Shown piece after piece: positions 1 to 64,000 of a stretch of 64,000 nucleotides of DNA. This DNA is from Thermofilaceae archaeon. GTDB lineage: Archaea > Thermoproteota > Thermoprotei > Thermofilales > Thermofilaceae. Positions within the stretch are counted from its first letter, which is position 1, and the number at the start of each line of letters is the position of its first letter. The notes below the pieces were generated by a model, which worked only from the letters and a program-made list of their open reading frames with translations, did not search any database and was not told the DNA's origin. Location of the stretch: NCBI GenBank assembly GCA_038861545.1, contig JAWCCZ010000004.1, forward strand, positions 128,001 through 192,000. Reading direction: 5' to 3'. The position numbers and the translations under genes are program-made.

Positions 1-72
1 CTTTTCCAGTACATTTTCCACAAACTCTCTTTCCTTTTTTATAATGACGCTTCCATGGGTTTGAAGTATGAT

Positions 73-930
73 TCAGGGGTCGATGGGCAAAACATTAGCG
101 TCTATACACACCTTGTAAACACGCGGTGCGTACTCTGATACCTTTCGTGCGCCATGGATTATTACTCGCATGCCGCGTAGTGCTGCTTCATGCTCGAGTA
201 GGAAGTAAGCCTCTGTGAAGAGGTCGTTTTCAGGAGCCCAGTAGTAGAAGTGTACCATACCGCCCTCTGGCTTAAGGCACTGGAATGCACAGTCAAGGTA
301 CTCGTAAGCGCCTTTCGGAAGCGGCATAACAACCCTATCGCAGCATTTATACCAGCAGCTTGCTTTTAAGCGGACGTCGCCAAGCACTGGTATAACCTTA
401 TCCTCCAGCTTATTGAGCCTGACATTCTCCTGCATGTACCTAAAGGCCTCTGGATTGAGCTCTATCGCCACAACTTTCTCCACCAGGGGTTGTTTCCTAG
501 CGATCATTAAGGCATAGGGTCCAACACCCGCGAACATCACCATTACGAGCTCACCTGGCTTTACCTGTTTGGATATTCTAAGCCTCTCTGTCGCCTCCCT
601 TGGAGAAAAGTACACCTTAGTTATGTCCAGCTTTAACTTCACCCCGTGCTCTACGTGTATAACTTCTGTGCCCCCCTCGCCAGCGATTACCTCATATTCC
701 CTTAACCTAAAAGCTCCCTCCCTGCCCGAGGTTTTGGCTAAAACAAGTTTTACATTTCTATGAAGTTTCATTAATGTTTCCCCAACTATTCTCTTGACTG
801 TTTCAGGTGCCTCAGGGGAAAACTCAACCACGGCGATAGCCCTTTCTCTCGATCCTATAATATCGAAGCTCGATGGCACGTACTTAACGTCTTCGCATAA
901 AGTTTCAGCTAGGATTCTTTTCAAACTCAT
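73..930 (-). CDS. trm5: Trm5/Met-10+ family tRNA (guanine-37-N1) methyltransferase
   Basis: SFDIIG, HVEHGVKLKLDITKVYFSPR, SAM motif MFAGVGPY, ELNPEAF, DRVVMPLP. Confidence 0.85.
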   Translation of the reverse strand: MSLKRILAETLCEDVKYVPSSFDIIGSRERAIAVVEFSPEAPETVKRIVGETLMKLHRNVKLVLAKTSGREGAFRLREYEVIAGEGGTEVIHVEHGVKLKLDITKVYFSPREATERLRISKQVKPGELVMVMFAGVGPYALMIARKQPLVEKVVAIELNPEAFRYMQENVRLNKLEDKVIPVLGDVRLKASCWYKCCDRVVMPLPKGAYEYLDCAFQCLKPEGGMVHFYYWAPENDLFTEAYFLLEHEAALRGMRVIIHGARKVSEYAPRVYKVCIDANVLPIDP

Positions 931-981
931 ACGCGTTTATAACACGGAGCCCTTAAATACCGTCTGCTTAAACAATGCTGT

Positions 982-2247
982 ATGAAAACGTCACGTATAC
1001 CCAGTTTCTATAAACTGAGTATTGATGAGCGTTTGAAGGCTGTCGCGGAGTTCGCGGGGCTTACAGGCGAGGAAATTCAGCTTTTAAAACAATTCGGTAA
1101 TCTTGATTCCAGCATTGCCGATAGGATGATCGAGAACGTGATAGGAGCAATGAGCTACCCGCTAGCTGTTGCTGTGAACTTCTTGATCAACGGTAAGGAC
1201 TACGTCGTCCCGATGGTTATAGAGGAAGCTAGCGTAGTGGCAGCGGCAAGTAATGCGGCTCGTTTAATGCGCAGGGATCAAGGGATTAAATCCATGGCTA
1301 CAGCACCCGTAATGATTGGACAGATTCAGGTCATTGGTTTGAAGGATCCCTGGTACAAGCGCATGGAGGTTCTCGAGCGCAAAGATGAAATTATACAGAA
1401 AGCGAATGAAGCGGACCCTGTTCTAGTGAAGTACGGTGGTGGAGCTCGTGATGTTGAAGCAAGAGTTGCTGAAGGCCCTACCGGTCCGATGCTTATCGTG
1501 CATTTACTAGTTGACGTGTGCGACGCAATGGGGGCAAATGCGGTTAACACTATGGCGGAAAGGGTGACTCCACTAATTGAGGGAATCACCGGGGGTAAAG
1601 CTCATCTTAGGATTATTTCCAATTTGGCTGATCGAAGACTTGTGCGTTCTTGGGTCAAGGTTTACAAGGAGGACCTTGGTGGTGAAAACATTGTCGATGC
1701 AATAGTCGATGCATGGGCTTTTGCTGCAGCCGACCCGTACCGCGCAGCAACGCATAACAAGGGCATAATGAACGGCGTGATAGCGGTGGCGTTAGCTACC
1801 GCTCAAGATCACAGAGCGATCGAGGCGGGGGCACATGCCTATGCAGCTAGAACCGGAAAGTACTTGCCGCTCACTGTTTGGGAAAGGGACCCGGAGGGTA
1901 ACCTGGTTGGCTCTCTTGAGATGCCAATGGCTGTAGGTATAATAGGGGGCGCAACCAAGGTACACCCGGTAGCCAGAATAGCTTTAAAGATTCTCGGAGT
2001 AAAAACAGCCAACGAACTCGCTGAAGTTATGGGAGCTGTTGGCTTAGCGCAGAACTTCGCAGCTCTTCGAGCGCTGGCGACTGAAGGTATTCAGAGAGGA
2101 CACATGGAGCTGCATGCACGTAACCTAGCTATAATGGCTGGCGCTACTGGAGAACTAGTCGACAAAATCGCTGAAGCTATGGTTAAAGAGGGGAACATTC
2201 GTTTCGATAGGGCTAAGGAACTCCTAGAGGAATTCTCTAAAAAGTGA
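982..2247 (+). CDS. mvaA: Class II (bacterial-type) HMG-CoA reductase
   Basis: MIENVIG, EEASVVAAAS, DAMGAN, THNKGIMNG, GIQRGHM motifs. Confidence 0.93.
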   Translation: MKTSRIPSFYKLSIDERLKAVAEFAGLTGEEIQLLKQFGNLDSSIADRMIENVIGAMSYPLAVAVNFLINGKDYVVPMVIEEASVVAAASNAARLMRRDQGIKSMATAPVMIGQIQVIGLKDPWYKRMEVLERKDEIIQKANEADPVLVKYGGGARDVEARVAEGPTGPMLIVHLLVDVCDAMGANAVNTMAERVTPLIEGITGGKAHLRIISNLADRRLVRSWVKVYKEDLGGENIVDAIVDAWAFAAADPYRAATHNKGIMNGVIAVALATAQDHRAIEAGAHAYAARTGKYLPLTVWERDPEGNLVGSLEMPMAVGIIGGATKVHPVARIALKILGVKTANELAEVMGAVGLAQNFAALRALATEGIQRGHMELHARNLAIMAGATGELVDKIAEAMVKEGNIRFDRAKELLEEFSKK

Positions 2248-2294
2248 GCAGTCAAAAACTTAAACCGGCTTGGGTGAGAGGAGGGGGGCGAGGG

Positions 2295-3765
2295 ATGAGC
2301 TTTCCCTAAGGAGGAAAAAGGTTACGAGCTAGGTATTACTGCAGGCAAGCGAGAGGATTTTTCAGAATGGTTCACACAGGTGTTAACAAAGGCTGAGTTA
2401 GTTGATACGAGGTACGGGGTTCAAGGTTTCGTCGTTCATAAACCTTGGGCGATGCGAATCATACGTGAAATATATCGAATGTTTGAAGAAGAGCTTGAAA
2501 AAAGCGGCCACGAGCCAGTCCTCTTTCCACTTCTTATACCAGAGGAATATTTTGAGAGAGAGAAAGAGCATGTTAAAGGATTTAAACCCGAGGTTTTCTG
2601 GGTTACCGAGGGGGGCGATGAAAAGCTTGAACGTAGGCTCGCATTGAGACCTACCTCAGAAACGGCTTTTTACTCGATGTACTCTCTTTGGATACAAGGC
2701 TGGAGAGACTTACCGTTGAAGTTGTACCAGAGCGTATGCGTTTATAGGTACGAGAAAACCACTAGGCCTTTCATAAGGGGTAGAGAATTTCTATGGATCG
2801 AGGCTCACTGCGCTTTCGCGACTCGAGACGAAGCCTTAAATCAAGTAAAAGAGGATATGGAAAACCTGAGGAAAGTTGTGTGGGATAGGCTTGCTATACC
2901 GTTCATTTTCCTAAGGAGACCACCTTGGGATAAATTTGCCGGTGCTGAAGATACTTACGCGGCTGATACTCTCATGCCGGATGGCAGGGTACTGCAGATA
3001 GCGTCTACGCATGATCTGGGTAAGCGATTCTCTGAGGCTTTTAACATAGCTTTCGTAGATAAAGACGGTCAGTGGAAGCAAGTGTACCAGACCTGCTACG
3101 GTCCCGGCGTTTGGAGGATAATAGCGGCCTTAATAGCTATACACGGCGACAACAAAGGATTGGTACTACCGTTCGATGTAGCCCCGGTGCAGGTAGTAAT
3201 AATCCCCATATTCTACAGCGATGATGAGAAGGAGAAAGTGGTAACCAAGTGCAGGTTAACTAGAGAAAAACTAGCTGGAGCCGGTTACAGGGTGCTGGTT
3301 GACTTTAGAGAAAAAACCCCTGGCTGGAAATTCAATGATTGGGAGCTTAAAGGTGTACCTCTCAGGATTGAGATTGGTAAAAAAGAAGTTGAAAGCGGCT
3401 CTTTAACCGTGTTCCGAAGAGATATTCGAAAAAGGGTGCCCGTTAAAGAGGAAGAGCTTCTCCAGAAGATAGAAGAACTAAGGTATTTGATCCTAGAAGA
3501 ATTAAAGAAAAGAGCTAGAGAATTCTTTAACTCTAGGATAGTCAATACAACAGATAGAGAGAACCTGCTTCGAGCTGTAAGGAACGGTATGGTTGCAGTA
3601 GCTCCGTTCTGCGGGCGAGAAGAATGCGCTGAGGACATGAGGACTCAGGTGGAGGGTCTTAGAGTCAGAGGTACCGAGCTAGACCATGTAGAGGGAGATT
3701 ACGGAAAATGTATCTGGTGCGGCTCTCCAGCTAGGCAGCAGGTTTACATTGCCAGAGCATACTAA
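2295..3765 (+). CDS. proS: Prolyl-tRNA synthetase (archaeal/eukaryal type); real N-terminus lies upstream of the annotated GTG 2380 and appears to need a +1 shift at 2301-2309
   Basis: LRPTSET, FIRGREFLWIEAH, QIASTHDLG, C-terminal ARAY. The conserved DFSEWFTQV is in frame upstream of 2380, but the only ATG (2295) is in another frame: ATG AGC TTT CCC TAA. Confidence 0.93.
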
Positions 3766-5894
3766 GGCTTTGAAAACTGAAGCCCGTAGGTTCTAGCTGT
3801 CTCAACGGATAATTTGACGTATTCTGCTCTAGCTTTTTCGAGGAACTCTTCCCTACTCTCGTAAGATCCTGACTTGTAGTTTTCGATTATGTTGCACATT
3901 TTCTCATAAACTGTAGATGCGATCTCAAGCGCGGCTTTAACCTCCCTAACATCGAATAACTTAAAAACGGATCTAGACCTTGAAAGAGCTTCCTCTATCG
4001 TATTTTCAGCAATAACCTCGTAAACCTTGGCTATCTTTCCTGGCGTCCAGCGTAAAACTCTACCCAACCTTTGCACCATTTGTCTAGTCTGCCCTGAACC
4101 TGAAAGTACTACTGCAACGTCAGCATCTGGAACATCGATTCCCTCATCCAATACAGTCGTTGTAACTATAACACGTGCGATACCCTTTCTAAAGGCCTCA
4201 AAGGCTTTTAGCCTTTCCCCCTTTTGAGTGGACCCAGTTATCAGCACGCATCTAGGCTCTACACTCTTTACAGTCTCAAATGCAACTTGGGCTTGGTCTA
4301 AATACTGGCAAAAAACTATTGTTTTTCCACCTTCACTCTCAATAATTTTCTTCAAGACTTCTAGCTTGGCTTTAGCTTTAGATGCTATCTTTATAAGTTC
4401 TGAGGCTTTTCTGAGATCCTGAGGACTTAGTTTTTCAGCAAGTTGCATGTATTCTTTTGCTTCGTCGTGGCCAAGTTTTACATAGATCTTTTCTACTTGG
4501 AAAGGAGCAAGCACCCCTTTAAGCACTAGTTGGTAGTAGGATGTCTTGTATACAGGTTCTCCAGCAGCTCTGTAGATCAATACCTCATTTTTATCAGCCC
4601 TATTTGGAGTAGCTGAAAGCACCATGGAACACTTAGCTTTTAACTTAAAGGCTATTTCTTTAAACGTCTCTGCTGGTAGATGATGCCCTTCATCGTAAAT
4701 TATAAAACAGAATTTATCGAAAATTTCATAAATGTTTTTAGCAGCGCTATGATAGGTAGCTACTGTAATATCAAGTATTCTTTTATCCCCACCCGTGAGA
4801 AAACCAGTTTTAACATTCAAACATTCCCTTATTCTCTTACTCCATTGTCTGGCTAACTCTACAGTCGTAACACATATGAGCGTTGGAACCCTAAGTATCG
4901 AGATAGCTGCGATAGCTACATACGTTTTACCAGCACCGGTCGGCATAACAATAGTGCCTCGCATGCCAGCCTTTAACCATGCATTAAGTGCCTCTTCTTG
5001 GAACTTGTATAGTGAAGGGGGGTTACCTAGAACCTCTATATTCTTAGTACACCAATTTACCTCATCCAGCACTTTAAGTCCTATAGATTCGAGAAGCTCT
5101 TTCAGAGTTGGTACAGCAAAATAAGGTATCTGGAGAACTTTATCGTTAAGCTTCCTGATTACGTTTAGCTTGGACTGCGATAATTCAACCTTACCCTCTA
5201 GGATCCTCGGCTTATAGTACTCGATCATAGCTTTGCTTTCGAGGAATACTTCATCTTCGCGGGAAAGTGAATGCGGCAATAGAACTATTGCTCCATCAAC
5301 TCCGATTTCCCGTATGGTAACGCAATCTGTGGGACTAACTAGTAGAGCGGAAGCTCTTTTGACCGCTTCAACCTGCTCATCTGTGATCGCTGGATCTATT
5401 GCCTGAAGGAGGTTAAGCAAGGTTTCGACAAGTTCTTCTGGACTGATTCCTTGTTTAAGTAGAATTCTAAAGGCTTTACCTAGATCCATCAAGTAGTACT
5501 GCAAGTCCATCCCGGCAATATTCTTCGCACTTACTACACTGGATTCCTTCAGGATCCTCCAAGCTGTGTAATCTCTAATGTATTTGCCGGGCAATAATAG
5601 AAGCTTTCCCCTTTGGGCTTCTATTGCTCTACATCTTCTGTCCTCAGCTAACAGTCGATCAATAATTTCCCTACCTGATTGCCCAAAGGCATCTGTTAGG
5701 ATTGCTCTAGCTAAGTTTGAGTACCTGATGATATCCTCGATCCGCGCGGCCCAGCATTTCTCATCTGCTTTCCAGTTACAAAACTGCTTGACTGAATCCT
5801 TCAAGCGTGAGACATCTTTCCATGGCAGATCTTTTGATAAAATGACATCGCCGATTTTAACTTTAAAGCTTAGAGAACTTCTTCCGCTGTGCAC
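3762..5894 (-). CDS. XPB/Rad25-like SF2 helicase with long N-terminal extension
   Basis: PTGAGKT, DEGHH, LSATP, LDEGIDVPD, QRLGR. Confidence 0.85.
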   Translation of the reverse strand: MHSGRSSLSFKVKIGDVILSKDLPWKDVSRLKDSVKQFCNWKADEKCWAARIEDIIRYSNLARAILTDAFGQSGREIIDRLLAEDRRCRAIEAQRGKLLLLPGKYIRDYTAWRILKESSVVSAKNIAGMDLQYYLMDLGKAFRILLKQGISPEELVETLLNLLQAIDPAITDEQVEAVKRASALLVSPTDCVTIREIGVDGAIVLLPHSLSREDEVFLESKAMIEYYKPRILEGKVELSQSKLNVIRKLNDKVLQIPYFAVPTLKELLESIGLKVLDEVNWCTKNIEVLGNPPSLYKFQEEALNAWLKAGMRGTIVMPTGAGKTYVAIAAISILRVPTLICVTTVELARQWSKRIRECLNVKTGFLTGGDKRILDITVATYHSAAKNIYEIFDKFCFIIYDEGHHLPAETFKEIAFKLKAKCSMVLSATPNRADKNEVLIYRAAGEPVYKTSYYQLVLKGVLAPFQVEKIYVKLGHDEAKEYMQLAEKLSPQDLRKASELIKIASKAKAKLEVLKKIIESEGGKTIVFCQYLDQAQVAFETVKSVEPRCVLITGSTQKGERLKAFEAFRKGIARVIVTTTVLDEGIDVPDADVAVVLSGSGQTRQMVQRLGRVLRWTPGKIAKVYEVIAENTIEEALSRSRSVFKLFDVREVKAALEIASTVYEKMCNIIENYKSGSYESREEFLEKARAEYVKLSVETARTYGLQFSKP

Positions 5895-6030
5895 TTAGCG
5901 CACCCTGTAGGTAGTGGTATGTATCAGACTTTAAAGTAATCGTAAGCGATAACCTAAGACTTATTTTTAGCTGGAGTATTGTCAGCCAGCGCCAAAAAAC
6001 ACATATTGGTGAGTTATTAAACGCGTCACT

Positions 6031-6615
6031 GTGGAGATAAACTGGAAGCTGGATATGTTAAAGGAGATGGGGGTGACGCCTATAAACTTGAGACCTAGAG
6101 ATTGGGTGTTACTTTTACTTCACGTGGGTGGACGTAACCCTATTAAAGGCGAAGAAAGTTTCCATACCACACTATTCATGATGCAGTGCCCCCCAGTTGT
6201 TTTCAAAACTCTACTACTATCGGTGTTTTCGCCGGAGATCCATCAAGCTATCGAACACCTCATAGAGGAAGGCTTGATTAAGAGAGAGTACAAGTATGAA
6301 GGCAGTAAACTTATCGAAATCTATAGCCTCTCCCCGCTGGGTGTTGAAGAAGCATCTAGGCTGGCTGAAAAGGCAAGTGGCTCATACATGTTCATTGGAG
6401 GAGCTGCGATAAGAAAGGGGGATGACGTGTTAAGCGAGCTTGAGGCTTTGAAAAAGACGTATAATGGGAGGGGGTTAAAAGAGGGGTTAAAGCTAATATT
6501 GGATAAACTCGGATCAAAGGTATCCGATTTTGAAAGCCCACTAGAGGCGTTCTGCGATTCAAGTGAGTTAGATTATATGAAAAAACTGTTCAAGATTTAC
6601 CGAGAAGAGTTTTGA
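6031..6615 (+). CDS. Hypothetical winged-helix protein
   Basis: 194-aa ORF; VLLLL...PIKG start and HLIEEGLIK...YSLSPLG wing pattern. Confidence 0.6.
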   Translation: MEINWKLDMLKEMGVTPINLRPRDWVLLLLHVGGRNPIKGEESFHTTLFMMQCPPVVFKTLLLSVFSPEIHQAIEHLIEEGLIKREYKYEGSKLIEIYSLSPLGVEEASRLAEKASGSYMFIGGAAIRKGDDVLSELEALKKTYNGRGLKEGLKLILDKLGSKVSDFESPLEAFCDSSELDYMKKLFKIYREEF

Positions 6616-6621
6616 AAAATA

Positions 6622-7806
6622 ATGACCATAGTCGTAGCTGGTTCAGGACCTGCTGGATTGACTTATGCTCTAAGGTTAATAGAATTTCGAGCTAACGCCG
6701 ACATTACTCTGTTGGAAGAACATCGACAGCTTGGCTACCCTCCTCATTGTACAGGACTGGTTAGCCTAAGCACATTGCAAAGAGAATACCCTAAACTCTG
6801 GAAAAAAGTATCTCAAACCCTCATTGAAGGCGCTAATATTAAAACCCGACACGGTGTGGAATTATATATAGACATTGGTAAACCGATAGCTGCAGTACTG
6901 GATAGAAGGCTTTTCGAAGAACTTTTGGGCAAAGCTGTAGAAAACTCAGGAGTTAAGGTCAAACTCGATGCTCAGGTAAAAAGCGTAAACCCTAGTCGAA
7001 GGAAAGGTATGCTGAGGGGGGGTGAAACGTTCAACTATGATATCTTAGTCCTGGCTACAGGTGCGACAGCCCCCTTAAACACATCAGTTGGACTAGACCG
7101 ACCAAAGGGACTTCTGCCGGCTGTGAACGCTGAATACCAGCTTGAGCATGCTATAGACTCTAGATACGTACATGTGTACTTTGACTCAAGAGTTGCTCCG
7201 GGCTTCTTCGCCTGGATCGTTCCATTGAATGAGTACAAGGTTAGAGTCGGGCTTGGAGCAACCTCCAAGCCCATAGAGCGTTTAAAATTCTTTGAAAAGC
7301 TCGATCCATTCAATATTAACTTAGCGCAGGCGCGGCGTTTACAGGTTTACAGCGGGCTCATACTGACGGGGGGCCCTTTGAGAAAATATTATTCTGGCAG
7401 AGTAGTAGTAATAGGCGACTCGGCGGGTCATACTAAACCTACGACAGGCGGAGGAATAGCTTTCACATCTATAGCGGCTAGGTTACTTGCCCAAGTATCA
7501 GCTTTGGCTGATACTTGGGATAACGTGGGTTCCTTCTTTCAAGCTAGGTATAATAAAGTGATCCAGCGTGAAGTTAAGTTCATGCTATTAGCCAGGCGCC
7601 TGGCTAATAGCATGGATGACGTTCAAATCTCGAATTTACTGGACACCGTCCAAAGGAGCGGTATAGTGGATGAGGTAGCTAAGAGTCATATGGACTTTCA
7701 TGGCGGAGCACTTATTGCTCTTGCTAAAAAGTCACTAGAAACTAAACCCATAGTAACAGTCACTACTCTACTTCAAGCTTTACTGAGAGTTTTCCTCCTA
7801 AGCTAA
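6622..7806 (+). CDS. Geranylgeranyl reductase family FAD oxidoreductase
   Basis: GSGPAG, HCTGLVS, PGFFAWIVP, GDSAGHTKPTTGGGI. Confidence 0.88.
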   Translation: MTIVVAGSGPAGLTYALRLIEFRANADITLLEEHRQLGYPPHCTGLVSLSTLQREYPKLWKKVSQTLIEGANIKTRHGVELYIDIGKPIAAVLDRRLFEELLGKAVENSGVKVKLDAQVKSVNPSRRKGMLRGGETFNYDILVLATGATAPLNTSVGLDRPKGLLPAVNAEYQLEHAIDSRYVHVYFDSRVAPGFFAWIVPLNEYKVRVGLGATSKPIERLKFFEKLDPFNINLAQARRLQVYSGLILTGGPLRKYYSGRVVVIGDSAGHTKPTTGGGIAFTSIAARLLAQVSALADTWDNVGSFFQARYNKVIQREVKFMLLARRLANSMDDVQISNLLDTVQRSGIVDEVAKSHMDFHGGALIALAKKSLETKPIVTVTTLLQALLRVFLLS

Positions 7807-7860
7807 CTTGACTGGTTAGTCTAACGGGATGACTCGTATTGATCCTGAGAATATTATTTA

Positions 7861-8949
7861 TCAAATCGATAAACTGTTGAGCTTCTCTAGTGCCTTCTCT
7901 ACTGGCTCTAGGCTCCAACTCTCTTCTTCTAAGCCTAAGTGAGCCGTTAAACCATGATATACTTCGCTTTCAGCTTCCATGAAAGCTAATAGCTCGCAAT
8001 GTACGACTCCATCGATCTGAAGCAAAGATGAATGCATGCGCATTATATCTTCGAGCGAAGCTTCTAAAACTAGGAATATTGTCCTCTCATTACCCTGTAA
8101 AGCAAAGCCATCTATTAACCAAGGTATTTGAGAGAAACACCATAGTAACGATAAAGCAGTTCCTGGGTTTGCTGTTTCCACCCTATAAATCACTGGCACA
8201 TTGGTAATCTTTGGCTCTATACAGTTCCCTCTCCATAAAGGTCTTACATGTACCCGGTAGTGATAAGATAAAAGCTGCTGAGAAAGCCCAAGTTTTTTTG
8301 CCATCCCGCTTAGGCTTGAGAACACAAACTTTTCTTTCTCTCTTATTATGAGAAGATCCACTTTATCCACTTTCATCGGCTTGCTAGTGCTCCACAACAA
8401 CCTAGTTTTCCCTAGTATAGATGGTAAACTCGCCCATTCTACGGATAAGCCGTTACCAGTAAATTTAGTTAAACCCTCACCCTGAGGCAGATACTTAACC
8501 TCCCACTCTTTAACCCATACATCGGTTAGGTTAAACGGTAACATGTAAGCGAAATTCTTCTCTAATCCTGAAGGAGGACACGCTTCGATCAACATTTTAG
8601 AGCCATGCCAATCCCATATTTTTGTAACGCGTTTGATATATGGAATCTCGTAGTTCGATAAAAGCTTATCCGCTTCTCTATCGTAGTGTACAACTAAATA
8701 CATTGGTGAAAGTCCTAAAGCTTTATAATCTACCAAAAATCTAATCCAAGTTTCTTTGCATATTTTTTTAACTTTAGAATTAACATATGAGGGTGAAAGC
8801 ATAGCTTTTTTAGCTACATCTGAGCATGTCAAAGCATAAGGGAGTGCTGTGAGAACCCTATACTCTACTGGAGTTAACTTTCTCCAAAACATCAGGCAAG
8901 TAGATACGGCTACTAAATTAATGCTTCTACCAGTAGTAGCTAATTTCAA
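7861..8949 (-). CDS. Tandem HTH/Lrp-like transcriptional regulator
   Basis: Two HTH-like segments (SDVAKKAMLSPSYV; SGMAKKLGLSQQLLSYH), VDYKALGL and VDKVDLLII Lrp-like patterns. Confidence 0.6.
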   Translation of the reverse strand: MKLATTGRSINLVAVSTCLMFWRKLTPVEYRVLTALPYALTCSDVAKKAMLSPSYVNSKVKKICKETWIRFLVDYKALGLSPMYLVVHYDREADKLLSNYEIPYIKRVTKIWDWHGSKMLIEACPPSGLEKNFAYMLPFNLTDVWVKEWEVKYLPQGEGLTKFTGNGLSVEWASLPSILGKTRLLWSTSKPMKVDKVDLLIIREKEKFVFSSLSGMAKKLGLSQQLLSYHYRVHVRPLWRGNCIEPKITNVPVIYRVETANPGTALSLLWCFSQIPWLIDGFALQGNERTIFLVLEASLEDIMRMHSSLLQIDGVVHCELLAFMEAESEVYHGLTAHLGLEEESWSLEPVEKALEKLNSLSI

Positions 8950-9028
8950 GAAGATTCATTAAAGCTCTGAATTTAGTTAGCACGCTAAGCTATTAAACCC
9001 CTTTTTTGCATACCTTATCGGTGAACAG

Positions 9029-9166
9029 ATGAAAGGCAGAACTTTCAAGTTTGAAGAAGAGGAAGAAGAATGGGAAGAAGAACTGGAAGAAGAGTGGGAG
9101 GAAGAAGAAGAGGAAGAAGAATGGGAAGAAGAAGAGTGGGAAGAGGAGGAAGAAGAAGAGTGGTAA
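9029..9166 (+). CDS. 45-aa acidic Glu/Trp microprotein (not in ORF track)
   Basis: MKGRTFKFEEEEEEWEEELEEEWEEEEEEEEWEEEEWEEEEEEEW*; SD GGTGA at 9020-9024; GAA/GAG variation only at third codon positions. Confidence 0.8.
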   Translation: MKGRTFKFEEEEEEWEEELEEEWEEEEEEEEWEEEEWEEEEEEEW

Positions 9167-9273
9167 GTTTTAAAATATATTGAAAATAAATAAACTTTTT
9201 AATATTTCCAGGAATTTTATCAGTAGAATTAGGAACCATAAGCTATACTTGTATGCGGCTTTTAGTGTATCAA

Positions 9274-10131
9274 CTAAGTTAGCTCGGTGATGTCGAAAAC
9301 AAGCCTAGCTATTCTATTGAGTGAAGTCCATGCATTACCTAACTTTTGAACTTTTAGAAATTGTAATATGTTGGTGCATTGCACATTTCGGTGGGTTTCT
9401 AGAAAGCTGTATAGCGCGGCTTCTTGGCATTTGGCAAGCACCTCGGCTGTTGGAAGCAAACCCTTCACTGGCTTTGCCTGCGACATACGTTCAGCTTCAT
9501 CGCCTATCTCTTCGAGGATCTTAGCCACCAGCCTAGCATCCACCAAAAATACCCTTTCCTGGTTATTAAGAGAAGGCGAGCTCGCTAAACTTCTTATTAA
9601 ACGCACAGCTAAGAAATAAAGTCGATCCAATCTATCATCTCGACTCCGTACTGATTCTAATAATTCTGCATCTCCTTCCTCTAAACCCTTGGCAGCATCC
9701 AGGTACATACTTCTGGATACCGCATCCATCCGATATAGTACACTGCGTACATCGTACCCCTCTTTTACAAAGCATTGAAGCATTATGTGCTCTTTGTTTT
9801 CTTCAACTATTTCTAACCCGACTAATAGGTTTAAGAGTTTATGAAGCGATTCTGTAAAGTCTTTTGTCGGCTTTGTTACTTCTATTAATTCGTAACCTGA
9901 TAAGTATGCGGAAATTACATCTCTTGCCGTAGCCGAACCTAATGACTTCGCCTTAACCTGTACCTGCCCTTTGCCACTAACCGGCTTTATTAGCAGTCCT
10001 TCATCAAGTTGCTCTACCGAAAGCAGACCTCCCTGTTCAAGCCCTCTATCCTCAACCCATTTCTTGGGAAGAGATACATACGAGCTGTTTCCTATCTTTA
10101 CTATCCTTCTATAACTGGATTTCCTCTCCAT
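9274..10131 (-). CDS. AbrB-PhoU phosphate uptake regulator
   Basis: RRIVKIGNSSYVSLPKKW AbrB domain, ISAYLSGY, RDDRLDRLYFL. Confidence 0.88.
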   Translation of the reverse strand: MERKSSYRRIVKIGNSSYVSLPKKWVEDRGLEQGGLLSVEQLDEGLLIKPVSGKGQVQVKAKSLGSATARDVISAYLSGYELIEVTKPTKDFTESLHKLLNLLVGLEIVEENKEHIMLQCFVKEGYDVRSVLYRMDAVSRSMYLDAAKGLEEGDAELLESVRSRDDRLDRLYFLAVRLIRSLASSPSLNNQERVFLVDARLVAKILEEIGDEAERMSQAKPVKGLLPTAEVLAKCQEAALYSFLETHRNVQCTNILQFLKVQKLGNAWTSLNRIARLVFDITELT

Positions 10132-10174
10132 CTCGGCAAGAAGCCACTCGAATACTTAAAAAGGCACTGTGATA

Positions 10175-11188
10175 CTATGTAATTCCATGCTGCCATACTT
10201 TATAGATCTCATCAGCTACGTAAACTTTTTTCAATCTCTCTACACAGCCGTCCACTCTGTGAAGCTCTACTAAACATCCCCTATAATTTTCTACTCTTCC
10301 TATGATTCCAGCCGGTATACCCTCCTTTTTTAAAGTTTCAACCGCTTCGTCGGCAAGGTGCGCTGGAACAGTGGCGATGAGAGCGCCTGAACTGATTAAC
10401 CGTAGAGGATCAATGCTTAAGGCTCTTGTTACAGTAGCAGTCTCCTCCGCTACTGGTATAGCGACTTCGTCTATTATTATAGTTTTACCAGAAGAATACG
10501 CTACCTCGGCTAAACCGCCTAAAAGTCCACCTTCTGTCGGATCATGCATCGCTGTAGCGAATCTTTTCTCAGCAAGGATCAGCGCCTCTTTTACCACACT
10601 TACTTCCTTTAAGAAGCCCATACCAACCTTTAAAACTTGCTCGGGTACACCCTTACTCTTTAAGATACCAGCAAAGTCAGTACAGAGTATAGCGGTGCCT
10701 TCAATGGCTGCACTTTTAGTCATTATTACAAAATCTCCGGCTTTCGCCCCGCGAGTCGAAACTATCAGCTCTCGATCTACAATGCCTATAGCTGTTGTTC
10801 CAGCAATTGGCCTATCAACTCCAGGTGTTACCTCCGTGTGCCCGCCAACAATTGCTATTCCCAACTCCTTTGCAGCATTATCAACCTGCGTCGCTATCTT
10901 CTCAATCACATCAGAAGCCTCTCTAGGGAGAAATAGTGTCATAAGGAACCAGCTTGGCCGAGCACCTGTAACGGCCACGTCATTAGCTACAATGTTAACT
11001 GCTAACCAACCCAGGGTCTCTACAGCACCGGTAATTGCATCATTGTGAACAACCAAAACCTTTCCGCAACCTATATCTATTACTGCGGCATCTTCACCTA
11101 AAGCCGGGCCTATTAGGACACGTGGATCATTCACTCCTAGTTTCTTGAACACATACTGCTCCATTAGCTCAGGCGGTAGCTTACCCAT
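10175..11188 (-). CDS. AIR synthase (PurM/HypE/ThiL superfamily) protein
   Basis: GEDAAVI, ANDVAVTGA, GGHTE, MHDPTEGG; lacks the HypE C-terminal PRIC. Confidence 0.85.
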   Translation of the reverse strand: MGKLPPELMEQYVFKKLGVNDPRVLIGPALGEDAAVIDIGCGKVLVVHNDAITGAVETLGWLAVNIVANDVAVTGARPSWFLMTLFLPREASDVIEKIATQVDNAAKELGIAIVGGHTEVTPGVDRPIAGTTAIGIVDRELIVSTRGAKAGDFVIMTKSAAIEGTAILCTDFAGILKSKGVPEQVLKVGMGFLKEVSVVKEALILAEKRFATAMHDPTEGGLLGGLAEVAYSSGKTIIIDEVAIPVAEETATVTRALSIDPLRLISSGALIATVPAHLADEAVETLKKEGIPAGIIGRVENYRGCLVELHRVDGCVERLKKVYVADEIYKVWQHGIT

Positions 11189-11241
11189 CAGGGAATTGTA
11201 AGAACTGATTCTAAAAAACTATTGATGAAAGGCCCACTCCC

Positions 11242-11396
11242 TTCGAACCGGGGGCCTACCGGTTCACACCCGGCCTTTACCGGTGTCGACCGGCTACCGC
11301 GGTATCATTCAGCGCACAGCGCAGTCTCCGCGGGCAACCAGCTACAGCCGGCCGCTCTACCGCTGAGCTACGCGGGGCTTGGTCCCCGCGCCCGGA
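11242..11396 (-). tRNA. Permuted tRNA-Tyr(GUA): 3' part (nt 60-76) at 11396-11380, 5' part (nt 1-59) at 11377-11242, intron(s) at 37/38 (11341-11264)
   Basis: Reconstructed mature tRNA CCCCGCG TA GCTC AGCGGTA GAGC G GCCGG CT GTA GA CCGGT AGGCC CCCGG TTCGAA/T CCGGG CGCGGGG A CCA; C1-G72 and A73 Tyr identity; complementary leader (11412-11397) and trailer (11241-11231) form a BHB at 59/60. Confidence 0.93.
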
Positions 11397-11433
11397 ATCC
11401 CGGGAGCAGGCCATTTCCCTTTAATTGAAAGGG

Positions 11434-11451
11434 GTATATAAGTTATAACTT
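11434..11451 (-). promoter_or_regulatory. TATA box of the permuted tRNA-Tyr transcript, overlapped by the palindrome AAGTTATAACTT
   Basis: TTATATAC about 22 nt upstream of the leader start at 11412. Confidence 0.6.
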
Positions 11452-11490
11452 GTACGAGCAGGCCTTCAGACTCTACCTCCATGAACTGTG

Positions 11491-12582
11491 TTACACGGAA
11501 GAACGTGTATAACACCCCACTTTTTTAACCAGATCTGAGAAAAATCGATAGCTACTTAATGATACATCAGGAGGTACCGAATGGTCAGAGCCAGCTATGT
11601 AACCTCCACCCCTAGCTGCGATGGGTACCTTTCTATTTACTTCTTCGCTTATTTTATCTGGACCAGCTGCAAGCGCCCTCGCGTCAATATTACCTATAAA
11701 AGCCAGTTTGTCACCATAGAGCTCTTTAAGCTCTCTCACATCCATGTTAGCCTTAACTTCCAATGGTTGGAGAGCCGTGAAACCTGCTTCGATGAAGTAG
11801 GGTATTAACGGTTTCACGTTGCCATCCGTATGCAGAATTGCTGGCTTCCCCGCCCTTCGAAAAGTGCTAATAACTCGGGCATGTTGCGGCATAACAAGTT
11901 CTTTGTAATGGTTGGGAGAAATGAAAGGACCACCCTTATATGCTAAATCATCCCAGACCCATATACTATCTAACCCTATGTCTTCAAGCGTCTCTGCGAC
12001 TTTAGATAGGAAACGCCCGATTCTCTCGAACATATAAATTAGCATTCGCTGATCCCTATAAAGTAACTTTAGAATCCTATCTATGCTCTCCCCAACAATA
12101 TGTCTTACATACTCGAAAGGTCCTAAAATGCTTGCAACGACGAAAAAGTCATGCTGAAGCTTTTCAACGGCCTTCTCCAAATCTCCCCTGAAGGGATAAT
12201 TTCTACTGCTGGCTCGGAATGGAAGCTCCGGATCGAGTAGAGGTTCTATGTATTCCTTAAAGTCGTCAAGCGTTTTTATAGCTGGCTCCACGGGCTGAGG
12301 CGTCCCGCTTTTCTCCCTCCACGACTTAACCATAACACCATAGGAATCGCGATAGATCAGCCATTCATTCCCCTCTTCAATTACTATGGAATCAAATTTA
12401 GGTGAAACATCGACGCCGAAATGGTAAATGTCGAAACCGAAGTACTTGTGAATAGAGACTGTGCGGGGCAGCCCTTCTTGTCTCCACCTTTCTATAGTTT
12501 CAGGCCAAGGAAAATCTATAAGCCCGACTCTATCCGCTTCCTCTAGGCGCAATAAACTGTAAATTCTCTCTCTCGAATCCAT
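11491..12582 (-). CDS. Uroporphyrinogen decarboxylase / MtaA-CmuA methyltransferase family protein
   Basis: WDDLAYKGGPFISP, LHTDGN, FIGNID, GSDHSVP. Confidence 0.85.
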   Translation of the reverse strand: MDSRERIYSLLRLEEADRVGLIDFPWPETIERWRQEGLPRTVSIHKYFGFDIYHFGVDVSPKFDSIVIEEGNEWLIYRDSYGVMVKSWREKSGTPQPVEPAIKTLDDFKEYIEPLLDPELPFRASSRNYPFRGDLEKAVEKLQHDFFVVASILGPFEYVRHIVGESIDRILKLLYRDQRMLIYMFERIGRFLSKVAETLEDIGLDSIWVWDDLAYKGGPFISPNHYKELVMPQHARVISTFRRAGKPAILHTDGNVKPLIPYFIEAGFTALQPLEVKANMDVRELKELYGDKLAFIGNIDARALAAGPDKISEEVNRKVPIAARGGGYIAGSDHSVPPDVSLSSYRFFSDLVKKVGCYTRSSV

Positions 12583-12609
12583 AGAGGGATAAGGATCCTA
12601 GCCTCTATT

Positions 12610-14454
12610 TTAGGGTGATGCGTCTTCCTCGAAGTCTATGACCTCTATGCTGTTTCCTCTACTCTTTCTCAATTTTGTAATCGCTAACGCTGCAACGCAT
12701 AGGACTGTAGCACATCCCGCTAGTAGTATATCAGATGACACAACAGTGAGGGTCAAGTACTCTCCCCCGCTCCTTATGTTTAATTCTTGCGAAAGTCCTA
12801 GGTTAGTTACGCTTAAGACGTACCTACCGGGTATCAAATCCAAGTATGCTATCCCGTCAGACCCCGTTATCACCGAGTACTCGATAGGCCCTTTTACGTC
12901 AATCTTCATGTTCGGTAGAGGTCTTCCCAGGAGATCTACTAGCTTGATGTAAACTTTGCTTAGGTTGGCTACTACCACGTAACTGTTCCTGTCCCATTCC
13001 ACTTTAATAGTCCCGGAGTAGAGTAATGCTCCCTCACGAATAACTGTGCAATTGTAAACGCCGGGGGGCAAATCCTCAAACCTAATGACTCCCCCTCTTT
13101 CATATGTGTGTCTTATAATCTCCCCGGCGTTTAGCGTAAGCTGGTAGTTTCTCAACTTTTCCCCATTCGGATAAATCACGGCTATACTTACATCGACTAA
13201 GCTGGTTTTTATGAAAACATAAGTATCGCTATTTTCAACAGTGACTGTGCCACTCCCAACCTCAATACCATTTGAGAAAACCCTTACAGTATACTTCCCT
13301 GGTGGAATATGATCAAATTCGCAGCTACCCTTGACTATAGGTACGCTGTCATGAATCGCGTTGCTCTCACTATGTAAGACTGCTGTTAAGTTTTCTACAG
13401 GTTCTCCTTTGTAATCTACTGCACTAACCGCTACCCTAAACCCGAACTCCGGTAACTTAATTAGAGGGGCAAATCCGTATATTTCGGCGTCATACGCTAG
13501 CACGCTATTCCTGTAGGCTTGGGCGATAAGCTTACCAGTGGAAGTTGAAACTGATATGGAGACTTTTGACCCTTTACTCACAATTAAACCTTGGATAACG
13601 TAATTAAACCAACCTTCAGCGCTCACTTTAACCGGGCAAGAGAAGGATAAGCTGGTTCTATTAGAAGTCTTTGGCCAAGGTAGGCTAGAATTTAGTAAAC
13701 CATCAATAATACCTAGAGTCACTTTGTACTCATCATGCTCGCCACAAGTAGAGGGGATGTTGACATAGTTAAATGTAAGCCGCAAACCGTTAATGCTATA
13801 ATCTGAATAGTAGAGAGGAGTAACTCTTAGCTCTACTGAATCATTTCTTAACTTATTGACTAAAGGCTCGGGGGCATCGCCAGATACTATTATTACCAGC
13901 TCTTGGAAAGTTGTTTCACCTATAACGGAGGATATACGGATTTCTTTTTCTTCTATAATGGTGGCTTTAACGCGTATATCATCGATGTGAACCACGTTCC
14001 TCAATAAAGCTTCAATAAGGCATCCCCAGTATTTTTTTCCATTTAAGCTATCAGCTACTGTATAGACTGGAGGCTTAGCCTCGTATTCGTGAAACCAGAT
14101 TGACACCATTTTCGGCTTAGTCTCAAATCGAGTTAAGTTAACCATAGCGAAATCCTCGATAATTGCTATACCTTGATTTAAGCGTGGAAATACAATTTTC
14201 CCATCAATAGCGATCGTGTGGGGTTTAAAAGGCGTGGTCGAATCGACTCTTAATACCATCCAGGAAGCATCTTTGGGGGGTGTCACATCTAACCTACAGT
14301 GATCATCCCAGAATAGTAAGAAATAGTCCCGGCTTACGGTACCGTTATCCAATAGATAAGTGACCTCAGCTACAAAAAGCCTTAATGGTTGAGCTATTGC
14401 AAGGCAAACTGATAGCGCTACTAGGATTACTACTAAGGCTACGTAAACCCTCAC
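12610..14454 (-). CDS. Secreted, C-terminally anchored surface protein with carboxypeptidase-regulatory-like beta-sandwich repeats
   Basis: Signal peptide, repeats of D..G.P...PPGxY.V, C-terminal TM followed by a basic then acidic tail. Confidence 0.75.
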   Translation of the reverse strand: MRVYVALVVILVALSVCLAIAQPLRLFVAEVTYLLDNGTVSRDYFLLFWDDHCRLDVTPPKDASWMVLRVDSTTPFKPHTIAIDGKIVFPRLNQGIAIIEDFAMVNLTRFETKPKMVSIWFHEYEAKPPVYTVADSLNGKKYWGCLIEALLRNVVHIDDIRVKATIIEEKEIRISSVIGETTFQELVIIVSGDAPEPLVNKLRNDSVELRVTPLYYSDYSINGLRLTFNYVNIPSTCGEHDEYKVTLGIIDGLLNSSLPWPKTSNRTSLSFSCPVKVSAEGWFNYVIQGLIVSKGSKVSISVSTSTGKLIAQAYRNSVLAYDAEIYGFAPLIKLPEFGFRVAVSAVDYKGEPVENLTAVLHSESNAIHDSVPIVKGSCEFDHIPPGKYTVRVFSNGIEVGSGTVTVENSDTYVFIKTSLVDVSIAVIYPNGEKLRNYQLTLNAGEIIRHTYERGGVIRFEDLPPGVYNCTVIREGALLYSGTIKVEWDRNSYVVVANLSKVYIKLVDLLGRPLPNMKIDVKGPIEYSVITGSDGIAYLDLIPGRYVLSVTNLGLSQELNIRSGGEYLTLTVVSSDILLAGCATVLCVAALAITKLRKSRGNSIEVIDFEEDASP

Positions 14455-14582
14455 ATAACAAGTTTAGGTAAAGGGAATCGTATTAGTGACAGACTTTCAA
14501 TAAAGCTAAGACAGGGGTATTACGCGTGTAAGCTGCTAAATATGATGGAATACCCGCAACCCTTTAATGTTAGCACCTTAGA

Positions 14583-14915
14583 TTGTGTGTGATGAGTAGA
14601 GAAAGTGAGAAACCCAGTAAAGTACTTGTATTCCTAGTAAGTATACCAGCTCTTCTGCTGATTCTCATATGGTTTTTAACTGAGGGATTCAAAGTACAGC
14701 CTTCCTTGCCCCACCTCTTCTCTAGAATAGTTCCTTTAGCATTAGCTGTAGTAGCATCCGTTATAGCATTGCTGGCATACGGAACAGCAAAGGATGAGGA
14801 ACCTGAATGGGAAGAGACTTTCATTTTTAAAATAATAGAGGGGGTAGCATTAGTTTACATAGTCTTGGCTGCCCTCTTCTCCGCTATTATAGTCTTCACC
14901 TATTTTATTACCTAG
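14583..14915 (+). CDS. Small 3-TM membrane protein (start may be ATG 14592)
   Basis: Three hydrophobic helices with an acidic loop EEPEWEE. Confidence 0.65.
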   Translation: MCVMSRESEKPSKVLVFLVSIPALLLILIWFLTEGFKVQPSLPHLFSRIVPLALAVVASVIALLAYGTAKDEEPEWEETFIFKIIEGVALVYIVLAALFSAIIVFTYFIT

Positions 14916-16358
14916 CTACTCGAGTAGACTTCTCAACGCCTTTAATTCCTCCTCTCTCTTAGCTAGTTCTTCTTTAAGCCTTTTATTTTCACTCTCAAGC
15001 TCTTTAACTCTGGCTTCCAATACTGTTAACGTCTTCAGCTTTGATGCGAGTTCAGCTTCCTTAGATTTAAGTTCGGCTTCCTTAGCCTCGATTCTCTCTC
15101 TTAATTCATTCAATAAGTTTTCTTTAGTTAAAAGAGAACGTTGATAACCAATTAATTCTTTTTCTTTATCTAAAAGTCTCCTTTCCCAATCTTTAAGCTT
15201 ATTTTCCCGTTCAGTGATATCTTTTAACGGTTTTAATTTTTCTTCAAGACCTTCCTTGTCTTTTTTAATTTGTTCTTCAAACTCTCTTAACTTTACTTCC
15301 TTATCTTCAACCTCTTTTCTTAGAATTTCATACCTATTAAGTAACCTATTTAACCTGGATTCCCTCTCTACAAGCTCTTTTTCCCATTCAACCATTTTAT
15401 TCCAGCGTGCAGCTAACTCATCATCCTTCCTCCTCAATCCATCTTCTCTAATTTTTAGCTGCTCCTCTAACTCTCTCAGTCTTGCTTCTTTCTCCCCGAG
15501 CTCGCGTGTAAGTTTTTCAAGCTCAATTCTAGCTGTTGATACCTTCTCGCTTTCTACAGTAAGCGATGCTTTGAATTTCTCCAGTTCTATCTCTTTCGTC
15601 GAGATTTCTCTTGACTTTTCATCGAATTCCTTAATAATTTGCATTAAATTATCATACATTTCTTTTAACGTATGAGCTAACTCCGGTAATGGTTCAATAT
15701 TTCTTGCATTGTTAAGAGTTACTTTCAGCATTTCTTCATAGCTTTTTAATCTCTCTTCCCATTCCTTGATTGTAATTTCTTTTTTCTCTAACTCTTTGGA
15801 TTTCTTATCTAATTCACGGATGTTCACTATTAAATTTGCATATTCGTCAATAGCCTTAGTGTATCGCTCCGCGGCTTCCACTAGTGATTTCATTGTGGTG
15901 GTAAGGGTATCTCCGATGGATACATTTTTTTCTTCTAAATTTTTAGTCAATTCTATTAACTTATCCATAGCATCTTTAACCGCTTGTAAGGTCGGATTTA
16001 CCTTTGTGTCGAGTTGATTTAGGTTTTCAGAGAATATCTTTAAACTTTCACTTAAACCGGCTAAAGTACCTTCCAGTTGAGCACTGATATTCGAAAACCT
16101 TGTAACAGCATCTTCAAGTTTAGCTCTAGACCCTTCTATGTCGCCTCTTTGCCTTTGCAACAGGTCAACTAGGTCAGCCAGTATGGCCCTTTGTTCCTCC
16201 AATAGAGCTACCAATTGAGCTTGTAACACTCTAAACTGTTCAGAAAGGCGAGACCCTATTAGTTCAGCCTGTTTCGAAAGGGCTGCATCTATTGCTTTAC
16301 TCTGTTCCTCTAGTCTGCCGAGGATTTCGGTTAACGCATCTTCCCTTCTCCTTAGCAT
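14916..16358 (-). CDS. 480-aa long coiled-coil protein
   Basis: Nearly continuous E/K/L/R heptads, no Walker motifs; GAGGT immediately upstream of the ATG. Confidence 0.8.
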   Translation of the reverse strand: MLRRREDALTEILGRLEEQSKAIDAALSKQAELIGSRLSEQFRVLQAQLVALLEEQRAILADLVDLLQRQRGDIEGSRAKLEDAVTRFSNISAQLEGTLAGLSESLKIFSENLNQLDTKVNPTLQAVKDAMDKLIELTKNLEEKNVSIGDTLTTTMKSLVEAAERYTKAIDEYANLIVNIRELDKKSKELEKKEITIKEWEERLKSYEEMLKVTLNNARNIEPLPELAHTLKEMYDNLMQIIKEFDEKSREISTKEIELEKFKASLTVESEKVSTARIELEKLTRELGEKEARLRELEEQLKIREDGLRRKDDELAARWNKMVEWEKELVERESRLNRLLNRYEILRKEVEDKEVKLREFEEQIKKDKEGLEEKLKPLKDITERENKLKDWERRLLDKEKELIGYQRSLLTKENLLNELRERIEAKEAELKSKEAELASKLKTLTVLEARVKELESENKRLKEELAKREEELKALRSLLE

Positions 16359-16410
16359 ACCTCTAACCTGAATATAGTATTTAGGAAAGAGGCTTTAATA
16401 CTATCGTTGC

Positions 16411-17031
16411 TTATTCCTGTTTATCCTTGCTCTCTTCCTTGCTACTTTTCAGTGTTAGCGATAAATCTGTCAGTAATACACCCAAGTCATTTACCTTTGC
16501 CGCCATACCTTCCTCTAAGCACTTTACCCGCATTTCCAAATCATAAATGAGAATACTAAATTCCTCTAGCTTTGATTTCAGCCCGTAGATTTCCTCTCTC
16601 ATGACGGCTACTTGGTTGATCAACTCGTTAACCCTATTTTTATTTTCTAATTTAAAAGCTTGAATATCCTGATCGATTAAATCAACTTTTGAAGTTAGGC
16701 TACTAAGCCTACTTGCAATACCGCCTAACCCTAAATCCAGCATTGCCTTCACATCCCTATCAAGTCTATCAAGCAAGTTCTCAAACGTCTTTACAATACC
16801 CTCAGATTGCTCAAGCAACCTACGTCTCTCCTCCTCAAGAGTTCTCCTATCGGCTTCTAATAGCTCTCTGAGCTTTGAACTCTCATCCCGTAAAGCCGAT
16901 ATATGTTCGCTAATATTTTCTAGGTACACTTTCAAAGCATTTACACCGTCACTTAACCTTCTCACACCTACCGTTAACGCCGGCAGCAGTTCTTCCTCTA
17001 ATTCAACGTATTCTATTTCACTGCCACTCAT
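16411..17031 (-). CDS. 206-aa coiled-coil protein
   Basis: Heptad pattern; acidic N-terminus EIEYVELEEE. Confidence 0.75.
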   Translation of the reverse strand: MSGSEIEYVELEEELLPALTVGVRRLSDGVNALKVYLENISEHISALRDESSKLRELLEADRRTLEEERRRLLEQSEGIVKTFENLLDRLDRDVKAMLDLGLGGIASRLSSLTSKVDLIDQDIQAFKLENKNRVNELINQVAVMREEIYGLKSKLEEFSILIYDLEMRVKCLEEGMAAKVNDLGVLLTDLSLTLKSSKEESKDKQE

Positions 17032-17075
17032 ATGTAAAAGATTTAGTACCTAGGATATATATCAACCGCGTAGAA

Positions 17076-17339
17076 TTAGTATTCCTCTAAACCTTCCTCT
17101 GATTCACTACCTTCAAGATCTTTTGAAATTTTTATCTCAAAGATTATTAGCGCGGCGAATATTGCTGTTAACACTAAGCCTAATGAGATAAAAGTGCTTC
17201 TAGCTTGCTCTGTAGGAGCTATCCAGGGATAACCTCCTAAGATCACCATTTCATCGCCGGAACCCAGTTTAATGGGAACCCAGTATAAGATCAAGGCCAG
17301 TGATAGCAATGTTATTACTATTATGGCGCTAAACCTCAT
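17076..17339 (-). CDS. 87-aa 2-TM membrane protein with acidic tail
   Basis: Two hydrophobic helices, GGYPW loop, tail SESEEGLEEY; SD GAGGTGG upstream. Confidence 0.75.
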   Translation of the reverse strand: MRFSAIIVITLLSLALILYWVPIKLGSGDEMVILGGYPWIAPTEQARSTFISLGLVLTAIFAALIIFEIKISKDLEGSESEEGLEEY

Positions 17340-17357
17340 TTAACCACCTCGTAAATT

Positions 17358-17416
17358 GGTCAGCTCGTCGCGAGACGATCACCTCTCACGCACCCCTGGG
17401 ACGGCTTCTTCATCCC
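17358..17416 (-). ncRNA. Candidate box C/D sRNA
   Basis: GGG-ATGAAGA(C)-guide-GTGA(D')-GAG-GTGATCG(C')-TCTCGCGACGAG-CTGA(D)-CC; D guide is antisense to CGUCGCGAGAC, a conserved 23S domain V segment. Confidence 0.6.
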
Positions 17417-17667
17417 GAGAGAGGAAAACAGCTAAGCTAAAAGGGTTACGCCTCTAAGTCCAAATGCACTCTAGGTCTCTCTAGATAAGTTATCTACTCT
17501 AAATTCTATTATGATTATTTCTGTTAATACTTCCTTAGAAAATTTAATAAATCTTTAAATATTTTCGTTCAAAAAATTAAACTCCTTCGGTAAGCCAAGT
17601 ATGAAAACTTTCGAGTTACTATTAGCTAGGTGCCTTTTTCCCTAGGTTACAGTAATGTGCTCCAGAC

Positions 17668-18831
17668 ATGCCAACAGTATTCATAGACAAAGAGAAGCTT
17701 TCCAGCAGGTATGTTCCACCCAAGTTACCGCACAGAGGTCAGCAACTCAGAATCCTTGAAAATATAGTAATAGATGTAATAGGCGGAATGGCTGCCTCTC
17801 GTGTTGCCTTGCTGACAGGTCCCGTTGGAACTGGGAAAACATCTAGTGTCATACTATTGCACAGCTCTTTATGCGATAGATGCTCAGAACACATATTCGC
17901 CTATATGAATATGAGATTTTGCGGGGAAACTCCTTTCACTTTCTTTTCATCTTTCTATGAAAAAGTTACTAATCTGCCAGCTTCGCGGAGTCTAGGGGCC
18001 GGGGAGATCCTAAGAGAAATACTGAAAGCCTTAGAAAAGAGAGGTAAACCAACACTACTTGTGTTAGATGAAGCCGAGCACCACGCTAGAAGCTCTCTTA
18101 GAACAGTTATATATACGCTGACAAGGCTACACGAAGTTGAACAATCCTTGTCCATAGCTGTCCTTTTTATATCCCGAAACCTGGAATGGCTAAAGTTACT
18201 TGATCCAGCTGAACGATCAACATTAGGGAACCTGGTAATCCATTATTCACCCTATTCCACTGAGCAGCTTTATGACATTCTATCCTATAGAGCGTCTGAA
18301 GCTTTTAAGGTTGGAGCGGTCAATGATGAAACATTAAAATGGTTAGCAGAGTATACCCACCTATATATGTGCAGTGACGTACGAAGGGCCTTAGACACGC
18401 TTCTTTATGCGGGGATCTTAGCCGAGCAGGAGAATTATGGAAAAGTTACGAAGGACCATGTAATAACAGCTCTAAGAGGTATGGAAGCCTTCATAGCTCC
18501 AGCCGAGGTAGAGCGTTTAAACGTTCATGAGAAGCTAGTGCTTTACGCTACGCTGAGACTAACAGAACACTCCTCTAAACCCTACGTAAAAATTAGTGAG
18601 TTATGGGATGAATTTAACTTGCTTCTCGAGCAGTTCAGAGTAAGGCAGATTAATTTTAACGAGTTTGAAAACATTGTTCAAAAGCTCAGCGACTTAGGAG
18701 CTTTGCTTAGTGAGGGCCCAGCTAGGATATCTGCATCGTCTACGTTAAATTTAGAATTGATAGAGGCTACTCTTAAATCCGTTCAACAAGAGTATCGAGG
18801 AGAGAGGAGGAGATTCAATGATAATAGCTGA
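17668..18831 (+). CDS. cdc6: Orc1/Cdc6 replication initiator
   Basis: YVPPKLPHR, GPVGTGKT, LVLDEAE, PYSTEQLYDIL, DVRRALD. Confidence 0.88.
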   Translation: MPTVFIDKEKLSSRYVPPKLPHRGQQLRILENIVIDVIGGMAASRVALLTGPVGTGKTSSVILLHSSLCDRCSEHIFAYMNMRFCGETPFTFFSSFYEKVTNLPASRSLGAGEILREILKALEKRGKPTLLVLDEAEHHARSSLRTVIYTLTRLHEVEQSLSIAVLFISRNLEWLKLLDPAERSTLGNLVIHYSPYSTEQLYDILSYRASEAFKVGAVNDETLKWLAEYTHLYMCSDVRRALDTLLYAGILAEQENYGKVTKDHVITALRGMEAFIAPAEVERLNVHEKLVLYATLRLTEHSSKPYVKISELWDEFNLLLEQFRVRQINFNEFENIVQKLSDLGALLSEGPARISASSTLNLELIEATLKSVQQEYRGERRRFNDNS

Positions 18832-19498
18832 TTACCGGGAAGAAAAAAGCGGAGTCATCGATGAGTTGAAAAAACTGGGAGCGCCCATTAGGCTTGAGCA
18901 TCTAGAAGTAGGAGATTACATAATCGGGACAGAAGTCTGCGTCGAGAGAAAAACATGTAATGACTTAGTTTCCTCTATAATAGATAAACGACTGTTCGAG
19001 CAGATCCACTACATTGCCAGGATTTACGGCAAACCTATACTAGTTGTGGAGGGTGATCTGAATTGGACCATCCAGTACAGGAAAGTCGGTTATCCACAAA
19101 TTTACGGTGCTCTAGCGGCATTGGTTGACATGGGCATTAGTATACTTCGCACCTCCTCGCCTAAAGAAACCGCATACGCAATATACTATTTGTATAGACG
19201 TAAGGCTGAAGATTCTGGGAAAGAATACCTTCCACCGGCTAAAATTCATGTGGTGAAAAGAGCAGAGAGTTTAGAAGTAATACAGCTAAACCTCCTTTCT
19301 ATCCTACCAGGCGTAAGCAGAAAAACGGCGCATCGAATACTAATGTACTTTAAAACTCCGAGGAAGTTCTTTAAAGCCAGTCCCTCTGAGCTCCGAATAA
19401 TTGAGGGACTTGGTAGCTCTCGAATAGCGAAAATTACGGAAGTGCTTGACACGATATACCCTCCCGCTTCCCACAGCTCAGGCGAACAGAATGAATGA
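18818..19498 (+). CDS. xpf: Short XPF/ERCC4 endonuclease with HhH
   Basis: ADYRE, GDY, VERKT..D, LPGVS, IEGLG. Confidence 0.9.
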   Translation: MIIADYREEKSGVIDELKKLGAPIRLEHLEVGDYIIGTEVCVERKTCNDLVSSIIDKRLFEQIHYIARIYGKPILVVEGDLNWTIQYRKVGYPQIYGALAALVDMGISILRTSSPKETAYAIYYLYRRKAEDSGKEYLPPAKIHVVKRAESLEVIQLNLLSILPGVSRKTAHRILMYFKTPRKFFKASPSELRIIEGLGSSRIAKITEVLDTIYPPASHSSGEQNE

Positions 19499-20057
19499 AT
19501 GCAACGCTAATGCGGTTTACGAAACCAGCGAGGATACAGTATTTCTATTGCGAGGGGCCGAGCATTTAATACCTGTGCAAGGGTTAATGTGTGAAATCGG
19601 TTGCGGTAAAGGATTAATTTCAGCAATACTTTCAGAATATGGTGAAATTTTAGCAACTGATGTGAATTTGAGTGCTGCGCGAGAAACGCTAGCTAGGGTT
19701 AGAAGAAATAATGCCACTCTCCATGTAATCTGCTGTGACCGATTGGAACCTATTCGAGAGGGAAGGGTGTTCAGTTTAGCTGTCTTTAACCCCCCTTACC
19801 TACCGGATGAATCTTTCGACCCACGTTGGTACGGTGGTCCTACCGGTGTCGAAGTGCCCTTACTGTTTATAGAATCTATTTTCAAGCGTTTAGCTAATGG
19901 AGGGTTTATACTGTTTCTCCTGAGCAGCCTTTCTGCTTGGAAAACTGCGTTGAAAATGATTGGTGAAAAGGGGCTACGCGTTAGCATAATCAGAACTTTT
20001 AAAATAGGATTATACGAAGACCTATTAATGGTGCTCGCCGCTAAACCGAGCGTTTAA
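19491..20057 (+). CDS. HemK2/N6AMT1-like release-factor glutamine methyltransferase
   Basis: VYETSEDT, EIGCGKG, FNPPYLP, WYGG; ATG at 19491 preferred. Confidence 0.82.
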   Translation: MNECNANAVYETSEDTVFLLRGAEHLIPVQGLMCEIGCGKGLISAILSEYGEILATDVNLSAARETLARVRRNNATLHVICCDRLEPIREGRVFSLAVFNPPYLPDESFDPRWYGGPTGVEVPLLFIESIFKRLANGGFILFLLSSLSAWKTALKMIGEKGLRVSIIRTFKIGLYEDLLMVLAAKPSV

Positions 20058-23000
20058 TGCCTACTTTAACGGTAAATTCTTCTACCTCCCAATCCTGTAC
20101 TAACTCGCCTTGTACGAGGTACTCATACTCTACAAGCGTTAACTGGCTGATCCTGGCTTCAGTAGCTATGAAGCTCTTCCGCGACTCGAGCATTTCCAGC
20201 GCCTCATATGGCGCGTAAATCGTTACGTTAATGTATTCATCTACAGGCAACCTCATGAGCTTACGCATGAACTGTATCCTTCTTAATACGTCTCTTGCGA
20301 GGCCCTCCGCCCTTTCCTCGGCCCCCATTCTCGTATCTAGGATGATTAGATTTCCATTCATATCTTCGGCTGCAAAGCCTTCTAGCAAAGTTTCCTCAAA
20401 GTTTATCATCTCACTCGTCACTTCATATGTTGCACCATCCTCAGAAATCAGAGCAATTCTGCCCTCGCTTTTTAACCGCTGTTTTAACCGATATGGATCC
20501 AACTTCTCTATGAGTTTGATCACTTTTTGAGATTCAGTCTTGAACACTGGACCTAAAACCCTGTAAACAGGTATTGCCTTAACTCTGAAGAATTGTTGCC
20601 TCTGAGAGAGGGGCAGCGTCTCTACTTTTCTTACGTTTGCCTGAGAGGAGATAACTGCCTCCATCTCCTTTAAAGTTGTAATCAATGATGGATCTTCTGT
20701 AAGCATGTAAAGCGTTGGCAATGGCATTCGCAGCTTAACGCCAGCTTTCATTCTTGCAGCTACAGCCCGCTCAACAATCCTCCTAGCCAGATCCATCCGC
20801 TTCTCCAGTTCATCATTGATTAACTCTAACTTACTTTCTGGCCAAGGTAACATGTGTATACTCTCCGGATCCTTGCTTTGCCTGAATGATTGACGATAAA
20901 CTTCTTCCGCAAAAAAGGGCGTAAAGGGTGCTAGCAGTATTAGGAATTTCCTCAAGGCGTAGTGTAGGACAGCATATGCTGTTAGCTTATTGATGTTGTT
21001 TTCCTCAACCCATACTCTTGGTCGTGTAAGCCTTACATACCACCTACTTACATCCTCTACGATGAAATCTCTTAGAGCCCTTGCAGCCCTATGCAACTCG
21101 TAATTTTCTATCCACTCCGTAACATCGCGAGTTAGCCTTTCAACTTTAGAGAGAAGCCATTTATCCTCTACCCTAAGTATCCCCCCATACTTTTCAAGCG
21201 GATGCTCGATTGGGTTATATCGATCTAGGCCCATGTAAGTTGTCGCGAAAACGAACGTATTCCAAGCAATATTCAAGTCGTCGTAAACTTCAGCTAAGCT
21301 TCTCCATGAGAACTTTAAGTCTTCCCATACCATATTCTTAAGGACGTACCATCTAAACGCATCTCTGCAACTCTTCTCATACTCTAGAACTTGCTGGGGT
21401 GAGACGTAGTTTCCCAAGGATTTATGCATCTCTTTACCCTTTTCATCGAGCGCGAAACCGTGCATAAGCACAGTCTTATATGGTGTGTGACCAAAGGCTA
21501 TTATACCGCACCTGAGCAATGAAAAGAACCAGCCAGCTATCTGATCATGACCCTCAACTATTATATCTGCTAGCCTTAATTCAACTTCCTCCAGCGGATA
21601 ACCCAAAGATGCATAAAAAGAAATCCCCGAGTCAAGCCAAACATCTAGCACGTCTTCAACTCTCCGAGCTATTCCCCCACATCTCGGGCAACTGAATTCT
21701 ATACTATCTACCCACGGTCTATGCAGATCCTTAAGGTCTAGCTTCTTCCCGGTTAACAATTCCAGCTCAGCTAAGCTGCCGACAATAATTTTATGACTAC
21801 AGGAACTACAGACCCATATCGGTGCAGGCGTGCCCCAATACCTCTGCCTTGATATAACCCAATCCCTTAAACCTTCTAACCAGTTTTTGAAACGGGCGTA
21901 GCCAGCCCATTCAGGCACCCACTTAACTTTAGCGGCTTCTTGAAGGAACTTCTCCTTCATGTGAGATACACGTATGTACCACTGTGGTACAGCCCTCAGT
22001 ACTAGAGGAGTCTTACATCTCCAGCACACGGGATACCTGTGAGTTACTTCACCTTCGTGGAAAATCATTCCTTTACCTCTCAGATCACTTATAATCGCGC
22101 CATTGGCTTCCCTCACCGTTTTACCCGCATACTTGCCGGCATCCTCAGTGAAAATCCCCTTCTCGTTAACTGGAACTGTAACTGGGAGACCATACTCTAA
22201 GCCTACTTGAAAATCTTCCTCGCCGTGTCCAGGGGCACAGTGTACAAGTCCTGTACCCTCTTCTCCACTCACATAAGCTTCCGATAGAACTACTTTGTGG
22301 TATGGTTCAAGTTTCTCTTGTACTTTAACTTCATCGGCAAGCGGGTGTAAATACTCTAGATCTTTAAGGTCCTTACCTTCAACTTCACTGACCACTCTGT
22401 AGTAGCCAACCCCAGCCTCGCCCATAACCTCCTCAAGCCTGGAGCGGGAAAGTAGTAGTATGTCTCCGTTAACGTCAACCCAAACATACCTCAGGTTTGG
22501 ATTAGCCATAATAGCGACATTCGCTGGAAGCGTCCACGGCGTTGTGGTCCACACTAATAGGTAACGTCCCGGGTTGTTCTTCACGGGGAACTTCACATAG
22601 ATAGAGGGGTCGGTGAGATCCCTGTACTCGGTTACTTCGTAATCAGCAAGAGTGGTCTCGCACCTTGGACACCAATGGACAACCTTCACTCCGCGCTCCA
22701 GAAGCCCTTCCTCCTCTGCGCGTTTAATCAACCACCAAGCTGATTGCACGTAAGAGGAACTGAGAGTTAGGTAAGGGTCATTCCACGCCATGGAAACCCC
22801 GAACTCTTCGAAATGCCGGGTCATCGAAGACGCGTTACGTAATGCAAAATCCCTGCACCTTTGGACGAATTTATCCACTCCAAAGCTTTCAATGTCTTTC
22901 TTGCTTGTGAAGCCTAGCTCTTGTTCAACCTTGACCTCGATAGGTAATCCGTGACAATCGTAGCCCGGACGGTCAACCACACTATAGCCTCTCGCTCTTT

Positions 23001-23223
23001 TGAACCTAATTATCGCATCCTTTAGTATCTTATTCCACAGAGTCCCCACATGGGGGGTATCCGATGAGGGATAAGGTGGACCATCAAGGAAGTAGAAAAC
23101 CGGCTTATCTTTCGAGTTCTCCCTAATTTTTTCATAAATTCGTTCCTTCCTCCAGAATTCAAGTATCCTGGGTTCAAATTCCTTTGGCTTATACTCTTGA
23201 CTAAGTGGTCTTACGCAATCCAT
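20041..23223 (-). CDS. ileS: Isoleucyl-tRNA synthetase
   Basis: DGPPY, HVGT, WTTTPWTLP, GTGLVH, ISRQRYWG, EMHKS. Confidence 0.95.
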   Translation of the reverse strand: MDCVRPLSQEYKPKEFEPRILEFWRKERIYEKIRENSKDKPVFYFLDGPPYPSSDTPHVGTLWNKILKDAIIRFKRARGYSVVDRPGYDCHGLPIEVKVEQELGFTSKKDIESFGVDKFVQRCRDFALRNASSMTRHFEEFGVSMAWNDPYLTLSSSYVQSAWWLIKRAEEEGLLERGVKVVHWCPRCETTLADYEVTEYRDLTDPSIYVKFPVKNNPGRYLLVWTTTPWTLPANVAIMANPNLRYVWVDVNGDILLLSRSRLEEVMGEAGVGYYRVVSEVEGKDLKDLEYLHPLADEVKVQEKLEPYHKVVLSEAYVSGEEGTGLVHCAPGHGEEDFQVGLEYGLPVTVPVNEKGIFTEDAGKYAGKTVREANGAIISDLRGKGMIFHEGEVTHRYPVCWRCKTPLVLRAVPQWYIRVSHMKEKFLQEAAKVKWVPEWAGYARFKNWLEGLRDWVISRQRYWGTPAPIWVCSSCSHKIIVGSLAELELLTGKKLDLKDLHRPWVDSIEFSCPRCGGIARRVEDVLDVWLDSGISFYASLGYPLEEVELRLADIIVEGHDQIAGWFFSLLRCGIIAFGHTPYKTVLMHGFALDEKGKEMHKSLGNYVSPQQVLEYEKSCRDAFRWYVLKNMVWEDLKFSWRSLAEVYDDLNIAWNTFVFATTYMGLDRYNPIEHPLEKYGGILRVEDKWLLSKVERLTRDVTEWIENYELHRAARALRDFIVEDVSRWYVRLTRPRVWVEENNINKLTAYAVLHYALRKFLILLAPFTPFFAEEVYRQSFRQSKDPESIHMLPWPESKLELINDELEKRMDLARRIVERAVAARMKAGVKLRMPLPTLYMLTEDPSLITTLKEMEAVISSQANVRKVETLPLSQRQQFFRVKAIPVYRVLGPVFKTESQKVIKLIEKLDPYRLKQRLKSEGRIALISEDGATYEVTSEMINFEETLLEGFAAEDMNGNLIILDTRMGAEERAEGLARDVLRRIQFMRKLMRLPVDEYINVTIYAPYEALEMLESRKSFIATEARISQLTLVEYEYLVQGELVQDWEVEEFTVKVGIKRSV

Positions 23224-23393
23224 AGCTACACCCCCAGCTATGCTAGAAAAGTTCTCCGGCTCTTTAACCGGATATGCTAGCGGGGATAATATCGTTCACC
23301 GAGCATGTGCTAAATTCACGATATATAAATTTTTACTATTCAACCCTGGGTGTAAAGAAAACTTTAAAGAAGTTAACCCCCTACCGCCAAACT

Positions 23394-23490
23394 GGGCCGG
23401 TAGATCAGGCTGGGAGATCGCCCGCTTCGCAAGCTGTACTATGGCAGTCGAGCACGCGGGAGGTCCCGGGTTCAAGTCCCGGCCGGTCCA
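23394..23490 (+). tRNA. tRNA-Ala(CGC) with 23-nt intron at 37/38 (23432-23454)
   Basis: G3-U70 pair; anticodon 23428-23430; strict BHB (TTCG/CGAG central helix, CA|A and CA|C bulges); T-run terminator. Confidence 0.95.
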
Positions 23491-23534
23491 CTTTTTACTA
23501 GAGCACGGGTTTATAGCAGTGCTTAGAATTTGTT

Positions 23535-24608
23535 GTGATGTCGGTGATGATCGCGGCTGTACATATACCGACTAAAGTTTACCTTGGCTTTGGAGTATCG
23601 AATCTTCTCGGCGCCGAGCTCGTTGCCGCAGGAGTTAAAAATGCTTTGATAATAGCCGATGAGGCTGTAGACGCCAATCTTTTAAATGCTTTAAAGACCC
23701 GTGTTACTTCATTCAATGTATTAGTCTCAGTTCAAAGCTTAAATTTCCCTGAAGTAACTTTAGACAATATAAAGGAGCTGGCCAAGCTGATGGATAGGTG
23801 GGAAGCCGTTATAGCTGTTGGAAAAGGCGTTACTCTAGATTTAGTTAAGTCTGCCGCAGGTAGAAAGGCATCTTTAATTACTATACCCACCCCTCCTGGC
23901 ATAGAAAATGCAATAACGAGAAGCACTCTTCCTCCGATGGGACTCAGGAAAATGAAGACACAGAATGTTTATCCGTATTTAGCACTGCTGGACCCGAATT
24001 TGGCAGTCAGGCTAGACGCCTTTAGCGTAGCCGCATCCATTATCGAGACATTAGCCAACTCGCTAGAAATCTTTGCTAGCCGGAAAACCAATCTTTTCTC
24101 GCTAACCTTGGCCGAAGCCGCCTTAAGGGAAGTAGCATCTGTGAAACTAAGCGGTGAGCGAGTTGAAGAACTTGAAGGGTTACAAGCCTATACTGCAGCT
24201 CTTTACGCAGGTTTAGCCAATGACCAGGTAGGTGGCGCGGCATTAAAGGCATTGACCCATGCATTCTATGCTCTATATGGTTTACCTCCTTACAAAACCC
24301 TTGCTACTCTACTGATCCCTTGGTTGAAAAGACTCCACGAAGTCTCCAGTGAGCAGGGCAGCAGGGTATTTCATCCCAGTTTTACTCCAAGTTTTACTGA
24401 AAACCTCGTAGAATGGATTGAAAAGTTACTCATAGAGTATAACTTCGTAACAACCTTAAGGGAGCTCGGGGTAAAACCCAAGACCCTTGACCTCGTAGTT
24501 GAATACGCATGGACGTATGAGTACTATCTAGTCTTGAACGACGTGACTGTAGCTGACAAGTACTCCCTTAGAGAAATCTTGGAAGCAGCTAGCGGCAAAT
24601 CGGCCTAG
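23535..24608 (+). CDS. Iron-containing alcohol dehydrogenase family protein, degenerate
   Basis: PTKVYLGFG, ITIPT, PYLALLDP, TLRELGV fold motifs; metal ligands missing. Confidence 0.7.
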   Translation: MMSVMIAAVHIPTKVYLGFGVSNLLGAELVAAGVKNALIIADEAVDANLLNALKTRVTSFNVLVSVQSLNFPEVTLDNIKELAKLMDRWEAVIAVGKGVTLDLVKSAAGRKASLITIPTPPGIENAITRSTLPPMGLRKMKTQNVYPYLALLDPNLAVRLDAFSVAASIIETLANSLEIFASRKTNLFSLTLAEAALREVASVKLSGERVEELEGLQAYTAALYAGLANDQVGGAALKALTHAFYALYGLPPYKTLATLLIPWLKRLHEVSSEQGSRVFHPSFTPSFTENLVEWIEKLLIEYNFVTTLRELGVKPKTLDLVVEYAWTYEYYLVLNDVTVADKYSLREILEAASGKSA

Positions 24609-25395
24609 AAGGGTCTCGAACAGTAACTCTATAAAGGACGCACCTGTTGTCAATCTCGCTATAAAAAATACAGTTTCCACAAGTTTTCCTAAGTGTCGAT
24701 TGTACTTGCTTAACTTGTACTTGCGGGCTCCTCGTCTGAGTAGCCTTTTCCAGTTTCAATTCTTCAACATCGAGGGGGGGCTGTGCAATATTAGGCGTTT
24801 TAGAAAGGGTTCTTGCTTCACCGCTAGCTTCAGCGGGAGAATTAGCCGGTGTTGTGGGTAAGGGGGCTGGTTTTCCAGCCTGTTCCGACTTGCCCGGTAA
24901 AACATGTTCTGTCAACTCTATTAGAGCCCCGGTTTTTGCTTCTTCTTTACGCTGTAAGCCGTCTGCCTGCTTGGAAAGTCTCTGCTGCGCCTGAAGAGAA
25001 GGTACTGTTATTGTGAGCTGCACTCTACCATGCTGCCTTGCGGTCGGCGCTGGTTTCGGCTCTCGACGTGTCACCTTAATCCCTTCATATGCCAATGCTT
25101 CCTCTAACTCTTCTTTAGTCGGAACCTTCCCTTGAAGAATAGCTTTACCTTTGTAAACGATAGCCGGGAGGCTTTTAATACCATATTTTCGGAATTCAGC
25201 CGTAGCGATACCTCCAAAAATCTCCTCTAGCTGAGCCACATAGGATGGAAAATCGTTAGGATCTCTTAGTTTATGCCTTACAACCTTTAGCTTTGGTTTA
25301 TTGCCTTTAACCGTAGAAAGGACTTCGTCTAGTATGCTCAACAGCTTCTCATGCTCTGGATTTCTACACATGTATACTCTAAGCTCTCCAACCAC
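24589..25395 (-). CDS. Hypothetical protein: thioredoxin-like domain, disordered linker, C-terminal 4-Cys motif
   Basis: KYGIKSLPAIVYKGK...GKVPTKEEL; P/A/Q-rich linker; CGNC-x8-C-x13-C. Confidence 0.65.
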   Translation of the reverse strand: MVGELRVYMCRNPEHEKLLSILDEVLSTVKGNKPKLKVVRHKLRDPNDFPSYVAQLEEIFGGIATAEFRKYGIKSLPAIVYKGKAILQGKVPTKEELEEALAYEGIKVTRREPKPAPTARQHGRVQLTITVPSLQAQQRLSKQADGLQRKEEAKTGALIELTEHVLPGKSEQAGKPAPLPTTPANSPAEASGEARTLSKTPNIAQPPLDVEELKLEKATQTRSPQVQVKQVQSTLRKTCGNCIFYSEIDNRCVLYRVTVRDPSRPICR

Positions 25396-25483
25396 AGAAT
25401 TACAATGGCAATGGGGTATTATATATTATCTTTTTAACAGAAAACGATTATAAAAGCAGGCTGGGAAAGATCAGGGAGCAGGC

Positions 25484-26461
25484 TTGAAGTACGTCTTGGG
25501 GGTAGATATAGGCGCGACTTACACTAGAGTGGTTTTAGCAGATAGTGATGCTAATTTCCTTGGTAGGGTTAAGTTTGAAACACCCAAAACGTATGACAGC
25601 TATGCAGTTGCAAGATCCATAATTGAAAATTCTAGAGGATTGTTATATGCACATGGAGTCTCTGAACGAGAATTAATGGGAGTTGGTGTGGGCTCGATAG
25701 GTCCGCTAGATATGAGAAAAGGTATCCTAATTAAACCTGCGAATCTACCGGTTGAAAATGTACTTATAGTCGAACCTATAAAATCTGAATTCGGTGCTCC
25801 GACATACCTTGTTAACGACTGCGTAGCAGCGGTGATAGGTGAGAAGCATTTCGGATTAGGACGCGGCTACGATGACTTGGTCTATGTGACTATTAGTACA
25901 GGTATTGGTGGTGGAGTCTACGCAAACGGGAATCTTCTCCTAGGTAAGGATGGAAACGCCCACGAAATTGGCCATATGGTGGTAGATGAGGAGGGAAAAA
26001 TAATTTGCGGCTGTGGAAAGAAAGGGCACTGGGAAGCTTACTCCTCCGGTAGCGGAATACCTAAGCTTGCCCAGCTTATTGCAGCAAAGGAACAAAGCCG
26101 CTACGAGGACAGTAAACTCTACAGGCTTTCTATGAGCGACCCCTCCTTATCGTCAAAAGACATCTACGATGCAGCCAAATCTGGTGATGCATTTGCTTTG
26201 AAGGTTGTCGAAGAAGCCGGCCGCTACAACGCAATCGGTATAGCAAACGTGGTTAACGTTTATGATCCATCGCTTATAACGGTGGGGGGATCGGTAGCGC
26301 TGAATAACGTTGAGCTCGTTCTGGAACCTATAATTAGGATGACGCCTAATTACGCAATAAATAGAATGCCGCGGATAGAAATCACACCATTGGGTGACGA
26401 CGCAGGGCTTTACGGTGCAGTGGCCCTAGCGCTCGGTCTTGAAAAATACTTCTTAAAGTAA
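25484..26461 (+). CDS. glk: ROK family glucokinase/hexokinase
   Basis: [31 protein letters not shown]. Confidence 0.9.
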
Positions 26462-27871
26462 TCTCCAGGTAGTTTCTCCCCCTCGATCATGCAACCTTAT
26501 ACCAAGCTTCATTAACTGCTCCCTAATCCAATCAGCAAACATGTAATCTCCAGCAAACCTTAACTTTTTCCTGATCTCGATAACCAGCTCGATTAATTTC
26601 TCAACAGGTATCTGTGGACTTTCAGCGAAGCACCTGTCTAATACACCTAGCACTCTGTTAAATTCTTCGAATAAGGTATAAGTTTTCAACGCCACAACGA
26701 CCTCTATTTGGTTTCTCTCAAGACTGGAGAAAACCAGACTGGAGAGTTCATACACATAGCTGAAAGCCTTGCTTGTGTTAAAATCGTCCTGCATTGCCGC
26801 ATGAAAGCCAGCCCTAATCTTGAGCAACCTAGCTAGTTCCTGTTTTCCAGAAGCACTTAACTTGAAATCATAATCCTCTTTCCTTAAAGCGTCGCGGAGG
26901 GACTGAACAGCGTTGACTAACCTCTCATAGTTCTTTTGTGCTTGGTGCAACGTATCTTCAGAGAAATCGACTATACTCCTATAATGAACTGTAGCTAACC
27001 AAAGCCTAACAATTTCCGGTTCCCATTTCGTGAAAACTTCTTTAAGAGTAACTATGTTCCCTAAGCTTTTAGACATCTTCTCCCCTTTTACGTTAAGCAT
27101 TCCTGTGTGTAACCAATACCTGACCCATGGTCTACGGTTAAACGCCGCCTCGCTTTGAGCTCTCTCGTTTTCGTGATGCGGAAATACGAGGTCGCTGCCT
27201 CCACCGTGTATGTCAAAAGATTCTCCTAAGTATAGACTTGACATCGCGCTGCATTCTATATGCCACCCTGGTCTACCAGGACCCCATGGACTTTCCCACC
27301 ACGGCTCATTGGGTTTCGCCGCTTTCCAAAGCGCAAAATCGTAAGGGTTCCTCTTCTCCTTGGCAAATTCTTGCTCCTGTCCCCATTCCTCCTTTAACAG
27401 CTTTCCACTTAGTTTCCCATAATCATCATAACAGTCAACATTGAAGTAAACGCTGCCGCTCGGCGCTACATAGGCATAACCCTTCTCGATAAGTGTACTA
27501 ACGAAGTTTATAATCTCGGATATATGTTCAGTTACTCGTGGATGAATATCGACTTTTATTTTAAGTTTTGATAAAGCTTCCAAGTAATCTTTTGTGTAGT
27601 AATCAGCTATCTCCCTCCAATCCCTGCCTTCATCCCTAGACCGACGAATAATTTTATCGTCTATATCCGTGATATTTTGGGTATGAAATACATCGAAACC
27701 TAACAATTTTAAGTATCGTTTCACTACATCGAAAGCAACATACGTGCGGGCGTGTCCAAGATGCGTAAAGTCATAAACAGTGGGACCGCAGACATACATT
27801 GAAACACTGTCAGGTTTAACCGGTTCGAAAGGCTCAATTTTTTTGCTCAAAGTATTATAAATCCGTAACAC
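26453..27871 (-). CDS. cysS: Cysteinyl-tRNA synthetase
   Basis: CGPTVYD, HLGH, GWHIECS, KMSKS. Confidence 0.96.
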
Positions 27872-27941
27872 AAAGCTCTGCCACCAGCCGTCACGGATTC
27901 TAGCTATTTAAATTTCTTACTATTCATTACATTACAAGCGG

Positions 27942-29633
27942 CTAACCTTCAACACTTCTCTTATCGCGCCTCGCCTCGTGTGCAGCTCTGACGAAGGCCA
28001 AGTAGACTGGCGATGGGGATGAAGCTCTACTTTTAAACTCTGGGTGGAATTGGACACCCACTATCCATCTTTTTTCGGAGAACTCTATAGCGTTTATTAC
28101 ATTTCCCGATGCATCGGTCGCAGATACCGTTAGACCCTTCTTCCTCCCAAGTTCAGTGTATTTTCTGATAATATGGTAGCGATGCCTAAACCTTTCTTTC
28201 ACGATTTCCCTGCCGTAGGCGCTGTAAAGATGGGTATCTTTAATTAAGAACACTTCATGTGCTCCTAGTCTCATAGTTCCTCCTTTAGCGGTAATACTTC
28301 TCTGCTCTGGTAAAAGATCAACGACGGGGTAGGGTGTGTGGGGATTTATTTCTGTTGAGTGAGCTGAGTTCAAGCCCATTACATACCTGCAGAATGCTAT
28401 AAAGAGAAGTTGAGCCCCAAAGCATATTCCCAGGAAAACCTTGTCGCTTTCTATGGCGTAACGGGCAGCTTGTATCATACCCTCTACTCCTCTCGATCCA
28501 AAACCGGGGGTTAAAAGTATCCCATCAGCTTTAGACAGAGTTGACTCTACCGTCCCTGGATCCTCTTCGAATCTACACGAATCAACGAGTTCGATTTTAA
28601 CACCTAAACCTAAACTTGCAGCTGCATGCTTAAGTGCCTCATTGATACTTATGTAGCTATCCTGAATGCTTGTATATTTACCTGGCATGGCGATAGTCAC
28701 CGTATCGCTTGGATACGCATATCTAGCAACTACGTTTTCCCACTCGCTTATCAAATGCCGCTGGGGCTCGCATTCATTAAGTTGAAGTAACCTAGCCAAG
28801 TATTTGCCTAAACCTTGCCGCTCGAAAACTAACGGAAGCTCATATACTACGCTGATATCGGGATCCGAAACCACCGCTTCTACTGGTACGTTACAGTATA
28901 GTGCGATCTTTCGTTGAACATCTTCTGTCAAATAGTTACTTGATCTACCAACTATTACATCAGGCTGCAGTCCCATGCTTTGAAGCTGCCTTACGCTATG
29001 TTGAGTGGGTTTTGTCTTCTGTTGACCAACGGTTTCCAGGTAAGGAATAAGAGTAACATGCACTAATGCGGTATGACCTGGAGGCATCTCTAGCCTAAAC
29101 TGCCTTATAGCCTCCAGGAAAGGCATGGCCTCTATGTCCCCTACAGTTCCCCCAATTTCCACTACCATTACATCTGAAGCACTTCTCTTCGCTGCAAGCT
29201 GCATCCTTCGCTTTATCTCATCTGTAACGTGCGGTATAACTTGGATTGTCTTACCTAAGTATTCGCCTATTCTCTCGCGTAGGATGACCGTTAAGTAAAC
29301 TTGCCCCGACGTAATGTTGTTAGAGGGGTGCATGTTTATTCCGACGAACCGTTCATAAGTACCGAAATCCTGGTCCAATTCAGCTATTGGGAAACTGTAG
29401 CCAGGTGCTGGTTCGAATACCCATACATCTTCACATACGAAGACCTCGCCGTGCTCTATGGGGTTCAAGGTGCCTGGGTCAACGTTTAAGTATGGATCAA
29501 TCTTTATCATGTCCACTTTATAGCCTCGGAACTGGAAGAGTTTTGCAATCGACGCCGATACAACACCCTTACCAATACCGCTGAGTACACCACCTGTTAC
29601 GAACACAAACCTAGTTCCCTTAGCTTTATCCAC
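27942..29633 (-). CDS. pyrG: CTP synthase
   Basis: VTGGVLSGIGKG, KIDPYLNVDPGT, KTKPTQHSV, GICFG, QFHPEF. Confidence 0.96.
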   Translation of the reverse strand: MDKAKGTRFVFVTGGVLSGIGKGVVSASIAKLFQFRGYKVDMIKIDPYLNVDPGTLNPIEHGEVFVCEDVWVFEPAPGYSFPIAELDQDFGTYERFVGINMHPSNNITSGQVYLTVILRERIGEYLGKTIQVIPHVTDEIKRRMQLAAKRSASDVMVVEIGGTVGDIEAMPFLEAIRQFRLEMPPGHTALVHVTLIPYLETVGQQKTKPTQHSVRQLQSMGLQPDVIVGRSSNYLTEDVQRKIALYCNVPVEAVVSDPDISVVYELPLVFERQGLGKYLARLLQLNECEPQRHLISEWENVVARYAYPSDTVTIAMPGKYTSIQDSYISINEALKHAAASLGLGVKIELVDSCRFEEDPGTVESTLSKADGILLTPGFGSRGVEGMIQAARYAIESDKVFLGICFGAQLLFIAFCRYVMGLNSAHSTEINPHTPYPVVDLLPEQRSITAKGGTMRLGAHEVFLIKDTHLYSAYGREIVKERFRHRYHIIRKYTELGRKKGLTVSATDASGNVINAIEFSEKRWIVGVQFHPEFKSRASSPSPVYLAFVRAAHEARRDKRSVEG

Positions 29634-29635
29634 GA

Positions 29636-30880
29636 TTACCCCCTTACCATGTTTTTAACAAATTCCTTCAAGAGAAACAAGTCTCTAATGTAGACAAACT
29701 CGTTTTCCGAGTGAACGTTGCAATCTGATCTTATAGCCCCGAAGGCTACTACGGGTATTCCAGCTTCGAAAAAAAACGTTCCGTCATTACCCCCTAGTTC
29801 AGCTGCTGTCGGAACTTTGTACTCTAACCCTCCGGCGGCGTAGGATTTCTGTGCAGCTTCGACAGCCTCGTCTACTAAGTCTTTATCCAGCGTGTACCAA
29901 CCCCTTTGTCCCCAGGCTTTGATCTCGGCTTCAATTGCTAATCGTGCTGTGGCCCGCGAAAAGTATGAGTACAATTCAGTTAATGCTTCTTCCATATCTT
30001 CCTCTGGGAGAAGTCTAACGTCGAAACCTAGCAGAACCTCCGAGGGTACACGATTATGTTTTTCGGGTTCGCCAGGCCCTAGTTTAGTTATAGTGATGCT
30101 AAAACGCCCCCACACTTTTTGAAACGGTGAGTCTGGTGGAGAATTGTAACGTGAAATCTTTGAAAAACGAACTGATTTGTACTCTTCTAGGAGGATGTTA
30201 GCGAGTTTAACAGCAGCTTCAACAGGGTTAACGGTTTTATGCGGGTATCCTGCGTGCCCAGATCTGCCCTTCACTTTAATCCATCCATGAATTACGCCGC
30301 TAGCACCCACTGAAACATACTCGGCTCCAGCGTCAAGTATCACTGCTTTATCCCATCGATACCCTTCCTCTAAGACTGCCCTAACCCCGTAACCACCGAC
30401 TTCCTCATCGCCAGTCACCACTATGCAGGGTCTATACCTGAGCTTATCGCCGGCATTAGCGAGTTCGGCGAACGCTGCAATACTTGCTACTATTGCGGAT
30501 TTATCGTCTGCAGCTCCTCGACCATACACCCTATCTTTACATACAAAAGGCTCGTAAGGGTCTACTGAATGTCCTTCAACATACCATGGCCCACGAGTTG
30601 GGACAACATCGTAGTGACTTACTAGTGCTAAAGTCCTGCCGCTACCTTCAACCTCAATGAAAACCGTAGGTATAATGCCACCTCTATATTCAAGTTTAAT
30701 GAGTTCCGCGCTTAATCCGACTCTTTCTGCTAACCCAACTACCGCCTCAGCAGCTTCCATGTAGCTACTTCGTATAACATCCCCCTTATCTGATACCGAG
30801 ACTTCTGAGCGAATCCTAACCAATCGGCAGAGCTCTTCAACTAAATCGATATTCACGCATCCGAGAGTACGGTGAGTCAT
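29636..30880 (-). CDS. M20/ArgE-DapE family metallopeptidase
   Basis: SHYDVVP, GRGAADDK, DEEVG, HSENE. Confidence 0.88.
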   Translation of the reverse strand: MTHRTLGCVNIDLVEELCRLVRIRSEVSVSDKGDVIRSSYMEAAEAVVGLAERVGLSAELIKLEYRGGIIPTVFIEVEGSGRTLALVSHYDVVPTRGPWYVEGHSVDPYEPFVCKDRVYGRGAADDKSAIVASIAAFAELANAGDKLRYRPCIVVTGDEEVGGYGVRAVLEEGYRWDKAVILDAGAEYVSVGASGVIHGWIKVKGRSGHAGYPHKTVNPVEAAVKLANILLEEYKSVRFSKISRYNSPPDSPFQKVWGRFSITITKLGPGEPEKHNRVPSEVLLGFDVRLLPEEDMEEALTELYSYFSRATARLAIEAEIKAWGQRGWYTLDKDLVDEAVEAAQKSYAAGGLEYKVPTAAELGGNDGTFFFEAGIPVVAFGAIRSDCNVHSENEFVYIRDLFLLKEFVKNMVRG

Positions 30881-30952
30881 GCTTAAATGTTACGCTGTAA
30901 CAGGCTATTAACTCGAGAAAAAGTTAAGAGTACCATTAACCGTAACTCTTTC

Positions 30953-31046
30953 GGGCCGGTAGATCAGGCTGGGAGATCGCCCGCCTTGCAAGCACTTTAA
31001 CAACCAAGTACGCGGGAGGTCCCGGGTTCAAGTCCCGGCCGGTCCA
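30953..31046 (+). tRNA. tRNA-Ala(UGC) with 20-nt intron at 37/38 (30991-31010)
   Basis: G3-U70; anticodon 30987-30989; relaxed BHB/BHL (CTTG/CAAG); exons differ from Ala(CGC) only at positions 32 and 34. Confidence 0.95.
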
Positions 31047-31322
31047 CTTTTTCAACCTCTCAGCGATAACCTACACGCCGACTTGTAGTATATGTAATTG
31101 CCTACGAAAATGTCAGTGAAATACTCGCGTTTACCTTTAACTGTGGAACTTGTTAACCAAGGTTAACTAATGCAGCCTAGGAATTTTGGTTTAAGTCTTA
31201 ACTGTTAGAGCCTCATGTCTTAGCAACCTTTATGTTAATGGGCTCCGTGAAGATTACATGGTATATTTCTGTCTTCTATTAGGATTAGGAATTCTTTAAT
31301 TATAGTATAGTGTACATGACAT

Positions 31323-31955
31323 GTGGTTCAAGCCGGGGTCGACGAAGCCGGTAGAGGACCAGTAATCGGTCCTATGGTAATTGCCTGCGTAGTGCTTAAC
31401 TCGAACAGCGTAAAACTACTCAAGAGGGTTGCGAAGGATTCTAAGAAACTATCTCCACGATCTCGTGAAAAAGTTTACCGAACGATTCTCGAAGTTGCAA
31501 ATGAAGTTAAAATTCGCGTTGTAGAGCCTCTGGAGATCGATGCTGCAGTAGCTGTAAGGGGACTGAATCGCTTGGAGGCCCGCGTAACAGCGGAGCTCTT
31601 AGGCCAACTAACATCGAATATTGATTTAGTTTTTGTAGATTCGCCTGATCCCCAGCCTGACAGGTATGCTGCTCTGGTTAAAGGTTTCTTAACACGCCAC
31701 GAAATAAATATTATAGCAGCGAACCATGCTGAGCTCTTATACCCGCACGTCGCCGCAGCCTCTATCGTTGCTAAAGTTGAGAGAGATAACCTCGTGACTA
31801 AACTCAAGGACACCTATGGCGACTTTGGTTCAGGTTACCCTTCAGATCCAAAAACCATAGCGTTTCTGCGAAAATTTATGGAGAGTGGAGTTAAATACCC
31901 TCCAATAGTAAGGAGGAGTTGGAGAACATTATTAAAAATGAACAAGATAATTTAA
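31323..31955 (+). CDS. rnhB: Ribonuclease HII
   Basis: GVDEAGRG, DSKKL, AAASIVAK, GSGYPSDP. Confidence 0.95.
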   Translation: MVQAGVDEAGRGPVIGPMVIACVVLNSNSVKLLKRVAKDSKKLSPRSREKVYRTILEVANEVKIRVVEPLEIDAAVAVRGLNRLEARVTAELLGQLTSNIDLVFVDSPDPQPDRYAALVKGFLTRHEINIIAANHAELLYPHVAAASIVAKVERDNLVTKLKDTYGDFGSGYPSDPKTIAFLRKFMESGVKYPPIVRRSWRTLLKMNKII

Positions 31956-32032
31956 CAATTTAATTTCACAGCTGTTCTATTCACGAACAAGTTTAGCGTC
32001 GCGCTTATAACCTCATACTTAGCTTATAACTG

Positions 32033-33970
32033 ATGTCGGTAAAAGCAGCGGCTCTCTTGCCGATATTGATTTGCTGCATTAATATATGTTTAGCAGGCTC
32101 CAGCTCAATTATTAGACTAGAGGGGGCGGTTACAGATATGATTCCTTACGACGATTCGTTCATCATAGCTTTTAGCAACGGTACTTTAATACGCCTCTGC
32201 AAGGAAACGGTTCTCTGGAGAGTAAGCACCAACGATAAAGGGTTGCCAGTTCTCCTGCAAACCTCAGAGCCTTATGGCTTCCTAGTTTTTACGAATACTG
32301 GCTGGATCGGATTGATCTCGCCAAGAGGCGAGATCAGCGGTTGGCAAATGCTGCCTGTGGGAATGGATCCTATAAGCAGAGGTTACTATTCATTGCAATA
32401 TAATAATGGTACAGCTGTAATATTTGTTGGCAACCGAGCCTATATTTTAAAGCTCCCAGATCTCGGAGTAGTAGCCTCTGATAGCGTCACTAATAGATAT
32501 GTGAAATGTTCTGTGAGCGATAATGGCGATTTCATCTTTCTACTAGGCATAAACACTTTTTGCTCTTCTTGCATTCAAGCTGACCAACGCCTGATAGTAG
32601 TGAAGCAGGTTAGCCTTGGCAACAACATAATAAGGTATACTCAGAACCATGTGAAAGACGCGGCTGTCAACTGGGAGGGTGCAAAGCTGCTCATAGCTAA
32701 TTGGAGTGCGTTACTTATATGCGATTTGAAAGCAGATAAATTCCAAGTCCTGGACAGCATACCTTTCTTGCACCAAGCGAAGCACTGGAAAAGCTGGGGC
32801 TTTTCACCTAATAGTAAGTTCTTCCATTACACTTATTTGAATGGAAATTATTTGGAACTATATGTATTTGACCTGGAACTAAGAGTCATGGGTTCACGTC
32901 AGTTAGGCCTCGAATTTCAAAACGTCGTTTTCACGAGTGAAATTGACGACACTGGTAACGTGCTTATCCTTTGCCAAGATCCTTCATTGGAAAGCTCCCA
33001 TTACATTTTGCTAGACTCTGCCTTAAATGTAGTGGTAAGCGGTTCGTGGCCAGGACAAGTTAAAGGTATAGTTTTAGCTGAACACGCCGGAGTTTTCTCG
33101 GAGAAAGGTGCACTCATCTTGGAAAATAAAGTTCTAGCACCTACCGAGAAGTTTCTAGTCCTTGTGAAAACTGTGAAGAGAGACTACTCGCCAGTTCCAG
33201 GAGTTTTGATCTGTGCGAACAATACTTGTGGGTTCACTTCAGCTAGTGGCACAATACTGTTTAACCTCCAAAAGGGGTTCGTTACACTTAATGCGTCCCA
33301 CAAAGCGTTTGCACCGTATTCCGCAACGATCAGCATTAATGATAATAAAAACATAATGTTAACACTTCAACAGATTTTTCTCCTAAATATAAGTGCACGG
33401 TTCGATAACGGTACAGTTCCTAAACTCTGTAGAATCCAAGTGTTTGAAGGAAATGCATCTATAGAAATTAGCGAAGCAGTAGGCTGCTCTACACAAACTA
33501 AGCTCCCAGAAGGAAACTATACAATTTTAGTAACTACCGAAAATATAAGTGAAAAACGCTCCTTCAGTTTATTCAGTGATACAGCGGTCGAATTAATGCT
33601 GAAGGGCACATTCCCCTTGCAGATAGTAATCGAAGATGAAGAGGGAAAGCCTTGCAGAGCCACCGTAACTGTTAGCAGTGAAAGCGATAGGATGGCTACA
33701 GTGAATGGATCAACTATTCAGGTAGCTCTTCCTAAGGGGAGATATATTATTGAAGCAACAGCTCCAGGCTACAGCAGCATTAGAAGCGAAATCTCGGTAC
33801 CAAATTCTACTGAAGTTAAGCTCGTGCTAACTAAAGTGGAAAAACCGAGAACATGGCCTATGGACCCAGCTTATATTGTAATCCTGGTTTTCGTTGCCTG
33901 TTTAGTGGTTACTCAGCTGCTTCTCATAAGAAATAGGAAAAAACTAATGCATAGTAGCAGTAGGCGTTAA
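32033..33970 (+). CDS. Secreted membrane-anchored protein, beta-propeller-like N-terminus plus PEGA/carboxypeptidase-regulatory-like repeats
   Basis: Signal peptide, LPEGNY/LPKGRY repeats, C-terminal TM with basic tail. Confidence 0.7.
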   Translation: MSVKAAALLPILICCINICLAGSSSIIRLEGAVTDMIPYDDSFIIAFSNGTLIRLCKETVLWRVSTNDKGLPVLLQTSEPYGFLVFTNTGWIGLISPRGEISGWQMLPVGMDPISRGYYSLQYNNGTAVIFVGNRAYILKLPDLGVVASDSVTNRYVKCSVSDNGDFIFLLGINTFCSSCIQADQRLIVVKQVSLGNNIIRYTQNHVKDAAVNWEGAKLLIANWSALLICDLKADKFQVLDSIPFLHQAKHWKSWGFSPNSKFFHYTYLNGNYLELYVFDLELRVMGSRQLGLEFQNVVFTSEIDDTGNVLILCQDPSLESSHYILLDSALNVVVSGSWPGQVKGIVLAEHAGVFSEKGALILENKVLAPTEKFLVLVKTVKRDYSPVPGVLICANNTCGFTSASGTILFNLQKGFVTLNASHKAFAPYSATISINDNKNIMLTLQQIFLLNISARFDNGTVPKLCRIQVFEGNASIEISEAVGCSTQTKLPEGNYTILVTTENISEKRSFSLFSDTAVELMLKGTFPLQIVIEDEEGKPCRATVTVSSESDRMATVNGSTIQVALPKGRYIIEATAPGYSSIRSEISVPNSTEVKLVLTKVEKPRTWPMDPAYIVILVFVACLVVTQLLLIRNRKKLMHSSSRR

Positions 33971-33999
33971 GTATGGGGTAATAATTAGAGAGCCCTGCT

Positions 34000-34536
34000 A
34001 TGGACCCAAAGACAATCGCAAATATTTCACTTTTTACCGCTCTTGCAGTGTCATTTAGGCTTCTAAAACACGTGATAGCAGGAGCCTTTCAGCTAGTTAA
34101 TTTTCCCTTATCCTTTGCTATGATTGCCGGCTATTTTTCTGGATCGCTGGCAGGCATGCTAACCGGCGCGCTATCCTTCTACTTAAGCGATCTTTTACTC
34201 GGGCTAGGCCCATGGACTTTAGTTAACTCTACGCTAGCAGCTGGTATTGGAGCTGTTTGGGGAGTGCTTCGTAAAAGCCGCTCCATGGGGTGGCCTCTCT
34301 TCATCTTAGCTTTTATTTCAACCTTCGCATACGACGTTCTCTCTTCCTTCCTCCTCTATATGTTGTTCATACGGGAAACTTGGTATGCATTAGTTTACGC
34401 ACTTATAGGTTTATTTCTCCCTAGTATGGGTGGCTATATGGTGGGAGTAGGCCCTATAACGGAGACATTGACAGCTGGAGTTACCACCTTAGTTATTTCC
34501 AGGGTAAGAAAAGCCTTTGGGACAGAGAAATTTTGA
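34000..34536 (+). CDS. ECF transporter S component
   Basis: ISLFTAL, LSDLLLGLGPWT, multiple TM helices. Confidence 0.75.
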   Translation: MDPKTIANISLFTALAVSFRLLKHVIAGAFQLVNFPLSFAMIAGYFSGSLAGMLTGALSFYLSDLLLGLGPWTLVNSTLAAGIGAVWGVLRKSRSMGWPLFILAFISTFAYDVLSSFLLYMLFIRETWYALVYALIGLFLPSMGGYMVGVGPITETLTAGVTTLVISRVRKAFGTEKF

Positions 34537-34539
34537 AAA

Positions 34540-35415
34540 TTAAAGTAGAGAACTGACTGCATTTGCGAGTGGTTCCGCTACACTTATCTTTGAGGTGGGT
34601 GAGGGTATAGTGTCCGTAGCCACTATATCGCTCACCCCTGCATTGTAAAGTTTATCCAGCGCGCTTGAAGCCAGGATTGCATGTGTACAGGCAGCATGTA
34701 CTCTTTTGGCACCGTTCATCAACACAGACTTTGCCGCTAACATTAAAGTGCTTCCAGTGCTTATTATATCATCTACTATAAGTACGTCCTTACCTTCAAC
34801 TTCAATGTTTTTAGGTAAAAGCGAAAGCTCACCTGTAGTCCGATCTCGACGTTTTTCTAGGTAATCGTAGCTAGCCTTTAATAATTCTGCTATGGCCCGA
34901 GCCCTGTGGATAGCTCCCTTATCCGGGGCAAGCACTAGCGGTTGATGTAAAGTCCCCTTAAAGTACTCAGCTAGCTGCACTATCGGTAAAACATTAAGGT
35001 GAGGTATATTCAGCCATTCGTCCAAGGAGGAAGGGTTGTGCACATCTACTGTAATAAACGCATCGGCACCGGCTACTTGGAGAGAACGTAGAATGACTCC
35101 AATGCTAATGGGTTCCCCTTCCATAAAACGCTTATCCTGGCGAGCGTAAGCTAGGTAGGGAACAACGACTACAACCTTAGATGCTCCGGAGTTTTTAACA
35201 GCATCAATCGCTAGAAGTAGTTGGATAAAGCGCTCATCTTGAGGGGGGTGTGTAGAATGTACAAGAATGGCTTTTCCTTTAATTTTTTGAGGGACTCTTA
35301 CATACTTTTCTCCATCTGGAAAAGATTTCTCCTCGATTATGATCAAGTCTTGGGATAGGGTTCTAGCCAATTTAGCGGCTAAACCCAGAGATGAACCCGT
35401 AGCTATTACCGTCAC
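34540..35415 (-). CDS. prs: Ribose-phosphate pyrophosphokinase
   Basis: FPDGE, PYLAYARQD, VDDIISTG. Confidence 0.95.
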   Translation of the reverse strand: MTVIATGSSLGLAAKLARTLSQDLIIIEEKSFPDGEKYVRVPQKIKGKAILVHSTHPPQDERFIQLLLAIDAVKNSGASKVVVVVPYLAYARQDKRFMEGEPISIGVILRSLQVAGADAFITVDVHNPSSLDEWLNIPHLNVLPIVQLAEYFKGTLHQPLVLAPDKGAIHRARAIAELLKASYDYLEKRRDRTTGELSLLPKNIEVEGKDVLIVDDIISTGSTLMLAAKSVLMNGAKRVHAACTHAILASSALDKLYNAGVSDIVATDTIPSPTSKISVAEPLANAVSSLL

Positions 35416-35428
35416 GAAGACCTTGTGT

Positions 35429-37711
35429 TTAAACCCCAGATAAGTTTAACCCGGCTATAACCGCCTGCCCGAGGGCTATTCCACCGTCGCCCGCCGGTAT
35501 TCCGCGAGGAAGAAGAACATTTTTTAACATATTCTTTAAACCTTTGACTAGGTACTCGTTCACTGCAGCACCCCCCGCCAGTAAAACTTGTGGATCAGAA
35601 CAACCTGAAGCTTCTCTAGCTAACAGGCCAAGAGCCTCGCCGAGCCTAACCTGTGCTGTATAAGCTAGATCTTTAACACTATTGTTTCCGATTGCATCAA
35701 TCAGCTTCAGTAGGAAATCCCTAACGAGTACTCTATTGCCTTCCACCTCGATCTTTAGATTATCTAGGAGCCGCCCACCTCTGGCAGCTGCCTCAAGCAT
35801 AACAGCTGGTTCACCCTCATATGTCCTTTCCCAACAAATACCTAAAGCTGCGGATACAACATCAAGAAACCTCCCAACGCTTGAGGTTCTGGGGGAAAGA
35901 CCAATACTTTTTACTGCCACAGCTAACTCGGATAATCCTCCGGGTACAGCTTTGCTAAGACCCAGTTTACTGCAAGCCTTGATTGCTTCCTTCGCGCCGA
36001 TTTCAAGAGACAACGTCGCCGCGAGTATCCGTGCTGGATATATTGTGGCTCGGTCGCCTCCTGGGAGAGGTAAGTGGTCTAAATGCCCTAGTCTTTCATA
36101 ACCAGCGTATGTAACTAATAGGACTTCCCCACCCCACATGGTCCCATCTTCTCCGTAGCCTGCCCCATCGACAGCTACGCCAACAATCGTCTCGTCGAGT
36201 GGTATACTGTTAGATACCATGCATGAGACAATGTGAGCATAGTGGTGCTGAACCTTGACATGGGTGATACCGCGTTCCGCTGCCAGGTTAGATGCTAGAA
36301 GTGTTGTAGGGTAGTTGGGATGTTTATCTGAGACTATGACGTGAGCCTTTACTTTGTAGACCTTCTCTAGGAAACTCAAAGATGAAAGGAGGAAATCCAA
36401 GTTTTCCCTATAGTCCATGTCGCCCGTATACTGTGTGAGGACTACCTTATCGTTAAACGCCACGGCGCCAGCATTGGATAAGTGAGCGCCGAGTGCTACA
36501 ACCTCGTATCTCGTTTTAAATGGAATTTTAATCCATCGTGGAGCGTAACCTCTAGCTCTTCTAAGCATCTGTGGTTTACCGTCGGTTAATCTTACTACAC
36601 TGTCGTCTACCCTATTTATGATTTCTCTATTATGGAGGAGAAAGTAATCAGCGATACCTTTCAGTTCTCTTGTAGCCTCCAAACCTATGCATATAGGTAG
36701 ACCCAGCTTGTTACCACTTGTCATTATAAGGAACTTGTCTTTAGTGTTATTTATTATCAGGTAGTGAAGCGGGGTATAAGGAAGCATCACACCTATATCT
36801 GCTAATCCCGGGGCTATAAGGTCGGAAATGTGTGCTCCTTCCCTCTTCGGTATTAGTACTATGGGTCGCTGAGGTGATTTCAACAATTTAATGTGACCCT
36901 CAGTTGGGCACGCAATTGCTCTAACTACATCCAAGTTAAGTGCCATCAGAGCTAAAGGCTTACGGGGTCTACGCTTTCTAACTCTCAATTTGTTCACGAC
37001 GGTATCATCTGAAGCTAAAGAGGCTAGATGGAAACCCCCTAAGCCCTTTATCGCGACTATGTTTCCTTCATCAATTAACCGAGCAGCCTCTATAATCGGA
37101 TTTTCGCAGGAAACATCTTCGCCTGAAGTATTTAGTAATCTAAGACTCGGCCCACACTTGGGGCAACTAATGCCTTGTGCGTGAAAACGCCTAGTATCAC
37201 TCCAATTACTGTATTCTTCTAGGCAATGGTTGCACATTGGAAAATCCCTCATAGTGGTATTCGTCCTATCATAAGGAGTGGTATACATCATTGAAAAACG
37301 AGGTCCGCACCAAGCGCAAGAGTTAAAGGGATAGCTGTACCACCGAGATCGAAGATCTAGAACCTCTGTTAAGCACTCATCGCAGACTCCTATATCAGGA
37401 GGTATTTGTGATCTTTCGGCAACCGAACTCCCGCTTTCGAGGATTTTAAAAGATGTATAGCCCCGCGGCTCCACATATTGAATTATTATATCTTCGAGTT
37501 CCGCTGGCGGAGGAATATCCAACTTTAAAACTTGGAAAAATTTCTCTATTAACCCATCCGGACCTTCGACCCATACTTCTACCTCTGATCCACCGAGATT
37601 CTTTACATAACCCGTAACTCCGAGTTTAACAGCTACTCTATAAATAAAAGGCCTGAAACCGACTCCCTGCACTACACCGGTGATTCTAACTATCGCGGCT
37701 TTTCGGTTCAT
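35429..37711 (-). CDS. hypF: Hydrogenase maturation carbamoyltransferase
   Basis: VQGVGFRP, CxxC zinc fingers, KGLGGFHL, VQHHYAH, GDGGIALGQ. Confidence 0.95.
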   Translation of the reverse strand: MNRKAAIVRITGVVQGVGFRPFIYRVAVKLGVTGYVKNLGGSEVEVWVEGPDGLIEKFFQVLKLDIPPPAELEDIIIQYVEPRGYTSFKILESGSSVAERSQIPPDIGVCDECLTEVLDLRSRWYSYPFNSCAWCGPRFSMMYTTPYDRTNTTMRDFPMCNHCLEEYSNWSDTRRFHAQGISCPKCGPSLRLLNTSGEDVSCENPIIEAARLIDEGNIVAIKGLGGFHLASLASDDTVVNKLRVRKRRPRKPLALMALNLDVVRAIACPTEGHIKLLKSPQRPIVLIPKREGAHISDLIAPGLADIGVMLPYTPLHYLIINNTKDKFLIMTSGNKLGLPICIGLEATRELKGIADYFLLHNREIINRVDDSVVRLTDGKPQMLRRARGYAPRWIKIPFKTRYEVVALGAHLSNAGAVAFNDKVVLTQYTGDMDYRENLDFLLSSLSFLEKVYKVKAHVIVSDKHPNYPTTLLASNLAAERGITHVKVQHHYAHIVSCMVSNSIPLDETIVGVAVDGAGYGEDGTMWGGEVLLVTYAGYERLGHLDHLPLPGGDRATIYPARILAATLSLEIGAKEAIKACSKLGLSKAVPGGLSELAVAVKSIGLSPRTSSVGRFLDVVSAALGICWERTYEGEPAVMLEAAARGGRLLDNLKIEVEGNRVLVRDFLLKLIDAIGNNSVKDLAYTAQVRLGEALGLLAREASGCSDPQVLLAGGAAVNEYLVKGLKNMLKNVLLPRGIPAGDGGIALGQAVIAGLNLSGV

Positions 37712-37771
37712 GCTAAGCTTCTCAAGTTCGGTGAAACTGAGCCTTTTTAAGCTGACCGTTTTTACTCGCCT

Positions 37772-39211
37772 GTGGTGCTGCTGCTTCGGCTTGGAGAAAT
37801 CACAATAAAAGGAAAGAAGACGCGGAAAAAATTCGAGAAACTATTACTGGCTAACATAGAAGATGCATTCACTTCAGGTAACATACAATACAGAATTAGA
37901 AAAGAGTGGGGAAGGATATTCGTCTATACTAACGCAGAAGAAAAGGCAGTCGAAGTTCTAAAACAAATTTTCGGTATTAAGTCTATCTCGATAGCATATG
38001 AAACCAAGTTTGAAGAATTTGACGATCTAGTTCTTAAAGCGAAGGAATACTTTGTTGACAAAGTAAAAGGTAAGAGGTTCGCCGTTAGGGCCAGGAGAAT
38101 AGGACAGCATAGTTTCACTTCATTAGATGTTGAAAAAGCTTTGGGAGCCGCGTTGCTTAGCTTCGGTGCAGGTGTAGACCTTAGAAATCCGGAGGTCACG
38201 GCTTACGTGGAAATAAGAGGACATAGAGTATATTTTTACACGAATTCGATAAAGGCTTATGGCGGCTTACCGATAGGAAGCGAGGGAAAAGTTATAGCAT
38301 TAGTATCGGGCGGCTTTGACTCTCCAGTTGCGGCGTGGTACGCTTTACGCAGAGGGGCTGCAGTGCATTACCTTCTTTGCAAGATCGGAGGAGATACCCA
38401 AGAGATTGCAGTGTTACACGTACTGAAGACTTTAGCTGATAAATGGAGTTATGGTTACAGGCCAAAACTTTACGTTGTAGATTTTAATGAAATACTGAAG
38501 GAAATGAAAAATAAATGTAACGCCTCTCTGCTCAACTTGATACTTAAGAGATACATGTATAGAGCAGCGGAAGTTATAGCTGCTAGAGAAGGCGCTGAGG
38601 CTATAGTCACTGGCGAATCTTTAGGCCAAGCATCCTCACAGACTCTTAGAAATCTTTATGTGTCATCGCTGGCTGCAAGATTGCAGATACTAAGACCCCT
38701 CATTGGTTTTGATAAAGATGAAATCGTCTCGATAGCTCGCGAAATAGGAACCCACGATGCCTCTGCCAGGGTAAAAGAGTACTGTAGTGTCTTCAGCGAA
38801 CATCCGAAAACCCATGCATCTATGGAAGAAGTAGAGGCAGAAGAAGCTAAACTAGACCCAGCGTTGCTAAGTAAAGCGCTCGAAAACGCTAAGGTTTATG
38901 ATTTGAGAAGTGTAAAAATTGAAGAAAAACTGGAGGGGTTAGAAGTTGACAGGGTTCCCGACGACGCTGTTATAATTACGTTTGAAGCTAAAGAATGGGG
39001 TCAACAGTATCCACCTAGCTCTATACGAATGAGTTTCGACCAACTCCTCGAAAACGTTGGTAAGCTAGATCCATCTTCTACCTATGTGCTTGTGTGTGAT
39101 GAAGGAGCACTGAGTCTGGAAGCCGCCTATATCTTAAGAAAACTTGGAATTAACGCCTATAGTTTTAAAGGGGGGATCAGGCGCTTGAGACGTTTAGCCT
39201 CAGCAACTTAA
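37772..39211 (+). CDS. thiI: tRNA 4-thiouridine synthase with C-terminal rhodanese domain
   Basis: THUMP domain, SGGFDS PP-loop, GESLGQ, rhodanese CDEG. Confidence 0.93.
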   Translation: MVLLLRLGEITIKGKKTRKKFEKLLLANIEDAFTSGNIQYRIRKEWGRIFVYTNAEEKAVEVLKQIFGIKSISIAYETKFEEFDDLVLKAKEYFVDKVKGKRFAVRARRIGQHSFTSLDVEKALGAALLSFGAGVDLRNPEVTAYVEIRGHRVYFYTNSIKAYGGLPIGSEGKVIALVSGGFDSPVAAWYALRRGAAVHYLLCKIGGDTQEIAVLHVLKTLADKWSYGYRPKLYVVDFNEILKEMKNKCNASLLNLILKRYMYRAAEVIAAREGAEAIVTGESLGQASSQTLRNLYVSSLAARLQILRPLIGFDKDEIVSIAREIGTHDASARVKEYCSVFSEHPKTHASMEEVEAEEAKLDPALLSKALENAKVYDLRSVKIEEKLEGLEVDRVPDDAVIITFEAKEWGQQYPPSSIRMSFDQLLENVGKLDPSSTYVLVCDEGALSLEAAYILRKLGINAYSFKGGIRRLRRLASAT

Positions 39212-39215
39212 TTTT

Positions 39216-39944
39216 ATGCGATGGACTCAATTATCCTCTTATTGTTATCTAAGTCCCGTGGGTTTAGCTGAAGACATCGATGAAGTTATTACACGTCTTA
39301 GCTCAAGGCTAGACCCCCCACTGAGTAAAAGGTTAGAAATTCTTGGGGCTAAGCTTAAGGAGCTTGCTCTTCGCCATATGGTCAGCTCCAACCACACAGT
39401 TATGGAGCTCGTAATAGCTAAACACCTTTTAGAAAGAGGCTATGAAGTAGAAGTAGAATACGAGCTTGCCCCCAACTTAGTATGCGATATATTTGCAACC
39501 CGTAATGGCAGGACAATAATAACGGAGGTTGAAACAGGCTTTGTACCTCCTGAGAATTCTACGGACCCCATGGCTTACAGAATGGCTAGAGAGCTCAGTA
39601 AGGTAGCAAGATACAGTAAGCACTCAGATGAGTTCGCGATGGCTATACCTCCCTTTCACATCCTCCAGCTTCCTTACGTGCTTTTCCTTCCACCTGAGGA
39701 GCGTGACCGGTGGGGAATAAAGTACTTTAAAAACCTAATAGATGCTTATTACTCAAAACCCCCCGTAGACTTCGATGAACTAATGACAGCTAAGTTACAC
39801 TACGTTTATGTGGTCCTTGTGGATAGCCTACAGATGATTGAACTTACTGCTGGAGAATATTATAACTTCTTCGTCGAGAGACCGGCATCTCTCCTATGGC
39901 GTACCGGTTGGCCTTTGAGTATCCCACCTTTAGAGGAAGATTGA
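39216..39944 (+). CDS. Conserved hypothetical PD-(D/E)xK-like protein
   Basis: E...CDIFA...EVETG nuclease-like pattern. Confidence 0.6.
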   Translation: MRWTQLSSYCYLSPVGLAEDIDEVITRLSSRLDPPLSKRLEILGAKLKELALRHMVSSNHTVMELVIAKHLLERGYEVEVEYELAPNLVCDIFATRNGRTIITEVETGFVPPENSTDPMAYRMARELSKVARYSKHSDEFAMAIPPFHILQLPYVLFLPPEERDRWGIKYFKNLIDAYYSKPPVDFDELMTAKLHYVYVVLVDSLQMIELTAGEYYNFFVERPASLLWRTGWPLSIPPLEED

Positions 39945-39997
39945 GAAACCCAATCATGCGTCAAATATATTTACTTCGTAATTGGAAAAATAAAAAC

Positions 39998-40546
39998 ATG
40001 GAACACGTGGTAGTTTTAATTCCGGGAATGTTGGGTGCAGGCTGCACCTCAGTGGCGCAGGAGCTTGCTAAGCGCACCGGCCTTCGAATAATTAATAGCG
40101 AGTACATTATTAGAGGAATTGTAAGCGAAAAACGCGTCTCATTCACGGAGCTTGCCAACATGGCTAGGGATGGCGAGATAGACCTTGAAGATTTAGTTAG
40201 GAGTATCGCTGTCGATCATGTGAGAGAGGGGGGTGTCATCGTTGAAGGCCGTACAGCTCTGATGGTTCTTAACCAGCCAGTCACGCTGAAAGTTTTTCTG
40301 TACGCGGACAAGAGAGCAAGAATTGAGAGAATTGCTAAAAGGAGAAACATTAGCGCAGAAGATGCTCGAGAAGAAATCGAGCATAGCGATGCTGATAGGA
40401 ACAGGCTTACAGAAAGATTTTACAAGAAGCCGTACACTGATCCAACTCTCTACGACATAATGCTTGACACTACGAATCTCGCTTTCAGTGATGCTGCAAC
40501 AATAATAGAAAGTATATTAAAGCAGCGTATCCCCTTTAAAAGGTAA
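39998..40546 (+). CDS. Cytidylate kinase-like protein
   Basis: GGVIVEGR, RIERIAKRR, YDIMLDT; P-loop GMLGAGCT; ATG 39998 preferred. Confidence 0.8.
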   Translation: MEHVVVLIPGMLGAGCTSVAQELAKRTGLRIINSEYIIRGIVSEKRVSFTELANMARDGEIDLEDLVRSIAVDHVREGGVIVEGRTALMVLNQPVTLKVFLYADKRARIERIAKRRNISAEDAREEIEHSDADRNRLTERFYKKPYTDPTLYDIMLDTTNLAFSDAATIIESILKQRIPFKR

Positions 40547-40697
40547 ACACTAGGATCCTAAAAATCACTCTTTTACTTTAAATTCCCTAAACTGTGGCGC
40601 CGATAATCCTTTATGAGCGTTCCTAACACTCCTCTTGCATTCATGATGAATCGTCAGAACTCTTTAAAGCGTCACTATAATTAACCCTAGAGAGAAG

Positions 40698-41495
40698 ATG
40701 TATTTAATAGCCCGTGTGGAAAAAGTTTCTAAGTTATGTGAGAACGTTAATGAATATTTGCTTAGGCTCACGAAGAAACTCGGTTCCACACCAGGCCAGT
40801 TTGTTATGGTTTGGATACCGCGTGTAGGTGAAATACCGGTGAGTGTTGCATGGGAAAACGACACTCTTCTTAGACTTATAATAGCTAGAAAGGGAGCTGT
40901 GACAAACTACATACACGATAACATTGGTGAAGGTAATAGGTTTTTCTTACGAGGACCTTTAGGAAAAGGGTTTGAGATCGTACGAGGCAAAGTGTTAATC
41001 GTGGCGGGGGGTTATGGAGCGGCCCCTATGCTCTATCTGGCTTCAACGCTTAGAAAAACCGGTTCACAGGTAACCGTAGCCCTGGGGTTCCGAGAGAATA
41101 GTAATGTTATGCTAGTAAAGGAATTCGAGAAGTTAGCAGATCAAGTGTTTGTGGCTACGGAAGATGGAAGTGTGGGATTTAAAGGCCAGCTGAGCAACTT
41201 GGTTTCCAGTATTTTATCAAGCTCTCATTACGACATAGTATACACCTGTGGTAAGGAACAAATGATTGAATGTGTTGTCCATATGGCTATAAAGGCTGGA
41301 ATCAAAGTGCAGGCCTCCCTGGAAAGGTTGATGAAGTGCGGTATAGGGATATGCGGTTCATGCGCTTTAGAACCGCAGGGTCTTCTGGTCTGCCGGGATG
41401 GGCCTGTTTTTAACGGCCACGAGCTTATTCAGCTTGACGATTTTGGAAAGTGGTGGTGGAATGCATCTGGAAAGAGAATTCCGCTCCCCACGTAG
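40698..41495 (+). CDS. pyrK: Dihydroorotate dehydrogenase electron transfer subunit
   Basis: PGQFVMVW, RGPLGKGF, MKCGIGICGSC, CRDGPVF. Confidence 0.93.
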   Translation: MYLIARVEKVSKLCENVNEYLLRLTKKLGSTPGQFVMVWIPRVGEIPVSVAWENDTLLRLIIARKGAVTNYIHDNIGEGNRFFLRGPLGKGFEIVRGKVLIVAGGYGAAPMLYLASTLRKTGSQVTVALGFRENSNVMLVKEFEKLADQVFVATEDGSVGFKGQLSNLVSSILSSSHYDIVYTCGKEQMIECVVHMAIKAGIKVQASLERLMKCGIGICGSCALEPQGLLVCRDGPVFNGHELIQLDDFGKWWWNASGKRIPLPT

Positions 41496-42813
41496 CTTAG
41501 ACCTTATCATTTCAGGAAAGATCTATGTTGAAGGTAGATTAATTGATGCAGCTATCGGCGTTGAGGGAGGAAAAATAGCGTGGATAGGTAAATCATCATG
41601 TGCACCCTTCGCGGAGAAGGTAGTCCGAGCGGATGAGAAAACTCTCATACTGCCGGGGATGGTTGACATGCATGTTCATATGAGGGATCTAGACGAGTCT
41701 GATAAAGAAGACTGGTACACCGGTACACTATCTGCACTGATCGGCGGCGTAACGTTTATTGCTGACATGCCGAACAATCAACCACCTGCACGTAACTTAG
41801 AAGTCTTGAAGATGAAGGAAGAAGTGGCTAGCAAAAGGGCTTTAGTAGACTATGGTTTTTACGCTGGAGTGCCACTCCAAAGCAGGGAACTAGAGCGCAT
41901 GTCTACTTTCGGATTAATTGGATTAAAAGTTTACCCAGAAGATCAACTACATAAGGAGCTTATAGATATACTTAGAGAAGCTAAACGACTAGACCTTCTC
42001 ACAGTTGCCCATGCCGAAGACCCCTTAATATTGAACTTTGCCAGCAAACTTGAGAAAGGGGGCTTTGATAGACACTCGCTGATACGACCAGCTGAAGGCG
42101 AGGCGCTCGCAATACGTAGATTAGCTTTACTAGGCTCGAGAATAGGCTTTAGGCTACATTTAACTCATGTAAGCTCAGCAGCGGCTTTAAAAGCAGCAGT
42201 CGAAACAAAGATAAAAGTTGGGGCATCTATTGATACAGCTATTCATTATCTCCTCCTTGATTCAAGTTCTGCTAAGAAGTTTAAGGGCATAGCGAAGGTA
42301 AACCCACCACTTCGTGGAGAACATGATGTGAGGATAATCCGATGTGCTTTAAAGACCGGTATTATCGATGCTATTGTTACAGACCATGCCCCTCATAAAG
42401 TAGAGGAGAAGACCATTGAAAGTTATGAAAATGTTCCTGCGGGTTTTCCAGGTCTTGAGTTATGCCTGCCTCTGTTGACGACGCTTATAGCCCGTGGTGA
42501 AGTGCCCTTAAACACATTAGAGTTGTATTCAAGCCGTCCAGCAAAACTTCTCAGAGTGCCAAAAGGTCGAGTTGAAGTAGGCTTTGATGCGGATTTCGTG
42601 TTCATGAATTTAGGGGAAAAGTGGAGAATTAAAGGTAAGGATCTGAAAAGCAAAGCAAAGTATACCCCTTTCGAGGACTTTGAAGTGGTTGGAAGGATAA
42701 GAAAGGTTTTCGTAAGGGGAGTGCAAGCCCTTGAGGATGAGGATATACTGGTGAATAAAGGATATGGTAGAAGATACTGGTCTAAGAGTGAGATTGACTT
42801 CCTTGGAGCTTAA
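41461..42813 (+). CDS. pyrC: Dihydroorotase
   Basis: DMHVHMR, DMPN, KVNPPLR, TDHAPH; ATG 41461 follows GGTGGTGG. Confidence 0.9.
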   Translation: MHLEREFRSPRSLDLIISGKIYVEGRLIDAAIGVEGGKIAWIGKSSCAPFAEKVVRADEKTLILPGMVDMHVHMRDLDESDKEDWYTGTLSALIGGVTFIADMPNNQPPARNLEVLKMKEEVASKRALVDYGFYAGVPLQSRELERMSTFGLIGLKVYPEDQLHKELIDILREAKRLDLLTVAHAEDPLILNFASKLEKGGFDRHSLIRPAEGEALAIRRLALLGSRIGFRLHLTHVSSAAALKAAVETKIKVGASIDTAIHYLLLDSSSAKKFKGIAKVNPPLRGEHDVRIIRCALKTGIIDAIVTDHAPHKVEEKTIESYENVPAGFPGLELCLPLLTTLIARGEVPLNTLELYSSRPAKLLRVPKGRVEVGFDADFVFMNLGEKWRIKGKDLKSKAKYTPFEDFEVVGRIRKVFVRGVQALEDEDILVNKGYGRRYWSKSEIDFLGA

Positions 42814-43675
42814 AAATCCTCTTATAGTCGCTTCAGGAGTTCTCGGGGTCAGTGTAGGTCTTATGAAAAGGGTTGAAGAAGCTGGCGCAGCTGCTGTGAC
42901 TACAAAGACTGTAACTTTGAAAGAAAGAATAGGTCACTCGAATCCGGTGATCTATGAACTGGAATATGGATTGTTGAACTCGATGGGATTGCCAAATCCA
43001 GGCGCCCTTGAGATGGGTTTAATAATACGCGAGGCGAAGAAAATGCTGAGAATCCCAGTAATAGCCAGTATCGGAGCAACTGCTCCAGATGAGGCTGTAA
43101 AAATGGCCGAATATTTACTAGGAGTTGACGCGATTGAGCTTAATGCTTCATGCCCGCATACGAAAGGTTACGGTATTGATGTAATGTCCGATCCCAGCTT
43201 AATATCAGAAATAGTGTCAGCGTTAAAGAGTTTCTCTCTTCCAGTGTTTGTTAAGCTCTCCGTTCACGGTGACCTGAGACTAGTTGCAAGCAAGGCTCTC
43301 GATGCCGGAGCTGATGCACTAGTAGCTATAAACACGCTTAAGGGGATGGCTATCAACGTGTGGGCGAAAAAGCCGGTACTAGGCGGAGTTTATGGGGGTT
43401 TATCCGGTCCAGCGATCCACCCGGTTGCCGTTCGAGCCGTATACGAGCTTTACGAGGAATTTCCTGGCTTTCCGATAATCGGCGTGGGAGGTGTTGAAAA
43501 CTGGAAGGACGCCGTCGAGCTCATGCTAGCGGGCGCATCAGCAATAGGCGTGGCATCAGCACTTAGACGGGGATTCGAAATAATAGGCTCAATTATAAAA
43601 GGTATGAAGAATTACCTGATCAGCGAAGGTTTCTCCAGCATAAAAGAGATAGTAGGCTTAGCTCACCGCTGCTAA
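42764..43675 (+). CDS. pyrD: Dihydroorotate dehydrogenase catalytic subunit
   Basis: NSMGLPNPG, NASCPH, INT, GGLSG. Confidence 0.95.
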   Translation: MVEDTGLRVRLTSLELKNPLIVASGVLGVSVGLMKRVEEAGAAAVTTKTVTLKERIGHSNPVIYELEYGLLNSMGLPNPGALEMGLIIREAKKMLRIPVIASIGATAPDEAVKMAEYLLGVDAIELNASCPHTKGYGIDVMSDPSLISEIVSALKSFSLPVFVKLSVHGDLRLVASKALDAGADALVAINTLKGMAINVWAKKPVLGGVYGGLSGPAIHPVAVRAVYELYEEFPGFPIIGVGGVENWKDAVELMLAGASAIGVASALRRGFEIIGSIIKGMKNYLISEGFSSIKEIVGLAHRC

Positions 43676-46317
43676 AGCGTATGCATTTCAGAAAACATTT
43701 TCATTAACCGCTCGTGGAACTTAGCCATCATTAGCCTCTTATCCTCCATAAGGACAACGTCACTGAGCCCCTCTAGCACAATGTTGTAAGCAAAAGGCGA
43801 AGGAACTTTCAACTCTGGTGTCTCGATGAGCCTTATCTTTCCGTTCTCGATTTGTCGTAGGACTTCCCTTGCGTGCTCTAGATCCATGTAATCTTCCAGT
43901 ACCTCTCTGTACGTCTCCTTAAGCACTGGAAAGTCATCGCCGAGCTCTCTTACAACCTTTAGCAGCGTCTGTGCGTTCATTTGCTGTCTCTCTACGCTTA
44001 TTTCGTGACCCTTATAATTCCGGAGAATCATTAATGCCCTCGTAGCAACATGCCTGAATCTTCTTCTTATAAGCTCAGTATTAGTGATAGATTTTTTCAG
44101 TAAATCCTCAACTTCGTTGCCCTTTATGTTGCTTAATGTCACTGGAGGTTTAACTCCAGGTGGATATATGATAGCGAAACCATTGTCGTGTACAGCTACT
44201 CCAACATTAACACCGATTTTAACTGTGGCCAAGTAGGCAAGCGCGTGGGAAAGAGCATCGTTCGTCCTACGACCATAAAGGGCATGAAAAACATGGTGGA
44301 ATCTTCCCTCTTCATCGATGTACTTTTCGGCTAGGATTACCCTGTGAGAAGGGTGTTCGTTTACGCTGATTGCTTTAAGGAAATTCATCATTTCCAGAAA
44401 ATATTCGTAAATGGCTTCTGCTGCTATTTCATTGGCGTGACAGTTCTTAGCGATATATTTGACTATTCTTTCCTTTGGAATGCCTTCCTTAAGCCACTTG
44501 AATATTTTATCCCTGAATTCTCCAATTTTAACAGCTAAATCGTAGCTTAATGGAAGCATTTCTGAAAACCAGCTCGGTACCGTGGGTTTCATGTCGTAGG
44601 CCGGCTTGACCAATACACGGTTTCCTTCAGAACTAATAAACTCATACACTCTGCCTCCCAATACAAACCGATCACCGGGGACTAGTCTCTCGAGAAATTC
44701 CTCTTCAATGTTGCCAACGTACTTGCCTCCTGTAGTGTGAACCTTTATATTGACTTCCTCCGGTATAGTACCCACATTTAAAGTGTAAATAACTCTGGCG
44801 AACTTCCCCCTTCTACCAAATACTCCTTCGTTTTCATCGAACCATATTTTCCCATAGACTTTATGGTTCTCTAAATTCGAATAATTTCCTGAAAGATACC
44901 TAAGTGTTCTAATAAAATCATCTTTAGAAATATTTCTATAACAATAACTACGCTTTATTAGATTAAATGCTTCATCAACTTGCCATTTTCGTTCTATAGC
45001 CATACCTACAATCTGTTGCGCTAATACGTCAAGGCAGTTTTGAGGAATGTGCACTCTATCTAGGTGGTTTTTGTACGCTTCTTTAACCATAACCGCTACT
45101 TCTACTAAATCATCCCTGTCAACGCAAACCATCCTCCCCCTAATTACATCATGCAGTCTATGCCCGCTGCGTCCTATGCGTTGCAAACACCTTGTTACCG
45201 ATTTTGGCGAACCTAACTGTATGACAACGTCTATATAACCAATGTCTATCCCGAGTTCAAGAGACGTAGAACTTACTACTGCCTTTAACTGTCCAGCTTT
45301 CAGTTTATCTTCAACTTCATGTCTGACTAGCTTAGATAAGGAGCCATGGTGAGCCATTACCTGTGATTCATCAAAACCACCCTTCTCTTTAGCAATCATT
45401 TTTAGATGAAAAACTACTCTTTCAGTACCACTACGCGTATTGGTGAAAACTAGCGAAGTTTTATATTTTTTGACTAGATCATAAAGCAGTTCATACATCT
45501 CTGCTTGCAGAATATTTGAGGGGGTGTGCACCAAGCCAGGGATTGGGCAAAGAACCTTGATGTCCTTTCTTTTCATGTATCTAGCGTCAACTATTATGCA
45601 ATCTCTCGGCCGCCCGTCGTCATTGTAACCTACCAGGAAGAGCGCAACTTCTTCTAGAGGGTTTATAGTCGCGGAAAGCCCTATGCGCGTGAATGAATGT
45701 GTAACTAATTCTTGAAGGCGTTCTAAGCTTAAAGCCAGGTGGACACCTCTTTTGCTTTCAGCTAGGCTGTGTACTTCGTCTACGATCATCCATTCAACTC
45801 CTTTCAGTTTCTCCTTAAACCTTGGCGCTACAAGCGTTATGGCTAAAGTCTCCGGTGTAGTAATCAATATGTGAGGAGGTTTCCTAAGCATTTTCTGCCT
45901 ATCATTAGAGGGCGTATCCCCAGTTCTAACCGCATGCCTAATCTCGGGTAGCTTAACCCCTTCTTCCTCAGCCAGTTTCCTTATCTCGCTCAGCGGCTCC
46001 TCAAGGTTCCTAAAGATATCATTGTTCAAAGCTCTCAAGGGGGATACATAAACTGCATAAACCTCATCTTCAAGTTTTCCTTCCAGCGCTAGTTTGATGA
46101 GCTCACTTATCACAACAAGAAACGCCGTCAAAGTTTTCCCTGTGCCGGTAGGACTTGATATTAACACGTTTTTCCGCGAGTAGATTGGAAGTATGCCGAG
46201 CCTTTGGGGGGGCGTTAAATCCTTATACCTTCGGGAAAACCACTCAGCTACAAGCGGATGAAGTAATCTCAGAACCTCCTCTTTAGTATACTCTTTTGTA
46301 GCGTAACTGATCATCAC
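43672..46317 (-). CDS. lhr: Lhr-like ATP-dependent helicase
   Basis: PTGTGKT, DEVH, SLELGIDIG, QRIGRSGH, PSWFSE. Confidence 0.92.
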   Translation of the reverse strand: MMISYATKEYTKEEVLRLLHPLVAEWFSRRYKDLTPPQRLGILPIYSRKNVLISSPTGTGKTLTAFLVVISELIKLALEGKLEDEVYAVYVSPLRALNNDIFRNLEEPLSEIRKLAEEEGVKLPEIRHAVRTGDTPSNDRQKMLRKPPHILITTPETLAITLVAPRFKEKLKGVEWMIVDEVHSLAESKRGVHLALSLERLQELVTHSFTRIGLSATINPLEEVALFLVGYNDDGRPRDCIIVDARYMKRKDIKVLCPIPGLVHTPSNILQAEMYELLYDLVKKYKTSLVFTNTRSGTERVVFHLKMIAKEKGGFDESQVMAHHGSLSKLVRHEVEDKLKAGQLKAVVSSTSLELGIDIGYIDVVIQLGSPKSVTRCLQRIGRSGHRLHDVIRGRMVCVDRDDLVEVAVMVKEAYKNHLDRVHIPQNCLDVLAQQIVGMAIERKWQVDEAFNLIKRSYCYRNISKDDFIRTLRYLSGNYSNLENHKVYGKIWFDENEGVFGRRGKFARVIYTLNVGTIPEEVNIKVHTTGGKYVGNIEEEFLERLVPGDRFVLGGRVYEFISSEGNRVLVKPAYDMKPTVPSWFSEMLPLSYDLAVKIGEFRDKIFKWLKEGIPKERIVKYIAKNCHANEIAAEAIYEYFLEMMNFLKAISVNEHPSHRVILAEKYIDEEGRFHHVFHALYGRRTNDALSHALAYLATVKIGVNVGVAVHDNGFAIIYPPGVKPPVTLSNIKGNEVEDLLKKSITNTELIRRRFRHVATRALMILRNYKGHEISVERQQMNAQTLLKVVRELGDDFPVLKETYREVLEDYMDLEHAREVLRQIENGKIRLIETPELKVPSPFAYNIVLEGLSDVVLMEDKRLMMAKFHERLMKMFSEMHTL

Positions 46318-46425
46318 TCAGCTTCTAGCAAGCTAATCCCTTTAAAAAGTATCTGTTAAAATAAAAAACTGAAGGCATAAATTAAATTATTCAAAGTTTA
46401 TATAATTTTAATTAACTTTATGTTC

Positions 46426-46965
46426 CTAAAATCTAGTTCTAGCGTAATTTACTAATCCTTCCTCACTAACTTTTCTGCCACATTTTTCAATGCTGTGCAG
46501 ACAAGAGCTCTCAAGCTTACGCGCGGCAGCTCTTATGCTACCACATTCGAGAAATACCTTAAGTATTTTCAGCTCCCCTGGTTCCAGCTTTAAATTCATA
46601 ATAGCTAAACTGGCCACTTCAACAGGGCTCTTATTGTAGTTCCAGCTGAATTCGGTTTCAGTACACAGCTGACCTACTTTTAATAGAGTGTTAGATCTAA
46701 CGTTTGGATAGTGCTGCCTTAAAGCCTTGATGAAGTCTTTATAACTGTCGAAGCTGTCGCGTAGAGCGCTTTCCTCGGTAAAATTGATGAACTTCTTACT
46801 CGTAGCTTCAATTACTCTGACTTTTCCGAGTACGAAAACTTCTCAACATACAAGTACTTCGTCGCCGACTCTATACTTGACATTATTTAACCTGATAGTT
46901 GTAAACCTTAGCCCCTCAAGTAAGTCCCTAAGGTATCTCTTAGAGAACGCTAAAGGACGCGGCAC
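46426..46965 (-). pseudogene. ASCH-domain plus HTH gene interrupted by in-frame TGA (46845-46843)
   Basis: MPRPLAFSKRYLRDLLEGLRFTTIRLNNVKYRVGDEVLVC*EVFVLGKVRV...ALRDSFDS...ALRQHYP continues in frame into the 63-aa ORF (GSIRAAARKL). Confidence 0.75.
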
Positions 46966-46991
46966 ATGTTTCAGTGTTTCTTAGATTAACT

Positions 46992-48026
46992 TTACCCTAT
47001 TGCCTTCTTGGCCAGTAATCGCATTAAAGCCTCCACTTGTGGCTTCAGTGGCTCAGGTATTTTTTTCACGCCCAGTTCGAGAAAACCTCGAACTAGAAGG
47101 GTCGTAGCCTCTTCTTCAGTGAAACCTTTAGACATTAGATACCCTAACTCCTCCTCTGATATTTTACCAATGGCAGCCTCATGCGTTAGTTGTGACCCGC
47201 CGCTAAGCGAGCGGAGAACGGGAACTGTCTCCACATAGGCGTCTGGAGCTACCTGTAGGCTACGACACTCTATATGTCCTCTCGTACCAGCTACTCTTGC
47301 CTCAATCTCCGCTGGTAAACTTATATAGCTCCCTCTACCGGCTACTATCCTAGACACTATTTCTCCTATGCTTCCCTCCTCTGCTAGAACTATGCTAGAG
47401 CTCAGTATGGATTTAGAATTAGAACCTGCGACGTAGATTGTTGAAATTGAAGCTGAGGCCCCTTTCTCCAGTTTAGCTCTAGTTGTTGAAGAAATAGTTG
47501 TTGGAGACCTGAGACACGTATACAAATAATCGTAGTTGGAATCCCTTTCGGCAATAACCCCTTTTTCTGCTACCACTTCAGTCTCCTTCATCCAACTATG
47601 CGTCATAAAGTAATGCAACTTGGCACCATAACCCAAGAAAACCTCGGTATAACCCTCATGGGTTGTGCCGGAATTCACACTAGAGCAAGCTGAGGTCAAA
47701 GTGACTTCGCTACCCCTATCGACAACAATTATATTATGAACTTTTTGTGAACCTTCACTTACGACGAAACAGAGCGTTAAAGGTACGTAAATTTTTACGC
47801 CAGAAGGTATGTAAACAAAAGCTCCATTTTCTTTCATTTGTCTTTCTGGTAGAGCTGTCCAAAGTAGTTTCTTTACCCAATCTCGGTTAATGGCCTTGCT
47901 AAGCGGCTCCAAGATGAAACCTTTAGAAGCTAAGCTATCAGCTACTACCTGTCGTATAACTTCATAGTTTCTTTGCAAATATACCGCTGCACCCCCAGAT
48001 TTCAGTATCTCAGCTACAATGTTCAT
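46992..48026 (-). CDS. sufB: SufB/SufD (SmsB-like) Fe-S assembly protein
   Basis: QKVHNII, RGHIEC, LTHEAAIG, YLMSKG. Confidence 0.88.
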   Translation of the reverse strand: MNIVAEILKSGGAAVYLQRNYEVIRQVVADSLASKGFILEPLSKAINRDWVKKLLWTALPERQMKENGAFVYIPSGVKIYVPLTLCFVVSEGSQKVHNIIVVDRGSEVTLTSACSSVNSGTTHEGYTEVFLGYGAKLHYFMTHSWMKETEVVAEKGVIAERDSNYDYLYTCLRSPTTISSTTRAKLEKGASASISTIYVAGSNSKSILSSSIVLAEEGSIGEIVSRIVAGRGSYISLPAEIEARVAGTRGHIECRSLQVAPDAYVETVPVLRSLSGGSQLTHEAAIGKISEEELGYLMSKGFTEEEATTLLVRGFLELGVKKIPEPLKPQVEALMRLLAKKAIG

Positions 48027-48739
48027 ATACCGTCACCGCGAAAAACTCCATAGCCTTTTCTCTTTATGGTATCCAAGATATGAGTTAGATCCCCGCTCTC
48101 AACTATTCTACCGTCAATCATTACATGGGCAACATCTACGCGTCTCAGATGCTCAGTTATTAGCCCGGCATGTGTAACTAGTAGAATAGATGCTCCAATA
48201 TCAATTAAAGCATTGATTGATTTGCCGACAGTTTTAAGGCCCTCGAGATCCACGCCGCTATCTGGTTCATCGAGAAGCGCTAACCTAGGTCTCTGCAGAA
48301 GAACTAACGCCAGCTCTGCTCGCTTAGCTTCCCCTCCGCTAAACCCTCTGAAAAGTTCTCTCTCCATCAAGCCGTTAACTTGCAGGTCGGAGATCAGATC
48401 CAATGATGATCCAAACATTTTACATAACTCAGTAGCCAAGCTTGAGAACTTAACGCTTAAAGGCCTAAGGTGTTGATGCATTAAAGCTATTCCAATCCTA
48501 GCTTTTTCATAAGGCCTTAAGTCCATTAGATCTTGTCCATCAAAGATTATGCGTCCTTTTGTCACACGATATCCTGGCATTGAAACTATGGCTTTTAGCA
48601 ACGTACTTTTGCCGCTACCGTTAGGGCCTAACAAAACATGTATCTCGCCCGCTTCTACGCTTAAATCGACCCCCCTTAACACTTCCCGTTCGTCCACTTG
48701 AACATGTACATCTTCCAGCCTAAGCAACGGATAGTTCAC
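48023..48739 (-). CDS. sufC: SufC (SmsC-like) ABC ATPase
   Basis: GPNGSGKS, FSGGE, LDEPDSGVD. Confidence 0.9.
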   Translation of the reverse strand: MNYPLLRLEDVHVQVDEREVLRGVDLSVEAGEIHVLLGPNGSGKSTLLKAIVSMPGYRVTKGRIIFDGQDLMDLRPYEKARIGIALMHQHLRPLSVKFSSLATELCKMFGSSLDLISDLQVNGLMERELFRGFSGGEAKRAELALVLLQRPRLALLDEPDSGVDLEGLKTVGKSINALIDIGASILLVTHAGLITEHLRRVDVAHVMIDGRIVESGDLTHILDTIKRKGYGVFRGDGI

Positions 48740-48860
48740 ACCACTGGCATACTGATCATCTCTTTATGGTTTTCTTCTAACCTGCACTATAGTTTAATTT
48801 TTAATCTCAGGATAAACTTTAGAGAAGAACTTATAAGCTGCACGTGTAAAGATATCACTC

Positions 48861-48915
48861 AAATGATGACTCGAAACCCGGAACGACCGATGAAAGTGGC
48901 CGTCGCGACTGATTT
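48861..48915 (+). ncRNA. Candidate box C/D sRNA
   Basis: Perfect C box ATGATGA (48863-48869), internal ACGA/CCGATGA (D'/C'), D box CTGA (48909-48912), then a T-run. Confidence 0.7.
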
Positions 48916-48988
48916 TTCTAGCTGGCCACACCCTGCGTAGATGGTTACTATATAGCATAGACTTATAGGTATGCTTTCCTCGTGAGAT

Positions 48989-49240
48989 GTGAATCGTATG
49001 TCGGAAAAATTTGCGGTTAGCATTGAGAGAGAAACGTGTATAGCTGACGGAGCTTGTGTCGCGTTATGCCCAGAGATCTTTGAGTTAAACGAGAATGATG
49101 GAAGAGCTCAGATCACTAAGCAATGGCGTTTACTAGATGAAAAGCTTGGGGAAGGCATTATCCCTGAGCAATATGAGGAATGTGTTAGAGTAGCTGCCGA
49201 AGCATGTCCAGTACAAGTGATATCAGTTAAGTTAAGGTGA
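48989..49240 (+). CDS. Single-cluster ferredoxin with Asp ligand
   Basis: CIADGACVALCP ... AAEACPVQVI. Confidence 0.9.
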   Translation: MNRMSEKFAVSIERETCIADGACVALCPEIFELNENDGRAQITKQWRLLDEKLGEGIIPEQYEECVRVAAEACPVQVISVKLR

Positions 49241-49254
49241 TATCAGTTAAGTTA
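49217..49254 (+). repeat. 18-nt tandem direct repeat GTGATATCAGTTAAGTTA (20-nt period)
   Basis: Copies at 49217-49234 and 49237-49254. Confidence 0.9.
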
Positions 49255-49301
49255 GATAGAAAGTATATAATACAGCTGGACCTGAAACTCAGATTTTAAA
49301 A

Positions 49302-49949
49302 ATGTTTCCAATAAGTGATGAGGTTAAAAAGAAAACCACCCCAATTTTAACATATTTTTTAGTGCTAAGCAATGTTTCAGTATTCGCGTATTCGCTTATA
49401 CGAGGAATAGACGTATTCATTGATTCATATGGGTACAGGCCTATTTATCTAGGGCAATGCATACGATTAGAGACTTTACTTACTTCGCTTTTCCTTCACG
49501 GCGGCGTGGAACACCTTATAGGGAATCTGTTATTTCTATACGTTTTCGGTAGAAGTGTGGAGGACGAGATCACTCCACTACCCTTTATAACACTGTATTT
49601 GGTAAGCGGTTTAGCTGGTAACTTACTACATACAGCTTCCGTCTACTTACTATCACCATCTTTAACGGGGACTGAATTGACTAAGCCGGTTATCGGCGCC
49701 TCCGGTGCAATATCGGGGGTTTTGGGTGCTTACATCGTGCTTCATCCCCACGCGCGTATAAAGACCGTAGTCGTGTACTACTATTTACTTCTTTTACACA
49801 TTCCAGTCCGTTTTTATGTTTTAACTTGGTTTTTATATCAGCTTGCAATAGGCATCTTAAGCCTAGGCTTCCCTCTAGGCATCGCAGCTTGGGCTCACGT
49901 AGGTGGGTTCGCCGCTGGCGCTATGATTGGCACCCTGATTAAAAAGTAA
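49302..49949 (+). CDS. Rhomboid intramembrane serine protease
   Basis: FLHGGVEHLIGN, GASGA, AHVGG. Confidence 0.93.
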   Translation: MFPISDEVKKKTTPILTYFLVLSNVSVFAYSLIRGIDVFIDSYGYRPIYLGQCIRLETLLTSLFLHGGVEHLIGNLLFLYVFGRSVEDEITPLPFITLYLVSGLAGNLLHTASVYLLSPSLTGTELTKPVIGASGAISGVLGAYIVLHPHARIKTVVVYYYLLLLHIPVRFYVLTWFLYQLAIGILSLGFPLGIAAWAHVGGFAAGAMIGTLIKK

Positions 49950-49970
49950 AATAAATTAAGTTAGCAAGAG

Positions 49971-50798
49971 CTATAGCTGTAGGATCTCCCAGTTCCTGCC
50001 ATTATACAGAACTGCTTTGGGTTGCGTAGAAGGGTAATAACGGCACGAGAAAACCGATATTAATTTTCCATCAAAGTAAACATGTAAACCATTGGGAAAA
50101 TACTCGTGAGCCCTTGTGACAGTTTCCAGACCACTCTTCTCAAGGAAGCTCTCTAAAGCTACCCTTCCAAACAACTGTGAACCTCCGCCACGAGGGTTAG
50201 AGGCAAACGAGTCAATGCTCTCGTCCGGATCATTCCATAAAAGCTCAAATGCTCGCTTGTCTGATGGAAGGACATCACCTTTGACTAACCTTAGTACATC
50301 CCTTGCAGAATGTATACCCCTAGCTATACCCCCATGCACGGCAAAAACAGAAGAATTGATTATTGCGGCGTATGGCATAAGGGAGAAAAGTTTAGCATAC
50401 AATTCATATATTTCTGAGCCGTACTCTTGAACTATTTCCCAGTAAAAACCGTACTCGTAATTCATTAAAGGTGATTCGTGGTTACCCCTCAATAGAATCA
50501 CTTTCTCGGGTTCCTCTGTTTTCCTTGAAAGCAGAAAATTGATGTTAGCGGCCTGGTAAGGCCCCCTATCCACATAATCGCCCAAAAATAAATACACATC
50601 TGCTTCCATTTTAAAAGCTGCAACCGATGAAATGACATCCCCGTGAGTATCGCCTACCACGAGCACCCTTCCTTTAAGATCTATTAACTGCTTCTCGCCT
50701 TCAAGCACTGAAAACGCATTTTCTAGTAGTTCAACTAGTTCATTAAGCTTCATCTTTGAAAACTCCTTTAACACGTTAATGTGCACGCTACCCGCCAA
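49971..50798 (-). CDS. PPP-family Ser/Thr protein phosphatase
   Basis: GDTHG, GDYVDRG, RGNHE, HGG, LWNDP, RAHE. Confidence 0.92.
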   Translation of the reverse strand: MAGSVHINVLKEFSKMKLNELVELLENAFSVLEGEKQLIDLKGRVLVVGDTHGDVISSVAAFKMEADVYLFLGDYVDRGPYQAANINFLLSRKTEEPEKVILLRGNHESPLMNYEYGFYWEIVQEYGSEIYELYAKLFSLMPYAAIINSSVFAVHGGIARGIHSARDVLRLVKGDVLPSDKRAFELLWNDPDESIDSFASNPRGGGSQLFGRVALESFLEKSGLETVTRAHEYFPNGLHVYFDGKLISVFSCRYYPSTQPKAVLYNGRNWEILQL

Positions 50799-51030
50799 GA
50801 GGGTTCCCGCGGCAGTGAACTATGCCTTTAACACGTCTAACAAAGTTGGGACAAAAATAGCATTGAATAAAAGACACAGGCTTTCCTAAAACTGGACACT
50901 CAACGATTTCACGTTTCATTTTTGAAATAAGCTTCGGAGAAATGCCGGTTAACTTCCCCTTTAACTCGTTTGAGATTTTTATTGGCTTATCGGTTTCTCT
51001 TACCTGTATCTCATACTTATGGTCTAGCAT
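50788..51030 (-). CDS. Small Cys-rich hypothetical protein
   Basis: VECPV...FIQCYFCPNF...HCRG. Confidence 0.7.
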   Translation of the reverse strand: MLDHKYEIQVRETDKPIKISNELKGKLTGISPKLISKMKREIVECPVLGKPVSFIQCYFCPNFVRRVKGIVHCRGNPLGG

Positions 51031-51094
51031 TCTCCTCCAAGAAAAGGCTGAGTAATAGAGAAGTATAAATATGGTGTTATAGAAAGTTCGTTAG

Positions 51095-51757
51095 ATGCCG
51101 CTATATCTTCGTTGGCTCGTTGACTTGGGGGGCCTTACAGGTTATTTGAGCGTGTTCCTAGTCTCAATGTTCGGTAACTTGATACCCTTTATACCGATTC
51201 CCTACTTAGCCGGGGTTGCAATTTATTCAGCTCTACTCCCCTGTAACCCCCTTCTAGTAGGGATACTTAGTGGACTCGGGGCTGGATTCGGAAAGCTGAT
51301 AGTTTACCTTTTAGGTAGAGGGGCTAGGGTACTTTTAAAGGAGGATACATCAACCAAGTATGAAAAGTTTGGTAAACTATTAAAAGGATACGGCGCGTTT
51401 GCGGTTTTTATTTTCGCGGTTACGCCATCCCCCGATGATGCAATTATTATTCCGCTGGGACTTATGAAATACGACGTGACTAAGTTCCTAGCAGGCGTGA
51501 TTGCAGGTAAAGTGGTACTAAGTATAATAGTTGCTTATGGTGGACGATTTATTGCTGGCATGCTAGTGGAAGACCTCATTTGGGGAACCACTATAAGCGT
51601 AGTAGCGTTCATCATAGTAATGGTTGTCTTAGTTTTCATTGATTGGGAGACCGTACTTGGACTTGTTGGAGAGAAAGGAATTATGGGATTCCTCGAAGAA
51701 ATAAGGGAAAAGGGGTTTCAAGCTCTTATGAAATCTGGGAAATCTCAGACCCCTTAA
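51095..51757 (+). CDS. DedA/VTT family membrane protein
   Basis: FIPIPY, FAVTPSPDD, GK motifs. Confidence 0.85.
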   Translation: MPLYLRWLVDLGGLTGYLSVFLVSMFGNLIPFIPIPYLAGVAIYSALLPCNPLLVGILSGLGAGFGKLIVYLLGRGARVLLKEDTSTKYEKFGKLLKGYGAFAVFIFAVTPSPDDAIIIPLGLMKYDVTKFLAGVIAGKVVLSIIVAYGGRFIAGMLVEDLIWGTTISVVAFIIVMVVLVFIDWETVLGLVGEKGIMGFLEEIREKGFQALMKSGKSQTP

Positions 51758-52124
51758 AGGCTATAGCGGTTACTTCAACCAACGCACCTCCAGGCAAAGC
51801 TGAAACTTCGACTAGCGCGCGAGCTGGAGGATCCTTAAAAAACTGTGTATATACTTCATTGAACTCCTTATACTGGTTTATGTCTCGCAGAAAAACCAAA
51901 ACCCATACTACATCCTCCATCGAAAAACCTGCCTCTTCAATTATCGCCTTGAGGTTTTCAAGAACCCTGCGTGACTGCTCCTGTATGCCGCCTTCTACAA
52001 GCTTCCCTGTGATAGGATCTAAACCTATTTGCCCAGAGATGAATAGAAAGTTTCCGGTTTTTACGGCCTGAGAATACGGTCCAATAGGTTTAGGAGCCCT
52101 TCTTGTGTAAACCCTATTAGCCAC
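51726..52124 (-). CDS. ridA: RidA reactive intermediate deaminase
   Basis: GPYSQAV, SGQIG, PPAR, LVEV. Confidence 0.92.
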   Translation of the reverse strand: MANRVYTRRAPKPIGPYSQAVKTGNFLFISGQIGLDPITGKLVEGGIQEQSRRVLENLKAIIEEAGFSMEDVVWVLVFLRDINQYKEFNEVYTQFFKDPPARALVEVSALPGGALVEVTAIAFKGSEISQIS

Positions 52125-52147
52125 ATTGCAAAGCCCTAGTAAAAAGT

Positions 52148-53086
52148 TTAAATAATTTTAGCCTCTGTCACTTCCACTGGCCTAATTTTATCCATTATAT
52201 CGCGAGCCCTGTTTCTAACCCTCCATCTTTCCCTTAAGCCTTCGAAACCCTGCCGCTCAACCCGGAAAGATACTGCTGCAGCAGCTATAGCTGCAGCTTC
52301 CTCGACCGATAACCCCCGGCTGTACTCGATAGCGAATACTGTGAGGAATATATCTCCAGCACCAGTAGCGTCGATTACTTGAGATGGCTCGGCCGCAGGA
52401 ACGTAGATCAGGTTATTTTTCCAAGCGACGTAAGCGCCGTCGCTTCCCATCGTAACAAGTACTATACTTGGACCGTGCTCAGCTATCCACTTTGCACTAA
52501 GATGAGGATCTAAACCTGTAAGTATTTTAGCTTCCTCAGCATCCGCGTGAACTATGTTCGCATGGCTAAGTGCCTTGAGTGCTGCATCGTTTCTAACTAA
52601 CTTTAGAGGTTCCTTTATTTTCGTTGGTCTAAGGTAACCTTGAAGATCTATTGCTGTAAGAGTAGCTCTTGAACGTATAGATTCAAGCGCTTCGACTTCA
52701 ACCTCACTTGCGACCGAGCCTACTAGAGCTATTTTTTCTTCGAAATCTACGAGATCCACGTCAACTCGTTTTATATTCTCAGCTTTTGCTAGTAAAGTTA
52801 GCTCTCTATCGCTATCCTTGTATGTCAGCTTAAAGCGGGTGGTTTTAGTCCCTTTGACAACTCTGACATATGAAATATCTATGCCGTTTCTAGCTAACAA
52901 CAACAAGTATTCATCTGGGAAATCTTCACCAACTTTAGAAACTATAACCGGTTTCGCCTCATGCCTAAGGGCGGCGAAGGATCCATATACGACGGTACCT
53001 CCCAGGCTCTGCCACCTTCTGTTACCTTTAATTACGGTATCAAGTACTATGTGACCTACCAAAACTACCTCCGCCATGTTATTCAC
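52148..53086 (-). CDS. PfkB family carbohydrate kinase
   Basis: GG..Y, SKVGEDF, DATGAGD. Confidence 0.88.
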   Translation of the reverse strand: MNNMAEVVLVGHIVLDTVIKGNRRWQSLGGTVVYGSFAALRHEAKPVIVSKVGEDFPDEYLLLLARNGIDISYVRVVKGTKTTRFKLTYKDSDRELTLLAKAENIKRVDVDLVDFEEKIALVGSVASEVEVEALESIRSRATLTAIDLQGYLRPTKIKEPLKLVRNDAALKALSHANIVHADAEEAKILTGLDPHLSAKWIAEHGPSIVLVTMGSDGAYVAWKNNLIYVPAAEPSQVIDATGAGDIFLTVFAIEYSRGLSVEEAAAIAAAAVSFRVERQGFEGLRERWRVRNRARDIMDKIRPVEVTEAKII

Positions 53087-53501
53087 CCATCACCTCAATC
53101 AGTACTCTCCTATGACTCCTAGGTCCGTCTAGCTCCACTAAGAATATGTTTTGCCACGTACCTCGTACGAGGTTCCCGTTTATCACGGGAAATATTCTGC
53201 TTGCTGCTAAGAAAGCCGATGCTAAATGCGCAGCTGCGTTATCATCTATTCTATTGTGCTCCCAGCCTCCGTCGGATGGGTAATCCTTCTCAAGTTTCCT
53301 AAGGATATCGTTCTTAAGACCACGTTCATGCTCATTAGCTATGATGGCCGCTGTCGCGTGTGGAGCGAAAACAAGGCATAAACCGTTCTTCACACCGCTT
53401 TCCGAGACTGTTCTCTCGACCTCTGCTGTTATATCGACGAGCTCCCGTTTCGAGCGTGTATTGACCAACAGCTCCTTAAAATAAACTTTCAAGGCAACCA
53501 C
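53079..53501 (-). CDS. YjbQ/UPF0047 family protein
   Basis: PHATAA, NAAAHL, GTWQNIFLVELDGPR. Confidence 0.9.
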   Translation of the reverse strand: MVALKVYFKELLVNTRSKRELVDITAEVERTVSESGVKNGLCLVFAPHATAAIIANEHERGLKNDILRKLEKDYPSDGGWEHNRIDDNAAAHLASAFLAASRIFPVINGNLVRGTWQNIFLVELDGPRSHRRVLIEVMGE

Positions 53502-53573
53502 CGCTGCAGTCTCGCAGCTGGGTAAGGCCTGCTACTTAAAAAGTTATCCGGTAAACGTGGCTTTGAATGTATT

Positions 53574-54353
53574 TTAATGGGGAGAAACAGTAGTGTAATG
53601 ACCCTCTAGACCCTTCACCATTTCGAATAGTGTATCAAGTGCTCCTAAAGTTACTTTGACTCCCGCTTCTGCTGCCCGTAGAGCTTCCTTCAGCTTTAAA
53701 CCTATGCCACCGGTTACGTCCAGACCGCGGCTGCCTTGCTTCACCAATTCAAGGTCGTCGCGGGTGAAGTTCTTGATAAACGATGATCGAGAATCAGCTC
53801 GGGGATCCAAGGTATAAACGCCGTCTACATCCATCAGAAAAACAAGCTTTGAAGCCCCTAATCGTATTGCTAGCTCGCTTGCCAAAGTATCTCCAGATAA
53901 TATTGCAAGGCTTTCGCCTTTCCTGGCTAAACCGCCGTAGGTTACTGGAATAACTCCCATGCAGAGAAAAGCCCTAACTAACTCCACGTTTAGCAGGCAG
54001 TCACCGTTTTCGTCAAGTCTAGCGATTGCGTATGTTGGTAATCCAACTACCGGTAGCCCATGTTTACGCATTGATGCGATAACCTCTAAATTGAGTAACG
54101 TCATCCAGTATGTTACATCTGTTATGAGATTTAACTGAGACCCAGTAGAGAGAGCAACCGCGTAATGACCATAGCTACCACCTCCATGTACTATTAGCAA
54201 CTTAATGGACTTAGCAATTTCTGCGAGTTTTATAGATGCCTCCTCCAAAGCATCCTTCCTGAGAGTAAATGGTTTTTCCTTGTCTGTTATGAGAGACCCC
54301 CCTAGCTTGACTATTACCAACTCGCGCCCTTCACTGATTGAGCCCGCTTTCAC
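53574..54353 (-). CDS. ipk: Isopentenyl phosphate kinase
   Basis: KLGGSLITDK, HGGGSYGH, SGD, DVTGG; adjacent to prenyltransferase. Confidence 0.88.
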   Translation of the reverse strand: MKAGSISEGRELVIVKLGGSLITDKEKPFTLRKDALEEASIKLAEIAKSIKLLIVHGGGSYGHYAVALSTGSQLNLITDVTYWMTLLNLEVIASMRKHGLPVVGLPTYAIARLDENGDCLLNVELVRAFLCMGVIPVTYGGLARKGESLAILSGDTLASELAIRLGASKLVFLMDVDGVYTLDPRADSRSSFIKNFTRDDLELVKQGSRGLDVTGGIGLKLKEALRAAEAGVKVTLGALDTLFEMVKGLEGHYTTVSPH

Positions 54354-54414
54354 TGTCGTTACCTGAGAACGAACGATATAAAAACGCGCTTATCGTATGA
54401 ATGGAAAAATCGAG

Positions 54415-55428
54415 TTAAAACTCCCTTGTAGCTACAAAATCTGCTAAGGCTTTTAGTAAAGCTTTACCCTCCGTATTGGGGAGTTTTTCGATTGATTTCA
54501 TCGCTTCATGAGCATAACGACTTCTAAGCGCCTCGGCCCGCTCTTTAGCTTTCGTATAAGTTATCAGTTCGATAGCTTTCTTTAACTCGCTAGCCTTTAT
54601 GGAGTCTTTGCGTAGAATAGAGGTAAGTTCATTCTGTTTATTGAGCTCGAGTTCTTCTAGAGCTAATATTACGATAACGTTGCCTAGTTTATGCTCCTCG
54701 ATATCCTTACCTACACGTTTGCCTGTAACCTCTTCACGTCCAAAAATATCTATGATATCATCACCTATTTGAAAAGCTAAGCCTAGGTTCCTCCCATACC
54801 CACCTAGCATATTGACTATTTGAGAACTAGCGCCCGCTGACATGGCCCCGAATACACAAGCAGTCTCTATCAGCGCGCCTGTCTTTTTGAAAACCATGTC
54901 TATGTAATCGCTTAGTTTAACGTTGCTCTTCCTCTTCTCCTTAACATAAGGTTCGTCCTCTCTTCCAGCTTGCTCAAATAATACGTCAAGTCTTTCGCCT
55001 TCCACAAGTAACTTTAGTGTCCTAGCCATAATGTCGTGGAAAGCTACAGGGTCCTTCGTATCGTCAAGCGCTTGAGCAATAGATTCGCGATAATGAACGG
55101 CAACGAGAATCGCCATGGTTACTCCATACTTTTTCCATAAAGTTGGTCTACCCCGCCGCAGTTCGCTATGATCTATGATGTCATCGAAGATTAACGAATA
55201 ATTGTGGGCAAGCTCTACGGCTGCTGCGGCTGGTATCGCGCTATCCACGTCGCCACCCGCTGCAAGCGAAGACGCGAATGTAAGTGCGGGTCTCAGCCTT
55301 TTACCCCCTGTTTTCATCTGATAGAGAACCGCTTCATGAAATTCGACATCTGTATCTTTTAAAAGGTACCTTTCAAGAGCCGGCTCTACTCGGCTTCCGA
55401 GTTCTGAGAGTTTATCTACTACCTCCAC
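54415..55428 (-). CDS. Geranylgeranyl diphosphate synthase (polyprenyl synthetase)
   Basis: GGKRLRP, DDIID..RRG, FQIGDDIID. Confidence 0.92.
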   Translation of the reverse strand: MEVVDKLSELGSRVEPALERYLLKDTDVEFHEAVLYQMKTGGKRLRPALTFASSLAAGGDVDSAIPAAAAVELAHNYSLIFDDIIDHSELRRGRPTLWKKYGVTMAILVAVHYRESIAQALDDTKDPVAFHDIMARTLKLLVEGERLDVLFEQAGREDEPYVKEKRKSNVKLSDYIDMVFKKTGALIETACVFGAMSAGASSQIVNMLGGYGRNLGLAFQIGDDIIDIFGREEVTGKRVGKDIEEHKLGNVIVILALEELELNKQNELTSILRKDSIKASELKKAIELITYTKAKERAEALRSRYAHEAMKSIEKLPNTEGKALLKALADFVATREF

Positions 55429-55511
55429 AGCAGCTGGGTAAATTTCATGCTAAAATACGTTATCGGTTAAGTGGCAACGTCTTTAAACCTCGCCGTAGCA
55501 GCTAAGGTGAA

Positions 55512-56366
55512 ATGAGAAAAAATGTGTTTAAAGCTCAGCTGAGTGTGGTTTTAAGCACAGGATTCCTTGGAGGAGTGGGTGGATTTCTGCTTCACGTTAG
55601 CGGGATATCGGAGATGATGGAGGGGCCGTTTGTTAAGGAGGAAGGCGTCGGTCCTGCAACTATAAATGCGTTAATTTTAGTGGCGCTCCTTCTCATAGGG
55701 GCTTTGCTACTGCTTATTATATCCAAGATTAAGTTGAGTTTCATGAAAATCCTGGGCTATTTCTCCTTCTTTACAGCTACCTTTATCGTCTGCCTAGTCT
55801 ATCTTTATGCTTTAAACGCGCCCCTGAACATTCCCGAGCCAGTTTCACTGCTAGTGGCCATCATAGTCTTGTACTTAGTAACAGCCCACCCCCTCTCCCT
55901 TACAACTGCCGCTGCACAAGTGTGTATTGGTTCACTTTTAGGGCCACTCATAGCCTCGATGGTTCCCAGCTCAAGTCTTTTGGCAATGTTAATTGCCGCA
56001 GCCCTGTATGATATTTTCTCTGTGTATAAAGGTCCTTTAAAGGCTTTACTAGATCAGTTTACTGAGCATAGTAAAGAACTACCGGAAAAGAAAACTCGCT
56101 CCTCTCCACTTGTACCCTTTGCTATCAACCTTGGGGATGCGGCGATCGGTATGGGGGACATAGTGTTTTACAGTTCTCTGAGTTCTCTTTCTTTAACAAC
56201 TCCCACTTTAGATTTAATTAGGTTTACTCTAATACTTGTATCTATGTTCATAGGATTACAGCTTACCTTTAAATTGCTTGAAAAATATCGTTATGCTCCA
56301 GCTCTTCCATTACCCATTACAATATCAGTGGCTACTTACATCTTATACAACCTAGTCAGAGGTTAG
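55512..56366 (+). CDS. Presenilin-family (A22) intramembrane aspartyl protease
   Basis: ALYD, KGPLK, GMGD, PALP. Confidence 0.88.
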   Translation: MRKNVFKAQLSVVLSTGFLGGVGGFLLHVSGISEMMEGPFVKEEGVGPATINALILVALLLIGALLLLIISKIKLSFMKILGYFSFFTATFIVCLVYLYALNAPLNIPEPVSLLVAIIVLYLVTAHPLSLTTAAAQVCIGSLLGPLIASMVPSSSLLAMLIAAALYDIFSVYKGPLKALLDQFTEHSKELPEKKTRSSPLVPFAINLGDAAIGMGDIVFYSSLSSLSLTTPTLDLIRFTLILVSMFIGLQLTFKLLEKYRYAPALPLPITISVATYILYNLVRG

Positions 56367-56427
56367 GGTCAGACCGCCCATCGTTAAACTACATTTATTT
56401 TTCAGTCACCAACGCGTTCCTCATCCC
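56366..56427 (-). ncRNA. Double-guide box C/D sRNA targeting 16S rRNA (C1402 equivalent and helix-43 loop)
   Basis: GGG-ATGAGGA(C)-ACGCGTTGGTGA-CTGA(D')...CGATGGGCGGT-CTGA(D)-CCC; D guide pairs with ACCGCCCGUCG, and the +5 rule gives C1402. Confidence 0.85.
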
Positions 56428-56440
56428 CAAAGCTGGCATG

Positions 56441-56683
56441 TTAAGCGGATATTAATGTAGTGCTCTTAGATACCCCTGGGATTTTCCTTATAGACATAAC
56501 CACTTCCTCTAACGTTTTCAAATCAGGTACTTCTAGCTTAGCTACGACATCATATTCACCATAAACTATGTGAGCCTCAACCACGGATTCTATCTCGTAT
56601 AGTTTCCTTAAAACTTCGTACTCTCTACCGGCTTCAACGATTAAGATAAGGTATGCTACTACTTTCGCCTCACTTGAGGCCAT
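56441..56683 (-). CDS. Stand-alone Lrp/AsnC ligand-binding domain protein
   Basis: VYGEYDVVAK, IRKIPGV..STTLI. Confidence 0.88.
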   Translation of the reverse strand: MASSEAKVVAYLILIVEAGREYEVLRKLYEIESVVEAHIVYGEYDVVAKLEVPDLKTLEEVVMSIRKIPGVSKSTTLISA

Positions 56684-56794
56684 ATATTGAAAACCCTCTT
56701 ACCTTTATAAAAATTTATTTTAATGCGAATAATGATTCAAGACCTTTACAGCTGAGTGCACCACGTTTTTATTGCGGCTAGAAAACACATTCTC

Positions 56795-57214
56795 ATGGAA
56801 CCCTTAATGTATAAGGGTTATAGCTTCCCACGCGACCGAAAATATAGTGAAAAGCACTCATGGATTAAAGTAATTGAAAGAGATACCGTCAGAGTAGGTA
56901 TAACAGATTATGCACAGAAGAAACTAAAGGCTGTAGTTTTCATAGAACCGCCTGAGGTGGGTGTTCACCTTAACGCCGGAGATCTTCTAGCCACGTTAGA
57001 ATCAATTAAAGTGGTCAGTGAAGTATATGCTCCACTTAGTGGCATCGTAGTGACATACAATTCGAAACTTGACGATGATCCTGGTTTACTTAACCGGGAT
57101 CCTTATGGCGAAGGATGGATAGCAGAGCTGAAACCCGATAACCCCACGGACGTCGAAAAATTGCTGAGTGCAGATGAATATGCAGATAGGATAGTCAAAA
57201 AGGAGGAGAGCTAA
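56795..57214 (+). CDS. gcvH: Glycine cleavage H / lipoyl carrier protein
   Basis: HSWI, VGITDYAQ, ESIK lipoyl-Lys, NRDPYGEGW; ATG 56795 preferred. Confidence 0.9.
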   Translation: MEPLMYKGYSFPRDRKYSEKHSWIKVIERDTVRVGITDYAQKKLKAVVFIEPPEVGVHLNAGDLLATLESIKVVSEVYAPLSGIVVTYNSKLDDDPGLLNRDPYGEGWIAELKPDNPTDVEKLLSADEYADRIVKKEES

Positions 57215-59340
57215 CCCGATAAAAGTATTTTTACGTCTATTGCTAGGCCTCCCTTACCTTTCTCGTAGACGAAAAAGGGGTTAATGTCTATGTCATTTAT
57301 CTCGGGAATGTCTATCGCAAGCTGAGAAACTCTTACAAGAGCATCGATGATGGCTTCGATGTCACATTCAGGTTGATCCCTGTAGCCTTTGAGCAACCTG
57401 TAAGATTTTGTTTCCTCTACCATCTCCTTAGCATCTTCGATCGATAACGGGGCAACCCTAAAGGCCACGTCTTTAATCAGCTCAACAAGCACACCTCCGC
57501 TGCCAAATACAATGACAGGTCCGAAGAAGGAATCCCTGTGCATTCCTATTATACTTTCAAAGCCTTTTGGAGCCATTTTCCTTACCGCTACACCTCTAAC
57601 TTCCGCTTCAGGAGCCTTTATTTTTACATTCTCCATTATCTTCTTGAATGCTTCAGTTACCTCCTTAGCATTGTTTAAGCCTAGTACTATACCCCCTACT
57701 TCGGTTTTATGAATTATCTGAGGTGACTCAACCTCGAGGACAACTGGGTACCCTATTTCATTTGCTATCCTCACGGCTTCCTCTGGAGATTCAGCCAGCT
57801 GTTTCTCCAGTACTGGTATACCGTAGGCCTTAGCTACGCGAGCGGCTTCAAAAGGCGTCAAAGCTTTCCTCCCCTCGGCTAAAGCCTTCCTTACGATTTC
57901 CCTAGCAACTGGATCAGCCTTTAGATTCGGGAATGTTTTCGGTTTAGCTAGCTTCTCCTTAAGCCTCTTATACCTGTAGATCGCGCCCATCGCGGCCAAT
58001 GCCTTTTCGGGAGACTCATATGCTGGCACACCTTCGCCAGTTAAACGCTGCATTTCCTTTACACATTCTTCGCCGCCGATCAGGCTAACCATAATCGGCT
58101 TTTGCGTACCGGTTTCAACCCTTGCCTCAATTATAGCGTCAGCAATCTCTCTTGGGTTAGTCACAGCTGTATGACAGTAAAGAACCACTACAGCGTCAAC
58201 TCGGTTATCCTTTAAGAGCTCAACTAAAGCACCCTTATACTGCTCTTTTAACGCCATCCCAGTTAAGTCGACTGGGTTATATACACTGCCGAAAGGCGGC
58301 ATGTAGTTCCTCAATCTCTCCGCTAAATCTCTTGGTATATCCATCAGTTTAACGCCATAAACCTCAGCTGCATCAGTGGCCATCACTCCTGCGCCGCCCC
58401 CGTTTGTTAGGATTACTACATTTTCACCTCTAGGTTGCGACGCCTTAGCTAAAGCTACAGCCCAGTCGAACAACTCGATGAAAGTCGGAGCTCTTATCAC
58501 ACCACATTGGGTTAACGCTGAGTCAACCACAGCGTCGGAGCCTGCTAACGAGCCTGTATGAGATTTAATCGCTCCCAGTGCCCGCTCGCTTCGACCTACC
58601 TTGAGAACCAGTATTGGTTTCTTCAACGATATTTTTGAAGCCACTTCCATGAAGTTTCTACCACTCTCTATACCCTCTAAGTACGCGGTAATCACCTTAG
58701 TATGGGGATCATTGCCAAAGTACTCGATAAAATCAACCTCATTTAAATCAGCTTTATTGCCGAGACTAACTAGGTCGGATAACCCGACCCCTTTAAGTAC
58801 GGTCCAACCAACAAGTGCAATACCGAGGGCGCCGCTTTGAGAGATAAATGCAATTTCACCTTTAAGAGGTAAGCCCTGGCAGAAACTTGCGTTCATGTTG
58901 CCAACAGTATCACAAACCCCCACTATATTAGGACCAAGAATTCTAAAGTTATACTTCCTAGCTATTTCAATAAGCTTCCTTTCGGCATCAACCTGACCAA
59001 CCTCTTTAAAGCCTGAAGTTATGATAGCCACAGATTTTACTCCTTTCTTCCCACATTCCTCTAGAACCTGTGGCACGAGGAGGGCTGGCACGACAATAAC
59101 AGCTAAGTCCACATAAACCGGTATCTCCAGTATGCTGGAATAGCAACGCAAACCTAATACTTCGTTGGCGTTAGGATTAACCGGAAAAATACGGTCGCGC
59201 GGAAATCCACCCTCAATTAAGTTCCTAACTACCTGATAGCCTACTTTCTTGGGGTCGCGAGAAGCACCTACTACAGCTACAGTTTTAGGCCTCAGTAATT
59301 TCTCGATGATTTCGACAGTAGTACCATTCATCCCCATCAA
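57211..59340 (-). CDS. ADP-forming acetate/acyl-CoA ligase, fused alpha-beta
   Basis: VGASRDP, GPN, SHTGSLAG, NPVDL, HKTEVGG, DINP. Confidence 0.92.
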   Translation of the reverse strand: MMGMNGTTVEIIEKLLRPKTVAVVGASRDPKKVGYQVVRNLIEGGFPRDRIFPVNPNANEVLGLRCYSSILEIPVYVDLAVIVVPALLVPQVLEECGKKGVKSVAIITSGFKEVGQVDAERKLIEIARKYNFRILGPNIVGVCDTVGNMNASFCQGLPLKGEIAFISQSGALGIALVGWTVLKGVGLSDLVSLGNKADLNEVDFIEYFGNDPHTKVITAYLEGIESGRNFMEVASKISLKKPILVLKVGRSERALGAIKSHTGSLAGSDAVVDSALTQCGVIRAPTFIELFDWAVALAKASQPRGENVVILTNGGGAGVMATDAAEVYGVKLMDIPRDLAERLRNYMPPFGSVYNPVDLTGMALKEQYKGALVELLKDNRVDAVVVLYCHTAVTNPREIADAIIEARVETGTQKPIMVSLIGGEECVKEMQRLTGEGVPAYESPEKALAAMGAIYRYKRLKEKLAKPKTFPNLKADPVAREIVRKALAEGRKALTPFEAARVAKAYGIPVLEKQLAESPEEAVRIANEIGYPVVLEVESPQIIHKTEVGGIVLGLNNAKEVTEAFKKIMENVKIKAPEAEVRGVAVRKMAPKGFESIIGMHRDSFFGPVIVFGSGGVLVELIKDVAFRVAPLSIEDAKEMVEETKSYRLLKGYRDQPECDIEAIIDALVRVSQLAIDIPEINDIDINPFFVYEKGKGGLAIDVKILLSG

Positions 59341-59429
59341 GCTGGTGCATATCAGGCTATTTTTAAACCTTAAGTACTTACCAGGCCGGACATGAAAAAT
59401 AAATTTAATCGATTGGCCTTATACCGAGT

Positions 59430-60782
59430 ATGAAAATAGCGGTTATAGGTTATGGGACAGCTGGCATGACCGCAGCAATCTATGCTAAGCTAACATGTAG
59501 GAAAAGCGAGGTTGAAGTTTTCGAGAAAAGACCTTATGCTGTATACCACCCGTGCTCTTTACCTGACGCTATAGCAGGTTTAATACCGCTTGAGTCTATC
59601 ATAGAAGAAAAAGTCACAATACCAGGTATTAACGTTCGAACTTCAACAGTAGTTGAAGAAATCGATACTGAGGGTAGAAAACTTAAAGCTAGGGATTTAA
59701 AGAGCGGAGAGGTTCTGTACAGGGACTACGACAACCTGATTTTAGCAACCGGTTCAAGACCGTTTATTCCTAGATCAGTGAACATATTAGAAAGCAGCTG
59801 CGTTTACACGCTCCGGTTAGTGGAAGACGCTAAGTTTATCAGCGAAGCAGCTACAAAGTATAATTCAGTCGTAGTGGTTGGCGGGAGCGCTCTTGGGATC
59901 GAAACTGCTTATGCTTTGAAAATAAGGGGTTTAAACGTCACACTTGTAGAGTACTTTCATCAACTAATGCCTGGTAAGCTGGATTTCGAAATAGCTAAAA
60001 TAGTCGCCGAGAAACTGAGCTCTAAAGGTATTAATCTTATGCTCGGTGAAGGAGTAGTTGAAGTAAGCGGAGCACCTGGGACAAAGAAAGTAACTACCTC
60101 TTCAGGTAGGGAATTAGAGACAGGGTTTGTCGTATTTGCAACCGGTATTAAACCGGACATAGATCTTGCCAAGCAGATAGGTGCCGAGATAGGTCAAACA
60201 GGCGGTATCAAAGTTGACGAGCATATGCGAACAAGCATTGACGGTGTGTATGCGGCAGGCGACGTAGCAGAAGTTAGGGATTTAATCACCGGCAAGCCCA
60301 CTCTCAGCCAATTTGCAAATACAGCATTAATTATGGGACGAATAGCTGGGATAAATGCCGTCGGTGGCGATACGTATCTAAGAGGAGTATTGCAAAACTG
60401 GATAGTTAACCTGGAAGGCTTTAAATTTGGAAGTGTAGGATTAACTGAAGAAAAAGCCAAGAAAGCCGGAATAGACGTGGTCTCTGTATCTGTAACTGCT
60501 ATGGATAAACCCTTGTTTTATCCAGGCTCCGAAAATATCACCGTTAAGCTAATAGCAAATAGCGAAGGAAAGTTGATTGGTGTACAGGTTGTCGGAGGGG
60601 GTAACGTCGTCGAGAAACTGAATGTTCTATCCGCTTCAATTTTCAGTGGTATGACCGTATCCGATTTGCCTTACCTAGAGTTCGCTTACGTACCTTCGCT
60701 TAACGAAGTTGTCCATCCAATATACACCGCTGCTGATGCGCTACTCAGAAGGCTTCAAAGAAAAGCCAAAATAATGCAGTAA
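59430..60782 (+). CDS. NADH oxidase / CoA-disulfide reductase family
   Basis: GYGTAG, YHPCSLP single Cys, ATGS, YAAGD, AYVP. Confidence 0.87.
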   Translation: MKIAVIGYGTAGMTAAIYAKLTCRKSEVEVFEKRPYAVYHPCSLPDAIAGLIPLESIIEEKVTIPGINVRTSTVVEEIDTEGRKLKARDLKSGEVLYRDYDNLILATGSRPFIPRSVNILESSCVYTLRLVEDAKFISEAATKYNSVVVVGGSALGIETAYALKIRGLNVTLVEYFHQLMPGKLDFEIAKIVAEKLSSKGINLMLGEGVVEVSGAPGTKKVTTSSGRELETGFVVFATGIKPDIDLAKQIGAEIGQTGGIKVDEHMRTSIDGVYAAGDVAEVRDLITGKPTLSQFANTALIMGRIAGINAVGGDTYLRGVLQNWIVNLEGFKFGSVGLTEEKAKKAGIDVVSVSVTAMDKPLFYPGSENITVKLIANSEGKLIGVQVVGGGNVVEKLNVLSASIFSGMTVSDLPYLEFAYVPSLNEVVHPIYTAADALLRRLQRKAKIMQ

Positions 60783-60835
60783 TCGCAGGTCCAGCGTTCA
60801 TCATAGTTCAGACCTCACTCACACGCTCATTCTTG
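60781..60835 (-). ncRNA. Possible box C/D sRNA
   Basis: Perfect internal CTGA-ACT-ATGATGA (60811-60798) with degenerate outer AGAATGA and GCGA boxes. Confidence 0.45.
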
Positions 60836-60879
60836 CTTAGAGACAACTCACTAATTTTAATTTTTCCCTTCCTTACTTA

Positions 60880-61122
60880 TTACAACTCTAAGCTATCTAG
60901 CTCCGTAATATAAAAGCCCTTATTTAAGTTTAGAAGTAACCACGCTCTAAATTCCTCTCCTTCTTCAGAACTAAGCTTAACGATAATTCTATCACCTTTT
61001 TCTTCTACCAGTAAAGGATTTAATGTTCCTATTATCCTCTTCACCATTTTCTCGTAAAAACTATAATGCATATTGAAGAGTAAAAAACCCTTCTCCCTTA
61101 ATACCAGTATTTCTTCCTCCAT
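60880..61122 (-). CDS. Small hypothetical protein (probable start MEEEIL)
   Basis: 80-aa protein-like C-terminal part of the 128-aa ORF. Confidence 0.55.
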   Translation of the reverse strand: MEEEILVLREKGFLLFNMHYSFYEKMVKRIIGTLNPLLVEEKGDRIIVKLSSEEGEEFRAWLLLNLNKGFYITELDSLEL

Positions 61123-61262
61123 GAGCGGAAACTCGGAAATTCCCTGCATAGCATCTAGAGATCCACTAACCCAAGAAAAACTATAACGCTTAGGAATTAA
61201 ACCTCCGCTAATTGTTAGCCTACACTTAAGTGCTTTTAACAACCACCTGAGAATATGCCAAA

Positions 61263-62294
61263 TCAACTCATAATTCCAACATAGTTTCCTTTTGTAAACT
61301 TAGCCACACTAATCAGAAGCTTTGTTCCGCTTATTAATGGTTCAACATCCTCAGCTGATACTCTGTGCCTAGTATTTATTACAACTGTTTCGATCTTATT
61401 TCTGGCGATTAGTGAAGCAACATCCAGCACCGAGCGCACGGCTGGATCTAATGAGATATAACTTGAGTCGCCTCTTTTCCTCTCAAGAGGCACATTTGCA
61501 TTACCATCGCTGATAACTACAAGAACCGGCTCGTAACCCTTCCGTCTCTCCCTTAGAGCCATGTTGTAACCCAGGTACATTCCAGCGGCTAGCGGGGTGA
61601 AATCATCTAACCCAACGCGCACTATTTTGCCCAACATTAAGTTGAAATTCGTGGTAGGGTGCTGGACAATGGTTGCACTGGAACCCTTACATACGATCAA
61701 AGCTACACGGTCTCTGTACCTGCGAGCCTCTTTCTCTATAGCTTTGAGCGCGGTCATTATTCCCCTTATAGAGTACGCCATCGAAGCACTGGAGTCTAAG
61801 ACTATCACAAGCGAGACCCTAGCCCTACCGCTAAGTAGCTTAGCCATGAGCGATTCCCAGCTTATGGTGGGAAATTCCATCCGAGAAGCACTTTTCCTGA
61901 GAGTCGCAGGAAAGTGTATCTTGAAGTATCGCTTCTTCGGCAAGGTAGAATCAACTGTAAGAGAAGCCCCTTCCATCCTTCTCTTACCCTTATACCTTGC
62001 GCTTTTACGCGAAACATTGATCGCTAACTCTGTGAGCTGACTTGGCTCAACCCATCCCCCGAGAATTTTCAAACCCCTAGAGAGAGATAAAAAGTTCCTC
62101 TTGAAGTCTATGGAGGAAGAATAAGCTACGTAGACCGCCTTACGAGTTTTAAGCAGGGCCCTTTTACCTGAGTATATCGAATCTTTATTGAGAAGCATGC
62201 TTAGGATGAACCATATTACAGCTGCAAGCGCAGCCAGTACTAAGTCTATGAATGCTAAGGCTATTAGAAGCGCTCCCATGAAAAGCGTTAGCAA
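61263..62294 (-). CDS. ChlD-like vWA domain protein with N-terminal TM hairpin; possibly the +1 continuation of the upstream ATPase
   Basis: HFPATLR, MIDAS DSSAS, TPLA, ISDGNAN. Confidence 0.85.
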   Translation of the reverse strand: MLTLFMGALLIALAFIDLVLAALAAVIWFILSMLLNKDSIYSGKRALLKTRKAVYVAYSSSIDFKRNFLSLSRGLKILGGWVEPSQLTELAINVSRKSARYKGKRRMEGASLTVDSTLPKKRYFKIHFPATLRKSASRMEFPTISWESLMAKLLSGRARVSLVIVLDSSASMAYSIRGIMTALKAIEKEARRYRDRVALIVCKGSSATIVQHPTTNFNLMLGKIVRVGLDDFTPLAAGMYLGYNMALRERRKGYEPVLVVISDGNANVPLERKRGDSSYISLDPAVRSVLDVASLIARNKIETVVINTRHRVSAEDVEPLISGTKLLISVAKFTKGNYVGIMS

Positions 62295-62322
62295 TACATC
62301 GGCTTTCCTCGATAATCTAAGG

Positions 62323-63426
62323 TTAGAAACTCCACCTGGGAAAAAACTTTACCTGCTCTTTCTTTTCTTCTCCAGCTTTTTCCACCTTCTGCACGGGAAG
62401 CTTTTTACCTGAGACTTCGCTAAAAGCTGCTCGAAGCTCCTCTTTAGTGGGTGGCGGTTTTAATCCCTCCGCCCTTGTTCGGTGCCCCAATGCCAGCCTC
62501 AACCCTTCTATCGCATCCTCCTCAATAACTTCGTACCTCCCGTTCAGTGCTGCTAGAGCCCTAGCAACTTTTACAGCTACGATATCCGGCCTATAACCAT
62601 CAACTTCTAACCTTGCACAAACTTTTGAAATTAAATCTACTACCGAGTCGCTAACCTTTATTTTAGGAAGAAGTTCCTTCGCAATGGCTATTCTGGCTTT
62701 TATCTCTTCTTCTGCGGGCACCCACTTACTGATAAACAACTGAGGCTCGGATTCCAGCTCTAAATTCCTTTTTACTATTTCCATCCTCAACTTAGGGTCG
62801 TGTACAGTCTCTAGTTTTACACTTATAGCAAATCTGTCTAAGAGCTGAGGTCTAAGCTCGCCCTCTTCCGGATTCATTGTTCCTATCAGTATGAATCTCG
62901 CAGGATGCTTAAGAGATATCCCTTCCCTTTCCACGACGTTCCAACCAAACGCGGCTGAATCGAGGATCGAGTCTACTACGTGATCTGGGAGCAAATTAAC
63001 CTCATCGACATAAAGGATCTGTCTATTAGCCCTGCCAAGTAGACCTGGTTCGAAGACTAACCTACCTTCCCTAAGGGTTCTCTCAATGTTTATTGTACCC
63101 AAAACCATGTCCTCTGTAGCGCCTATCGGTAATTCAACTATCGACATCGGTACTTCGCTGATAAGTAGTTTCTCTCCGTGTTCCCATTTTGACCTGCATA
63201 AGTCACACATACCCTCAGGTGACTCGGGATCACAGTTGAATGGGCAACCTTTTACCACTTTTATAAGTGGTAAAAGGTTGGCGAAGCTTCTGACTATACT
63301 GGATTTACCTGTGCCCTTGGGACCCATAATTAATAAACCCCCAATTGATGGATCAACGGCTAAGACAAGAAGCGCCGTCTTTAGGTCATCCACTCCAACA
63401 TAAGCTGGGAAGGGTAGTAATCGCAC
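62323..63426 (-). CDS. ChlI-like (Mg/Co chelatase) AAA+ ATPase
   Basis: GPKGTGKS, CPFNCDP, YVDEVNLL, NPEEGELRPQLLDRF. Confidence 0.9.
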   Translation of the reverse strand: MRLLPFPAYVGVDDLKTALLVLAVDPSIGGLLIMGPKGTGKSSIVRSFANLLPLIKVVKGCPFNCDPESPEGMCDLCRSKWEHGEKLLISEVPMSIVELPIGATEDMVLGTINIERTLREGRLVFEPGLLGRANRQILYVDEVNLLPDHVVDSILDSAAFGWNVVEREGISLKHPARFILIGTMNPEEGELRPQLLDRFAISVKLETVHDPKLRMEIVKRNLELESEPQLFISKWVPAEEEIKARIAIAKELLPKIKVSDSVVDLISKVCARLEVDGYRPDIVAVKVARALAALNGRYEVIEEDAIEGLRLALGHRTRAEGLKPPPTKEELRAAFSEVSGKKLPVQKVEKAGEEKKEQVKFFPRWSF

Positions 63427-63496
63427 TCCATTACACCACTGTTAATATGCAGAAAATTAACTTATAAGCACTGCGCTAGATTTACGACTACTCTCA

Positions 63497-64000
63497 TTAA
63501 CGTAAGTGGAAAGTGATTTTTTCGTAACCGGTTACCCTTTCGCCTTCATCTATACGCATAATTATTATCCTGTCACTGATTATCTCGGAAGTTCCAGAAC
63601 ATTCAACCTCACTAACCTTCGAGTTAGGCGGGAGTACCCAGTACACTTCATAGGGGTATTCGGAAACCTCAGCCTCATACAAGTTTTCATAGTAGTTAAT
63701 ACCTTTCCGAGGCTTGCCTCTAAAGTGTATGAAAAACACTAGATAAGGCTCCTCCGGATTACCTTTAAACCCTAAGTTAGCTCCGATTACTAATGGTCTT
63801 ACACGTTCACCATTAATGACGGCTTCTTCCTTATCTAAGTGCGCCTGCATATTATAAGCTAGCTCTGAAAGCTCTTTATTCAGCCGCTCTATATTCCTGC
63901 TCACTCCCGCGTAGTACCTATTATAATCTAAGTACTCAAAAACTATAATTTGATTAAACTCTAAACTTTCACTTACGGTAAAAAAACCGCATGCGTGAAT
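63497..64000 (-). CDS. Conserved hypothetical protein, 5' end beyond the window
   Basis: Frame stays open from GTG 63904 to the window edge (IHACGFFTVSESLEFNQIIVFEYLD...). Confidence 0.7.
   Translation of the reverse strand: MHACGFFTVSESLEFNQIIVFEYLDYNRYYAGVSRNIERLNKELSELAYNMQAHLDKEEAVINGERVRPLVIGANLGFKGNPEEPYLVFFIHFRGKPRKGINYYENLYEAEVSEYPYEVYWVLPPNSKVSEVECSGTSEIISDRIIIMRIDEGERVTGYEKITFHLR

Follow-up and report, generated by a model that had tools for sequence, protein, structure and literature searches.

How does this Thermofilaceae archaeon translate its prolyl-tRNA synthetase (ProRS)? In the 64,000-nucleotide stretch of DNA analyzed here (the window), the proS leader reads ATG 2295, AGC 2298, TTT 2301, CCC 2304 and TAA 2307, and the ProRS frame lies one base on from that ATG, with a TGA at 2296 and no ATG, GTG or TTG before GTG 2380. 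The initial annotation had read this as a gene broken just after its start (M-S-F-P-stop) that would yield 489 aa after a +1 shift, and the letters bear it out: the ORF of the annotated type, 2380 to 3765, encodes 461 aa, while the open ProRS frame from 2299 has 488 codons and the shifted product 489 residues (Table 1). A protein begun at GTG 2380 would lack both the F-S-E-W stretch, which aligns with solved archaeal ProRS structures, and the start of TIGR00408, the profile whose match above cut-off places the gene among archaeal/eukaryotic-type ProRS. Conversely, the +1-frame segment upstream aligns with solved ProRS from residue 17-20 and with TIGR00408 from residue 15. Only one proS was found in the genome (92% complete), and it is intact. 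A homopolymer error at the slip site, a concern raised at the outset, is not seen in Logan contigs from four runs in two studies, which span the site with 0 substitutions and 0 indels (one run may be the source of the assembly, and three make up the second study), and the first five proS codons are identical in a sister species. Database ProRS proteins of these archaea are shortened to 435-475 residues, a systematic annotation error for which the frameshift reading accounts. The gene at 982-2247 (+) scores above the TIGR00532 cut-off and encodes an HMG-CoA reductase of class II, the bacterial type.

Table 1. Features of the window discussed in the text, in window coordinates.
Feature	Position	Strand	Basis
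Trm5-family methyltransferase gene, neighbor of proS; no specific tie to the switch seen	73..930	-	profile search
TATA-like promoter box of proS; predicted 5' leader ~5 nt long	2260..2264	+	box-to-ATG spacing; start site inferred
GAGGGAU block, GGG before the start invariant; may pair with the anti-SD, 4 nt upstream of the slip codon	2290..2296	+	leader alignment; role inferred
Zero-frame mini-ORF, Met-Ser-Phe-Pro-stop	2295..2309	+	window letters; all 18 leaders stop early in the zero frame
proS open frame (archaeal/eukaryotic-type ProRS)	2299..3765	+	TIGR00408, 531 bits (cut-off 437)
Predicted slip site of the P-site tRNA: UUU-C here, CUU-C in other genera	2301..2304	+	YTT-C conservation; tRNAs called
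N-terminal segment in the +1 frame, overlooked by gene callers; includes the conserved E-L-G-I-T and F-S-E-W stretch	2302..2379	+	ProRS alignment; synonymous variation in the +1 frame
A-site Pro codon, putative sensor: CCC in this genome, CCT, CCG or CCA in relatives	2304..2306	+	leader comparison
ileS sister cassette: phase +1 mini-ORF whose codons 4 and 5 are Ile; frame open as far as ileS ATG 23223	23264..23299	-	leader scan
Candidate cassette over the cysS start: CUU then Cys codon, phase +1; weaker case	27855..27884	-	leader scan

The motif GGG-ATG-NGC-YTT-CCN heads 18 distinct proS leaders of Thermofilaceae, drawn from three genera and unplaced contigs and encoding ProRS 70-88% identical to the window protein, and the phase is +1 in 18/18, a count that overstates the case since the genomes are related. 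The linker from the motif to the conserved E/D-L-G measures 22, 25, 31 or 34 nt, always 1 mod 3, and every indel is a multiple of 3. Of the ATG-NNN-TTT-CCC-TAA that the initial annotation expected of a family alignment, the out-of-frame ATG and a YTT-CCN recur in every motif leader, and CCC-TAA is confined to one genus. Relatives with an uninterrupted frame, named there as grounds for rejecting the shift, make up the remaining family members, which have an ordinary in-frame proS start, but none occurs among the 18. Placed on the ProRS tree, the motif takes two changes; a single origin is also possible. Before E/D-L-G, 14 of the 18 leaders have no canonical in-frame start, and that of this genome has no in-frame CTG, ATH or ACG either; an in-frame GTG is kept in genus g7 and an in-frame ATG in one leader, so the shift is not obligatory everywhere. 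The in-frame proS leader of locus L027 (genome G002) carries an 11-base stretch, including the zero-frame stop, in common with genus g7, a possible remnant of a lost cassette.

At the predicted slip site, YTT-C is found in 18/18 leaders and in three proS genes of family f2 (21 in total), whose CUU-CCN mini-ORF lies ~60 nt upstream, in a phase to the gene that varies; in 3/3 of them the +1 frame is open across the leader and ends between 7 nt ahead of the start codon and 16 nt beyond it. In the slip site TT-CC never varies, and the base before it alternates between C and T, exchanging Leu and Phe, a pattern that argues for a P-site slip site rather than a peptide signal. Pro mini-ORFs before 148 other proS loci were not enriched for either phase (13 in +1, 13 in -1), and elsewhere in the class no placement at gene starts was seen for the exact 14-base motif, with 12-base matches in five genomes falling inside genes. 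In leaders outside this genus, the +1 frame is already the conserved one between YTT-C and the zero-frame stop (17 versus 4 synonymous codon differences and 54% versus 16% amino acid identity, +1 versus zero frame), which places the frame change at or before the Pro codon. The early zero-frame stop is itself kept, as TAA, TAG and TGA, above the expectation from synonymous resampling (chance product ~1e-7.5 over 11 lineages that are not independent), so the mini-ORF is probably translated. We conclude that expression of proS in this genome very probably depends on a ribosomal frameshift. Read-through of TGA 2296 was rejected, since that frame has no upstream start and another TGA at 2275.

From what is observed directly (the sequence, its conservation and phase, the coding constraint, the lack of another start and the match of codon to enzyme) we infer a slip, a slipping tRNA, a response to starvation and any anti-Shine-Dalgarno (anti-SD) contribution. 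The reading that we consider probable is a cognate-codon frameshift sensor that would raise synthetase output when charged tRNA is scarce, with an obligatory +1 shift in this proS; the prfB-like feedback tied to tRNA-Pro that the initial annotation proposed remains the best account, given a cognate codon at the pause position both here and before other synthetases. A ribosome initiating at ATG 2295 would come to hold tRNA-Phe (tRNA-Leu in relatives) on YUU in its P site with a Pro codon in its A site. With plentiful Pro-tRNA it would keep frame, stop at the next codon and release a tetrapeptide, whereas scarcity would leave the A site empty at codon 4, allowing the P-site tRNA to re-pair on UUC and enter the ProRS frame, so that more synthetase is made and a negative feedback loop on tRNA-Pro charging is closed. 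Both tRNA-Phe(GAA) and tRNA-Leu(GAG) were called in the genome; a move from UUU to UUC gives tRNA-Phe(GAA) better pairing, and for tRNA-Leu(GAG) a move from CUU to UUC replaces one G-U pair by another, which is also the case at prfB (PMC5009743). Sites known to shift +1 include CUU-U, CUU-AGG-C and UUU-Y, and such shifts are favored when the A site is slow to fill (PMC5009743). Two points weigh against a simple version of this model. Both frames place Pro in the A site in this genus, which blunts competition between them; with the +1 codon also Pro and the stop immediate, the share of shifted ribosomes would depend on how long the pause lasts, a form of kinetic sensing. Moreover, an essential enzyme would need a high basal shift rate, and the candidate stimulator is only putative.

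That candidate is the block before the start. The duplex of GAGGGAU with the 16S 3' end has a predicted energy of -8.2 kcal/mol, and across leaders the invariant GGGAU, 4 nt before the slip codon, pairs at -4.6 to -8.7 kcal/mol; GGUGG occupies the equivalent position in family f2 proS leaders. A prfB-like stimulation through pairing with the 16S tail is possible, with 4-6 nt between the SD-like block and the slip codon as against 3 nt in prfB. The longer purine-rich run at 2273-2288, which had been taken as the SD-like lead into ATG 2295, probably lies mostly upstream of the transcription start, to judge from the spacing of box to ATG, which is 29-37 nt where the motif is present and 23-27 nt in relatives that are leaderless.

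A first alternative, put forward in the initial annotation, is that tRNA-Pro on CCC slips at the UAA stop and so senses termination efficiency or m1G37. The tail gene of phage SPP1 has one such CCC-stop +1 site. Listeria phages use CCC-stop sites as well, a shift occurs at pheL (PMC5009743), and the genus of this archaeon has changed to CCC directly before TAA. Yet CCC-stop occurs in only 2/18 leaders, the stop elsewhere standing one or two codons beyond the Pro codon and the frame changing ahead of it; the conserved core is YUU-C plus any Pro codon, so the likely trigger is a shortage of Pro-tRNA rather than slow termination. Skipping of the zero-frame stop was discarded because the +1 frame is conserved before it. 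In E. coli, tRNA-Pro is less well charged when m1G37 is lost, and duplication of proS rescues the loss (PMC8643618), but here such a loss would act by lowering Pro-tRNA charging, that is, through the sensor that we favor. We consider this alternative unlikely, although in this genus a CCC-to-CCU slip of tRNA-Pro at the stop may offer a second route to the identical protein.

The link to Trm5, the m1G37 enzyme, fared no better. The neighboring Trm5-family gene lacks ~75 N-terminal profile positions and falls below all Trm5b, Taw22, Taw21 and Taw2 cut-offs; it does not track the proS cassette exactly, since it also adjoins motif-less proS and is not beside the f2 CUU-CCN proS genes. We rejected the linkage as clade synteny only; in genus g9 the gene is divergent from proS. 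ProC is absent from 8/8 motif genomes and present in 13/15 others of the family (glnA, as a control, was found in 7/8). All 8 motif genomes have two genes of the ornithine cyclodeaminase family (L201:2674-3708 and L202:2521-3522), one of them near the Pseudomonas-type enzyme 1u7h. Proline auxotrophy was set aside as support for the switch: its distribution amounts to about one evolutionary event, a protein close to true ornithine cyclodeaminase is present, and two of the f2 CUU-CCN genomes keep ProC.

Among 19 synthetases scanned in this genome, comparable cassettes were found for Pro, Ile, Val and Phe and possibly Cys. The pheS cassette, a start, one or two codons, then C-CAA and a Phe codon, is fused in phase -1 in 21/29 genomes (in this and the following tallies, main starts were hand-picked, the null was a mononucleotide shuffle and the genomes are related, so they are not formal probabilities), and it is apparently obligatory in five genomes with no in-frame start nearby. 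In the valS cassette, G-GAA, G-GGA or G-GGC precedes a Val codon, and the -1 frame fuses with the gene or ends at its start in 16/16. In this genome the two lie on the minus strand of contig C4 of G000, near 95661 (pheS) and near 203797 (valS). The valS cassette start varies among ATG, GTG and TTG, and a U-rich tract in several leaders may act as a terminator. The ileS cassettes, 23 in all, are of two types: with C-CAA then Ile (CAA-ATT), the -1 frame reaches the start in 12/12 and the +1 frame in 1/12 (with chances of 0.08-0.58 apiece in shuffles), and with two Ile codons (ATT-ATC), the +1 frame is fused or reaches the start in 11/11, including the one at 23299 in this window. The GTG of the ileS mini-ORF sits at the predicted transcription start and is replaced by GGG in two distant genomes; GGTGA could instead be the SD for an AUU start. 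At cysS, TT precedes the GTG start in nearly all genomes examined, giving a Cys codon in the -1 frame; an SD lies 9 nt upstream of the GTG, and mostly ATT stands before it in frame.

Although leader lengths and phases vary widely among these cassettes, the shifted frame remains open throughout, and it is difficult to account for this unless ribosomes travel in that frame. A shifted frame that ends at the start codon would fit termination-reinitiation, which has been shown in archaea (PMC6728339). A P-site slip may not apply throughout the family, re-pairing being poor in some cassettes (CAA to CCA, AUU to UUA). As part of the same reading, and with the same fair degree of confidence, we place proS in a Thermofilales family of cognate-codon switches with pheS, valS and ileS, each apparently fused or running to the start codon.

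These sister cassettes bear on a second alternative, a true +1 slip at YUU-CCN in fixed ratio, without sensing, due to proline being a slow acceptor. In its favor, UUU-CCN also marks a junction unlinked to proline supply, that of a chlI/chlD-like gene, where a +1 junction TTT-TTT-CCN, at 62338-62346 (-) in this window, is found in 9/10 split copies and the gene is fused in one genome. This junction could be a further sign of shifting here, or its six-T run could instead slip in transcription; known chlD shifts are -1. However, in five synthetases the codon at the pause position is that of the amino acid which the enzyme itself loads, and we regard a ratio without sensing as quite unlikely.

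Could ProRS do without a frameshift? It might start at a non-AUG codon (CTG in g9, ATT 2335 here), through re-initiation after the mini-ORF or with GGGAUG as an SD. CTG does follow the motif in 13/18 leaders, some relatives begin Met-Thr-Ser-Lys at a similar position, and re-initiation has the archaeal precedent cited above. But the place of that CTG is taken by CCT in this genome, by CTC in one g9 species and by CGA or CGG in g7, and ATT 2335, which the initial annotation had allowed for, has no SD at a usable distance; furthermore, the Glu-Leu codons upstream of it differ synonymously between two g1 species and are therefore translated. Such a start is very unlikely. More doubtful still is restoration of the frame in RNA by a bulge-helix-bulge (BHB) intron, polymerase slippage or editing. 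Removal of the linker would yield the Met-Ser-Glu-Leu-Gly start of relatives, and the tRNAs of this genome are intron-rich; against this, a full BHB was found in 0/18 leaders, relaxed matches lack shared boundaries, the linkers evolve as +1-frame code, and base runs of 2-3 are too short for polymerase slippage. Finally, an assembly error or pseudogene, conceivable in a metagenome assembly, is refuted by the independent runs, the conservation and the sole, intact proS, and we give it practically no weight.

Comparative evidence is thus strong that the proS leader is a real, conserved feature, and it points to sensor-type programmed frameshifting in a new form: the functional product would join a short zero-frame ORF to a +1 ORF without its own start, the shift site is conserved at the nucleotide level with P-site re-pairing possible, and the A-site signal matches the product (a Pro codon for ProRS, as cognate codons precede PheRS, ValRS and IleRS). 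With bacterial prfB, proS shares a short zero-frame ORF, an apparently obligatory +1 shift and a YUU codon in the P site, which in prfB is CUU and rarely UUU, and the prfB product relieves the A-site pause that triggers its shift (PMC5009743), as proposed here for ProRS. Unlike prfB, proS is archaeal and encodes a synthetase, presents a sense codon (CCN) in the A site rather than the UGA of CUU-UGA-C, would shift at codon 3 rather than 25 and has its candidate SD-like block at 4-6 nt rather than 3 nt. In yeast Ty1, ABP140 and EST3 (CUU-AGG-C) and influenza PA-X (UCC-UUU-CGU), a P-site CUU or UUU likewise slips before a slow sense codon; in these cases the A-site codon is a fixed rare one, whereas in proS it varies at the third base and specifies the amino acid that the product itself uses as substrate. 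The CCC-stop +1 sites of E. coli pheL and of the Listeria phage PSA, A118 and A500 tail genes resemble this proS genus in having CCC before the stop, but these sites extend a finished protein at its C terminus. In bacterial leader-peptide attenuation and T-boxes, a cognate codon in the 5' leader reports charging and sets synthetase output. The output of proS would be a change of frame, not a terminator or ribosome-binding-site hairpin, and its leaders show no conserved structure of that kind: the consensus fold is weak, with one pair showing two-sided change, hairpins between the shift site and downstream purines are no more stable than in synonymous shuffles (mean z +0.48), and long-range pairing with the Glu-Trp-Phe codons shows almost no covariation. 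That archaeal ribosomes shift is known from Saccharolobus fucA1 (-1), methanogen chlD (-1) and, likely, virus HSTV-2 (+1), none of which is a cellular +1 case or controls a synthetase. Among cellular frameshifts of archaea, a 2021 review counts a single one as proven, and it is a -1 shift (PMC8211752). Reviews and literature, mainly outside subscription papers, yielded neither a synthetase under frameshift control nor a +1 case encoded by an archaeal cell.

To our knowledge, the regulation of archaeal aminoacyl-tRNA synthetase genes is largely unknown, and hungry-codon shifting is known mostly from starvation experiments. If our reading is true, proS would supply a cellular +1 case in archaea, a synthetase under frameshift control and a natural use of hungry-codon shifting, and it predicts junction peptides, such as Ser-Phe-Pro-Lys-Glu in this genome and Ser-Leu-Leu in genus g9, as well as sister cassettes in cultured Thermofilum and Infirmifilum. 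More broadly, and with somewhat less confidence, the leaders compared here suggest that archaea may own a general system for matching synthetase supply to charging, spanning the Thermofilales, in which a mini-ORF, a slip codon and a cognate hungry codon would be read out in +1 or -1 by fusion or start coupling, with proS as its wholly shift-dependent form. Such a system would be the archaeal counterpart, in function, of bacterial T-boxes and attenuators.

Follow-up and report, generated by a model that had tools for sequence, protein, structure and literature searches.

The circularly permuted tRNA-Tyr(GUA) gene at positions 11412-11231 (minus strand) of the window, by which we mean the whole 64,000-nucleotide stretch of the Thermofilaceae contig that was analysed, carries a 78-nt insert directly after tRNA nucleotide (nt) 37. 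We favour, with moderate confidence, the interpretation that this insert represents two abutting splicing-endonuclease introns, of 57 nt and 21 nt, which share the 37/38 junction and are removed sequentially as the main route of processing in this genus.

The gene forms one transcription unit and belongs to the Thermofilum pendens type, with its permutation junction at 59/60, an encoded CCA, and the minus-strand order TATA-like box, leader, nt 60-76, linker, nt 1-37, insert, nt 38-59, trailer, and a run of six T. All of the following features lie on the minus strand. The TATA-like box (TTATATA, 11435-11441), identified by reading the sequence and present at the same place in the sister genome L002, is located approximately 23 nt upstream of the 16-nt 5' leader (11397-11412) and is a putative promoter. 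The leader is followed by the 3' piece of the tRNA (nt 60-76; 11380-11396), which comprises T-loop nt 60, the 3' strands of the T-stem and acceptor stem, A73, and the CCA, and which was recognized in the sequence and by ARAGORN on the assembled product. A 2-nt linker, AG (11378-11379), separates the CCA end from nt 1, placing nt 60-76 just 2 nt upstream of nt 1 on the same strand, with one TATA-like box upstream and the T-run downstream. Exon nt 1-37 (11342-11377) contains the acceptor 5' strand, the D arm, the anticodon-stem 5' strand, and the loop CUGUAG with the anticodon GUA. Within the insert (11341-11264), intron 1 (57 nt; 11285-11341) was delimited at 37/38 by its orthologs and by the BHB that it forms with a decoy strand described below, and intron 2 (21 nt; 11264-11284), which abuts intron 1 at 37/38, by the BHB that forms after intron 1 removal and by its absence from single-intron orthologs. 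Exon nt 38-59 (11242-11263) supplies A38, the anticodon-stem 3' strand, the variable loop, the T-stem 5' strand, and the T-loop to nt 59. In the geometry scan, the 11-nt 3' trailer (11231-11241) pairs with the leader to form the termini BHB, the leader pair i16/j171 having 4/4 central pairs and a 10-bp outer helix. The six-T run (11213-11218) was read from the sequence as a likely transcription stop.

When the pieces were taken from the window and joined by script, both spliced and un-permuted, the assembled product was 75 nt long and was called by ARAGORN as tRNA-Tyr(gta) with a normal cloverleaf. In default mode, ARAGORN called no tRNA in the window, and Rfam returned only a partial tRNA match at the locus and no family matching the intron. 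No second tRNA-Tyr gene was found in the 1.63-Mb assembly, and this gene is the organism's only one. The host, a hot-spring archaeon, encodes two endonuclease-family proteins (two PF01974 matches, with open frames of 196 and 190 residues), which fits the alpha2beta2 (heterotetrameric) type of splicing endonuclease. Reviews assign this type to the group and describe it as able to accept relaxed motifs (PMC3978253, PMC4090602). As a separate observation, genome G000 is very intron-rich, since 31 of its 45 ARAGORN tRNA calls (introns allowed) contain introns and many of its 45 Rfam tRNA matches are 90-125 nt long; several of its ARAGORN isotype calls are clearly wrong (three '???' and one Phe(aaa)) and point to non-canonical introns.

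The letters around the insert explain how two motifs can be read at one junction. The 5' exon ends in GCCGG CTGT AG at 11342, the exon restarts with ACCGGTA at 11263, and intron 2 (11284-11264) begins with an exact copy of ACCGGTA, a decoy of the exon strand. Motif 1 (57 nt, 11341-11285) has bulges AG|C and AC|A, a central helix in which three of the four positions pair (C-G, U.C, G.U, U.G), a 5-bp outer helix formed between GCCGG and the decoy CCGGU, and an inner helix of 8 consecutive bp. Once the 57 nt are taken out, motif 2 appears, with bulges AG|A and GA|A, a central helix that again has 3/4 pairs (C.U, U.G, G.U, U.G), the 5-bp anticodon stem as outer helix (h), and a 5-bp hairpin CCGGU/GCCGG as inner helix (h'), intron 2 being laid out as decoy ACCGGU, loop AAAG, GCCGG, GUGU, and GA. 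In each motif the bulges are exactly 3 nt long and correctly spaced; both are relaxed-class BHBs, because each central helix has only 3/4 pairs. The sequence-only reading had described these coordinates, bulges, and helices, the 7-nt copy, and one mismatch per central helix, and each of these details was confirmed by the sequence and by the geometry scan. In shuffles of the last 27 nt of the insert, an equally good or better two-step parse arose in 3 of 20,000 cases (P = 1.5e-4), an optimistic value because the shuffles lose many self-complementary CCGG words. CCGG is self-complementary and occurs in five copies in this stretch, so that several of the helices come cheaply.

The insert was compared across related genomes. 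The sister genome L002, from the same genus (g1), is 90% identical overall to the genome studied here (L001) and keeps all pairs of the two-step parse; four of the 21 positions of the small element differ, two of them in the hairpin loop and two preserving a pair (G-C to G.U and U.G to U-A). A more distant case is found in genus g3, where L010 (= L081; ~1500-1680) has a non-permuted tRNA-Tyr gene with three inserts, namely approximately 33 nt in the D arm and a stacked 59+23 nt at 37/38. The stacked layout in L010 is as in g1 but is written in different letters, with a decoy GCCGGG, a 6-bp hairpin (including a double change from U.G to G-C), a central strand GUAA, and a length of 23 nt, and its one-step motif scores 21. 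In genus g9, three genomes (L003, L004, and L006) have 16-21 additional nt at this site. Here the decoy or the hairpin has decayed and the distal central helix is good, and for this reason removal in one step is at least as plausible as removal in two. The extra element is absent from two other g9 genomes and from Thermofilum proper. A metagenome scan with the 5' exon word recovered 28 contigs, nearly all of them single-intron orthologs and none a further g1-type sequence, and when species-representative genomes were scanned for the stacked layout, the hits were three Thermofilaceae records, all identical to loci already in the set, and 29 chance bacterial matches.

The long intron has a wider distribution. 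In every tRNA-Tyr ortholog examined there is an intron of 54-64 nt to which intron 1 is orthologous, and intron 1 carries a conserved GA...AUGA stem and the word AGCCGG. As a side observation, this long tRNA-Tyr intron (11285-11341, minus strand; L002-L029, L031-L058) is conserved over several families of the order and contains a 6-bp stem (CCGCGG or CCGUG), whose 5' strand is flanked by GA and whose 3' strand by AUGA, in an arrangement that resembles a K-turn. Close to the 3' end of the intron, the word CAGCCGG is exactly complementary to exon nt 28-34 and stays constant even where the 5' end of the intron is unpaired with it; this constancy suggests a second conformer that may hold U35 at a helix end.

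To place the motifs among all those available to the transcript, a strict BHB geometry scan (two 3-nt bulges, a 4-bp central helix H, an outer helix h, and an inner helix h') was applied to every site pair of the 182-nt precursor. Leader and trailer supply the top-scoring pair (H 4/4, h 10 bp, and the 5-bp T-stem as h'), with cuts AU|U and AA|G at nt 59 and 60. The 57-nt intron pair ranks third of all site pairs, and only two registers of the termini motif stand ahead of it. In an unbiased listing of all one- or two-step removals of the insert that restore the canonical anticodon arm, the best two-step route in L001, L002, and L010 is the 57-then-21-type parse (59+23 in L010). The earlier proposal that the insert parses as 57 + 21 nt at 37/38 is thus also the best-scoring removal in the scan and in the unbiased two-step listing. 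The two motifs score 23 and 21 here and 23 and 24 in g3 (L010), compared with 17-24 for the motifs of the 27 distinct single-intron orthologs. By the same measure, removal of all 78 nt in one step scores 13-14, below every one of these orthologs, so that the one-step motif is the poorest in the whole family and the two-step motifs are ordinary. It should be noted that the central helices of the two-step motifs score only 4 and 3, and that every single-intron ortholog scores at least 5 in this helix. The reported relaxed specificity of the enzyme makes two such weak central helices acceptable, and it leaves room for the one-step route as well.

That one-step route is the strongest rival, and we regard it as a possible but clearly less probable account. 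It holds that the 78 nt form one composite intron, removed in a single step, and treats the decoy and the small hairpin as remnants of the event that gave rise to the 21 nt. In detail, the true anticodon stem and a weak CUGU/GUGU helix would present the 3' bulge, and the 5' cut would fall in the junction beside the intron-1 hairpin, giving a relaxed hBH motif. Such a motif has the complete 5-bp anticodon stem and 3/4 central pairs, although these are three G.U pairs only, and it is without an inner helix. Many single-intron orthologs have an inner helix of only 0-2 bp, and the enzyme thus tolerates a relaxed motif of the kind that one-step removal needs; published work describes the cutting of relaxed motifs by alpha2beta2-type enzymes (PMC3978253, PMC4090602). 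The g9 genomes, with their degenerate decoys and good distal central helix (GUAG, 4/4 in L003), also favour a single step. Folding evidence points both ways. The conformer using the true exon strand is slightly more stable than the decoy conformer when each is forced (-33.2 versus -31.1 kcal/mol at 37 C, and -8.3 versus -8.0 at 70 C), values that are near equal. When folding is left unconstrained at 37 C, the minimum-energy structure has the anticodon stem paired to the decoy, the copy that is transcribed first. Beyond the low motif score, it speaks against the one-step route that the decoy matches the exon at all 7 nt in each of the two g1 genomes, between which the element differs by 19%. 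The sequence-only reading stated that the insert does not form one good BHB; a weak relaxed motif for the whole 78 nt does exist, with a score below those of all 27 orthologs.

If the two-step path is used, its order is forced, because the 21-nt motif can arise only once the 57-nt intron is gone. Before any splicing, the 21-nt element at 37/38 has 2/4 central pairs and an outer helix of 1 bp, and the other placements of 21 nt that yield the right product have at most 2/4 central pairs and an h of at most 1 bp, with the exception of 44/45 (4/4, no flanking helices). Removal of the 21 nt first was accordingly rejected, since no motif forms, and placements at 38/39 to 43/44 were rejected for a central helix of at most 2/4 pairs or the lack of an outer helix. 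For the gene as a whole, an obligatory order of removal is only likely, since the weak one-step motif is a possible relaxed substrate for the encoded two-subunit endonuclease, and the two routes may operate side by side. Two further claims of the earlier reading are therefore narrowed. Ordered splicing, said to be needed, is needed on the two-step path but is only likely for the insert as such, for which a weak one-step motif exists; likewise, the count of three splicing events for one tRNA is correct when the two-step path is taken together with the 59/60 termini motif, and two steps are the probable rather than the necessary route.

We infer the cleavages, their order, and the ligations of the favoured two-intron route as follows. 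In the primary transcript, the anticodon-stem 5' strand would pair with the first ACCGGU, which is carried by the insert and transcribed before the true exon copy, and this decoy pairing together with the long intron 1 hairpin would create a relaxed BHB. The endonuclease would cut at AG|C and AC|A, and a ligase would join nt 37 to the A of the decoy. In the resulting intermediate, the decoy strand would fold onto GCCGG as a 5-bp hairpin, the true ACCGGU would close the anticodon stem, and GUGU would pair weakly with CUGU, yielding a second BHB at the same site, from which cuts at AG|A and GA|A would release the 21 nt. The third, independent leader-trailer BHB would join nt 59 to nt 60 and produce the circular intermediate of a permuted tRNA.

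A second alternative, which we consider very unlikely, also invokes two introns but places the 21-nt one at 44/45 (or elsewhere within 38-45), so that the first ACCGGUA is exon, the second is intron, and the product is identical. This placement gains a perfect CCGG/CCGG central helix (4/4, score 8), and the Thermofilum relative L023 has a real-looking 44/45 intron with the same helix. In g1, however, the placement has neither an outer nor an inner helix (h 0, h' 0) either before or after intron 1 removal, whereas the L023 intron has a 6-bp inner helix. Moreover, the g3 decoy in L010 starts with G, so that its intron cannot slide from 37/38 and must abut that site.

The last alternative, in which only the 57-nt intron is spliced and the mature tRNA retains the 21 nt as an elongated extra arm, its anticodon stem being built with the decoy, is highly improbable: ARAGORN accepts a construct keeping the 21 nt as a 96-nt tRNA-Tyr and calls exactly the 57-nt intron at position 37 of the unspliced construct, but the g3 and g9 decoys pair worse with the stem than does the true exon copy (a G.G or C.A mismatch, with G at nt 38 in g3), a short variable loop of 5 nt is common to all 27 single-intron orthologs, and the extra region would be 26 nt, longer than the usual class II arms in a tRNA that is class I in archaea.

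Other members of the family carry additional introns in the same tRNA, which we record here as observations in their own right. In L016 (g2), L014 (g4), and the metagenome loci L038 and L046, tRNA-Tyr has a 17-19-nt intron at 39/40 (near locus position 1500 in L016 and L014). The canonical intron supplies, as its final 4 nt, the 5' strand (GGAG) of the central helix of this small intron, so that the small intron has to be removed before the canonical one, opposite to the order read in the window. The independent 44/45 intron of L023 (G006, ~1500-1640) is 22 nt long, has a perfect CCGG/CCGG helix and a 6-bp inner hairpin without an outer helix (HBh'), and can leave before or after the canonical intron. 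The metagenome locus L043 (~4100-4300, reverse strand) combines a short 37/38 intron with a long T-arm insert after GUUCAAA, and may hold further non-canonical introns. Permuted tRNA-Tyr genes beyond T. pendens were found in genera g1 and g9, in two of eight genus-g6 genomes, and in many hot-spring metagenome contigs (L002-L009, L031, L033, L037, L039, L040, L045, L051-L053, and L057), with a linker from CCA to nt 1 that ranges from 0-2 nt to approximately 25 nt (L006). The other g6 genomes have a non-permuted gene with a different acceptor stem.

With regard to the origin of the small element, there is an idea, to which we give a low probability, that the stacked pair records the birth of an archaeal tRNA intron at the DNA level, through a short duplication or insertion that copied approximately 7 nt of the 3' splice junction. 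Under this scenario, the old splice site would stay usable since the copy serves as a decoy exon, and the extra piece would be immediately removable as a second intron; in the course of later drift, the two-step route would have been retained in g1 and g3, and the pieces would have merged into a single intron in g9. Direct repeats of approximately 7 nt are present in different registers, with two copies of ACCGGTA flanking 14 nt in g1 and two copies of GAAACCG flanking 13 nt in g9. The g1 element has 14/21 ungapped identity to the next 21 nt of the exon. When the 21 nt of L001 were compared as a tandem copy of exon nt 38-58, shuffling gave P 0.0006, a value carried by the 7-nt repeat, without which the match is 7/14 positions (P ~0.06, a binomial estimate). 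The same shuffle test gave P 0.10 in L010 and was not significant in L003 and L004. The repeats and this identity hint at birth by a short duplication of the junction; a tandem-copy origin of the 21 nt is to be taken as a lead only, since the statistics beyond the repeat are marginal. Searches of the whole genome by blastn-short with the 21 nt and the 57 nt returned chance-level words only, and hence no sign of a small intron copied from another tRNA intron in the genome.

The gene can be compared with several known systems. Our genome search matched G014 at 892724, the coordinate published for the permuted tRNA-Tyr of T. pendens (Table 1 of Chan, Cozen and Lowe 2011, PMC3218864), and exons and intron core align, which identifies the gene described here as an ortholog of the T. 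pendens gene. The two share their exons, the 59/60 junction, the encoded CCA, a very short linker, the long 37/38 intron, and a single-copy and therefore essential status. They differ in that the T. pendens gene has one intron only, of 59 nt (PMC3978253), whereas the gene analysed here, from a different genus of the family, has the extra abutting 21 nt and consequently three processing motifs rather than two. Nested introns are known in archaea. Some archaeal tRNA introns are so close that the second motif needs the first to be removed (tRNAscan-SE 2.0, PMC8450103), and Sugahara 2007 and Tocchini-Valentini 2009, as cited in PMC3978253, are given there for nested introns whose last motif forms after the others are processed. 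The nested crenarchaeal pre-tRNAs of the Thermoproteales and Thermofilaceae resemble the present case in having several endonuclease introns per pre-tRNA, a last motif that forms only after other removal, and relaxed motifs. They are unlike it, as far as the reviews summarise them, in that here both introns lie at the same 37/38 site, motif 1 borrows the exon copy of intron 2, and the gene is permuted. Disrupted and permuted tRNAs of Cyanidioschyzon merolae (Soma et al. 2013, PMC3728597) are similar in that intron and termini motifs are processed in sequence on one precursor. In that alga, however, each motif folds independently and the order follows stability or position, whereas here the second motif is nonexistent until the first intron is out.

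Judged against the accounts in these sources, ordered removal of nested or closely spaced archaeal tRNA introns (PMC8450103, PMC3978253) and the permuted one-intron form (PMC3218864) are already known. Measured against the reviews and the tRNAscan-SE 2.0 paper, to the extent that they treat such cases, the gene adds only modestly to what is known, by bringing in a further genus, by placing a second intron directly against the first at one junction, by carrying an exon-mimic through which the old splice site keeps working, and by having, in consequence, three processing motifs for one essential tRNA. No principle is changed by these results, as ordered removal of nested archaeal tRNA introns is, by the same reviews, already published.

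For the organism, every processing step of this transcript is essential, since the gene is its only source of tRNA-Tyr. Permuted tRNA-Tyr, described before in a single species, T. pendens, now spans at least three Thermofilaceae genera. The precursor offers a compact natural substrate for asking how an endonuclease of relaxed specificity picks between the decoy and the true splice site. Within the family, there are four solutions to a second intron beside the anticodon stem, namely the stacked arrangement at 37/38, an intron at 39/40 with the reverse obligatory order, an independent intron at 44/45, and none. Four solutions for the same tRNA make the Thermofilaceae a useful small system for the study of intron gain, loss, and removal order.

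Follow-up and report, generated by a model that had tools for sequence, protein, structure and literature searches.

We propose that the intron at position 37/38 of pre-tRNA-Tyr is an atypical H/ACA-type guide that directs pseudouridylation of U35 (Psi35) on its own precursor. This reading was drawn from analogy with known guides and from the geometry of the intron; we put its probability at roughly 0.6, and it is the best-supported mechanism for the element. That the intron structure is real and selected can be stated with a good deal more assurance, and we regard it as highly probable.

The gene concerned lies on the minus strand of the window, by which we mean the whole 64-kb stretch of DNA that was analyzed. 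It is a permuted tRNA-Tyr(GUA) gene, in which the 3' piece of the mature tRNA precedes the 5' piece. The following parts were assigned by reading the sequence directly.

11231..11412 (-), whole permuted pre-tRNA-Tyr(GUA) unit: leader, 3' piece, 2-nt linker, 5' piece with intron, trailer
11380..11396 (-), mature tRNA 3' piece: U60, T-stem 3' strand CCGGG, acceptor 3' strand CGCGGGG, A73 and CCA
11342..11377 (-), 5' exon, tRNA positions 1-37, with G34 at 11345, U35 at 11344, A36 at 11343 and G37 at 11342; also a weak Rfam tRNA match (5' half)
11264..11286 (-), intron remainder: ACA, second hairpin and 3' splice region GUGUGA/A, with length and sequence varying among relatives
11242..11263 (-), downstream exon piece, kept in relatives: A38, anticodon stem 3' strand CCGGU, variable loop AGGCC, T-stem CCCGG and T-loop UUCGAA (to position 59)

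The 3' piece complements both the acceptor strand CCCCGCG (11377-11371) and the T-stem strand CCCGG (11252-11248), and the leader and trailer of the unit are able to pair. The intron spans 11341-11264 (-), 78 nt at position 37/38, and the second hairpin in its tail is formed by ACACCGG/CCGGGUGU. This layout is that of the homologous permuted tRNA-Tyr of Thermofilum pendens, which was described by Chan et al. with an intron at 37/38 (PMC3218864); a related locus in our set (L009) has the coordinates given in that paper. ARAGORN reported no other tRNA-Tyr in the genome, which leaves the permuted gene as the sole tRNA-Tyr.

The intron and the adjoining exon bases can form a K-turn hairpin whose two flanks pair with the tRNA part of the same transcript. 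Its components, in the 5' to 3' order of the RNA, are as follows.

11345..11354 (-), target strand, tRNA C25-G34, with 10-bp complementarity to the 3' flank; the core 28-34 is paired in nearly all relatives
11343..11344 (-), U35 (proposed target) and A36, which, as follows from the flanking helices, are the only unpaired bases at the three-helix junction
11334..11342 (-), 5' mini-hairpin ("5' guide" duplex), in which G37 and intron base C1 pair with GC at 11335-11334 around the loop UGGUU; the pair of intron base 1 covaries
11328..11333 (-), upper stem 5' strand CCGCGG, partner of 11302-11297; among relatives, compensatory changes are seen at each of the six pairs
11325..11327 (-), non-bulged strand of the K-turn, A plus GA; relatives have GA in about 32 of 40, AA in 6, UA in 1 and AC in 1 (counted by hand)
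11310..11324 (-), C-stem hairpin of the K-turn, CUGCGC-UGU-GCGCUG, with one U.U and the loop UGU, as read from the sequence
11303..11309 (-), bulged strand of the K-turn, AAU (3-nt loop), GA (sheared pairs) and UA; every relative with a K-turn retains U-GA
11297..11302 (-), upper stem 3' strand CCGCGG, partner of 11333-11328
11287..11296 (-), 3' guide UAGCCGGUCG, complement of tRNA C25-G34

Direct reading of the minus strand thus recovered everything that the earlier note had described here: the stem, the K-turn, both flanks and the free U35-A36. The 3' flank TAGCCGGTCG (11296-11287) pairs with C25-G34 (11354-11345) over 10 bp, two of them G.U, and is followed directly on its 3' side by an ACA at 11286-11284 (-). 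As a sequence motif the K-turn has the standard pattern, with the C-stem, AAU and GA on the bulged strand and, on the opposite strand, GA running directly into the C-stem. We take this strand orientation to be that of archaeal H/ACA RNAs. Every K-turn-bearing relative has a hairpin at the place of the C-stem, and its sequence and length vary.

The earlier note had placed the element in the setting of a permuted tRNA, a tie that did not survive comparison: it is evident by eye in the permuted and non-permuted tRNA-Tyr genes of the family alike. A DNA search of the family recovered the tRNA-Tyr gene in 18 of 23 genomes. A covariance model (R1) detected the element in 31 of the 41 genomes of the order, from 8 families, and gave matches in 48 of the 120 genomes of the class (E<=1); reading the sequences confirmed it in families f1-f12, which are 12 of the 15 families of the class. 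A second model (R2) matched 21 of 151 sampled genomes of the phylum, including 13 of the 15 genomes of one family that belongs to another class. The architecture recurs in 42 distinct tRNA-Tyr introns, with more copies outside the class, and wherever it was found it sits inside the 37/38 intron of the targeted tRNA.

The two flanks vary in length among these relatives. The core of the 3' guide, YAGYCGG, is near-invariant in the family and is reduced to CAG(C), 3-4 nt, in several other families; the 3' side of the guide pairing comprises 7-11 bp in most families, falling to 3-5 bp in others. The hairpin on the 5' side has 2-5 bp; most sequences have only 2-3 bp, and some families 0-1 bp. All 43 parsed rows have, as the first base of the flank, a pyrimidine able to pair with G34, and G37 faces C in 41 of the 43 by an anchor-based parse. 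Loss of the guide complementarity in relatives had been set down beforehand as a ground for abandoning the guide; the complementarity is conserved and covarying far beyond the family. In two large families of the class the hairpin, or a shorter version of it, persists with no K-turn, so the K-turn is dispensable there for splicing and for life. In families f14 (L076, L077, L079 and L082) and f15 (L106) the tRNA-Tyr introns have a stem at the same place, which carries an A-rich loop of 13-14 nt or a short one and lacks the K-turn; their 5' flank contains a conserved CAGC, for which tRNA 31-34 is a possible pairing partner. Genus g47 of family f23, in another class (L120-L122, L124 and L125), has GAUGU in place of GAUGA as its 3' K-turn strand, beside an 8-bp stem with a U.U; GAUGU may be a K-turn variant.

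Covariation was assessed in a 17-member alignment of the family and in a larger alignment (A2) of 43 rows, which holds the 42 distinct introns and one spurious reverse-strand match and which, being fitted to the model, leans toward the structure. In this model-fitted alignment the compensatory changes reach 6 of 6 upper-stem pairs, and 96% of the cells are paired, versus 21-48% with slid partners. Intron base 1 and its partner read GC in 17 of the 43 aligned rows, CG in 15, AU in 3, UA in 2, UG in 1 and other combinations in 3. The family alignment gave a stem that is 98% paired, with three compensating pairs, and an intron base 1 pair that is CG in 10 members, GC in 5, UA in 1 and UG in 1, and unpaired in none. 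The anchor-based parse of the flanks was made independently of the covariance model. It showed tRNA position 27 pairing with flank base 8 in 25 of the 28 sequences with a long flank, as G:C/U, U:A/G or C:G (table read by hand), and within one genus this pair switches between C:G and U:A. Because the stem, intron base 1 and position 27 all covary, the support extends to all three junction helices and not to the hairpin alone, and covariation, which the earlier note had named as a check, is present in both alignments.

The geometry of the element is that of an H/ACA pocket. Between the 3' GA of the K-turn and the pairing partner of G34 stand exactly 8 nt in 40 of the 41 parsed sequences (9 in the exception), whether the stem consists of 6+2, as in most lineages, or of 8 bp, as in others. 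These 8 nt and the two G.A pairs amount to 10 layers, the "GA stem" of H/ACA guides, for which a rule of about 10 layers has been described (PMC4652768). With this spacing present and U35-A36 free, the pocket geometry claimed in the earlier note stands. When the genome was searched under strict criteria for canonical H/ACA hairpins, with a lower stem of 8 bp or more, a pocket, a K-turn and ACA at 14-16 nt, three were returned, against 0 in five simulated genomes, and all three have the same 7-nt/8-nt K-turn stem layout as the intron. This search replaced an earlier permissive scan for K-turn hairpins, whose 118 matches fell mostly in coding sequence. The three are canonical single-hairpin H/ACA sRNA candidates on the plus strand of their contigs, with a lower stem of 8-10 bp, a pocket, a K-turn and ACA at 14-15 nt.

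G000 C1:~30652-30745 (+), canonical H/ACA sRNA candidate
G000 C1:~47068-47160 (+), canonical H/ACA sRNA candidate
G000 C4:~34151-34240 (+), canonical H/ACA sRNA candidate

The genome also encodes Cbf5, Nop10, Gar1 and L7Ae (Pfam families over cut-offs). With canonical H/ACA guides the intron has in common the K-turn motif, a GA stem of about 10 layers and a bipartite guide that leaves U35-A36 free, together with the four RNP proteins encoded in the genome; its 5' guide side is much weaker than in free guides. Canonical guides have a lower stem of 7-9 bp, and here we found no conserved pairing of the 5' flank with sequence 3' of the guide. A lower stem made by the 5' flank and the 3' guide was rejected as weak and not conserved: the mean energy of the exon:guide duplex is -14.7 kcal/mol, compared with -6.5 for the rival 5' flank:guide pairing, and the former is the stronger in 35 of 40 sequences. 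The earlier note had also pointed to an ACA downstream of the guide. The triplet is indeed there, but it occurs at +11 in this genus only, no ANA position is preferred among 40 sequences, and we rejected an ACA box as a functional signal since it is not conserved.

A box C/D guide was likewise rejected, no C or D box grammar being found around the K-turn. Neither CUGA 10-12 nt after the AUGA strand nor RUGAUGA 12 nt before the 5' GA occurs in the window's element or in its relatives, and the bases adjoining both K-turn strands pair with each other. The features that define atypical guides (PMC4652768, PMC11077068) are those seen here, namely a single K-turn hairpin, free guide flanks, no lower stem and no ACA. 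Such guides are independent small RNA genes that act in trans, and in this respect the element departs from them, lying within the intron of the targeted tRNA. By analogy, it would be an atypical H/ACA-like guide placed in cis, within the intron of its own target.

In the mechanism that we propose, L7Ae would bind the intron K-turn, and the 10-layer stem below it would set the distance to the pocket. The 3' flank would pair with tRNA positions 25/27-34, displacing the 3' strand of the anticodon stem, and the 5' flank would take up G37 and the first bases of the intron in a short hairpin. This would leave U35 and A36 at the three-helix junction, within reach of Cbf5-Nop10-Gar1, which would pseudouridylate U35. 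The precursor would subsequently refold to the anticodon stem and the bulge-helix-bulge (BHB) and be spliced, so that modification would precede splicing. The most general form of this proposal is that an ancient class of pre-tRNA-Tyr introns is its own H/ACA-type guide, recruiting L7Ae and Cbf5 to its own anticodon and switching between a modification fold and a splicing fold; we give it even odds. Several observations count against a guide: the very short 5' duplex, the 3' guide of 3-4 nt in several families, the lack of a lower stem and ACA, and a minimum free energy (MFE) structure that prefers other pairings. A long 3' and a short 5' duplex fit a guide, since pairing on the 3' side weighs more than pairing on the 5' side (PMC7075261).

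The guide fold occupies positions 27-34 and G37 and for that reason excludes the splice fold. It competes with the anticodon stem and with the BHB pairing, as the earlier note had supposed in treating the two folds as mutually exclusive. In relatives a downstream strand (GCAG, GUAG or GCGG), followed by 2 nt and A38, forms a 4-bp central helix with positions 32-35, and the anticodon-stem 3' strand comes next. The central helix of the window's gene is poor, with GUGU opposite CUGU giving three G.U pairs and one mismatch, which makes for a relaxed splice motif. In some families the flank is a CAG(C) beside a second CAG, and the two folds differ by a 3-nt slip; in one family (L053) the single CAG after the stem is itself the splice central helix. 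A second splice motif, in which the last four stem bases would serve as the central helix and the cut would fall inside CAG, was considered and is unsupported as a general feature, because GCGG is lost where the stem covaries (GUGU, GUGC) and many relatives have tails of only 7-11 nt; it may still apply in this genus. For the window sequence ViennaRNA gave an MFE of -45.7 kcal/mol, versus -36.1 kcal/mol when constrained to the guide fold; we judged this preference uninformative, as the non-canonical K-turn pairs and the proteins lie outside the energy model.

The proximity of the hairpin to the splice motif bears on a second explanation. The K-turn hairpin might be an L7Ae-bound structural or timing element that yields no pseudouridine and that either stabilises the intron helix near the splice motif at high temperature or holds the anticodon arm in a non-tRNA form until other processing is done. 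Such a role would suit a stem that lies directly 5' of the strand forming the 4-bp central helix, the post-stem CAG that is itself this helix in L053, the retention of a hairpin at the same place in the K-turn-less families, and an aPus7 enzyme that looks active. It leaves three features unexplained. The pairing of the flank extends to 27-31, in competition with the anticodon stem, and covaries at 27 all the same; the 5' splice site is buried by conserved pairs at G37 (G37:C) and at intron base 1; and the fixed 8-nt distance matches that of the H/ACA guides in the same genome. We consider a purely structural role unlikely.

The aPus7/TruD protein deserves closer attention, as the earlier note had asked whether it is absent or defective. 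It was found in 40 of the 41 genomes of the order and in 112 of the 120 of the class, and the gene of the window's genome is full length.

L068:195-1547 (+), the same as G000 C5:114994-116346, aPus7/TruD gene, with its motifs read

Its product aligns over its full length with the Methanosarcina mazei TruD structure and keeps the catalytic Asp (GLKDARA) and the Lys of motif IIIa. Lys or Arg is kept at this motif IIIa position in 21 readable aPus7 sequences of the class, a position occupied by Ile in the deficient Sulfolobus enzyme (PMC2651775). We found no link between the state of the aPus7 motifs and the K-turn intron across the class, a comparison from which loci that had yielded a wrong longest ORF were left out. 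Loss or damage of aPus7 as the rationale for a guide was accordingly rejected, since the enzyme looks intact, and for the same reason the logic of Sulfolobales, where a guide rescues a broken enzyme (PMC2651775), does not apply here. The context of U35, UGUAG, resembles the target context that is cited in PMC2651775 for yeast Pus7. A36 is required by aPus7 and not by an H/ACA RNP (PMC2651775). With aPus7 present, its active-site motifs kept and U35 in this context, a guide is not needed on present evidence; it may be that the guide and aPus7 routes duplicate each other, or that aPus7 acts on U13 alone, as it does in Sulfolobus islandicus. In five genomes of the two K-turn-less families, a search for a trans-acting Psi35 guide (TGA-N8-CAGCCGG) gave 11 matches, versus 42 for a reversed-pattern control, and no convincing hairpin among them. 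Motif II of aPus7 in the class is usually D-(A/S/T)-(R/K), where the aligned M. mazei TruD structure has D-K-R; Pyrococcus abyssi aPus7 has, at motif II, the two residues Arg-His (PMC2651775).

An H/ACA-like guide might also act in trans, the precursor or the excised and possibly circular intron working on another pre-tRNA-Tyr molecule or on another RNA such as rRNA. Covariation looks the same whether the same sequences pair in cis or in trans. For the box C/D guide in the archaeal tRNA-Trp intron, action in trans has been reported, and archaeal introns can persist after excision, both of which would favor action between molecules. A 5' duplex of 2-3 bp, however, would be negligible between molecules and is workable as a hairpin closed by a 3-5 nt loop. 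Across the genome the full target motif is present 8 times, where chance alone would give about 6, so that a different target in trans is unlikely; the 10-bp extension is found at the tRNA-Tyr site only. Covariation at position 27 further ties the guide to tRNA-Tyr itself, and on these grounds we think trans action distinctly improbable. We find it scarcely credible that the complementarity merely follows from CCGG palindromes and GC-rich sequence, with no selected structure: the region does contain six CCGG-containing words with many possible pairings and its predicted MFE fold differs from the guide fold, but the element is conserved from class to class and shows compensatory changes in each of three helices, and the excess of paired cells over slid partners and the weak, non-conserved 5' flank:guide pairing likewise speak against it.

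Our preferred reading, a guide acting in cis on U35, has its closest counterparts among the H/ACA RNAs of Sulfolobales, where Psi35 of pre-tRNA-Tyr is H/ACA-guided across the exon-intron border (PMC2651775; sR115 deletion, PMC11077068). The earlier note had cited intron-borne H/ACA motifs in Sulfolobales as a precedent; in fact the guides there are stand-alone, trans-acting H/ACA sRNAs, represented by Sso1, Sto1, Sac1, Mse2 and Ape7 (Sulfolobales and Aeropyrum pernix) and by sR115 of S. islandicus (PMC2651775, PMC11077068). They and the intron have in common the target, U35 of an intron-containing precursor, a K-turn in the upper stem, a 3' guide that reaches G34, a 5' guide to G37 and intron bases, and a free U35-A36. 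In contrast to these sRNAs, the guide proposed here lies within its own intron and lacks both lower stem and ACA, and aPus7 appears intact.

Crenarchaeota have guides that lack a lower stem and ACA, namely sR203-sR210 of Pyrobaculum and sR109, sR136, sR148 and sR563 of S. islandicus (PMC4652768, PMC11077068). The S. islandicus RNAs are proven guides that work in vivo and in vitro, and sR148 works with its 3' guide only (PMC11077068). In sR563 and sR109, Cbf5 modifies the RNA itself at uridines that lie 5' of its own hairpin and are paired with its own 3' guide (PMC11077068), which is the topology proposed for the tRNA-Tyr intron. The atypical guides resemble the intron in their single K-turn hairpin, the roughly 10 layers from the GA pairs to the pocket and their single-stranded guide flanks. 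They are free sRNAs directed mostly at rRNA, whereas here the element is part of a pre-tRNA, its cis target lies 5' of the hairpin and the 5' duplex is closed by a short loop.

Two further systems modify pre-tRNAs with the help of an intron. The tRNA-Trp intron of Euryarchaeota carries a box C/D guide (Haloferax volcanii; Clouet d'Orval et al. 2001, as cited in PMC4090602). As far as that citation describes it, it resembles what we propose here in being an intron that binds L7Ae through K-turns and modifies its own anticodon arm before splicing; it differs in using fibrillarin/Nop5 for 2'-O-methylation of C34 and U39 through C/D'/C'/D boxes, an arrangement of which nothing is seen in the tRNA-Tyr intron. 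In eukaryotes, Psi35 of pre-tRNA-Tyr is made by Pus7 in an intron-dependent manner (as cited in PMC2651775). According to the account given there, Psi35 is likewise made on the intron-containing precursor and requires the intron, but the enzyme is protein-only and the intron acts through the structure of the precursor, with no RNP guide.

A full-text literature search, which did not cover Bernick et al. 2012 (RNA 18:402), turned up Psi35 guides of the H/ACA kind that act in trans, atypical H/ACA RNAs and the box C/D guide of the tRNA-Trp intron, and returned no H/ACA-type guide inside a tRNA intron. If the proposed mechanism is true, this would be the first pseudouridylation guide located inside a tRNA intron and directed at the tRNA that carries it; the only known comparable intron-borne guide is that of tRNA-Trp, of box C/D type. 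It would give a function to a tRNA-Tyr intron that is widely kept across a large part of Archaea and would tie together the intron-dependent Psi35 of eukaryotes, the Psi35 guided in trans by H/ACA RNAs in Sulfolobales and the minimal atypical H/ACA RNAs. The intron would be an RNA-guided counterpart to the eukaryotic intron dependence of Psi35 and a simple RNA switch that orders modification before splicing, and the free Psi35 guides that act in trans in Sulfolobales could plausibly descend from it. The guide reading is directly testable in cultured T. pendens with existing reconstitution and Psi-mapping methods.

For annotation, the permuted tRNA-Tyr gene is one that tRNA finders miss, both ARAGORN and Rfam at gathering score. 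In its default mode ARAGORN reported no tRNA genes in the 64-kb window, and the Rfam covariance models gave no family match to the intron, only weak tRNA-derived matches, none of them at gathering score for the tRNA-Tyr gene. Rfam also gave a weak match to YrlA (Y RNA-like) at 11350-11412 (-) of the window, at 24 bits and far below gathering; it is an artifact of the permutation, as the T-arm/acceptor/D-arm order mimics the tRNA-like module of YrlA. At L010 (G003:C4), ~1457-1560 of the minus-strand read, the non-permuted tRNA-Tyr of a member of the family has an extra intron in the region of the D-arm besides the K-turn intron at 37/38. The sole Rfam tRNA match at gathering score in the window lies at 30953-31046 (+) and, being 94 nt long, contains an intron.
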